Shown piece after piece: positions 1 through 34,328 of a stretch of 34,328 nucleotides of DNA (the stretch's first letter is position 1; each line of letters begins with the position of its first letter). The translations under genes and the position numbers were made by a program. The stretch spans positions 62,001-96,328 of IMG/VR virus record IMGVR_UViG_3300002460_000002; one strand, given 5' to 3'. Source of the stretch: an uncultured virus (IMG/VR IMGVR_UViG_3300002460_000002) (taxonomy: Duplodnaviria > Heunggongvirae > Uroviricota > Caudoviricetes). The notes under the pieces were generated by a model. It was not told the origin of the DNA. It made no database searches and was given only the letters and a program-made list of their open reading frames with translations.

Positions 1-259
1 CGACCGATCCAACGGCACCTTTGGAGACCTCCTCGAATCCTACGACGCGATGACTAACGTCCAGGTGAAGGGCGTAGAAACTCTCGCGGTCGGCCGCGCC
101 GATCTTCTTTTCGCGGAAGAAAGCACAAGCGTCGTCTCCGTTTTTCACTGTTTGTGAGAGGGGGGCCTGCTTGGTCATGCAGAGCCGAACTGTCGAGTTG
201 GGCCCGACCGGGCCGCAGCTTGTCTCTGTTCCCGGGTCCGTCTTCTTGCGAGGCGCCAC
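1..259 (-). CDS. radC: RadC-like JAB/MPN domain protein (5' part; runs off the window start)
   Basis: Manual translation from GTG at 259, absent from the ORF track because there is no stop in the window: MAPRKKTDPG...VRLCMTKQ...DDACAFFREKKIGAADRESFYALHLDVSHRVVGFEEVSKGAVGSV. This matches the RadC pattern DRE-F-(hydrophobic)-LD-x-x-x-x-IG-x-E-x-VS-x-G. Confidence 0.8.
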   Translation of the reverse strand, partial: MAPRKKTDPGTETSCGPVGPNSTVRLCMTKQAPLSQTVKNGDDACAFFREKKIGAADRESFYALHLDVSHRVVGFEEVSKGAVGSV

Positions 260-281
260 GGTGTCAGGATACCATGACCCA
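260..281. promoter_or_regulatory. Overlapping divergent -10 elements (leaderless promoters) for radC and def
   Basis: TACCAT (+, 270-275) lies 6 nt before GTG 282. TGgTATCCT (-, hexamer 271-266) lies 6 nt before GTG 259. Confidence 0.55.
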
Positions 282-764
282 GTGGTCAGGAAAATCCTGC
301 GGTACCCCGAAGCGCGGCTGAAGGAAGAATCGTGGCCGGTGACCGATTTCGCGGCACTGCCTGCGCTGGTTATCGACTTGGTGGAAACGATGGGCTCTGT
401 GAAAGGACTTGGGTTGGCTGCGATTCAGATCGGAATTCCGTTACGGGTGTTCGTGATTCACCCCGAGCTATCGCTGACCAATCAAGTATTCGTGAACCCT
501 GAAATCGTGTCTGGTAACGGGGCTACTTTCGATGAAGAAGGCTGTCTTTCGTTCCCGAAAATTCGCGTGCAGATCCAGCGAAAAGAGCACGTGCGGATGA
601 AGGCCAAGGATTCAATCGGCACGGAATTCGTGGTTGACGCCGATGGTCTGTTAGCTCGGGCGTTGCAGCACGAGATTGATCACCTGGATGGGCGCCTGTT
701 GACCGACTACGTGAGTTCGTCACGATGTGGTCGAATCAGGCAACAGCTTTTGCGCGGCGGTTGA
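282..764 (+). CDS. def: Peptide deformylase
   Basis: All three PDF motifs are present: GLGLAAIQIG, EGCLS, QHEIDHLDG. The likely start is GTG 282 (MVRKILRYP), not 171. Confidence 0.95.
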   Translation: MVRKILRYPEARLKEESWPVTDFAALPALVIDLVETMGSVKGLGLAAIQIGIPLRVFVIHPELSLTNQVFVNPEIVSGNGATFDEEGCLSFPKIRVQIQRKEHVRMKAKDSIGTEFVVDADGLLARALQHEIDHLDGRLLTDYVSSSRCGRIRQQLLRGG

Positions 765-901
765 GTCGAAGTTTTGGGACTCCTACGGGATTTTTGTGCC
801 CTCGTGGTTTAGGGCAACGGGGTAGACGTCCGAGCCGTTTTGGGCGACGCACCAGGGGAAGCTTGCCATCGGGGTAGAAAACCTGCAAGAATGCCTCCCA
901 G

Positions 902-1285
902 ATGTCTCTCGCCAACCAGGTCGTAGAGTCCTTCAACAACGCTGCTGGCGTCACGTTGTCTCGCGGCATGATCGTGCGCGGAACGACCGGAGTCCGGCAG
1001 ACGGTGCTGGCCCAGGCCGACACGTTGGCGCATCTGGCATCGATTATCGGCGTCGCCAACAACGGGACGGGGCCGACCGGGCTTTACTTCGCGACCGTGG
1101 CTGGCGAGGTCGAGGTTTTGCTCGAGACTGGTCTGACACCTACAGCGACGCAGATCGTGTACGTGTCTGCTTCCGTAGCCGGACGTGGGACGACGGCGGC
1201 TCCGACTCTGGCAATTCCGATGGGAGTGATCACAGACGCGTCTTCATACTCTCTCAGCGGCCGGGTGATGGTTTCGCTGTTCGCG
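902..1285 (+). repeat. Direct repeat copy 1 (384 bp, shared 5' end of the two fibre genes)
   Basis: Colinear, highly similar DNA to 3138-3521. Both encode MSLANQVVESFNNAAGVTLSRGMIV...DASSYSLSGRVMVSLFA. Confidence 0.95.
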
Positions 1286-3121
1286 TTATTTGCGTCTAAC
1301 GCGACGCCAGCCCCACCGTGGGACCCGACCCTGGTCCGGTACTGGTTCATCGACAACGAGAACGGCAACGACGCGAATGTCGGCTACATCGATGCCGCGG
1401 CATTGACGATCTTCACACCAGCGCAAACCAGTCCGGTGGCACTCAGAACATCAGAAGAGATGCGGAAACGGCTCCCGCGCTTCGGACAGGCACTTAGTAC
1501 GGTCGCACTCTACAAGCCGCGTTCCGACAACGGCAACTACCTGAACAAGGCTGGAGCCAGTGACTACTTGGACACCGGGTATGCTGGGTACGCGTACATC
1601 GCGTTTCGCGCATCGGATCTCACAAACAGTGTGAATGATCGATCTGACATGGCGGGCGTTACAAGCTCCGCCGGTCCGAATGCGGATGGTTCGTGGACAG
1701 CGACCGGTATGGTCGGCTATACGATCACGAATGGTGCAGGTGTCCTTCCCGCGACCGACACGGTTGCCGGACTCAAAGTCGAGTACCAAGGCAACGTCAC
1801 GGCGGGTCTCCGCAATATCGGAAACACAGTTGTTGATCGAACCGGTGCTACGCTACTTGATACCGGTGTAGGTACGACACTGGCAGCCCTTGCCAACGGA
1901 GATCAATACTACCTTCGCGCGCCTGGTGTGAGGTTTACTCGTCCTGTGATTCCGTTCGGCGGCCTCAACGGGCCCAACAACTACAATGGGCAGTTTCCGG
2001 TGTGCGGGATGCGTTGGACGGGCACCATCGGCGTGTCTGGAAGTCCGGTCGGGGTGAATTTTCAACCGGTTTTCAACCGATTCGATGCTGATACGTATCT
2101 CGTTTCCGCACCGGAGTTTACTGCGCCGCTTTCTTATTATTTGGAGGATGGCGCTACCACCGTCTCGACTTTTTGCACGATCGACGCACGGGCAATCTTC
2201 AACGCGTACATCAACGGTAAATCGAATCTGTCGATGCCGGCGTTTCACAGCACTACCGATCTGTTGTTCGGTAGCAGCGATTTCTCTATTTTCAATTCTG
2301 GATATTCGACGCTCGCGCCCACTGTTACAAATGTTCGAGGGTCAGTTGGGACAAACGCCAGCAACACGATAGGCGCGCAGTTTGCTGTTGCCGCCAATCT
2401 GTTCCGTCCAACACGATTTATTGCCGGTATTGCATTGAATGGGTATGCAGGATTCGTGCTCTCGATCGATCATGGAGGGGCAACCAACGGGATTGTTTTC
2501 GGGCGCGATTGTAATTTTACGATTGGCTCCGGGGGCGCACAGCCGCAAGGAACTTCGGGAACTTCGGCTCTTGCGGGTGTGTCGTCTGTTGGATCAACGG
2601 TTGTCGTTGTAGGCACTGCCGCCGTCGGTACAACGCAAGATGTACTTTTGGCCGGTTCGGTAGTCGCGACGTTCGCGAGCCTTGCGACGTCACCACAGAT
2701 GGATGCCCAGAACAACACGGTTCAAGGATCCGCTGGAGCGCCGGTCAAGAAGACCGTCTTGAAGTTTTCTGGTGTGTTCGTCGGTGCGGCTGGCGCCAAG
2801 ACAGATTTTTTGGCCGATTCGGGTCCGTTCGCTGGTGCAGTTCTTGATGCTGTTGTAGTCAACTATCCAATGCCGGCCTGCCGCGTGCGCAATTTGCGGA
2901 TACAAGCAAGTTCAAACCCGCTCGGCGCCAATCTCGTCGTGAGGGTACTCAAGAATGGTGCGGCCACCGGTATCACTGCGACCATCACAACCGGATCCAC
3001 CGCACTTTTTTCAGACTTGACGAACGAGGGACAATTCGCCGCTGGTGACAGACTCGATATTGACATGACGGAGACCGGCGCCGGAACCGCGCTTCTCGCG
3101 GCATCGTTGGAGTGCTACTAG
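902..3121 (+). CDS. Putative virion fibre/spike or receptor-binding protein A (739 aa)
   Basis: Long G/A/T/S/N-rich, beta-rich ORF. Has an N-terminal capsid-decoration-like domain and a 'YWFIDNENGNDANVG' motif typical of beta-helix fibre starts. Confidence 0.6.
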   Translation: MSLANQVVESFNNAAGVTLSRGMIVRGTTGVRQTVLAQADTLAHLASIIGVANNGTGPTGLYFATVAGEVEVLLETGLTPTATQIVYVSASVAGRGTTAAPTLAIPMGVITDASSYSLSGRVMVSLFALFASNATPAPPWDPTLVRYWFIDNENGNDANVGYIDAAALTIFTPAQTSPVALRTSEEMRKRLPRFGQALSTVALYKPRSDNGNYLNKAGASDYLDTGYAGYAYIAFRASDLTNSVNDRSDMAGVTSSAGPNADGSWTATGMVGYTITNGAGVLPATDTVAGLKVEYQGNVTAGLRNIGNTVVDRTGATLLDTGVGTTLAALANGDQYYLRAPGVRFTRPVIPFGGLNGPNNYNGQFPVCGMRWTGTIGVSGSPVGVNFQPVFNRFDADTYLVSAPEFTAPLSYYLEDGATTVSTFCTIDARAIFNAYINGKSNLSMPAFHSTTDLLFGSSDFSIFNSGYSTLAPTVTNVRGSVGTNASNTIGAQFAVAANLFRPTRFIAGIALNGYAGFVLSIDHGGATNGIVFGRDCNFTIGSGGAQPQGTSGTSALAGVSSVGSTVVVVGTAAVGTTQDVLLAGSVVATFASLATSPQMDAQNNTVQGSAGAPVKKTVLKFSGVFVGAAGAKTDFLADSGPFAGAVLDAVVVNYPMPACRVRNLRIQASSNPLGANLVVRVLKNGAATGITATITTGSTALFSDLTNEGQFAAGDRLDIDMTETGAGTALLAASLECY

Positions 3122-3137
3122 CGAAAAGAGTTTTCGC

Positions 3138-3521
3138 GTGTCTCTCGCCAATCAGGTCGTAGAGTCCTTCAACAACGCTGCTGGCGTCACGTTATCCAGG
3201 GGCATGATCGTCCAAGGGACGACCGGTGCTCGACAGACGTTGTTGGCTCAAGCTAATACGTCAGCCAACTTGGCGTCGATCATCGGCGTCGCGAACAACC
3301 AGACCGGGCCGGGCGGGCGCTACTTCGCAACCATTGCGGGTGAAGTAGAGGTTTTGCTCGAGACTGGATTGACCCCGACCGCGACGCAGATCGTGTACGT
3401 GTCTGCTTCCGTGGCCGGACGTGGGACGACAGCGGCGCCGGTGCTGGCGGTTTCGATCGGCATGATCACGGACGCGTCTTCGTATTCGCTCAGCGGCCGG
3501 GTGATGGTTTCGTTGTTCGCG
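3138..3521 (+). repeat. Direct repeat copy 2
   Basis: Matches 902-1285. Confidence 0.95.
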
Positions 3522-5504
3522 CCGAATGCGACGTCAAGCATGAATTGGGATCCGAATTCGGTTCGTTACATGGCGGTCAGCTATGCGAACGGAAGCGATT
3601 CCAATTTAGGTTACTCCGACGTTTCAATGGCTGCTGCAGGCGCTGTTGCACTCAAAACACTGACGGCGCTCACAACTAAGTTGCCCGTCATCGGGGCGGG
3701 TCGGAAAGTCGTCATTGCGATCGAATCACGTGCGGCCGGAGCCAACTACCTCAAGCCAGACGGATTGACCAACGATGATTTGCTGCTGCTTGGCATCTAC
3801 GGCTACGAAAAGATGTTAGTGCGCGGAACGATCACTGACGCGACCGCCGGATCGGTGGCCTTCGCCAATACCGCGGCCGACAAGCTCATGGCCGGGTTCA
3901 TCCGTGCGCCGGGGACGAACACAGCTGGGTACAACGTCACCGTCAACACATCAAATCGGCAGAAGACCGTCCAGCTTGCTGGTGGCGGCGCGGTGGCTCT
4001 TGCTACCAACTACACGTTCAGGTCGTTTCGGATCCGATTTGACTCGGCGACGACAACAGCGGGGCTCCGCAACGTCACGCGGCAGCTTTCGTTGGTGAGC
4101 GGCGCCGGAAACGTGTTTCATCTCGATGAGGATCTGCCAGCCGTGCCGGTGACCGGAAATTCCGGTGACGTTTTCTACATTGAGGCCGCAGGGGTTTCGG
4201 TAGCATCACTCAAGACCAGCATTCAGAACGTGCACAACTTCACAGTGAATCTGACCGGGGATACTTCACGGGTAGGCGCCACGACGATCGTCGGCATCAA
4301 ACAGACCTTGACTGGGAGTCCTGCATCGTTCGGTGCCTTTTCGATGAAAGGCGTCGGTGACGTACTTGAAATGTGTGGTGTATGGGGCAACGCCGCGATT
4401 CAGGTCGTCACAGGACAGTACATGGTTGCGATGACTCCGTTTTACAACGACGAAACGGAAACGTTGATCCGGGTCGGATGCGGTTTCAAGAGTGACGCCG
4501 CGTTGGCGACTTCGATCGGCGACTTGTTCGACGGCACACAAGTCGCCAATCTAGACATGACCTCGTCGTCTTTTTCGGCGTCGGTCGGTTGTCAGGTTGT
4601 TGGATGTCATTACCCCAACATCGGTATGGGTTGTTCGTTCAATTGTCTTCTCGTGAATTCGTGTGGATGGGACACGACAGAGAGCGCGATTGCTAACTCC
4701 ATCGGCATTGCATCTTCAGCAACGAAGAAGCCGCCATTGGTAGATGGTACCGACGGAAACTTGAAGGCTTTCAGCATCGAAGACTCTCAAGTTACGCTTC
4801 GGCTTATTGAGTGCATCAACGCGGGTTCACTTCCGGCGATACGCGCTTCTGGTACTAGTGTGCGCTTGGATATCGCTGGGCCGTTTGGATCGACCGGCAA
4901 CAACGCTCATGGTTTTGAAATTGTTGATAGTTTCGGTGGTTCGTTCTTTTTTACGTCAGCCACGACGGTCACAGGTGCGCTGGGTGACATCAATCTTGCT
5001 GGCACCGTGACGGCTACCTACGCCGGATTGCTTCTCACGAATGTGGTTGATGATAACAGCAACGAGGTCGAGGGCGCAGGCGGGCATGTGGTGTCGGCTT
5101 GCAAACGCGTCGTCAACAAATCAGGCGTCGCGCTCACGGTTGGCGCCTTGGTTCGTAGTAATGGAACGACCAATCAAGTCACCAGCGCTTTTGGTAACGA
5201 TGCTGCGGCCGGAAACTCCAATGTTGTCGGTGTCATGATCACGTCTCCTGCTAACGATGCAAACGGCCACATGGCCTGTGCTGACGCGCCGGTCTGTAAC
5301 TTTGATGGTGTACCGACCATAGGTGCCATTGCATATTTGTCACCGACGACGACGCGCACGTTGACGACGACGATTCCAGCACTTGCTGCGAACAACAACA
5401 AACTTCGTGTTGGCCGTGTCATTCAAGCTATCGGCGCCGGCAACGACGCACGGGTGGCTTGGCACCCGGAAAATCTTGCTGTCGTGGCCGACGGCGCGGC
5501 CTAG
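3138..5504 (+). CDS. Putative virion fibre/spike or receptor-binding protein B (788 aa), paralogue of A
   Basis: The first ~128 aa are nearly identical to 902-3121. The middle is divergent and beta-rich. The C-terminus resembles a second, diverged copy of the N-terminal domain. Confidence 0.6.
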   Translation: MSLANQVVESFNNAAGVTLSRGMIVQGTTGARQTLLAQANTSANLASIIGVANNQTGPGGRYFATIAGEVEVLLETGLTPTATQIVYVSASVAGRGTTAAPVLAVSIGMITDASSYSLSGRVMVSLFAPNATSSMNWDPNSVRYMAVSYANGSDSNLGYSDVSMAAAGAVALKTLTALTTKLPVIGAGRKVVIAIESRAAGANYLKPDGLTNDDLLLLGIYGYEKMLVRGTITDATAGSVAFANTAADKLMAGFIRAPGTNTAGYNVTVNTSNRQKTVQLAGGGAVALATNYTFRSFRIRFDSATTTAGLRNVTRQLSLVSGAGNVFHLDEDLPAVPVTGNSGDVFYIEAAGVSVASLKTSIQNVHNFTVNLTGDTSRVGATTIVGIKQTLTGSPASFGAFSMKGVGDVLEMCGVWGNAAIQVVTGQYMVAMTPFYNDETETLIRVGCGFKSDAALATSIGDLFDGTQVANLDMTSSSFSASVGCQVVGCHYPNIGMGCSFNCLLVNSCGWDTTESAIANSIGIASSATKKPPLVDGTDGNLKAFSIEDSQVTLRLIECINAGSLPAIRASGTSVRLDIAGPFGSTGNNAHGFEIVDSFGGSFFFTSATTVTGALGDINLAGTVTATYAGLLLTNVVDDNSNEVEGAGGHVVSACKRVVNKSGVALTVGALVRSNGTTNQVTSAFGNDAAAGNSNVVGVMITSPANDANGHMACADAPVCNFDGVPTIGAIAYLSPTTTRTLTTTIPALAANNNKLRVGRVIQAIGAGNDARVAWHPENLAVVADGAA

Positions 5505-6046
5505 GTCTTCGACTTCAGAAAGAACTCATCAACTGTGACCGTGATCGTCTTGGCGCGATCGACGGTCTCTTTGCTGAAGGTTGGCTCGGACACAAGCTGG
5601 TCAAATGCCGCCCCGGCGATGTCCTTGGTGATTGCGCACATGCGTTCAAGCCATTCGACGGCGTCTTCACGGGTGGTCCGGCGAACGGTGTTGACGTAGT
5701 TGCGTAGGATGTTTTTGCATGCATTGATCTTTGCTTGCAGCGCTGCGGTAGCTTCTCGATCGGCGTTTTCCTGTGCTTGTCGGATTGCCTGAGCCGTGCG
5801 CTCGGTTTCTTCGGCTTCCGCCTTGACCCGGGCTTCTTCCTCGACCCGGGCGGCTTCGGCTGCTGCGGCAGCTTGCGCTTCGGCATCAGCCGCGGCGGTC
5901 GCTTCAGCCATCACTGGGTCCACGTCACCGATCGGAGCATCAGCAGCGCGCTCTTCGCCTGCCCCTTCGACCGGCGGAACCCCCGGCATCGTCGGCTCTT
6001 CCGTGGTTTCCCGAGTTGGTTCAGCGGATCGTCGTTGTCGTGCCAT
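5501..6046 (-). CDS. Hypothetical protein, Ala/Glu-rich coiled coil
   Basis: 181-aa ORF converging on 5504 with overlapping stop codons. Confidence 0.7.
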   Translation of the reverse strand: MARQRRSAEPTRETTEEPTMPGVPPVEGAGEERAADAPIGDVDPVMAEATAAADAEAQAAAAAEAARVEEEARVKAEAEETERTAQAIRQAQENADREATAALQAKINACKNILRNYVNTVRRTTREDAVEWLERMCAITKDIAGAAFDQLVSEPTFSKETVDRAKTITVTVDEFFLKSKT

Positions 6047-6088
6047 GTCCGGCAGTATCCGCCAAGCCCGAGCCTGACGTCAAGCCAC

Positions 6089-7237
6089 CTAGCAGATCCG
6101 AAACGCGGGCTCACCGAACGGCCCGGACAACGGCTTGTACGAGCCGGTCTGGTAGTCGACTTCGCGCTTGGCGGCGTCCACGGCGGCGGCAGTCGAAGCT
6201 TTGATGACTGCGGCGGAGTTCGCCCAGTACATGCTCGGTTCACCCAATGAAGTCGCCGCCGGCACCGGGGCTGCCCCTGGCTGCAAAACGGACCCTTTTG
6301 CGAAAGCCGACGCGATCACGTTCAGGGCCTGTTGCGCCGTCAGCGTCACGCCCTTCTTTTTCTTGTACTCATCGCGCGCGTAGTTCACGGCCTTCACGTA
6401 TGCGTCGTCGACCAGCTTGAGCTTGGTCGGGTCGAGCACCGTGGTCACGGTCGCTTTCGGCTTCGGAGGAGTGGGGGGCGCGGTCTTCGGGGGAATGACG
6501 GCGATCGGAGGAGGCGGGATGAATTGCTGTGGCGGTGGTGGCAGAGTCATCGGCGGCCGTGGCGGGATTGATTGCTGTGGAGGTGGCGGGACGTAAACCG
6601 GCGGCGGAGGCGGCGGGACGCGCCGTGCCTCTTTTTGAATTTCTTCGGCAGCCTGTTGATCGGCGACCAGCGCAGCGCGCGCCGCGGCGGCAGCTTCGTC
6701 AGCGCGACGCTGGGCTTCAGCCGCGGCTTGCTGCTTCTCCAGGGATGCGATGGCGGCGTCGGACCGGGCCTTGGCCGCGTCTGCTTGTTGTTGGGTCGCT
6801 GCGGCTTGTCGGGCATTGGCCTGGGCGTTCGCGAGCGCGGCAGCGGCTTCAGCCTTTGCGACGGCTTCTCGTGCGGTGGCAGCCTGGGCGGCATTTTGGG
6901 CGTTTGCGAGCTGTTGCCGGGCGTTCGCGAGTGCGTTGCCGGCGGCGGCGGCGTCTCCTCGGGCCTGGTTCGCGAGTTGGGCATTGGCGGCGGCTGCGCG
7001 GGCGTTGGCATCGGCGGTTGCCAGGGCGGCACGTTCGCGGCCGGCCGCAGCCTGGGCAGCGGCAGCGGCATCACCAGCACGTTTGTTGGCGGCACCGGCG
7101 GCTTTTCGGTACTCTCCGGCTTCGGATTCTGCGGCGCTGGCCCGGCGCGCGAAGTAGATCAAGAGCGCGGTGAGACCTCCTCCCACGCCAAGACCGATCA
7201 GGAGCTTGCCGCCTCTTTTGGCGTCTCGGAGTGCCAC
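6089..7237 (-). CDS. Membrane-anchored protein with Ala-rich coiled coil and Pro-rich linker
   Basis: Likely GTG start at 7237. TM segment LLIGLGVGGGLTALLIYFA, a long A/Q/R helix, poly-Pro tracts, then a small C-terminal domain. Confidence 0.75.
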   Translation of the reverse strand: MALRDAKRGGKLLIGLGVGGGLTALLIYFARRASAAESEAGEYRKAAGAANKRAGDAAAAAQAAAGRERAALATADANARAAAANAQLANQARGDAAAAGNALANARQQLANAQNAAQAATAREAVAKAEAAAALANAQANARQAAATQQQADAAKARSDAAIASLEKQQAAAEAQRRADEAAAAARAALVADQQAAEEIQKEARRVPPPPPPVYVPPPPQQSIPPRPPMTLPPPPQQFIPPPPIAVIPPKTAPPTPPKPKATVTTVLDPTKLKLVDDAYVKAVNYARDEYKKKKGVTLTAQQALNVIASAFAKGSVLQPGAAPVPAATSLGEPSMYWANSAAVIKASTAAAVDAAKREVDYQTGSYKPLSGPFGEPAFRIC

Positions 7238-7254
7238 ACCGAGAGGATCGCCTT

Positions 7255-7710
7255 CTACGGTGACGCCGTCAAGTCGTGTATGGTGTTCCGGTCCGGGATA
7301 CTGCGCAAATACATCGTGAATGCAGGGTTGATGAGGGCTCCCAGCCGGTAAGCCTGGACCCTTCTCACGGCCTCGTAGCCGGAGACCCCGGTCAGCATCG
7401 TAAGCATGATGGCGACGACCAGACCGGAGCGGTTGATGCCCTGGTTGCAACACACGAGGATGCGGGCGCCTTTTCGGTGTTCGGCGAGCGCGAGTTTCGC
7501 GGCTCGAGTCGCTTCGACCGTCGGCACGGTGTAGGAATCATCCATCGGCGCGTGGATCACGTGGACGCCGGGGTAGTGTTCGGCCGGGTGCTGACGCTCT
7601 TGCGCGCAAAGAACCAGGACGTTGGCGCCGGCTTGTTGAACGAACGGGCCCGGGGCGGGGTGAGAGCCTTGCCAGATCCGTGTAGTGATGCGGTTTGCGT
7701 CGAGTTTCAC
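7255..7710 (-). CDS. Dual-specificity / protein-tyrosine phosphatase family protein
   Basis: CX5R active-site loop VCCNQGINRSG, upstream acid loop HAPMDD, and C-terminal 'AVRRVQAYR...INPAF'. Start taken as GTG 7710. Confidence 0.9.
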   Translation of the reverse strand: MKLDANRITTRIWQGSHPAPGPFVQQAGANVLVLCAQERQHPAEHYPGVHVIHAPMDDSYTVPTVEATRAAKLALAEHRKGARILVCCNQGINRSGLVVAIMLTMLTGVSGYEAVRRVQAYRLGALINPAFTMYLRSIPDRNTIHDLTASP

Positions 7711-7730
7711 GGTGGGAGTATACTGGCGCC
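7711..7730. promoter_or_regulatory. Palindromic bidirectional -10 element (AGTATACT)
   Basis: TATACT occurs on both strands (7719-7724 +; 7722-7717 -). Each lies 6 nt from a start codon (ATG 7731 +, GTG 7710 -). Confidence 0.65.
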
Positions 7731-7964
7731 ATGATCTTTGGTCTACCCCCAGGGCATCATCCACACCGTCGGCATCGTTACGGGGGCGGTGGTTTTCGAC
7801 GCGTGGGTGGTGGGTTCGGACCGCGGTACGACTACGGCACTTACATCGAGCCGATCTACGTGCCGGTGGCGGTCCCGTCGTGCATGCCTGATTCGACGCC
7901 GCGGTTGCCACCGTGCGCGGGGACTTGGGTTCGGCGCGGGAACAACTTCTGTTGCGAGGTGTAA
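7731..7964 (+). CDS. Small His/Gly/Cys-rich hypothetical protein
   Basis: ORF from ATG 7731 (MIFGLPPGHHPH...NNFCCEV) at the head of a + strand gene run. Confidence 0.55.
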   Translation: MIFGLPPGHHPHRRHRYGGGGFRRVGGGFGPRYDYGTYIEPIYVPVAVPSCMPDSTPRLPPCAGTWVRRGNNFCCEV

Positions 7965-7967
7965 CCG

Positions 7968-8258
7968 GTGACTATCCGTCTCTTCGCCAAAGGCCCACTC
8001 AAGAGCGTCAAGCGCGCTGCCGCACGGTACGGCATTCCCGTAAAGTGCGTCAATTACGGAGGTCGGATCAACCCTCCGTCACAACGCAATGAAGTTATAT
8101 GCAGCGCGCCTTGCACTGCTGGAACCAGAGTTCGTCACTGGTTCAACGAGTTGAGCACCGTCAAGAGGGGTCGCGGAAATACGCCGGGGACGTTGCTGAA
8201 TTTCGTTACAGAGGGGTGCGCGACTTTGGGCGGGGCTCACCGGAGACGATACAGATGA
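7968..8258 (+). CDS. Small basic hypothetical protein (paralogue of 8255-8503)
   Basis: MTIRLFAKGP...KRAAARYG. ATGA overlap with the next gene. Confidence 0.65.
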   Translation: MTIRLFAKGPLKSVKRAAARYGIPVKCVNYGGRINPPSQRNEVICSAPCTAGTRVRHWFNELSTVKRGRGNTPGTLLNFVTEGCATLGGAHRRRYR

Positions 8259-8503
8259 CCATCAAAGTCGTGATCAAAGGCTCCAAACGAATTGCGCGTC
8301 GCGCGGCTGCCAAACACGGAGCATCAGTGAAAAGGTGCACGGATCGGCATTTAGTGAGTACGACCGAGTGTGAAGTTTCTTGTGCGAAGTTTGACGCTGT
8401 TGATGCTTGGTACCGTGTGCGTGTTCGATCGCATCCAGCAAAACTAGATCGAGGTCTTCCTTCTGGACAGATTGTGTATTACCGGGCGAACTGCAAGCGA
8501 TGA
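8255..8503 (+). CDS. Small basic hypothetical protein (paralogue of 7968-8258)
   Basis: MTIKVVIKGS...RRAAAKHG from ATG 8255. Confidence 0.65.
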   Translation: MTIKVVIKGSKRIARRAAAKHGASVKRCTDRHLVSTTECEVSCAKFDAVDAWYRVRVRSHPAKLDRGLPSGQIVYYRANCKR

Positions 8504-8682
8504 AGACCGAACTTCCTCCCGATCTGCTGGCTGCCCTGCGGCATCCCGACGTGCGGCTTGATTGCGAAACCGACGTCATGAAGCTGCTGCGCCGGCACAT
8601 CTGGACGCCGGATCCGGTGTTGCCATTTGATCAGTTCAACTGGGCGCAGGCCGAGTCGAACACACCGAGTTCAGACACGTGA
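8500..8682 (+). CDS. Hypothetical protein
   Basis: ATGA-coupled ORF MKTELPPDLL... Confidence 0.5.
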   Translation: MKTELPPDLLAALRHPDVRLDCETDVMKLLRRHIWTPDPVLPFDQFNWAQAESNTPSSDT

Positions 8683-8685
8683 GCA

Positions 8686-9024
8686 ATGGTGAAATCCTGC
8701 AAGATCGATCTCCCTGTCGTCTCTCGCGACATCTGGCCCGACGGCACCAAGATCACGTTCCACAAGATCCCACTGCCGTTCCGGCGCAAGCCCATCGTGC
8801 CGTCGAGCGCACCGTCGAAGACCGCGATCGTGCCTCTCGACCGTGTGTTCGCGTCGCAGACCCAGGCAACCGACGTCGGCCTGTGCAAGCCGATCACGGG
8901 TCTACCGTTCGTCTACCGTGAGCACGACGGCACGTTCACGGTGAGCGATGGGCACCATCGGATCGTCCGGGCGTTGCTTCGAGGGCGAAAGCGGCTCAAA
9001 ATGCGGGTGACGGACGTTCCATGA
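8686..9024 (+). CDS. Small ParB/Sulfiredoxin-like domain protein
   Basis: PFVYREHDGTFTVSDGHHRIVRALLRG matches the ParB/Srx DGHHR motif. Confidence 0.7.
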   Translation: MVKSCKIDLPVVSRDIWPDGTKITFHKIPLPFRRKPIVPSSAPSKTAIVPLDRVFASQTQATDVGLCKPITGLPFVYREHDGTFTVSDGHHRIVRALLRGRKRLKMRVTDVP

Positions 9025-9563
9025 AACGCAAGCGAGGTTTCTTCCGCACCGCAGGTAAGCTCGCCGCCTACTCCGGTGTCGCCGTGCTTGGCCTAGTCGG
9101 TACGCGTTTCATCGCCGACCTCGCGGCTCGCGGGAACAAGAACCCGATCCCGCTCTGGGGTACCCTGCTCGGGACATGGTCGCTCGCAGCGCTGGCGACC
9201 TGGAAGTGGGGCGGGGCGTACTCGACCGCGGCCCTGGTCGGCTCCGGCGTCGCCGTCCTCGATGAAGGCTTCGCACACGCACTGAAAGCCGGCGGGTTCG
9301 GACCTAGGACCGGGATGGTGCTGCGGCCGGATGCGCTTTCAGGCGTGTGTCCGGTGCAGACACAGGGGCCGTTTCCCACGCCGTCCTTGTTCCGGCCGGC
9401 CGCGCGGGATGCCTGCGACGCGAACTTCTGGCGCGGCCGGTGGGTTGGCTGCAGGAAAGCCGACGGTACTATCGAGCGCCGGTGGTGCCACGATTCGTAC
9501 GGCGGGGGACAGTGTTGCCCGGGACAGTACGTCGCGATGTCGGATTGGCCGGCGCGGGTTTGA
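9021..9563 (+). CDS. Membrane protein with Cys-rich C-terminal domain
   Basis: Basic N-terminus, three hydrophobic segments, then a domain with six Cys. Confidence 0.65.
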   Translation: MKRKRGFFRTAGKLAAYSGVAVLGLVGTRFIADLAARGNKNPIPLWGTLLGTWSLAALATWKWGGAYSTAALVGSGVAVLDEGFAHALKAGGFGPRTGMVLRPDALSGVCPVQTQGPFPTPSLFRPAARDACDANFWRGRWVGCRKADGTIERRWCHDSYGGGQCCPGQYVAMSDWPARV

Positions 9564-9566
9564 CAG

Positions 9567-9746
9567 TCACTCAGTCCGCGTTTTATCTCGTAGAAGTTCG
9601 TCTAACTCACGTTTCGCCATGACGCCCGCGTAAGTTCCTGCATAGATTTGTGAACGCTTGCGTAGCTTCGCTAAAGAATGGGCTCGTCGGTTTTTGCGAT
9701 AACGGCGTTCATTTTCTTCTAGCTGAAAACTTTTCCATTGTCCCAT
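9567..9746 (-). CDS. Hypothetical protein
   Basis: MGQWKSFQLEEN... from ATG 9746. Confidence 0.45.
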   Translation of the reverse strand: MGQWKSFQLEENERRYRKNRRAHSLAKLRKRSQIYAGTYAGVMAKRELDELLRDKTRTE

Positions 9747-9750
9747 ACGA

Positions 9751-10068
9751 TCAAGCTTTGCTCCGCGCGATCCCGTACAACGTCTCGAGTTCGTTCTTCG
9801 TGACCGCCGGCCAGATCTTCGCGGCGTTGCGCCGGGCCACGTAGTCGATGATCTCGTTCGCGCGGGTCTGGAGCCGTGCGGAGACGGGTTTGTCACTACC
9901 GCGGATCAAGAACATCAGGGTCTTGAAATGTCCGAAGGTAGCCGAGAGCTGGTCCGCCGGTGCCGGTGGGAGGGGAGGCGGGCTCTGTGCGCTGGCGAGC
10001 GCGGCCAGGCCGAGGAGGGCGCCGACGCCGACGACGGTACCGATGGCGAGGGAAGTGCCGAGCTTCAT
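9751..10068 (-). CDS. Signal-anchor/membrane protein
   Basis: MKLGTSLAIGTVVGVGALLGLAALASA from ATG 10068, with an AGGA RBS upstream. Confidence 0.65.
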   Translation of the reverse strand: MKLGTSLAIGTVVGVGALLGLAALASAQSPPPLPPAPADQLSATFGHFKTLMFLIRGSDKPVSARLQTRANEIIDYVARRNAAKIWPAVTKNELETLYGIARSKA

Positions 10069-10216
10069 CAGAGTCCTGCTGCTAGACCAAAGATTGTCGA
10101 GAGAAAATGAGGAGAGATGCGTTTTCGTGGCGGGTGAAGTCCGTACCGAAACGGACCCCAGTACCATCGGGGGATGTCACCGTAGTCGTTCACCCATTTT
10201 TTCGCGTAGCCCATGG

Positions 10217-10399
10217 TCAGTCCTGCTTCCGGTAGCAACTGTTGAGCTGCTTCTTCAGCTTCTTCGGCGCGCTCTGGCCGGTGCGCAGCTTGATCTGCTT
10301 CAACCAGTAGTCCGCGTGGCGGCAGTCGTTGCGCTGGATCGCCTTTCGGGCCGCGGTGAGCGCCTTCATCGTGAAGATGCGGGTGTTCTTGTCGGCCAT
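10217..10399 (-). CDS. Small basic hypothetical protein
   Basis: 60-aa ORF within the leftward operon. Confidence 0.55.
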   Translation of the reverse strand: MADKNTRIFTMKALTAARKAIQRNDCRHADYWLKQIKLRTGQSAPKKLKKQLNSCYRKQD

Positions 10400-10414
10400 G
10401 ACATCCTGATGGTA

Positions 10415-10648
10415 TCAGTTTTTTGGCTCTTGATCGAGCGCCCGTAGCCGTTCCAGAGTTGTTACCGATCCTCCTCTGGATTGAGAATAAGCGTTCCTGA
10501 TGTCCACCAGTTTTCGTATGTGATAGCCCGAGCGTCGGCTGCAAGAGTCGCCGAGACGGACAAATAGGCGATGGAGAATCCCACACCAGCGCATCCCACG
10601 CGTGAAGAAGGTTGTCGCGATCTCGTGGAAACGAAAGCGAATCATCAT
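10415..10648 (-). CDS. Hypothetical protein
   Basis: ORF coupled (ATGA) to 10645-10920. Confidence 0.45.
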   Translation of the reverse strand: MMIRFRFHEIATTFFTRGMRWCGILHRLFVRLGDSCSRRSGYHIRKLVDIRNAYSQSRGGSVTTLERLRALDQEPKN

Positions 10649-10920
10649 GACGCCGCAGCCTTCCTACGCATCGTGTCCGACACGGTTGTGAGGTTGCGAA
10701 GTGTGTCCGTCGAACTCTTCGCGAAGTCTGCAGGCACGGTCGGAACGGGCTGGAAATCGGCGTCGATAATGAGGATCGTACCGCATCGGCAGATTACGAA
10801 GTCACCTCTGTTGCCTTTAGAGACGCCGTCCAGGTAGCGGCCGCCGGACAAAACGAGACCGCACTTCTGACAGGCGCCGGGCTTGAGCGGGACACGGCGA
10901 GAGAGTTTTGGTGCGGTCAT
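10645..10920 (-). CDS. Zinc-ribbon-like hypothetical protein
   Basis: CQKC...CRCG motifs and coupled overlaps with neighbours. Confidence 0.6.
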   Translation of the reverse strand: MTAPKLSRRVPLKPGACQKCGLVLSGGRYLDGVSKGNRGDFVICRCGTILIIDADFQPVPTVPADFAKSSTDTLRNLTTVSDTMRRKAAAS

Positions 10921-11156
10921 GCGGTTTTCGTAATCTCGTGAGCCAGCGCTGCTTCCGCCATCAACATCGCGCTTTGTTTAGTCTGGCTCGATCCGGTCCA
11001 CGGGTAGTGGTGAGAAAGGTTGTCTTCACTCATCTTGCGCACGATGTAGTTCCAAAACGTTCTACCTGCGAGGCCCTGCTTCGGCCACACCACCGCTTCC
11101 CAGCCGTTGACGTTGGTTTGCGTTCGGCGTGGCTCTTCTACCCAGACGATGTTCAA
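10917..11156 (-). CDS. Hypothetical protein
   Basis: 79-aa ORF with 4-nt overlaps on both sides. Confidence 0.6.
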   Translation of the reverse strand: MNIVWVEEPRRTQTNVNGWEAVVWPKQGLAGRTFWNYIVRKMSEDNLSHHYPWTGSSQTKQSAMLMAEAALAHEITKTA

Positions 11157-11539
11157 GAGACAGGACCTCCACTGAAGCCGGGATCTGGAAATGGGATTGC
11201 GTCCTCATCCCTTTGATCCACTTGATTCAGCATCTCTTCGAGCGACGCGCGGTTTTCTTCCAGAGTTTCCGCCGGTGCGGAGATCACGTGTTGTAGCGAC
11301 GTGATGTTCGGCCGCCCTGGCACGCTGTATCGGTTGGCGTAGATGTCGTCTTGCACAAGGGTCAAGAGAGCCGAGACGACGTTCAGGCGCTCTTGTGGGG
11401 TCCACTGTTTTGAGATTTTCATGGTGTCCTCTTCGTTCGGGAGCGGTTTGAACAAGCCGGTGTCTGAGTCGAGCACGAGTTCCGGGTTCTCGATGAGACA
11501 GCCACCCCAGGGCGCGTTCTTGTCTTCGATGATTTTCAT
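11153..11539 (-). CDS. Hypothetical protein
   Basis: Likely start ATG 11539 (MKIIEDKNAP), coupled to the upstream gene. Confidence 0.55.
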   Translation of the reverse strand: MKIIEDKNAPWGGCLIENPELVLDSDTGLFKPLPNEEDTMKISKQWTPQERLNVVSALLTLVQDDIYANRYSVPGRPNITSLQHVISAPAETLEENRASLEEMLNQVDQRDEDAIPFPDPGFSGGPVS

Positions 11540-11919
11540 GGTCTGTGTTTTTTCAAGTACTCTTGAACCATGCGATCTGATTCCACTGCGGCTATTCGTC
11601 GGTGCTCTTCTGCTTTGTCGTTGTCCATGTGAGGCGGGAGTTGCACCGGAATTTTTCCCCACGACTCGCCGAAAGTACCATCGGGGCCGAAATGGATTCC
11701 CCAGGTGTAGTAAGTGAGTGCACCTCTTGGTGGGCAGTCGTCGGGTTTTCGCAACTGAACGATGTAGTGGGGTTTGCCTGTTCGATCAGGAATCCATCGG
11801 TATTTCTTCCCGGCTTGGTTTAGTAGTGTCCGAACGTGGGCACAGTCTGTGGTCATTGTTTCTCCATGAGCCCGCGTCGGGCTTCGCGCGTGACACGGCG
11901 TTTGAATGCGGGGGGTCAT
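11536..11919 (-). CDS. Hypothetical protein
   Basis: ORF in the coupled leftward run. Start uncertain. Confidence 0.5.
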   Translation of the reverse strand: MTPRIQTPCHARSPTRAHGETMTTDCAHVRTLLNQAGKKYRWIPDRTGKPHYIVQLRKPDDCPPRGALTYYTWGIHFGPDGTFGESWGKIPVQLPPHMDNDKAEEHRRIAAVESDRMVQEYLKKHRP

Positions 11920-12146
11920 GTTTTGTGTTTCATGATGGTGGAGAGAATCGTGAACCCGTTGTTTTTAGACGGGATAATTCCGTCGAGTTCGTCGAAGGCT
12001 TGTGCAACATCAGCGGCTTCGTCCCAACCCTCTTTTCGGGCCTCGTCCGCATTCATGCGACAACCGTCACCTACTGGGTCTACCAGATTGCGTTCTTTCT
12101 TCACGATGTCGAAGGCTCGTGAAGTCTTGTGTTCGATGAAACTCAT
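11916..12146 (-). CDS. Hypothetical protein
   Basis: MSFIEHKTSRAF... coupled to 12143-12391. Confidence 0.5.
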   Translation of the reverse strand: MSFIEHKTSRAFDIVKKERNLVDPVGDGCRMNADEARKEGWDEAADVAQAFDELDGIIPSKNNGFTILSTIMKHKT

Positions 12147-12391
12147 GTTGTTGCGATCTTGAGGCACTTCGGACACCAGTGTGACAAGCCATCTTTTGAG
12201 CCGTAGGTGGAAAGCGGGATCAAGGTGTCCCAGCCGACTTTGGCACCACACAGAGCAGGTGGCGCACCACCACCCAAAAACAACCCGTCAGCTTCGATGC
12301 GGCGGATGTGGTAGTTCCACGTCGACGTTTCTGTCTCTGCGATCACCAGATCCCCAGGGGCGAGGGTCTTCTTGGCTTGGGTAGTGTTCAT
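12143..12391 (-). CDS. Hypothetical protein with possible Zn-binding motif
   Basis: YHIR...ALCG...WCPKC. AAAGGAAG RBS upstream. Confidence 0.65.
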   Translation of the reverse strand: MNTTQAKKTLAPGDLVIAETETSTWNYHIRRIEADGLFLGGGAPPALCGAKVGWDTLIPLSTYGSKDGLSHWCPKCLKIATT

Positions 12392-12412
12392 GCGTCTTCC
12401 TTTTCAAAATTG

Positions 12413-12625
12413 TCAGAGTCTCTTCCTGAACATGTCACGCAACGACTTCACGATTGACTCGAACGGCGCGGCTAGCGTGTCCGCGATGTCGGCCTGGATT
12501 TTGTCCATCTCCGCTTGGACGTCGGCTGTGCCTCCGCCTTCACTCGTGGTGGTTGTTTCGGTGATCACGGACTGATCTCCGTTCCGGACGGTTCGCACCA
12601 CGCGGATGGTCTTGGTGACTTTCAT
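12413..12625 (-). CDS. Hypothetical protein
   Basis: MKVTKTIRVV... from ATG 12625 after a GGGGG RBS-like tract. Confidence 0.55.
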   Translation of the reverse strand: MKVTKTIRVVRTVRNGDQSVITETTTTSEGGGTADVQAEMDKIQADIADTLAAPFESIVKSLRDMFRKRL

Positions 12626-12879
12626 CAAGCCCCCTTCAACGCGTCCCGCATTCGCTGGTTCGCTTCGGCCCACCCCTGCATCTTTCCCTCTTCGTATCCG
12701 GCCTGGAAGTCGAGCGGCACACCGACGGACCGTCTGATGACGTTGCGCACGTGTTCCGCGAAGACCGGTCCCCCGTCGGCGCCGGCCGCCTGGAAGAGCG
12801 CAGCGGCGACTTTGTTGGGAAGACGGACGCACACCGCTTGGCTTACTTCCTTGCCGTGCGGTCCTCTGGGGCGGGGCAT
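12625..12879 (-). CDS. Putative ribbon-helix-helix transcriptional regulator
   Basis: MPRPRGP...AVCVRLPNKVAAALFQAA...FAEHVRNVIRRSV gives a strand-helix-helix pattern. It is the first gene of the leftward operon. Confidence 0.55.
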   Translation of the reverse strand: MPRPRGPHGKEVSQAVCVRLPNKVAAALFQAAGADGGPVFAEHVRNVIRRSVGVPLDFQAGYEEGKMQGWAEANQRMRDALKGA

Positions 12880-13018
12880 ACTCGTAGTGTTACACCGCAG
12901 GAATCCAAAAGGCGAGCCGTTTTTAGGGTCGGACCGGTAGCCAGGGTAGATGCCGCACCGCGTAAGGCTACGCTACGTAACAAATTGATTGACTAGAAGG
13001 GGGACATCTGGTTAATTG
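12880..13018. promoter_or_regulatory. Divergent control region between the leftward and rightward operons
   Basis: Non-coding strand-switch point. TTGACT (12989-12994) is followed 16-17 nt later by GTTAAT/TTAATT. Confidence 0.6.
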
Positions 13019-13351
13019 ATGATCAAGATGCCCCGAAAAAAGCCCGCCGTCAAGCCTTCAAAATCGAGCCGAAAAGCCGTGAAAACGGCTCTCAAGCGCG
13101 AATCCAGCGTCACGCCCGGGTTCGATTACACGTGGAACGGCCCGCCGCAGGCTGGGGCGGTCTGGTTCCGTCCGAGAGGTTACGTTGACGGAAAAATCAA
13201 CCCTCCGGCAGAAACGCGGCATGTTCTCGATCGGACGTTAGGGGCCGGTGTGATTTTCGTCTCGGGCAGGTACACGCGTTTTGCGTGGCGGCAGCGGTGC
13301 ACTCTCGCCGAGTGGCAAAAGTGGGCAAAGGGCGCAAGGGAGAAGTCGTGA
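13019..13351 (+). CDS. Hypothetical protein (basic N-terminus)
   Basis: First ORF of the rightward operon. Start 13019 or 13028. Confidence 0.6.
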   Translation: MIKMPRKKPAVKPSKSSRKAVKTALKRESSVTPGFDYTWNGPPQAGAVWFRPRGYVDGKINPPAETRHVLDRTLGAGVIFVSGRYTRFAWRQRCTLAEWQKWAKGAREKS

Positions 13352-13713
13352 AGAAGCCTCCGAAACCTCTCCCGCACGGCCGCGTGGTCGTGGGCGGTCT
13401 TTTGAGGCCGAAGCGCTGGACCGCAGCGTGGGCCAAGCGAGCGCGGGCTGCTGTGTCAGCTGAACACGAGTGGCGCAGAATAACGAGAGGTGCTCAACGG
13501 GTGAAAACGGTGCGTGTTGATGATTTGTTGCCGTTGGTGCAGGTACACGTTGACGAAAACGGCCACTTTCGTAACGTAGGCGCTTCCGTAAACCTCGACG
13601 TCGTCGTTCTACGCAACTTCGGGAAGGTTCATCTCGCGCGTCGGTTCGCGGCGCGGGTCAACAAAGCGTTTGAGCGGCGGTTGCGTCGACTTGCGAGAAA
13701 GGCCACCCGATGA
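13348..13713 (+). CDS. Basic hypothetical protein
   Basis: GTGA-coupled start at 13348. Confidence 0.55.
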   Translation: MKKPPKPLPHGRVVVGGLLRPKRWTAAWAKRARAAVSAEHEWRRITRGAQRVKTVRVDDLLPLVQVHVDENGHFRNVGASVNLDVVVLRNFGKVHLARRFAARVNKAFERRLRRLARKATR

Positions 13714-13982
13714 TCTGCCTCGCCTGCACGAACGAGTACATGCAAGGGACCGCCTGCCCTGCGTGTGGAGACTCGCGGGGGTTCAGGATGCCGGTCGAGA
13801 TACTCGAATCGTACGTCGTAGAGGCGAAAAACAAGACAGCGGTCGAGAAGATTCTTAAGGGATTCGTCGTTGTCATTGAGAAGAACGCGAACTTCTTGGT
13901 GCTTCAACAAGGCACCAACCAGATCACGATCTGGAACCCGCTCGTGATCGTCACGAAGTTGTACACGGGGGTGAAGGGATGA
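13710..13982 (+). CDS. Zinc-finger hypothetical protein
   Basis: CLAC...CPAC. Confidence 0.6.
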   Translation: MICLACTNEYMQGTACPACGDSRGFRMPVEILESYVVEAKNKTAVEKILKGFVVVIEKNANFLVLQQGTNQITIWNPLVIVTKLYTGVKG

Positions 13983-14175
13983 GAATGCGTCTCGAACTGG
14001 CTCGACTCAGAAAACTTGCAGAGAACGGCGCGTACGCGTTTGCTTTGTACGTACGAACTCCGGGTGGATCTGATGTTTTGATTGATGGCCCGTGTGGGAG
14101 AACCGAAGCAGACACGATGTTAAAGATCGCGTCTTAAGCGAATGGGTACGCGAAGATCACGAAAACAAGGGATAA

Positions 14176-14886
14176 GTGACCCCCCTCCGCCCTTTCTTCT
14201 CGTACTACGGCTCGAAATGGCTTCTGGCGAAGCACTACCCCCAGCCGGAGCACGACCTGATCATCGAGCCGTTCGCGGGAAGCGCTGGGTACGCGACCCG
14301 GTACCACGACCGCAACGTCGTGCTCTCGGACACGAATCCGATCATCGCGGGTGTCTGGAACTACCTGATCAAGTCCCGCGCGTCGACCATCATGAAGCTG
14401 CCGGCGCCGGTGGATTGTGTCGACGATCTCCACGCTTGTCAGGAAGCCCGGTGGTTGGTCGGCTTCTGGCTCGGGCGCGCGTCCCACGGACCAAGGCGTA
14501 CGCTTTCAGCATGGGGACGTGACGGTAGATGGCCGATGTGTTTCTGGGGCGAATCAATTCGCGAACGCATCGCCCGGCAGGTCGAGTACATCCGGCACTG
14601 GAAAGTTCACCACACGTCCTACGAGAATTTCTACCCGCCTGTGCTCAAACACGTGAAGGCAACCTGGTTCGTCGACCCGCCGTACGAGCGCCAAGGCAAG
14701 TATTACAACGGAGAGGCGCTCAACTATCCGGCGCTGGCCGAATGGTGCCGCGAGCGCCGCGGCCAGGTCATCGTCTGCGAGAACGAAGGCGCGAAGTGGC
14801 TTCCGTTCAAGCCCTTCCGCACAGCGCGCGCGAACTCAAGCCGGGGCAAGGGGCGGGTTTCGCACGAGGTGATCTGGACGTCATGA
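14176..14886 (+). CDS. DNA adenine methyltransferase (Dam/D12-like)
   Basis: RPFFSYYGSK, IEPFAGSAG (motif I) and FVDPPY (motif IV). Confidence 0.9.
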   Translation: MTPLRPFFSYYGSKWLLAKHYPQPEHDLIIEPFAGSAGYATRYHDRNVVLSDTNPIIAGVWNYLIKSRASTIMKLPAPVDCVDDLHACQEARWLVGFWLGRASHGPRRTLSAWGRDGRWPMCFWGESIRERIARQVEYIRHWKVHHTSYENFYPPVLKHVKATWFVDPPYERQGKYYNGEALNYPALAEWCRERRGQVIVCENEGAKWLPFKPFRTARANSSRGKGRVSHEVIWTS

Positions 14887-15875
14887 CCGCCTACTACAAC
14901 GAAATCGAGCCGTACTGCGCCGAGTGGCTTCGGAACCTCATCAAGGCCGGGCATATTGCTCCGGGGGACGTGGACGATCGTGACATCAAAGAAGTTTCGG
15001 CGGCGGATCTTAAAGCGTACACGCAATGTCACTTCTTCACGGGCGTGGGAATTTGGTCCTACTCCCTCCGTCAAGCCGGATGGCCCGACGATCGACCGGT
15101 TTGGTCAGGGAGCGCACCTTGTCAGCCCTTCAGCGCGGCCGGGAAAAAGAAAGGGACCGCCGACAAGCGCCACCTCTGGCCCGACTTCTTCCGGCTCATC
15201 CGCGAGTGTCGCCCTGACGTTGTCTTTGGTGAACAAGTTTCGAGTAAGGACGGCCTCGCTTGGTTCGACGCTGTTTCGGCTGACTGTGAAGGAGCGGGTT
15301 ACGCCATTGGGGCGCTTGATTCCTGCGCTGCGTGGGTCGGTGCTCCGCAACTCCGCCACCGTTTGTATTTCGTGGCCGAATCCAAGGGCGAGCGACGGCG
15401 AAAAGAACGTGAGGACGCTGGCCGGGGCGGAGGCGGAGGCGGAGAGGAGAGGTTGGAACAACGATCTGAACACGGCGGCGTTGGCGTCGTGGCCTGCACC
15501 GAAGGCGATCAGCGGCGGCCCGAACAGCAAGCGGGCGGAGCGCGGGGCGGGTGGTCCCGATCTGCAAGAAGTGGCGTCCTGGGCAACAACAACAACACGG
15601 GACCACAAGTCGGACCGCTCGCGGATGACGGACAGCGAGCTTTACGGATCGAAGGGCCGGCCGCTGGCGAGGCAGGTGTTGTCAGCGGTTTCTGGCGAGA
15701 CGCCGACCTCATCTGGTGCCGGGACGGAAAGTACCGGCCTGTTGGATCCGGAACATTCCCGCTGGCTCCAAGCAATCCCGGCCGCGTGGGAAAATTGCGC
15801 GCCTACGGGAACAGCCTCGTCGCGGCGCACGCGGCGGAGTTCGTGAAGTCGTACATCGAGGTCACCCGTGGCTAA
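14883..15875 (+). CDS. dcm: DNA cytosine-C5 methyltransferase (main/alpha frame)
   Basis: The true start is ATG 14883 (MTAYYNEIEP). Motifs HFFTGVG, SAPCQPFS (catalytic PC), FGEQV, PQLRHRLYFVA and C-terminal LRAYGNSLV. Confidence 0.9.
   Translation: MTAYYNEIEPYCAEWLRNLIKAGHIAPGDVDDRDIKEVSAADLKAYTQCHFFTGVGIWSYSLRQAGWPDDRPVWSGSAPCQPFSAAGKKKGTADKRHLWPDFFRLIRECRPDVVFGEQVSSKDGLAWFDAVSADCEGAGYAIGALDSCAAWVGAPQLRHRLYFVAESKGERRRKEREDAGRGGGGGGEERLEQRSEHGGVGVVACTEGDQRRPEQQAGGARGGWSRSARSGVLGNNNNTGPQVGPLADDGQRALRIEGPAAGEAGVVSGFWRDADLIWCRDGKYRPVGSGTFPLAPSNPGRVGKLRAYGNSLVAAHAAEFVKSYIEVTRG
14956..15846 (+). CDS. Putative overlapping beta subunit of the C5 MTase (alternative frame; start uncertain)
   Basis: 296-codon open frame nested in dcm. 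Contains repeated SW(P/A)xPxxxD units and LLDPEHSRWLQAIPAAW, a motif IX-like sequence missing from the main frame. Confidence 0.6.
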   Translation: MLRGTWTIVTSKKFRRRILKRTRNVTSSRAWEFGPTPSVKPDGPTIDRFGQGAHLVSPSARPGKRKGPPTSATSGPTSSGSSASVALTLSLVNKFRVRTASLGSTLFRLTVKERVTPLGRLIPALRGSVLRNSATVCISWPNPRASDGEKNVRTLAGAEAEAERRGWNNDLNTAALASWPAPKAISGGPNSKRAERGAGGPDLQEVASWATTTTRDHKSDRSRMTDSELYGSKGRPLARQVLSAVSGETPTSSGAGTESTGLLDPEHSRWLQAIPAAWENCAPTGTASSRRTRRSS

Positions 15876-16509
15876 AGTCGTCGAATCCAAGTCCAAGAAA
15901 GACGTTCGAGACGTCCGGGCGTTCGAGGAAAAGCGCGTGCTCGCGATCCCCCAGGCTCTGCTCCTAGAGCAGACGCTGGCTCGGCAGATCACGAGCGGAG
16001 ACTGGTCTTCACAGCAAGATGCTTTCGCCTTCCGAACCTTGCTTCGCACCGGCCTGCGCCGGTTCGAGTTCTGCAAGCTCCGTGTCGGCGACTTCGTCGG
16101 AGATCGGCTGCACGTGATCGGAAAAGGCAACCTCAGAGACTTCGTGCCGTTGCCGGAGCCCGCCGTCACGACATTGAGCCAGTGGTTGGTCGTCAAGCAA
16201 GAAAAGGGTGAGTCGGTCGAGTCTAAGGCGTTCCTTTTTCTCGGCCGCGGCGACGGCCCGATGAGCTTTTCGCTCCTGCGGCTGCGCTGGAAGAAGATGT
16301 TGGCGCTCGCCGGGCTGAAGGATCATTACGGACTTCATACACTTCGGCACACGGCTGGGCTGTTGGTGTACGCCGCGACCGGCGACCTGGCCAAGACGGC
16401 GCGGTTCCTCCGGCACACCGACACGAAGACGACGGCCGACTTTTATCTGCACGTGGATGCGGATCAACTCCGAGCGGATCTATCGAAGATAGATGTGTGG
16501 AAGCTGTGA
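15868..16509 (+). CDS. Tyrosine recombinase/integrase (catalytic domain only)
   Basis: TGLRRFE (R), GKG (K), HTLRH (HxxR), LRH and TTADFYLH (Y). Only 213 aa. Confidence 0.9.
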   Translation: MAKVVESKSKKDVRDVRAFEEKRVLAIPQALLLEQTLARQITSGDWSSQQDAFAFRTLLRTGLRRFEFCKLRVGDFVGDRLHVIGKGNLRDFVPLPEPAVTTLSQWLVVKQEKGESVESKAFLFLGRGDGPMSFSLLRLRWKKMLALAGLKDHYGLHTLRHTAGLLVYAATGDLAKTARFLRHTDTKTTADFYLHVDADQLRADLSKIDVWKL

Positions 16510-16703
16510 CCTGCCACTGGGGCATAGCCACCGAAGGCAGTCTGGGACTCTGCGGTAGCGCCGACGGAGCGCGCCGGACCACTCTTCGTCTCGTCAACTG
16601 CCAGTACTGCCAGAACATCATCGATCGGTATTTGTCTGAGATGGTCACTTTTCCCAAGGACGGAATACCGGAATTCAAGATTTTTGAGGAGGGAAGTACA
16701 TGA
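16506..16703 (+). CDS. Small Cys-containing hypothetical protein
   Basis: GTGA-coupled. CHW...LCG...VNCQYC. Confidence 0.55.
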   Translation: MTCHWGIATEGSLGLCGSADGARRTTLRLVNCQYCQNIIDRYLSEMVTFPKDGIPEFKIFEEGST

Positions 16704-16915
16704 TGATTCCCGCAGCCGCAATCGAGTTCAACGAAGGTGGCAACACTCTATGGGTACACGGTCCCGAAGGTGGAACCATTTTGCGGTTGAAGTTCTCCGG
16801 CAAGATCACGTCGAAGGTGTGCAAGGCGAGTCCGGTGCCGCATGCGGATGCGATGTGCCTGGGGGATCTGGAGTTCTGCATTCCGAGGAAAAGGAAGAGG
16901 AGACCGCGACCATGA
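16700..16915 (+). CDS. Hypothetical phage protein
   Basis: Strong RBS GAGGAGGG. IEFNEGGNTLWVHGPEGGTILR. Confidence 0.65.
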   Translation: MMIPAAAIEFNEGGNTLWVHGPEGGTILRLKFSGKITSKVCKASPVPHADAMCLGDLEFCIPRKRKRRPRP

Positions 16916-17250
16916 GCAATCCAGAGAATCAAGACAAGTGGGTCAAGAAATTCCCGAAGCCGGAAGGTGATCAACCACCGCATCCTGGAGAACCGCCGGT
17001 TTCGTTCGCGAGACCGGACTGGAAACAGCGCGATGATGAGTGGAATGCCAAACTAAAGGCATTCAACGGCTACGCCCAAGAGGCGCAACACTGGGTAGTT
17101 GCGGAGGCTCTCGATGAGTTGACACCGGCCTTGGAAGCAGACACTGCGACTCCGGTAGAACGAATTTGCTACGTGCTCGGAACCAGATACTTGACCGGTG
17201 AAGACGACGATGGAGGCATTTTTGGCTCTCTTTTCGGAGGCCGCCGGTGA
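16912..17250 (+). CDS. Hypothetical protein
   Basis: MSNPENQDK from ATG 16912, with GAGGAG RBS. Confidence 0.65.
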   Translation: MSNPENQDKWVKKFPKPEGDQPPHPGEPPVSFARPDWKQRDDEWNAKLKAFNGYAQEAQHWVVAEALDELTPALEADTATPVERICYVLGTRYLTGEDDDGGIFGSLFGGRR

Positions 17251-17702
17251 CCAAGTTCAAACCCGATTCCGAAGAGTCCCGTGCGTGGGTGCGGTTCATG
17301 GCCGCGGCGATGACCGACAACAAAGGCGCCGTGGGAGCGAACGCGATCATTGCCGACGCTGCACTCGAAGAGTATCAAAGGCGCCTCGATCTAGCGCCGG
17401 AAGCAGAAGACAGTGTTTTCGTTCCTGATCCCGTCGACGACCTACCGGACTGCACTCCGACAGAGCACCAACCGTACTGCCGGCACTTCAAACTGGCCGA
17501 GCAAGAGCGCGTGATTCTGAAGTCGGCGTCGAAGGTTGACGGCGTCATCTACGCGGGAGCCAGTCCCCGAAAGGTGAAGCAGCGTGAGATCGCAGACCAT
17601 CTCGTTACGCGCGGGTTGTTGACACAAGAGCGGCCTGGACGTGCGCGGTGGCACGTAGATGAGTACGTGATCACCCCAGCCGGCCGGGAGGCGCTCAAGT
17701 GA
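17247..17702 (+). CDS. Hypothetical protein, possible C-terminal winged helix
   Basis: IADHLVTRGLL...YVITPAGREAL. Confidence 0.6.
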   Translation: MTKFKPDSEESRAWVRFMAAAMTDNKGAVGANAIIADAALEEYQRRLDLAPEAEDSVFVPDPVDDLPDCTPTEHQPYCRHFKLAEQERVILKSASKVDGVIYAGASPRKVKQREIADHLVTRGLLTQERPGRARWHVDEYVITPAGREALK

Positions 17703-18013
17703 AAACCATCTGGAAATACCGGCTCCCGGGAGGGCCGAAGGTCACCATCGGGATGCCTCGCGGCGCCGTCGTCCTGACGGTGCAGGTACAAGACGGCGAG
17801 CCGATGCTCTGGGTCAAGGTTGACCCGAAGGGAAAACCAGTCAAACGCTTTTTCAGGGTCTTCGGAACCGGACACACGATTTCTGATGACAAGCTAGAAT
17901 ACGTCGGGACGTTTCAGATGCAGACGGCCAGCGACCTCTGGGACAATCCGGTAGGTGCTCCGGTGGAGATGGGCGCGAAGACGCTGGTCTTCCACGTGTT
18001 CGAGGACATCTAG
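17699..18013 (+). CDS. Conserved phage hypothetical protein
   Basis: MKTIWKYRL...MPRGAVVLTVQVQ...LWVKVDP...GTGH...LVFHVFE, a pattern common in phage accessory regions. Confidence 0.75.
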   Translation: MKTIWKYRLPGGPKVTIGMPRGAVVLTVQVQDGEPMLWVKVDPKGKPVKRFFRVFGTGHTISDDKLEYVGTFQMQTASDLWDNPVGAPVEMGAKTLVFHVFEDI

Positions 18014-18339
18014 TGACCACCTCGATCGCAGGCTCTTGGGCAGCCAGGCTCGCCGGAAGCGCCGCGCTCCCGGTCAGTTCGGTCTGGTTAGCGCCGCTCG
18101 ACTGCGCGACGCTGCAGCAGTTGATCAACGTTTATCCAAACTGGGTCCGGCCTGCCGAGGTCAGGGTCGAAAACACGCCGAAGTATTCGAGTTGCTACCG
18201 GCTCCGAAAGCTCTTCCTGCTCGGCATCGTCAAGCGCCGGCCGTACGCGTTTTCGGGTGGGATGCGGCGGCAGCACTGGGAATACAGATTCGTACCTGGG
18301 ATGCTGAAATTGGTAGACGCGCGGTCGTTAGCATGTTAG
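18013..18339 (+). CDS. Hypothetical protein, possible winged helix
   Basis: LRKLFLLGIVKRR...WEYR. Confidence 0.5.
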   Translation: MTTSIAGSWAARLAGSAALPVSSVWLAPLDCATLQQLINVYPNWVRPAEVRVENTPKYSSCYRLRKLFLLGIVKRRPYAFSGGMRRQHWEYRFVPGMLKLVDARSLAC

Positions 18340-18361
18340 CAATGTAGCTAAGAAGAGACAA

Positions 18362-18631
18362 ATGGGAAAAGACAAACAGAAGAAGGCAGAGCGGGTCGAA
18401 GGGGCCAAGGACGCCAAGATCGCGAAGCTGGAAGCGGACCTGGTTGCTGCTCAGGCCATGCACATAGACAGGGCCCGAGCCTGGGAAGAAAAGACTTCCG
18501 ACTTGGTGACCGAGATCGCCAAGCTGGAATTGGAGTTGAAAGAGGCGAGAGATCTGGTGCAGAGGATGCTTGAGCAGGCGCCCAAACCCAGTTCACCGCC
18601 CGATCCTGTCTCGTCTCCGGAGGTTGTTTGA
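18362..18631 (+). CDS. Coiled-coil hypothetical protein
   Basis: Heptad-like KIAKLEADL...EIAKLELELKE. Confidence 0.65.
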   Translation: MGKDKQKKAERVEGAKDAKIAKLEADLVAAQAMHIDRARAWEEKTSDLVTEIAKLELELKEARDLVQRMLEQAPKPSSPPDPVSSPEVV

Positions 18632-18837
18632 TGGGCCGCTCAGCACACATCCGGGCCCGTCGTCGGCGTCGCGCTCGCCTCTCGGGGCGCTTGCAGGAAG
18701 AGCAGGGCGCCCGGTACATCACCCGGGTCGAGATGCGGGTTGCCGCCTGGAACAGCTTTACCGAGAGCAAGGAGCGTGAGAAGGCTGCTCGGGCGATGGA
18801 GTTGGTGAAGTACCCCGTGAGGAAGGCTCCACGGTGA
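18631..18837 (+). CDS. Arg-rich hypothetical protein
   Basis: Coupled ORF in the operon. Confidence 0.5.
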   Translation: MGRSAHIRARRRRRARLSGRLQEEQGARYITRVEMRVAAWNSFTESKEREKAARAMELVKYPVRKAPR

Positions 18838-19145
18838 CGCCTCCCAAGATCCACCGCTACGCCGTCATTTCTCACAATAGACAACCTGACGGAACAGCAA
18901 AAACTACAATTCATCACCCCGACGGTACCAAGACCCACCCGCTCACCCCGACGGCGCTCGCCACGCTCCGGCAACTCACGGTGCATCCGATTCCTAAGTA
19001 CAAGGTTAACCCAGGCCTGATCAGGCGGCTCGTACTCGAGAAGCTCGTGGAGGTAGCCGACCTGCCGTTTCAGTTCAAGAACGGCGTCCGGGACGTGCCG
19101 CACTTACGGATCACCGCGGTGGGGTGGAAAAGGGTTGGCGGGTGA
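18834..19145 (+). CDS. Hypothetical protein, possible winged helix
   Basis: LIRRLVLEKLVE...LRITAVG. Confidence 0.55.
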   Translation: MTPPKIHRYAVISHNRQPDGTAKTTIHHPDGTKTHPLTPTALATLRQLTVHPIPKYKVNPGLIRRLVLEKLVEVADLPFQFKNGVRDVPHLRITAVGWKRVGG

Positions 19146-19195
19146 ATAATCTAGGAATCAAAAACGTTAGTAGAAAATAAAAAAGGAGCCTCTCA
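19146..19195 (+). promoter_or_regulatory. AT-rich leader and RBS of the RAMP-like gene
   Basis: AT-rich intergenic stretch in a GC-rich genome. AAAGGAG (19182-19188) lies 7 nt before ATG 19196. Confidence 0.6.
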
Positions 19196-20047
19196 ATGGA
19201 AACCACGATCGAAACAGAGCCTGTGAGTGTCCCGAAGAAAACAGTGACGACAATGCCGGAACTGACCTCAGATCCGTCGAAGATCAAGATCCCGGGGCAG
19301 GAGTACCTGTGCTACGAGATTGAGTTGACGGGCATTCTGCCGGGCGTTCTCATGAATCGTCTGGATGAATCTGTGCTGTCGTTCCCCGGAGTGAGATCCA
19401 TGGATCGGCCGGCGAAAGGAAACATCTCCAAGACGAAGCCACCCAAAGCCGCAGCTTCCAACATCGTCGCCAGCGGTGAAGCGGCGGAAGTGGCGCACGT
19501 CGACCTGAAAGCGGCCTATCGCGCGGCTCGGGGGGTTTCGTACCTCATGCCAGGTAGTGACACGCTCTGTTGCCCGGTCGACAATCTGCAAGCGATGCTG
19601 CTCGCCGCCGCGCGCCGATGGCCGGGTAGTGGACTTTTGCAAGCCGCCGGTGCCAGCTTGTTTTTTGAGGAGAACTACCTCCCGTTTCTTCATCCGACGA
19701 AGAACGAGCCCATGATTTTGAAACCGCAAGGTGAGGTGGATTTGGTCTATCACACGCGGATGAAGGAGCCGACTCCGGACCCGTTGATCTTGGTCAAGCC
19801 TGCCAAGAGTTCCCGCGGAAACCGGATTCTCACCGCCCGGGTTTTCTTGTCGCAGTGGAGGCTGATTTTTCGTGTCCTCTACGATGCTGTCATGATCAGC
19901 AAGAAGGCTGCCGAGGAGATCCTGCTGCCGCAGCTTTGGACGTTCGGTGGCGGCCACATCGGTCTGATGTCCTGGCGTCCAGGGGCGGAAGCAGGGCCTG
20001 GTCCTCACGGAAGGTATCAGGTCACGAAGTATAAGTTCATCAAATAA
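19196..20047 (+). CDS. Solitary RAMP/Cas7-like RNA-binding protein (Vipr-like), 283 aa
   Basis: RAMP-ordered motifs: YEIELTGILPGVLMNR (first strand), LCCPVDNLQAMLLAAA (cf. Cas7/Csm3 'IPGSSLKG.LR'), WRLIFRVLYD, and the C-terminal Gly-rich loop GGGHIGLMSWRPGAEAGPGPHGRYQV. Directly followed by a repeat array. Confidence 0.75.
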   Translation: METTIETEPVSVPKKTVTTMPELTSDPSKIKIPGQEYLCYEIELTGILPGVLMNRLDESVLSFPGVRSMDRPAKGNISKTKPPKAAASNIVASGEAAEVAHVDLKAAYRAARGVSYLMPGSDTLCCPVDNLQAMLLAAARRWPGSGLLQAAGASLFFEENYLPFLHPTKNEPMILKPQGEVDLVYHTRMKEPTPDPLILVKPAKSSRGNRILTARVFLSQWRLIFRVLYDAVMISKKAAEEILLPQLWTFGGGHIGLMSWRPGAEAGPGPHGRYQVTKYKFIK

Positions 20048-20460
20048 AACCCGTAGCGCACGGCAGTGCCGGTCGCGGTATTGTTCGGTCTCGCAAACGC
20101 AAAGGAATTTTTTAAGGAACATAGTGTCGCCACGCTAAGCCGCGTTTTGCAGCGCAAGGCTTCGCCGAGTAAAAAGCAAAGGAAATTTTTAGTGGACAAC
20201 GTTAAGCCACGCCTAGCGCGGCAAAGCTGAGAAGAAGCAAAGGTAATTTTTCGGTGTACAGCGCAAAGCGTCGTGATGCGAAGTACAGCGAGGTCCCGCG
20301 AATCAAAGGAAATATTTTAATACTAAAGCAAAGCTGTGCCGCGTTTCGCATAGCAAAGCCAGGTCACGTCGGGTAAAAGCAAAGGTAATTTTTCAATATG
20401 GCAATGAGGTGTCTGGCACGGTTATGCCGTGTTATGCACAAATACAGCAAAGGAAATTCT
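20048..20460 (+). ncRNA. Putative guide-RNA array: six units of (GY-NNN)n pentamers, each ending in GCAAAGG(A/T)AATTTTT
   Basis: Delimiters start at 20099, 20176, 20237, 20303, 20379 and 20447. GY occurs at exact 5-nt spacing inside every unit (49 of 52 phased positions by hand count). Confidence 0.8.
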
Positions 20461-21183
20461 ATGTTGATACTGTTGGAAGAAATCGAATGGGACGAGAACT
20501 TGTACCCGCGTGTCCAGGTGGACTGGAAGACGGAGTACGAGTACAGCGACGCGATGAAGGCCGGAGATGTCTTTCCGCCAATCGAGGTGGTCAAGAAAGA
20601 CGGGAAATATCTCGGCCTTGATGGACGGCACCGGTGGGGCGCAGCCAAGCGTCTGGGCCGGAAAGAAATCGAGGCGAAGGTCATCACGCTCGTTCAGAAG
20701 GAGTGGTTCGTCCACGCTGTCGCCTGCAACATCAAACATGGCAGGCGCCTTTCAACTTTCGAGAAGGTCAAGATTGCGCAACGGCTACGTGAAAACTTCG
20801 GTGTTCCTGTGGGTCGAATCGCGAGCATTTTGGCGATGCCGAAGCTGAGTCTCAGCCGTTTATTGAACAGACGTCTCTCTGCACCTACCGGCGCCTTGGG
20901 TGGCGTCGATACCAAAAGCGGTTTGTTTACGCAATCCCAGATCGCGTTGAAGGCTCCTTTTCAACATCTTGCGGGGCGTGCGGTGGGCTCGGAAGTCGAA
21001 ACAGCACAGTTACCTCAGAGTTCCCAAAGCCACGCCATTTTGCTGAACCAGGTTCTCGCGATCATGCAGGCCGATGCTTTCGACCTGGAAAACGAAGAAG
21101 TTCATGAGAAACTAGAACAGATTTTTGTTTGGTTGAGCGACAACACGGGCCGTATCTACGGAAGATCTCGAAAACGCAAATGA
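20461..21183 (+). CDS. ParB/Srx N-terminal domain protein with HTH-like region
   Basis: Start ATG 20461 (MLILLEEIEWDENLYPR). FPPIEVV...YLGLDGRHRWGAAKRLG, NIKHGRRLS, then a helix-turn-helix-like segment. Confidence 0.85.
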   Translation: MLILLEEIEWDENLYPRVQVDWKTEYEYSDAMKAGDVFPPIEVVKKDGKYLGLDGRHRWGAAKRLGRKEIEAKVITLVQKEWFVHAVACNIKHGRRLSTFEKVKIAQRLRENFGVPVGRIASILAMPKLSLSRLLNRRLSAPTGALGGVDTKSGLFTQSQIALKAPFQHLAGRAVGSEVETAQLPQSSQSHAILLNQVLAIMQADAFDLENEEVHEKLEQIFVWLSDNTGRIYGRSRKRK

Positions 21184-21419
21184 AAACCTGGCTTCTCGTC
21201 GACCATGAAGGTGAGCCGCGCGACCGCTGGGAGTCGCGCGAGATGCCCATCACCGAAGCCTTCTTCCGAGCCGGGCGCAGTCCACAAAACCTCAAGGTCT
21301 GGCTCCACCGCGAGGGTGACGGTTTGTACGAAGCCGCCATCGGGACCGAGGAAGAGGTCACGGAGCTGTGGCCGCGGGGAGCGACGTTGGCGGAAGTGGC
21401 GCGGGAGGAGCGGACGTGA
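21180..21419 (+). CDS. Hypothetical protein
   Basis: ATGA-coupled MKTWLLVDHE... Confidence 0.55.
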   Translation: MKTWLLVDHEGEPRDRWESREMPITEAFFRAGRSPQNLKVWLHREGDGLYEAAIGTEEEVTELWPRGATLAEVAREERT

Positions 21420-21584
21420 TCACCCCCGACAAGCTCTTCCTCGTGATCAAGAAAACCGTGCTCGGCCTCGGCATGAGCGACCTGATCGGCCTCGGCATGT
21501 CCAACCCCAAGAGCTACACGGACCTCTCGCCGGCCTTGAAGGCGGCGTTCGAGAAGGCCGCGGCGGAGTTGAACGAGAAATAAA

Positions 21585-21884
21585 ATGGGAACCAAAAACA
21601 AGCCCGGGAAGTTTGACTGCTACAGCCACGCGGATCCAGACGAACCCATGTTCGTGTTGCTCGGACGTGATCCGATAGCGTCGGTACTCGTCGGTTTGTG
21701 GGTGAAGATCCGCCAAGAAATGGGCGAAACGAACGAAGAAAAGTTGATGGAGGCCGTGACTTGCGCCAGCGCACTTTCACATTGGGCACACAAGCTCGGC
21801 AAGAGTGACGCCGTAGATGCAGGACGAGAAGCCTACATTCGGGTGATCCACCGGCTCATCGAGGAAGCGGTTGAAGGGTTATGA
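21585..21884 (+). CDS. Conserved phage hypothetical protein
   Basis: MGTKNKPGKFDCY...DEPMFVLLGRDP, a pattern common in phage accessory regions. Confidence 0.75.
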   Translation: MGTKNKPGKFDCYSHADPDEPMFVLLGRDPIASVLVGLWVKIRQEMGETNEEKLMEAVTCASALSHWAHKLGKSDAVDAGREAYIRVIHRLIEEAVEGL

Positions 21885-22075
21885 GCTGGTCGAAGCAACT
21901 CGAGAGCGGCGGAACGGTAGGGTTGGCGGCCGCGCCCGGCGTCTACGTCCGAGTCCGACCAATCGTATTGACCGTCGTAAAACCTAACGGCGTGTCAATG
22001 ACCGTGTTGATCACTCCGAATGAACTGGTGGAATTCGCAAAAGAAGCCCTGAACAGAACGAGGCCGTTAGGATGA
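21881..22075 (+). CDS. Hypothetical protein
   Basis: Coupled ORF. WSKQLESG resembles WTKQLENG of the next gene. Confidence 0.55.
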   Translation: MSWSKQLESGGTVGLAAAPGVYVRVRPIVLTVVKPNGVSMTVLITPNELVEFAKEALNRTRPLG

Positions 22076-22305
22076 AAACTTACCCCTGCACCTACTGGAC
22101 AAAGCAACTCGAGAACGGCCTCGGGATCACCTTGGCTACCGGCCACGAACAAGATAGATCGGGAGCACACAAGACCCGGCTGATTCTCGACACGTTTGAA
22201 GTGTCGACGACGATAGAACTCTCCTTCGACGAGTTGCAGGAACTCGCGACAGAGACCCAGCTTCTTGCAGACAAACTACGAAAACTGATCCAAAAGGAGC
22301 CCTAG
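22072..22305 (+). CDS. Hypothetical protein
   Basis: Coupled ORF, probable paralogue of 21881-22075. Confidence 0.55.
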   Translation: MKTYPCTYWTKQLENGLGITLATGHEQDRSGAHKTRLILDTFEVSTTIELSFDELQELATETQLLADKLRKLIQKEP

Positions 22306-22306
22306 A

Positions 22307-22648
22307 ATGCCGAGCCTGAACCTGACGAAAGAAGACGTGAACAAGCAACTGGCCGATCTGCGCGAGAGCCTGGTCGCGAGCGTCGATCGGCGCATCACCG
22401 AGATCAAGGCCGACGTCGAGATGGTGACCAAGGTCCGGTCCGAAGGCGTACCTTTCCACGCAGATGCCGCGATTTCGACGGTGCACGACTTCGTGCTACA
22501 TGAGAAGGACTGGCGCTGCATCGACAGCATCGAATTCGGTCTGAGCGGTCTGAGCGGCTGGGGCAGCTATCAAAACGTGATACAGTCGATCGAGCTTCCG
22601 GCCGGCCGCTACCGGGTCTTCATCCAGGTGCACAAGGTGCCGGAGTGA
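22307..22648 (+). CDS. Hypothetical protein
   Basis: AAAGGAG RBS. 113-aa ORF. Confidence 0.65.
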   Translation: MPSLNLTKEDVNKQLADLRESLVASVDRRITEIKADVEMVTKVRSEGVPFHADAAISTVHDFVLHEKDWRCIDSIEFGLSGLSGWGSYQNVIQSIELPAGRYRVFIQVHKVPE

Positions 22649-22956
22649 TCGACGCCAAGGCGCTGCGGGAGTTGCTGGCGAAGGCGCAGCCCGGCGCTTA
22701 TACCTTGCACACTGGCGATGATGACGCCTACGACGCCTACGACGCCTACGAGGAGGCGAAAGACGCTGCGCTCGCTGCCCTGCCTGCGTTGCTCGACAGA
22801 ATCAAGGCGTTGGAGGACTGCATAAAAATGGTGCGAGCGGTAGCCGTGGATCAGGCGCACATGCACGTCGTTAACCAAGACCCGCGTGAAGTTATGGCAC
22901 GCATCGAAGGCATCATCAACGAGTGCAACCGCGCCCCGCTGAAAGGAACCCCATGA
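22645..22956 (+). CDS. Ead/Ea22-like phage accessory protein
   Basis: LRELLAKAQPG...ALPALLDRIKALE resembles the N-terminal pattern of ead/Ea22-like proteins. Confidence 0.5.
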   Translation: MIDAKALRELLAKAQPGAYTLHTGDDDAYDAYDAYEEAKDAALAALPALLDRIKALEDCIKMVRAVAVDQAHMHVVNQDPREVMARIEGIINECNRAPLKGTP

Positions 22957-23138
22957 GCAAGTGCGTAACGTGCGGCGCTGATATTCCAACGCCGTCCGAC
23001 GTGACGAACGTGACGATGAGAATCGTACCGAGCGAACAGCCCGAACCGACGCCCATGCCGGGCGCCGGGAAGTGGATGGACGAAAACACGGTAACCATGA
23101 CATGCGGGCCGTTTTGCTCCATGAAGTGTTTGCCATGA
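22953..23138 (+). CDS. Small Zn-finger protein
   Basis: MSKCVTCG...PFCSMKC. Confidence 0.55.
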   Translation: MSKCVTCGADIPTPSDVTNVTMRIVPSEQPEPTPMPGAGKWMDENTVTMTCGPFCSMKCLP

Positions 23139-23707
23139 CCTGCCCCGACTGCGACACCGCCGCCCGGACGATAGCCATCCTCGAAGCCGCACTGGCCGAA
23201 TGCAAATCGACCGCTGCGGACTACTTAGCCGCAACCGACGCGAGCATGGCGGGACTTGCGGCGTACAACGAGAAACTGGAAACTGCACTTGCCGACGAGA
23301 AGGCCGCAGGGTTCTCGATGTCGGCGGACCTGGAACGGTTGCGAGGTTCGCTTACGGAATGGCGCGCTGAACTTGCCGAGGCGCGAGCTACGATAGGCGA
23401 AATCGAAGTGGCCCATGGCGAAGCTGTCAAGCATTGGTGTGACGTGACTGCCCATCGCACCGAATTGATGGGGTTGCTGGATGAATTCCTGAGATTACCC
23501 GAGCGGTTCATAGCCGACGACGGAACTCATTTCGAGAAGCGAGTCGACGCCGCGCTCGCCCGCATCAAGGGAGGGGCGGCACATGCGCGTTCGTGTCCCG
23601 CGTGCCCAGGGCGTAGCGATTGGGCCGTTGAGCGCGATCAAGCTGACGGCGTGCGTGGCGCTTGTAACTGCGCCCTCGCCGCCGCTCCGCGAACGGAGAA
23701 GCCGTGA
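23135..23707 (+). CDS. Coiled-coil hypothetical protein
   Basis: MTCPDC..., ends AAAPRTEKP. Confidence 0.6.
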   Translation: MTCPDCDTAARTIAILEAALAECKSTAADYLAATDASMAGLAAYNEKLETALADEKAAGFSMSADLERLRGSLTEWRAELAEARATIGEIEVAHGEAVKHWCDVTAHRTELMGLLDEFLRLPERFIADDGTHFEKRVDAALARIKGGAAHARSCPACPGRSDWAVERDQADGVRGACNCALAAAPRTEKP

Positions 23708-24199
23708 CATACGCAGCCAAGCTCGCCATGGAGAGCGTGAAAATCTTCGGTGCCAGTTGCGACGTGCGCCACGCCGTGGACTGCGCCGTCGTGGAGGCCC
23801 TTGCCCATGCCGTCGATTGCATCGACCAACTGACAGCGCGTGGAGTTGTCGAGAGAGACAGCGCGCTCCAGTGCCAAGAGGTAATCCGCGAACTTTACGA
23901 ATTACCGACGCGAACGGAGAAGCCGCGATGAGCATCAAGGGAGGGGCGTAGATGAAAAGCAAGCCGCGCATGCTCTGGTTCGTCTGCCGCACGTCCGTCG
24001 AGGGCGTGCCGCAGCTCATTCATTCCATGCATTCGCAGTCAACGGGATGGACCTATTCGTCGCCAACGAAGGCGGGCGCGGTTCGCAAGTGGCGTTCCAG
24101 GATGCGAAAATACGCGAAGGAGTTTCTGGCGCTCTCGAAGGTCAAGATTGAAGTTGATGACGGCAGTGTCCGCGCCGCCGCCCCGCGAACGGAGAAGCC
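23677..24199 (+). repeat. Gene-junction direct repeats CGCGAACGGAGAAGCC x3
   Basis: Exact copies at 23688-23703, 23909-23924 and 24184-24199. Each contains GGAG and lies just before a stop/start overlap. Confidence 0.9.
23704..23931 (+). CDS. Hypothetical protein
   Basis: Lies between junction repeats. Ends RTEKPR. Confidence 0.55.
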   Translation: MTYAAKLAMESVKIFGASCDVRHAVDCAVVEALAHAVDCIDQLTARGVVERDSALQCQEVIRELYELPTRTEKPR

Positions 24200-24203
24200 A
24201 TGA
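23952..24203 (+). CDS. Hypothetical protein
   Basis: GGAGGGG RBS. Ends AAAPRTEKP. Confidence 0.6.
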   Translation: MKSKPRMLWFVCRTSVEGVPQLIHSMHSQSTGWTYSSPTKAGAVRKWRSRMRKYAKEFLALSKVKIEVDDGSVRAAAPRTEKP

Positions 24204-24388
24204 GCGACGAAGAACAGCCGGAGCCGACCGACCTTTTGGACACCATCGCCACTCTCGCCCGGCAGAGGGACGAGGCGGTGAAGCTGGTGCGCAGGGGGAT
24301 GGCGCGCGAGATTACTGGGGCGCGTGAATGGGCCAAGTCCCGCGACGCCCTGCTTGCCGAAGTTGACGCGACGAAAGGAAATACATGA
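24200..24388 (+). CDS. Hypothetical protein
   Basis: Coupled ORF. IATLARQRD...ALLAEV is shared with 24584-25105. Confidence 0.55.
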   Translation: MSDEEQPEPTDLLDTIATLARQRDEAVKLVRRGMAREITGAREWAKSRDALLAEVDATKGNT

Positions 24389-24594
24389 AACGCTGTGAAA
24401 CCCTCGGTGGATTCGAGCTTGTACCATGCACAGGAATAGCCGAAGGCATGGACGACAAAGGTGTCCTGGTTTGCCGACCGTGCGGACGCCATCGCAAGAT
24501 GGAGGGTGGACTGTACATCGGCTGGTTCGTGGATCAGCCAACGCGCGACGCCGAAAGCCAAAAGAAGAGAGAGGGACGCGCTAATGGCCTGTGA
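24385..24594 (+). CDS. Hypothetical protein
   Basis: Coupled ORF with AAAGGAA RBS. Confidence 0.5.
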   Translation: MKRCETLGGFELVPCTGIAEGMDDKGVLVCRPCGRHRKMEGGLYIGWFVDQPTRDAESQKKREGRANGL

Positions 24595-25105
24595 GAAAAC
24601 ATGGTGTGGAACCAACTGCCTCGGCACGAACGGCCCCGGTCAATCCGCCGTTCTCGGCGTTGATTACGTGAGGGGCTGGTGGACAGAACTGTTTTGCTCT
24701 CTCGATTGTCGAAACCGCAGGTGGCCCCGGATGGAAGGCAGGTTTGATGCGGCAGGTAACGATATCAGAGACGACCGCATCGCCACCCTCACCCGCCAGC
24801 GGGACGCGCTCGCCGTGGAACTGCGCTATCTATCAACGGTTGATATGCGAGACAATCCCTTGCGCTGTCCCGAGGCGGACTGGGAGGATGCCGAGTGCTG
24901 CGGCGAATGCGCTGCATGCAGATGCGCTGTGAAGGCCCGCGCCCTGCTGGCCGAAGTGGGCGCCGAAGAAAAACCGAAGCCGACCTACAACCCGCCGACG
25001 GTCACCCCCGTCGGCAACGTGAAAGATCTCGTCGGGCAGTCGGGAGCTTCAGATCTCGACTGTTCCATGCTCCCTCCCAACTCCAAACCCCCATGGTGCC
25101 CATGA
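24584..25105 (+). CDS. Cys-rich mosaic hypothetical protein with RiPP-leader-like C-terminus
   Basis: Start ATG 24584 (MACEKTWC). Ends ...YNPPTVTPVGNVKDLVGQSGASDLDC... Confidence 0.55.
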   Translation: MACEKTWCGTNCLGTNGPGQSAVLGVDYVRGWWTELFCSLDCRNRRWPRMEGRFDAAGNDIRDDRIATLTRQRDALAVELRYLSTVDMRDNPLRCPEADWEDAECCGECAACRCAVKARALLAEVGAEEKPKPTYNPPTVTPVGNVKDLVGQSGASDLDCSMLPPNSKPPWCP

Positions 25106-25452
25106 TACTGACCAAGCAAGGTATCCGAGATCTCGACAAGATGGTGCCGCGTGCGGCACCGGTGCCGATCAACCACACCTGCCGGCAGTGGCGCTGGTTC
25201 AACCCTCCGAAGAGCACATCGGTCGTGATCGACGGCGAAGAGGAAATTCAGGAAGCCGCGCCGGAGATCCGGTGCGTGATCTGCAAGAAGCTCTGGCACG
25301 GGAACGAGAAAGCACCGGTCGTGCCCCAGGTCGCGTCGCTGGAGAAGATCGCGCCGGGGTTGAAGAAGATCATGAAGGGGAAGAAACCGAAGGACGAAGA
25401 GGCGCTCACGAAACCCACGCTCAAGGGCGACCTCACGAACGCGCACCACTAG
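25102..25452 (+). CDS. Hypothetical protein
   Basis: MILTKQGIRD from ATG 25102. HTC...RCVIC. Confidence 0.55.
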   Translation: MILTKQGIRDLDKMVPRAAPVPINHTCRQWRWFNPPKSTSVVIDGEEEIQEAAPEIRCVICKKLWHGNEKAPVVPQVASLEKIAPGLKKIMKGKKPKDEEALTKPTLKGDLTNAHH

Positions 25453-25506
25453 ACGTGGCCAAGCACTGCTTGCCCACCGTAGCCCATCTGCGGTATCCTG
25501 CCCTTG

Positions 25507-25917
25507 ATGCCTGAACGTGGCTCCGTTCCGACACCGATCTTAGACTCGCCGTCAGCCGCCATCAATCTAGGTCTCGGCGGTGATCTACGCGACGCAATGA
25601 TCAAGCACGTTGAAGACGACTACCGGCTTCATGTCAGTATGCTCAAGCGTTTCGGCAAGTTAGACAACCTCCGGTACTACGCGATGGGGATCATCGCCGC
25701 TCTCGGGGCTCTCGTCGGTGTGGCGATCTTGTGGGGTCCCTGGGTCCTGAAACTCGCCGTCAAGGATGTAGTTGAGCCGGTCGTGCAGGAGCGCTCCCGC
25801 AGCGATAGAGACTACATCGGCGCCCGGCTGGATGCGTTCAAGGCTTCAGTCGATCAATCTGTCAAACTGCACGAAACACGAATCGAAAAGCTAGAAACTC
25901 GACGGCCGCCACGGTAA
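25507..25917 (+). CDS. Single-TM membrane protein with coiled-coil tail
   Basis: TM segment YYAMGIIAALGALVGVAILWGPWVL. TATCCT -10 at 25494-25499. Confidence 0.65.
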   Translation: MPERGSVPTPILDSPSAAINLGLGGDLRDAMIKHVEDDYRLHVSMLKRFGKLDNLRYYAMGIIAALGALVGVAILWGPWVLKLAVKDVVEPVVQERSRSDRDYIGARLDAFKASVDQSVKLHETRIEKLETRRPPR

Positions 25918-26150
25918 TGCCGTCTGAGGAAGTCTTCAGGGCCCGCAAGTACACGCGCGTGGAACTGCGGCAGAAGGACGGGGAATTGGCCTGTGTGGTC
26001 TGGGTTCCACCAACCAAACACCCTCCTGACCTCTTGCAGTGGACAGATCGCCTGTTCATGAAAGAGTCACCAACCTGGTACCGGGAAGCTTCAGTGCACA
26101 AGGTCATATTCGAGGACGACACGCCTCCACCGGTGAGCGACGCGGGCTAG
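25917..26150 (+). CDS. Hypothetical protein
   Basis: TAATG-coupled 77-aa ORF. Confidence 0.55.
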   Translation: MPSEEVFRARKYTRVELRQKDGELACVVWVPPTKHPPDLLQWTDRLFMKESPTWYREASVHKVIFEDDTPPPVSDAG

Positions 26151-26692
26151 GGCTTCTTTTTCGGCGCGAACTTCTCGGCCAGGTCCGCCAGCCGGCCGCG
26201 CTTCGGTTTCGGAACTTCCGAGACGATTTCGGGCTCTGGTGAGGCGATCTGAGGCTCTGGTGAAACGATCGGCACCTCCACTGGTACGGGTGGGTCTACC
26301 GGCACCGGTGCGGCCTCCTCAGCCAGTGCGGCCAAGACACCGGGCTGCGGCGGGATTTCCTGCAGCTTCTCGTGAACTTCGATCGGCTCGGGAGTCGGAA
26401 GCTCTACCGGTACCGGCAGTGCGATGACGTCTGGTGCGGGCTTTTGCGCAGGTTTTAGAGAAGCAAAAAACAAGGAGACTCGGTACGCCGACGGCGGCGC
26501 GTAGAGCGACCGCGGTGATCGGGTTTTACGCAGGTACTGCAGCGAACCCGCCTGAAGTCTCTGGGGGCCCGTAAAATATTGAAGGCGTGTGGCAGGCGCC
26601 CCAGACGGTACGATAAAACCCTGCGTGGCGATCGAAAGTGGAACGGCGGGTACGAACCCATCGGTAGCTATGGCAAGGGGGGAGACGCTCAC
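26147..26692 (-). CDS. Pro-rich hypothetical (putative virion) protein
   Basis: Duplicated PL(A/S)IATxGF at the N-terminus, P/E-rich tail. Confidence 0.6.
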   Translation of the reverse strand: MSVSPLAIATDGFVPAVPLSIATQGFIVPSGAPATRLQYFTGPQRLQAGSLQYLRKTRSPRSLYAPPSAYRVSLFFASLKPAQKPAPDVIALPVPVELPTPEPIEVHEKLQEIPPQPGVLAALAEEAAPVPVDPPVPVEVPIVSPEPQIASPEPEIVSEVPKPKRGRLADLAEKFAPKKKP

Positions 26693-27291
26693 GGCTGTCT
26701 CGTGACGGTAACGGTGCCGGCAGCGTCAACAATTGTTTGACTGACTTCTGCGCCCGCCGTTCGCGCTGTTGCGCTGACAACCAATGGCTTGGTGGGGTCC
26801 AATCCCATGAGTCTGTACAGCTCCAACAACCGCAAATCAACGCTACCGGAAGCAGGCGAACCGGCGGATGCAGCAAGTTTCATCGCGTCTCGGATCTGCT
26901 GTTGGGTGGGGGCGACGGTACCTCCCGTTGCCACCGTGATCGCCTGCACGGGCTGTTGGTAGAGGATCCTGACGATGAACGCCCCCAGCGTATCGACGAA
27001 CGGATCCCCGCCACCGTCCACCAACAAAATTCCGGTCGTGATGTTTAGTGTGTGCGAGGCTTCTTGCGGCCGGACTCGCCAGCCGTTGAGCAAGAATAGG
27101 TAGGGCGGAATCTTGGTGCCGGCTCCGGTATCAATATCGTCGCCGCCGACTGAGTTGAAGGCCGGTAGAAACTGTGCGTTTCCTGTTGTCACCCAATCTT
27201 TCCAGCGAGAGAACATGTCGCGCACGTCGACAGTCGTCGTCCCTGATGTGAGGATGATGAGCTTGTTTGGACCATCAAAAGTAAAGGCCAT
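26689..27291 (-). CDS. Putative virion structural protein
   Basis: MAFTFDGPNKLIIL...DMFSRWKDW...LLNGWRVRP. Part of the structural-like run. Confidence 0.65.
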   Translation of the reverse strand: MAFTFDGPNKLIILTSGTTTVDVRDMFSRWKDWVTTGNAQFLPAFNSVGGDDIDTGAGTKIPPYLFLLNGWRVRPQEASHTLNITTGILLVDGGGDPFVDTLGAFIVRILYQQPVQAITVATGGTVAPTQQQIRDAMKLAASAGSPASGSVDLRLLELYRLMGLDPTKPLVVSATARTAGAEVSQTIVDAAGTVTVTRQP

Positions 27292-27303
27292 GGGCGGTGC
27301 GTG

Positions 27304-28845
27304 CTACGGATTTAAGTACTGTCTATCCACCTGTTGACTGATCGGGAGGGCGGTGTCCGAAGTCGTGCTGAAATTCAGCAACCTCATGTTCTGGTAGCCG
27401 AGCGACAAGAGCGCGATGTCGATGGCCGTTCCAGAGGAAACGCTGAACTGATAGCTGCCTGTCGTCACGTTCTCTTGGCCATTCAGCTCTGTGGTTGTTC
27501 CCTGAGCATAGACTCTGACCTCGGTGGGGTTTTTGAGACCCGTCAGCGTGATGCTGACGTTGCTGTTCACAACCGTGCTGGCACCAGATCCGTTTCGGAT
27601 GGTGGGGGTGCCGCCACCGCTCGTGACGTTGATGGTCACGAGACCGCCGCTGTTGTTGTAGATGGCCTCGTTTCCGGTTGAGCCGTCAACCGTCGCGTAC
27701 CCGGTGAAAAGATTGCCGGGGAAAGTGTAGGTACCGGGAGTGGTCAGTTCGAGGGCGTGCTTGGTGCCTGATGAGACGAACTGGCAGCTTGAAATTTTTG
27801 ATGGGTCATCGCTGATCATGGCCTTGACGGAATCCGCCGTACTGTCGACGATGCACTTAGAGAACGTCGCTCCGGCCTGTGTTATGAGTTGGCACCGTCG
27901 GTACGTGGTGGTGGTGATGGTGGACGCCGCCAGGTACCCGAAGGTGCCCATGTCGGTGAAGACACACCCGATCTTGTTGATCGTGGCGTTGTTCGTCGCG
28001 ATGAAGTTTCCACGCGCAGTGGTGCCGAGGGCCGTGATGGTGATGTTGGTCCAGTCGACCCGACTACTGGCGTTGCGGACCTCGAACAGGTTGAAGGATG
28101 AGATGACCTTCTGGGTGTCGGCGATGGCGATGATCCTATTGGAGTCTCGGAAGTCCACGATCGTCCCGGCAACCCCCATCAGGAAGTGCCCCTGTTGCAG
28201 ATACAGTCCTCCTTGGATCTGCTGGAAGAGACCCCAGCGGTTCGTCGTGCTGTTGGCGACAGCTTCGGCACCGGCGAACGTCGCGTAGTTGCTCGCCTCC
28301 CCTTCCACGCTCTGGAGTGTTCCGCGGCCGTACCTGATGGCGTCGATACCGTAAGGATTTCCTTTACCGATGGCAGAGCCGGACTTGATGCGGGCCAGAG
28401 ATCCAAAATACTGCAAGGTCGCCGACGGAGAGCCCACGGTGGCGTCGGCTGCCTGGGCGGCCGGGTCGAGCGGCATGCATATCCAAGCATCGAAAGGCTT
28501 GATGGTGTCGCCACCCTTGACGTACCAGACGTTGTAGGCGGTGGTGCTGCTGCCGATGATCATACGCAAACCGCCGTTGGCCTGCGTCTCCAGGGCGCCA
28601 GGCCCCCAGAAGTTCAACCAGGCGAAGTAGGCGCCGGGGCTCGGAATGGTGAGCCCTGAGCCTGCATTGCAGATGGCACCGCGGGTGGCATCCCCGGTCC
28701 AACCGGGTTTCGAGATGCAGATTCCGTTCTGGCAGAAGAAGTCGGTCTCGGCAGCGAGAGCGCCAGTACCAATGTTCGTCCAGTTCGTCGTTGCCTGCGC
28801 GAGGTCGATATCAACGAGGTCGGTTGTGTAGGCAGGCGCCGTCAT
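27304..28845 (-). CDS. Putative virion structural protein with beta-helix-like C-terminal half (513 aa)
   Basis: T/G/S/N-rich, repetitive beta pattern. Ends DRQYLNP. Confidence 0.65.
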   Translation of the reverse strand: MTAPAYTTDLVDIDLAQATTNWTNIGTGALAAETDFFCQNGICISKPGWTGDATRGAICNAGSGLTIPSPGAYFAWLNFWGPGALETQANGGLRMIIGSSTTAYNVWYVKGGDTIKPFDAWICMPLDPAAQAADATVGSPSATLQYFGSLARIKSGSAIGKGNPYGIDAIRYGRGTLQSVEGEASNYATFAGAEAVANSTTNRWGLFQQIQGGLYLQQGHFLMGVAGTIVDFRDSNRIIAIADTQKVISSFNLFEVRNASSRVDWTNITITALGTTARGNFIATNNATINKIGCVFTDMGTFGYLAASTITTTTYRRCQLITQAGATFSKCIVDSTADSVKAMISDDPSKISSCQFVSSGTKHALELTTPGTYTFPGNLFTGYATVDGSTGNEAIYNNSGGLVTINVTSGGGTPTIRNGSGASTVVNSNVSITLTGLKNPTEVRVYAQGTTTELNGQENVTTGSYQFSVSSGTAIDIALLSLGYQNMRLLNFSTTSDTALPISQQVDRQYLNP

Positions 28846-28857
28846 GGCACGCCCTCA

Positions 28858-30750
28858 TTATGGATTGGCGTAATTTCGTTCGAGCGGGGCAACGAGCGAA
28901 ACGGCGTTCGATGTGGACCTCTCTATCAGTCCTGTCGCGCGAACGTACTGTCCTGTGATCAAACCGATGGCTACAACCGTGATGTCAGCGTCGGTGCCGG
29001 GCGTGCGACCACCCTGACTATTACCATCGTAGTTGAAAGTCTTCTGGATGCTCCCGGCACCCGAAACAGTACCGGTCATATCGGCCCCGGCGTTGTCATC
29101 TACGATCACCGCGTTGACCTCGCCCCAGTCGTTGTCGGCCCCTGGAAGAGTCGTGAAGTAGACCCAGTACTTCGCGCTGGCATCAGCCACGAGGTTGGCG
29201 CCGAACTGCAAGTTCAGAACCGCGACGAACGGGAAGGTTCTGCTGGTATTCGTGTTGTCGTAGAACGTGAGACGGTTGGTATCCCCGCTCTCAAAGCCTT
29301 CGACGACAACGCCGCTTCCGCCGCCATTTGGATTTGTAGGCTGAGTACCGGAAGCAGCGCGGCCCAGAATCAGCGTGTCACCAACGAAGTTCATCAACTG
29401 ATCGGCAACCTTGCCGGTCACGCTCTGGTCTGTTGAATCGATGTCGGCTGCTTGCCGCAGGAGATACTGGATCTTGGTGTATATCTTCTCGGCACTGGCC
29501 GGGACCGCAACCGGCGGGTAGATCGTGAATGACTGGTTGGATAGGGCGTTCGCGAACGTCGTCGTGATCGTGACTACGGTCGCGGTAGGGTTGCCGCTGA
29601 TCACATACGTGCCCGCGTTGGCACCTTCGTGGATGATCAGTGTACCGCCCGCGAGCGGGTTGTTCTCGGTGGGTATTCCACCCTCGGCCGTCGTCAAAGT
29701 ACTGCCTGCGGCCGAGGTGGAGCCGTCGACACCCGAGTGGGTTCCCACGTCCACCACGATTCCGAAGTTGCGATCGGTGCCAGAATCGATGTCGCGCGAG
29801 AAGTTTTGATCGAAGTACCTGACCAGGATGAGGCTGTAGATCGTACCGACCGTTCCGCCGCTCGTGTAGGCTCCCGGATCGCTCGTGATGGGAATCGTAA
29901 AAGTGTCCGTATCGCTGACCGTCGCAACGCCGCGCACGTTGTAGCCCGTCGGAGTGACGCCTGTGATCCTGACGTAGTCTCCGGATGTCAACCCGTGAAC
30001 GGCGCCGGTGTTGATCGTTGCGACACCGGCGGCCCACGAGGCACTTGTGATCGCGACAGCTGCCGCAACGTAGGCGTCCGTGTCTTCAATCTTGAGATCT
30101 GTCCCTGTCGAAGCGTCGAGGCCGAAGGTCTTCGGAGCCGTCAGTGTGGATTCGCCGTTGGCCAACGTACTCGACAGCGAGTAGATCTGACCTTGCTCAC
30201 GATTGAACACCTTGATGTTCGTGACCCTGGAGAAACCGTCGGCGTAGTTTCCGTCTCCGTTCGGATCTGAGATGACCTGTACGGCTTGGTTGGCTGGCCC
30301 CGCCAGGACGAAGTTCGTCGCAGTACCCACCCCGCTGGCGCCATCAAGCTGGTAATAGAGCTGATCGTTGCTCTCTGTCGTACCCGTGGTCTTGATCCCG
30401 GCCCAGTGCTGCGTGACGTTGCTGCTCCCGTTTCGCACGAGCCATCCGGCGTTTCGGATTAGGTTGCGCCCGGTGTCGTTGAAGAAGTCCCACCCTTCGA
30501 CGAATTCGTAGAACTCGTCCGTGATCGGGACCATCGGAAACGGGAACGCCGCCAGGTTCTTCGTGTTCGGGTCGTTTTTCCATTCCTCTTTGAGAAACGA
30601 ATACAACGCCTTGAGCGTCACGCCGTCCGTCGAGAGGTTGCCGACGATGACCAACTTGACCGTCTTGGTCGCGGTGTTGATGTAGACCTCTTGTGAGCCG
30701 TCATCGGCGGCGGAGTCTTCTAGAAGGTCCGGATCTGTAATAAGCGCCAT
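28858..30750 (-). CDS. Putative virion structural protein (630 aa) with inserted beta-barrel (E1-FCCH-like) module
   Basis: ATINTGAVHGLTSGDYVRITGVTPTGYN motif seen in phage structural proteins. Ends ERNYANP. GGGAAGG RBS. Confidence 0.7.
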   Translation of the reverse strand: MALITDPDLLEDSAADDGSQEVYINTATKTVKLVIVGNLSTDGVTLKALYSFLKEEWKNDPNTKNLAAFPFPMVPITDEFYEFVEGWDFFNDTGRNLIRNAGWLVRNGSSNVTQHWAGIKTTGTTESNDQLYYQLDGASGVGTATNFVLAGPANQAVQVISDPNGDGNYADGFSRVTNIKVFNREQGQIYSLSSTLANGESTLTAPKTFGLDASTGTDLKIEDTDAYVAAAVAITSASWAAGVATINTGAVHGLTSGDYVRITGVTPTGYNVRGVATVSDTDTFTIPITSDPGAYTSGGTVGTIYSLILVRYFDQNFSRDIDSGTDRNFGIVVDVGTHSGVDGSTSAAGSTLTTAEGGIPTENNPLAGGTLIIHEGANAGTYVISGNPTATVVTITTTFANALSNQSFTIYPPVAVPASAEKIYTKIQYLLRQAADIDSTDQSVTGKVADQLMNFVGDTLILGRAASGTQPTNPNGGGSGVVVEGFESGDTNRLTFYDNTNTSRTFPFVAVLNLQFGANLVADASAKYWVYFTTLPGADNDWGEVNAVIVDDNAGADMTGTVSGAGSIQKTFNYDGNSQGGRTPGTDADITVVAIGLITGQYVRATGLIERSTSNAVSLVAPLERNYANP

Positions 30751-30821
30751 TTTTGCCTTCCCGAAGCTGGGTTCCGTCCGAGCGTAACACAGCCCTGGAC
30801 GTAGGTGGTATGCTGCCCTTT

Positions 30822-31238
30822 ATGGCCGATGGAGACAAGAATTCAGCGCTCAACACGCTGATCATCGTGCTGGGCGTCCTGGGTGGTGTCGCGCTCGGCG
30901 CCCTCATCTTGCGCTGGGCGTACCAGATGAGCCAAGGAGTTGCCGTGGCCCCGATGAAAGGTGCAGGGCAGCAGGTCGCGGGGCCGATCGCGTACCACGT
31001 ACAGGAAGCTAGGAGGTACTTGGCCGCGGCACAAGGAAGTCCGTCCCCGACCATCGGCCTGACACATGCCTCGTACGCACTCACGCACTTGAACGCGCTT
31101 GAGCACCTGGGTGCGGGGATCCCGCGGCTCAAGGACCAGGCGCTCACGCTGCAGGACAGGTTCGCGGACGCGTTGACGCTGCAAGATCCAACGCTCGGGC
31201 AGATGATGACGCCGGGCACGTCGCCGAGGATGAACTAA
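30822..31238 (+). CDS. Single-TM membrane protein
   Basis: Start ATG 30822 (MADGDKNS), 7 nt after TGgTATGCT. TM segment LIIVLGVLGGVALGALIL. Confidence 0.65.
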   Translation: MADGDKNSALNTLIIVLGVLGGVALGALILRWAYQMSQGVAVAPMKGAGQQVAGPIAYHVQEARRYLAAAQGSPSPTIGLTHASYALTHLNALEHLGAGIPRLKDQALTLQDRFADALTLQDPTLGQMMTPGTSPRMN

Positions 31239-31242
31239 ATCA

Positions 31243-31791
31243 TCACACCCACTTGAATACAACAAATTCTGACCCGGCACCAAGACCGAGAGCGAATTCG
31301 GCAGCGATGACCAGCGACGACACCGGTGTGGTCGTATCAATCCACATCCCAGCAAATTGATTCAACGCCGTCGATGTAGCTGAGGTTTCTTGTTGAGATT
31401 GCGCATTCGTCCCACGCCGAAAACCCGATTTAGCGAAAAAGTCCACGTTGAAGTGCATGACTAAACCATTACCAACAGAACCAATCGCCATTCCCAAAGT
31501 AGCGCCTTCATTCGCCGCAACAACACCGACGTTGCCTTGTAGGTACTGTCGCCGCTGATTCGCGGTGATTCCGTTCGGGCGCAAGTAAATCTCAGGATTT
31601 CCTGCGCTGCCTCCCTCAACTACAAGTCCTTTGACTGTGTAACCAAGGTCTGTCTCACCATCCAACCCGTCGGCGATAACAAGAGTTTGTTGAGAAGCGC
31701 CCGTCAGGATAGTGCGCCGTACAAACTTCATGCCCGGTGGTAAACCACTGGCACCAAACCATCCAGACGGTACCGATCCTGCGCCGATCAT
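31243..31791 (-). CDS. Putative beta-sandwich virion/receptor-binding protein
   Basis: Start ATG 31791 (MIGAGSVP). C-terminal 'GMWIDTTTPVSSLVIA...GAGSEFVVF' resembles phage fibre tip domains. Locally lower GC. Confidence 0.6.
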   Translation of the reverse strand: MIGAGSVPSGWFGASGLPPGMKFVRRTILTGASQQTLVIADGLDGETDLGYTVKGLVVEGGSAGNPEIYLRPNGITANQRRQYLQGNVGVVAANEGATLGMAIGSVGNGLVMHFNVDFFAKSGFRRGTNAQSQQETSATSTALNQFAGMWIDTTTPVSSLVIAAEFALGLGAGSEFVVFKWV

Positions 31792-31970
31792 CGCCCGCAA
31801 CCCTTCCCACGCACCCGCCGCACCGGCGGCGGCCGGCCGAGCCCGGGACGCTTCACGCTCTTTTTCCCGCTCGACGCCGCAACACCAATCAAGGCGCCGA
31901 AAAACCCAAGTGCGGCCAGGCCCCCTGCGACAACGGCACCGGTGTTGGTTTTTTTCTCCGGCAGCGCCAT
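31788..31970 (-). CDS. Small single-TM protein with basic tail
   Basis: MALPEKKTNTGAVVAGGLAALGFFGALIGVAA. Confidence 0.6.
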   Translation of the reverse strand: MALPEKKTNTGAVVAGGLAALGFFGALIGVAASSGKKSVKRPGLGRPPPVRRVRGKGCGR

Positions 31971-32740
31971 CAGTCGCCCCTCCGTAAGGCTCGCGCGAGT
32001 CCGTAACCACCAAGGCCACCGACGCCGAGTACCAGAGCCCACAGGCCCCAAGACGAAGACGCCTTCGGTGCTTCACCGACGATGCCCTTGCAGGCTTGCA
32101 CAGCGGCACCCGTCGACAACTTTCGATCTTTCATCATCCGCTCGACGCAATCCAGCTGCGTCGCCACCCACACGGCTTGAGCCTTCGCCGTCTCTACGGC
32201 CGCGAGAGGCCAGTTCTTGATGACCACGTACGCAAGCGACACCGTGGTTGCGCCAATCACGACGGCGATGGCGATCCAGATGAGAGGCGCAATACCAAAC
32301 TGACCCAGCGTCGGTCCGTGCAAAGATCCCGACATCGGAGCGTTGCTCGGACATCCAACCACGTTGTACACCGCCGGAATCAACGGTCGATTCCTCTTGG
32401 TCGTGGACATGACCGATCCGTCCGGGTTGTACATGTACTGCACGATTTCGTACTTCTGATTCTGCGCGAGGATCTGATCGAAAACAGATTGCGCGGCTTT
32501 CTGGTACGCCTTCACGCCCTCGTTGTGGTGTGTCTGGACATCACACGGAATGGCCGCGCCGTACACACGATCGATGCGCGAAGCTTGCGCCTGGAGCACC
32601 CGATACATCTCCGTGATCTGTGCGATGGCTGCGTCCCCGCGGACAGCGCCTGGCGGAAGCGTCGGCAACATCGGCGAAGTCCCGCTCGCGCCTTCGGCGC
32701 CGTCCCCCGCTGCGCTCAGGTATGACGTCAGGATCGTCAT
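31970..32740 (-). CDS. Two-TM membrane protein
   Basis: IAPLIWIAIAVVIGATTVSLAYVVI and WGLWALVLGVGGLGGYGLA. Confidence 0.75.
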   Translation of the reverse strand: MTILTSYLSAAGDGAEGASGTSPMLPTLPPGAVRGDAAIAQITEMYRVLQAQASRIDRVYGAAIPCDVQTHHNEGVKAYQKAAQSVFDQILAQNQKYEIVQYMYNPDGSVMSTTKRNRPLIPAVYNVVGCPSNAPMSGSLHGPTLGQFGIAPLIWIAIAVVIGATTVSLAYVVIKNWPLAAVETAKAQAVWVATQLDCVERMMKDRKLSTGAAVQACKGIVGEAPKASSSWGLWALVLGVGGLGGYGLARALRRGD

Positions 32741-32746
32741 CCCGGA

Positions 32747-33241
32747 TCACGCTTTCGTTAGAGCTGCCCCGCGGCCGATCATGAGCGACGAGAATGCACC
32801 GGTGGCGGCCCCGAGCCCAGCGCCAATCGCACCGTCGCGCGCGCGGCTCCCACGAGACGAGAGTACGGCACCGAACAGCGCCCCAAGTAGACTTCCGCCG
32901 ATGATCCCGAAGAAAAAGAACTTCATGAGCGTGGTCTCTTCAGACGGCGTCGCGCCCCCGAAGAAGCCGGTCGGGATCTTCACCAGGCGTCCATCGCGCT
33001 CGAACATCATGCCGTGCGGGGCGATGGTGGGATTCCCCCCCGGCTCTGTGTCCGGCACGCTCGGGCCCGCGGTGTACCTGACCCGACGTGGACTCGGTTG
33101 TCCGGGGTAGCCTGGAGACCCGCCGTTTGAATACCGGCGAAAATACCCGCTACCNCCCTCCGCGGGGTTGCGCGGAATCGGCTGGAACGCGCGCGGTCCG
33201 CCACCGAAACCACTACCTGCGAGAGGATGACCGATAGCCAT
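32747..33241 (-). CDS. Gly/Pro-rich membrane protein with Gly-zipper TM pair
   Basis: FFFFGIIGGSLLGALFGAVL and GAIGAGLGAATGAFSSL. One ambiguous base (n) at 33155. Confidence 0.7.
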   Translation of the reverse strand: MAIGHPLAGSGFGGGPRAFQPIPRNPAEXGSGYFRRYSNGGSPGYPGQPSPRRVRYTAGPSVPDTEPGGNPTIAPHGMMFERDGRLVKIPTGFFGGATPSEETTLMKFFFFGIIGGSLLGALFGAVLSSRGSRARDGAIGAGLGAATGAFSSLMIGRGAALTKA

Positions 33242-33244
33242 TTA

Positions 33245-33721
33245 CTACCCCGCCTTCGACTGATCGTCTTCGTCTCGATCCATCACACAGAGCGACAGAC
33301 GAAACTTCCTCGCCGCAACACCGGTCGCGTTCTTGACCCGAATGGTCGGGGCACCACCCGGATCCTGGAACGTGGCATCGCCCTGTGTCGTGACACCGGC
33401 CGCGGTCGAGAACACGTTACCGACCAGCGACCGCGAGAACTGCACATTCGGAAGTGCGACCGCCGTGGTTGCGCTGTTGATCGACAGCAACGCGGCAGAG
33501 AATCCCAGCCGTAGGCGCGGCACGAAACCGGTCGCCGGCACCACCGCCGAGCCGGCCTTGATCGGCACCCGGATCGGCCGATTGCGCCACTCGCTGTAGA
33601 ATCCATCCGCTCCGACAGCCACGGGAGCCGCGGCCACGGAAGGGTTGAAGTTTTCCACGGGGATGTCGACGTCGGTCGTCCCGTTGCTCGGCATCACAAA
33701 GTCATAGGTGCGACTCAGCAT
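33245..33721 (-). CDS. Beta-rich hypothetical (putative virion) protein
   Basis: 158-aa, predominantly beta-pattern ORF. TGgTATAAT lies 9 nt upstream. Confidence 0.65.
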   Translation of the reverse strand: MLSRTYDFVMPSNGTTDVDIPVENFNPSVAAAPVAVGADGFYSEWRNRPIRVPIKAGSAVVPATGFVPRLRLGFSAALLSINSATTAVALPNVQFSRSLVGNVFSTAAGVTTQGDATFQDPGGAPTIRVKNATGVAARKFRLSLCVMDRDEDDQSKAG

Positions 33722-33730
33722 GACAGTGAG

Positions 33731-33739
33731 ATTATACCA
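33731..33739 (-). promoter_or_regulatory. Extended -10 promoter TGgTATAAT
   Basis: Consensus TATAAT (33736-33731, - strand) overlaps the SLT stop codon, 9 nt before ATG 33721. Confidence 0.55.
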
Positions 33740-34328
33740 AGGCCGAGGTTTCGGCTATAGCCCTGTTCCAGGGGTTCACAATCAACGTCGTTGCCTGGGA
33801 GTTGCCGATGGCCGGGTTACCGCCCCGGGCGAGGGTCACCTTCAACGCCGGGCTCCAGTAGGCCAGCCTCGTCAACAACCCGAGGTCTGCCGGCGGTCGT
33901 CGTCCCCCCAGAGCGGCGATCACACCGTCGTAGGCCTTCCGCATCAACAACGTCCCTACCATGATGTTGGTGTTCGGGTCGAAGAGATCTTTCGGCGTCA
34001 GGCCCAAACTCTTCACCAGCGGCCCGTTCGCATCGGGGGCGGTGTTGATCTGCATGAGACCGATGGACCGGCCTTGATCACCGGTGATGTTTGGGTTTCC
34101 GCCGGATTCAACCTTGATGGTGGTCAGCACCCACAGTAGGGGTAGACCTCGTGCTTTTGCCCACTTTGCCGCCAGCGCCGCAACCGTGCTCGAGATCCCT
34201 TTCGGCACCTTCACCGTACGTGTCGTTGACGCGCTCGCGGAGCGCACCACGACCATCAGCAGCCCCGCGGCGACGACAACCGCCCCGATGGCGACTACAG
34301 CGCCCAGGCGCGCTCGCGGTCGCCGATG
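33732..34328 (-). CDS. Membrane-anchored lytic transglycosylase (SLT/lysozyme-like); 5' end outside the window
   Basis: IKVESGGNP (catalytic E), GLMQI, LFDPNTNIMVG, LAY. The frame stays open to 34328 and adds a TM segment LGAVVAIGAVVVAAGLLMVVV. Confidence 0.9.
   Translation of the reverse strand, partial: HRRPRARLGAVVAIGAVVVAAGLLMVVVRSASASTTRTVKVPKGISSTVAALAAKWAKARGLPLLWVLTTIKVESGGNPNITGDQGRSIGLMQINTAPDANGPLVKSLGLTPKDLFDPNTNIMVGTLLMRKAYDGVIAALGGRRPPADLGLLTRLAYWSPALKVTLARGGNPAIGNSQATTLIVNPWNRAIAETSALV

What the first reader, a model, noticed from the sequence alone, without database searches (positions are those of the whole stretch)
20048..20460. Two-level repeat grammar: strict 5-nt GY-NNN periodicity inside delimiter-bounded units
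The delimiter GCAAAGG(A/T)AATTTTT starts at 20099, 20176, 20237, 20303 (TCAAAGGAAATATTTT), 20379 and 20447, with spacings 77, 61, 66, 76 and 68. The apparently unique spacers carry GY every 5 nt. Unit 1, 20053-20093: 8/9. Unit 2, 20124-20169: 10/10 (GTGTC GCCAC GCTAA GCCGC GTTTT GCAGC GCAAG GCTTC GCCGA GTAAA). Unit 3, 20201-20231: 6/7. Unit 4, 20263-20298: 8/8. Unit 5, 20328-20373: 10/10. Unit 6, 20401-20436: 7/8. In units 2-4 the phase position just before the first GY is AC. The three intervening bases vary freely, and the base before GY is not G-biased, unlike a GGY code. Period 5 excludes codon bias, and the variability excludes a slippage microsatellite. CRISPR finders would probably miss it.
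Basis: seen in the sequence. Interest (0 to 1): 0.9.

Follow-up and report, generated by a model that had tools for sequence, protein, structure and literature searches.

The report
Phage VIPR guide-RNA array, relaxed code
The odd 5-base rhythm is real and marks a tandem set of six guide RNAs of a VIPR system, a phage RNA-guided gene-silencing system first described in 2026, here in a relaxed form of its repeat code.

Summary
In 20048-20460, 49 of 51 in-phase pentamers start with G-pyrimidine and the other three positions sit at background composition. The lag-5 autocorrelation is 43 against 12.7±3.1, reached by 0 of 2000 shuffles. A 15-19 nt motif recurs six times.

The region is a VIPR (Viral Interference Programmable Repeat) guide-RNA array, a system described in three 2026 bioRxiv preprints. 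The gene ending 5 nt upstream (19196-20047, 283 aa) is a divergent Vipr protein, a relative of CRISPR Cas7/Csm3. A family profile built without it matches it at 97% probability and finds only this ORF in the 96-kb phage genome. The family profile that includes it also matches the solved "SUSP1 Vipr protein" (PDB 36pp, E 4e-33).

A DNA-only scan for the same grammar returned 22 distinct viral loci. Sixteen carry a Vipr homologue next to long pentamer arrays.

The window uses GYNNN instead of the canonical GGYNN. The discovery paper's methods already list this alternative as "YNNNG".

Verdict: a new member of a known kind. The targeting rule of this relaxed code, its targets, and the role of the ParB-like neighbour remain open.

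The parts
19196..20047 (+). vipr gene: a divergent 283-aa Vipr (RAMP-fold, Cas7/Csm3-like) protein, P0004
   Evidence: hhalign of a 15-member family profile built without the window protein, against P0004+P0005: probability 97.1%, E 5.9e-11, 126 columns. The HMM of that profile finds only this ORF among all six-frame ORFs of at least 50 aa in the 96-kb genome, E 9e-11. The family profile that includes it matches PDB 36pp_D 'SUSP1 Vipr protein' at E 4.1e-33. P0004 alone has no Pfam or PHROG hit.
20053..20113 (+). vrRNA 1: 9 pentamers (8 GY) at 20053-20097, then tail motif at 20099-20113
20124..20190 (+). vrRNA 2: 10 of 10 GY pentamers at 20124-20173, then tail at 20176-20190
20201..20251 (+). 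vrRNA 3: 6 of 6 GY pentamers at 20201-20230 (a seventh in-phase pentamer is not GY), then tail at 20237-20251
20263..20318 (+). vrRNA 4: 8 of 8 GY pentamers at 20263-20302, then the most diverged tail copy at 20303-20318
20328..20393 (+). vrRNA 5: 10 of 10 GY pentamers at 20328-20377, then tail at 20379-20393
20401..20461 (+). vrRNA 6: 8 pentamers (7 GY) at 20401-20440, then tail at 20447-20461, whose AAAGGA also lies 6 nt before the ATG of the next gene
20461..21183 (+). ParB_N-like protein with a helix-turn-helix-like middle part (240 aa, P0001); candidate accessory (vap-like) gene, not shown to belong to the system
   Evidence: phrog_1033 at 3.6e-11; Pfam ParB_N at 0.0034, below cutoff. TIGR00180 at 4e-07, below cutoff. 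A full-length homologue (31% identity) in L127 is followed directly by a period-5 GY run. The 14 other ParB_N-like loci examined have no array, and the 15 screened (11 genome, L129-L131, L126) have no Vipr.

Best explanation
The 413-bp intergenic region is a tandem array of six VIPR guide RNAs (vrRNAs). It is read on the + strand and sits directly after the phage's only vipr gene.

By homology with the SUSP1 system, the region is probably transcribed together with vipr, and each unit becomes one small RNA. A unit consists of 6-10 pentamer repeats followed by a short conserved 3' tail (RCAAAGGWAATTTTT). Vipr protomers, which are RAMP proteins related to Cas7/Csm3, bind one per pentamer and form a helical filament. 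The filament sequesters the fixed bases, here G and the pyrimidine, which correspond to G2 and Y3 of the canonical GGY. It presents the variable bases for gapped pairing with double-stranded DNA of a competing mobile element and silences its transcription.

What is shown here is the sequence grammar, the Vipr homology, and the recurrence of the gene-plus-array pairing in other viral contigs. Transcription, processing, filament formation, the pairing rule for this relaxed GYNNN form, the targets, and any role of the downstream ParB-like gene are inferred from the published system.
For: 1. Grammar. 49 of 51 pentamers are GY with unconstrained positions 3-5, and there are six conserved motifs.

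2. Structure. The RNA is no more structured than shuffles on either strand (z -0.34 and -0.14; single units z -1.30 to +1.25). This fits a protein-bound single strand.

3. The upstream gene is a Vipr homologue. hhalign gives 97.1% probability and E 5.9e-11 with a profile that excludes it. It is the only hit of that HMM in the genome, E 9e-11. The family profile matches PDB 36pp_D 'SUSP1 Vipr protein' at E 4.1e-33. An AF2 model of family member L147 has pLDDT 95.1, and its top Foldseek hits are Csm3/Cas7 chains, E down to 6.3e-06.

4. Blind recurrence. A DNA-only pattern (tail motif plus 6 RC-phased pentamers) returned 25 stretches, 22 of them distinct. Twenty hold arrays far longer than the pattern demanded, and 16 hold a Vipr/phrog_4652 homologue within 3 kb.

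5. Cultured phages. Those with phrog_4652 (a Felixounavirus related to SUSP1, Pseudomonas LESphi2 and Medea1) carry GGYNN arrays beside the gene.

6. Published description. The papers describe vipr plus flanking arrays of 9-16 pentamers with fixed GGY and hypervariable NN, followed by an invariable 3' tail. They also list the alternative consensuses NNNGG, YNNNG and NNNNG. One protomer binds per repeat. G2 is read by R138 and W178, and Y3 by R179. P0004 keeps R, W and R at the aligned columns.
Against: - P0004 alone hits nothing in Pfam, PHROGs or the PDB.
- hhalign covers only its C-terminal two thirds.
- Its own AF2 model failed, with pLDDT 31.5 from a two-sequence alignment.
- The first G of the canonical GGY is not conserved, so the canonical consensus is not met.
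- The tail is short and unstructured, unlike the 40-60 nt pseudoknot tail of the SUSP1 clade.
- The tracts have 6-10 repeats, where the paper gives 9-16.
- No homologue of the type II accessory protein Vap1 was found in the genome (best tblastn E 0.008).
- No convincing natural target was found.
- No promoter-like site lies in or just before the array, so its transcription rests on the operon context.
Confidence: 0.85

Rival explanations
1. The array is a centromere-like or operator DNA site for the downstream ParB-like protein. The six motifs would act as parS-like boxes and the phased GY tracts as spreading or wrapping DNA.
For: The array abuts the ParB_N-like gene, and the last motif overlaps its ribosome-binding site. 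The only full-length homologue with flanking DNA (L127) also has a GY run next to the gene.
Against: No inverted repeat was found in 19500-21100. A 5-bp period is half a helical turn and suits no known duplex-binding array (general knowledge). The same grammar lies beside Vipr genes in 16 loci whose ORFs do not match the ParB-like profile. None of the 14 other ParB_N-like loci examined has an array, and none of the 15 screened (11 genome, L129-L131, L126) has a Vipr.
Confidence: 0.04
2. The array is a binding platform or translational operator on the mRNA for some other ring or filament RNA-binding protein. It would resemble TRAP, with one subunit per 5 nt, and control the ParB-like gene.
For: The RNA is unstructured with a fixed dinucleotide every 5 nt. 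Runs of 35-50 nt end 5-8 nt before a Shine-Dalgarno-like AAAGGA. This was my working idea.
Against: It needs an unidentified protein, whereas a Vipr homologue sits 5 nt upstream. Five of the six units precede no credible gene. The published Vipr filament already explains one protomer per pentamer.
Confidence: 0.04
3. The array is a decaying or decoy VIPR array. It may have lost the first G and no longer guide anything, or it may serve only to soak up a rival's Vipr.
For: G1 is at background. The tracts are shorter than the published 9-16. No target was found. Solo and decoy vrRNAs are described for satellites (passages only).
Against: G and Y are kept in 49 of 51 pentamers, which argues for ongoing selection. 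Two other loci, L150 and L156, with their own Vipr genes show the same relaxed pattern over 102 and 61 pentamers. The paper lists YNNNG as a recurring consensus. The array was identical in the contigs of 4 further runs.
Confidence: 0.05
4. The array is a decayed pentanucleotide microsatellite or a chance pattern with no function.
For: The same genome holds a true (GCCCR)9 pentamer microsatellite.
Against: Positions 3-5 retain no memory of a unit (0.02-0.05 bits) while positions 1-2 are nearly invariant. None of 2000 shuffles reaches the observed phasing. Tandem Repeats Finder reports nothing here.
Confidence: 0.01

Closest known systems
VIPR systems (Viral Interference Programmable Repeat), best studied in type II of Escherichia phage SUSP1 and a Pseudomonas fulva prophage (bioRxiv 10.64898/2026.04.26.720920 = PMC13142463; 10.64898/2026.04.26.720927; 10.64898/2026.10.15.759431)
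   Same: Both are phage-borne. Both have a small RAMP protein gene flanked by an intergenic array of pentamer repeats with fixed and hypervariable positions. Each tract is followed by an invariable 3' tail, and several guides stand in tandem. The residues that read G2 and Y3 (R138, W178, R179 in SUSP1 numbering) are kept in P0004.
   Different: - The fixed part is GY, not GGY. G at the first position is 0.23 here, against at least 0.84 in 12 of the 16 loci measured.
- Tracts have 6-10 repeats, not 9-16.
- The tail is about 15-19 nt and unstructured, not a 40-60 nt pseudoknot.
- The Vipr is 283 aa, with an N-terminal extension and insertions, against about 180-200 aa.
- No Vap1 homologue is present, and a ParB_N-like gene follows instead.
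- 'ParB' does not occur in the main text of any of the three preprints or in the supplement PDF of the first. Their figures and data tables were not readable, so I cannot say which of the seven types this is.
Class 1 CRISPR-Cas backbone (Cas7/Csm3 filament on crRNA)
   Same: Both use a RAMP fold with a G-rich loop and thumb, and one protomer binds per fixed number of guide nucleotides with periodic base flipping. Foldseek places the family model next to Csm3 and type VII Cas7 (paper text).
   Different: The period is 5 nt, not 6. Two or three bases per unit are fixed by the protein, rather than one being flipped. There is no CRISPR repeat-spacer array and no cas genes: 30 ORFs of the window were scanned against Pfam and none matched a Cas family. 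There is no adaptation module.
TRAP (trp RNA-binding attenuation protein) sites of Bacillus
   Same: Both are unstructured RNA with a short fixed motif about every 5 nt over roughly 50 nt, read by one subunit per repeat (recalled knowledge, not from a call).
   Different: The TRAP motif is GAG/UAG, not GY. The protein is unrelated, TRAP forms a ring rather than a helical filament, and it has no guide function.

Membership tests
VIPR system | A vipr gene (minimal RAMP protein) next to the array | tested here: met
   hhalign gives 97.1% probability and E 5.9e-11 with a profile that excludes the window protein. It is the sole HMM hit in the genome, E 9e-11. The family profile matches PDB 36pp_D 'SUSP1 Vipr protein' at E 4.1e-33. 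The gene ends 5 nt before the first pentamer.
VIPR system | Tandem pentamer repeats with conserved GGY alternating with hypervariable NN (canonical consensus) | tested here: not met
   G2 and Y3 are kept in 49 of 51 pentamers, but the G1 position is G in only about a quarter, which is background.
VIPR system | A 'related consensus' accepted by the authors (NNNGG, YNNNG, NNNNG) | tested here: met
   GYNNN read in another register is YNNNG. It is listed in the methods of 10.64898/2026.04.26.720920. Two further loci with their own Vipr, L150 and L156, show it.
VIPR system | An invariable 3' tail after each repeat tract | tested here: met
   There are six copies of a 15-19 nt motif, one after each tract, 79-100% identical to the reference copy. 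No conserved fold or pseudoknot was found, unlike the SUSP1 clade.
VIPR system | Accessory vap gene | tested here: inconclusive
   No Vap1 homologue was found. The ParB_N-like neighbour recurs beside a GY run only in L127. The vap families of types I and III-VII are shown only in figures that I could not read.
VIPR system | vrRNAs are expressed, about 100 nt long, and co-purify with Vipr | not testable with these tools
   No RNA run holding this DNA was listed. This is reported only as something tried.
VIPR system | Variable bases match natural targets under the NN-plus-one-skip rule | tested here: inconclusive
   The own genome gives a best match of 15 of 20, which is chance level. In viral contigs, guide 2 has 1 exact hit (L160) and guide 5 has none. 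No other guide matches that contig.
CRISPR array | Direct repeats of about 23-47 nt separating unique spacers of uniform length, with cas genes nearby | tested here: not met
   The conserved motif is 15-19 nt, unit lengths are 61-77 nt, and the 'spacers' are internally periodic. None of the 30 ORFs scanned matched a Cas family.
ParB-parS partition site | Palindromic parS boxes bound by the adjacent ParB | tested here: not met
   There are 0 inverted repeats in 19500-21100. None of the 14 other ParB_N-like loci examined has such an array.

The most novel reading that the evidence does not exclude
In the relaxed GYNNN (YNNNG) class, the position that is G1 in canonical systems may have been freed from the protein and become a third guide base. 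Each protomer would then read a contiguous target triplet, with no skipped base, instead of two bases plus a skip. That would be a second, denser VIPR code.

Three weak hints point this way.

- Position 5 is as variable as positions 3 and 4.
- The aspartate that hydrogen-bonds G1 in SUSP1 (D177) is serine in 2 of the 3 relaxed-code Viprs and in 0 of the 13 GGY-type ones. However, R or T also occur there in GGY types, and the third relaxed one keeps D.
- In the single exact hit of guide 2 (L160), 5 of the 9 'skip' positions also match the guide's third base, where about 2.25 are expected (my binomial P is about 0.05). That hit is itself compatible with chance, and its phase does not put the skip on codon position 3.
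Probability: 0.15. Interest if true: 0.7.

Novelty: new member of a known kind. Interest (0 to 1): 0.45.

Why it matters
VIPR was described only in 2026, as an RNA-guided DNA-silencing system of phages that reads DNA through a gapped code and may predate CRISPR. This window adds a complete, uncultivated 96-kb groundwater/soil phage with an unusually clean relaxed array: six guides, with 49 of 51 pentamers GY. It also has a much larger Vipr, a minimal unstructured tail and a ParB-like neighbour.

The published work characterises the GGY/NN rule, but in the text I could read it only names the YNNNG form. A compact natural locus like this one would make it directly testable whether the relaxed form uses the same two-plus-skip rule or a three-base rule.

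The DNA-only scan also shows that a short tail ending in AAGG plus a T-run marks a whole set of metagenomic VIPR loci. In these, guides fill the gaps between consecutive genes.

Tried and rejected
- **Rfam.** Scanning 19000-21500 at E up to 10 gave 0 matches. Tandem Repeats Finder reports nothing in the array.
- **Folding.** Both strands and the single units have z-scores near 0, so a structured-RNA reading was dropped.
- **Earlier findings of this scan.** Three look-ups found nothing.
- **Single-protein locus searches in viral contigs.** There were no usable loci for P0001 or P0004 and none for the L127 protein.
- **Exact delimiter scan of viral contigs.** It gave 119+ single, apparently chance hits, mostly in other contexts. 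Not informative.
- **Metagenome scan with the ParB-like alignment.** It returned 3 loci. L126 has no upstream DNA, L128 is unrelated in context, and L127 gave the lead.
- **Sequencing runs.** No RNA holder was listed. Contigs of 4 runs (X8, X9, X10, X12) showed no differing letter, indel or joint over 19700-20800, so there is no microdiversity to read.
- **AF2 of P0004 with a 2-sequence alignment.** pLDDT was 31.5, so the model is unusable and was not searched.
- **ESM Atlas for P0004.** The nearest clusters are unnamed viral proteins of 188-285 aa. This is a lead only.
- **ParB-like as a general VIPR partner.** None of the 11 genome-contig loci, 3 viral loci or 3 GenBank phage loci has an array, and none of the 15 loci screened with the Vipr profile (11 genome, L129-L131, L126) has a Vipr; the 3 GenBank phage loci were scanned for arrays only. 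These share only the N-terminal domain at 30-37% identity.
- **Target search.**
  - Six rules were tried on the own genome. Only chance-level matches appeared, apart from the trivial self-match of the co-linear rule.
  - The NN-plus-skip patterns of guides 2 and 5 (first 9 repeats) in viral contigs gave 1 and 0 hits.
  - The one hit, L160, lies in a 40.6% GC, 11.5-kb contig, inside an ORF with no PHROG match. No other guide hits that contig.
  - I treat this hit as compatible with chance. The collection's size is not given, so my expectation of roughly one to a few chance hits for 18 fixed bases is only an estimate.
  - Because the contiguous three-base rule is a subset of the scanned pattern, no perfect contiguous target of guides 2 or 5 exists in that collection.
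- **Vap1-like proteins of three cultured phages, tblastn against the genome.** The best E was 0.008.
- **Promoter and terminator consensus scan of 18800-21300.** Nothing lies within the array on the + strand.
- **TRAP-like, centromere, origin-iteron and decayed-microsatellite readings.** I considered these before and set them aside, as given under the rival explanations.

Full report
**Setting**

The window is bases 62001-96328 of a 96,328-bp IMG/VR virus record. The record has direct terminal repeats and is rated 100% complete; I find 76 identical terminal bases. The DNA occurs in groundwater and soil metagenomes.

The finding lies in the 413-bp gap between two + strand genes. Upstream is a 283-aa ORF (19196-20047, P0004) with no Pfam or PHROG match. 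Downstream is a 240-aa ParB_N-like ORF (20461-21183, P0001; phrog_1033 at 3.6e-11). The gap has lower G+C than its surroundings: 0.516 for 20001-21000, against about 0.58-0.60.

They are far more frequent than chance: 8 matches with up to 3 mismatches, against 0.77 expected. In the whole genome there are 6 forward and 0 reverse matches.

Over 51 in-phase pentamers, position 1 is G in 50 and position 2 is a pyrimidine in 50 (32 C, 18 T). Positions 3-5 are at background, with 0.05, 0.04 and 0.02 bits.

The GY autocorrelation at lag 5 is 43, against 12.7±3.1 in 2000 dinucleotide-preserving shuffles, none of which reaches it. Lags 10, 15 and 20 are also unmatched.

In three units (starting 20099, 20176 and 20303) the motif itself stands in the same pentamer phase as the run that follows it. 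The region has no Rfam match. It folds no better than shuffled sequence on either strand.

**How the identity emerged**

Protein-based searches for relatives gave almost nothing. A metagenome scan with the ParB-like alignment returned a 1,582-bp contig, L127. Its ParB-like gene (31% identical over the full length) is followed by a period-5 GT run. That run ends in a motif resembling the window's delimiter.

I then scanned IMG/VR with a DNA-only pattern: the tail motif followed by six phased pentamers. It returned 25 stretches, 22 of them distinct. One is a chance match (L144) and one is a microsatellite (L155). The other 20 hold arrays much longer than the pattern asked for, 40-318 nt by a criterion of at least 7 of 8 in-phase pentamers being GY. 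There are often several arrays per contig. They typically start 0-6 nt after one gene's stop and end 13-30 nt before the next gene's start.

The tail motif in the matched copies is there by construction. Further arrays in the same contigs, which the pattern did not select, also end in AAGG followed by an A/T-rich stretch.

**The protein**

Sixteen of the 22 loci encode, within 3 kb, a 180-235 aa protein of one family. All 15 members tested match phrog_4652, which has no assigned function.

P0004 belongs to this family:
- A profile of 15 members without P0004 aligns to P0004+P0005 with 97.1% probability, E 5.9e-11, over 126 columns.
- The corresponding HMM finds only this ORF among all six-frame ORFs of the 96-kb genome, E 9e-11.
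- The family profile matches one solved protein, PDB 36pp chain D, 'SUSP1 Vipr protein', E 4.1e-33.
- An AlphaFold model of member L147 has pLDDT 95.1. Its best Foldseek matches in the PDB are Csm3/Cas7 subunits of type III and type VII CRISPR complexes, E down to 6.3e-06.

Cultured phages with phrog_4652 also carry GGYNN arrays next to the gene. These are 135 GenBank records, mostly Felixounavirus, plus Pseudomonas, Gordonia and Mycobacterium phages. I looked at VpaE1, LESphi2 and Medea1.

**What is published**

A literature search on the PDB name led to three 2026 bioRxiv preprints. A second search on the system's terms added only one more paper, which mentions the term once (listing only).

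From 10.64898/2026.04.26.720920 (also PMC13142463) I read the outline, the whole Results, the methods section on type classification, and term-search passages of the main text and the supplement PDF. It makes these points:
- VIPR loci are mostly viral.
- They consist of vipr (a minimal RAMP), usually one accessory vap gene, and flanking intergenic arrays.
- The arrays give vrRNAs of about 100 nt, made of 9-16 pentamers.
- In each pentamer GGY is conserved and NN is hypervariable, and the tract is followed by an invariable 3' tail.
- The NN bases pair with double-stranded DNA under a rule of two bases then one skipped.
- Natural targets are competing satellites and prophages.
- Seven types exist.

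From 10.64898/2026.04.26.720927 I read the outline, the first part of the Results and passages. It reports:
- One protomer binds per repeat in a right-handed filament.
- G1 is read by H17 and D177.
- G2 is read by R138 and W178.
- Y3 sits in a pocket that includes R179.
- A pseudoknot caps the 3' end.

From 10.64898/2026.10.15.759431 I saw only passages and the abstract in the listing. It covers 10-12 repeats, tails of 40-60 nt, solo vrRNAs, and the requirement for Vap1.

**Reading the window with this knowledge**

The six runs are each followed by one conserved motif, so the natural units are tract plus tail:
- 20053-20113
- 20124-20190
- 20201-20251
- 20263-20318
- 20328-20393
- 20401-20461

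Linkers of 7-11 nt separate them.

The fixed G-Y corresponds to G2-Y3 of the canonical motif, and the canonical G1 position is free. Among 16 loci with a Vipr, the fraction of G at that position is as follows:
- 0.15, 0.18 and 0.23 in L156, L150 and the window
- 0.65 in L147
- 0.84-0.98 in the other 12

P0004 keeps the residues aligned to R138, W178 and R179. It has N at the H17 column and S at the D177 column. Serine at the D177 column occurs in 2 of the 3 relaxed-code proteins and in none of the 13 others. However, GGY-type proteins also carry R or T there, and L156 keeps D, so this is only a hint.

The tail is short and unstructured. Its sixth copy also provides the AAAGGA that lies 6 nt before the ATG of the ParB-like gene. 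In several other loci the corresponding AAGG lies at Shine-Dalgarno distance from the next gene. The motif may therefore double as a ribosome-binding region. In the window, five of the six copies precede no credible gene.

I found no promoter-like or terminator-like site on the + strand within the array. Co-transcription with vipr followed by processing is an inference.

**The ParB-like neighbour**

Its family is large: 5,050 representatives at E up to 0.001, of which 6 reach 1e-30. Only the window and L127 pair it with an array. Eleven genome loci, three viral loci and three GenBank phage loci that share its N-terminal domain have no array, and the 15 loci screened with the Vipr profile (the 11 genome loci, L129-L131 and L126) have no Vipr; the GenBank phage loci were not screened for one.

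The genome has no detectable homologue of the type II Vap1. The word 'ParB' does not occur in the main texts of the three preprints or in the supplement PDF of the first. The figures that show the vap genes of the other types could not be read. Whether this gene is a vap therefore stays open.

**Targets**

No guide matches the phage's own genome above chance under six pairing schemes. Exact scans of IMG/VR used the two-plus-skip patterns of guides 2 and 5 (first nine repeats). They gave one hit and none.

The hit, L160, has these features:
- It lies inside an ORF of a 40.6% G+C contig.
- It matches 19 of 20 guide positions, and 5 of 9 'skip' positions.
- No other guide matches that contig.
- The phase puts the skip on codon position 1, not on the wobble position.

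I regard it as compatible with chance. It leaves a small opening for a three-base code, which I give as the novel case.

**Verdict**

The region is a VIPR vrRNA array beside a divergent vipr gene. It is real and correctly observed, and it belongs to a kind of system that is already described, including its relaxed YNNNG consensus. It is a new member with some unusual traits: a 283-aa Vipr, a minimal tail, six short guides and a ParB-like neighbour. The pairing rule and the targets of the relaxed code are the open questions it could help answer.

Noticed in passing
G000:C1:37389-37430 (own genome, outside the window): A simple pentamer repeat, (GCCCR)9. Read on the minus strand it is (YGGGC)9, that is GGC plus a two-base YG, in the form of a canonical GGYNN tract with almost no information. 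It lies beside two to three copies of a 28-nt direct repeat and G+C-rich palindromic stretches. The genome has no second Vipr. Whether it is a solo vrRNA-like element or just a microsatellite is open.
   Followed up: partly
L127:691-801: In an A+T-rich metagenome contig, a period-5 GT run of 12 pentamers (11 GY) follows a full-length homologue of the window's ParB-like gene. It ends in a delimiter-like AAGGAATTTT, 13 nt before the ATG of a 108-aa CxxC...CxxC protein. A 90-aa paralogue follows. The contig is too short to show a vipr gene.
   Followed up: partly
L132-L156 (viral contigs): In this short-tail group, vrRNA-like arrays fill the gaps between several consecutive genes: 5 arrays in 6 kb of L135, 4 in L140 and L143. 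This differs from a single array beside vipr. L140/L141 arrays are bipartite, joined by a conserved ~29-nt non-periodic piece.
   Followed up: partly
L133 (oriented as): By eye, a TTTACA-17-TATAAT promoter-like site lies immediately upstream of the array. A second one lies immediately after its AAGGAATTTT end. This suggests single-guide transcription units in that contig. Not tested with the promoter scan.
   Followed up: no
Alignment A6, column aligned to SUSP1 D177: Serine replaces the G1-contacting aspartate in 2 of 3 relaxed-code (GYNNN) Viprs (window, L150) and in 0 of 13 GGY-type ones. GGY types carry D (7), R (4) or T (2) there. The sample is small and the proteins are not independent.
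   Followed up: partly
window 20398-20460: An in-frame ATG at 20398 would extend the ParB-like ORF by 21 codons across guide 6. The protein collection holds a 149-aa record (P0003) that starts there and then departs from the frame of P0001.
   Followed up: no
L159 (Escherichia phage VpaE1, NC_027337.1 54642-63205): This Felixounavirus has three GGTNN arrays upstream of the vipr homologue gp091 and two downstream of gp092. Each is followed by a hairpin-containing tail, and the region is annotated only as hypothetical proteins.
   Followed up: partly
window 14529-16509: A C-5 cytosine DNA methyltransferase (448 aa, phrog_363 at 1.4e-71) overlaps by 8 nt the start of a short (213 aa) tyrosine-recombinase-like ORF.
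   Followed up: no
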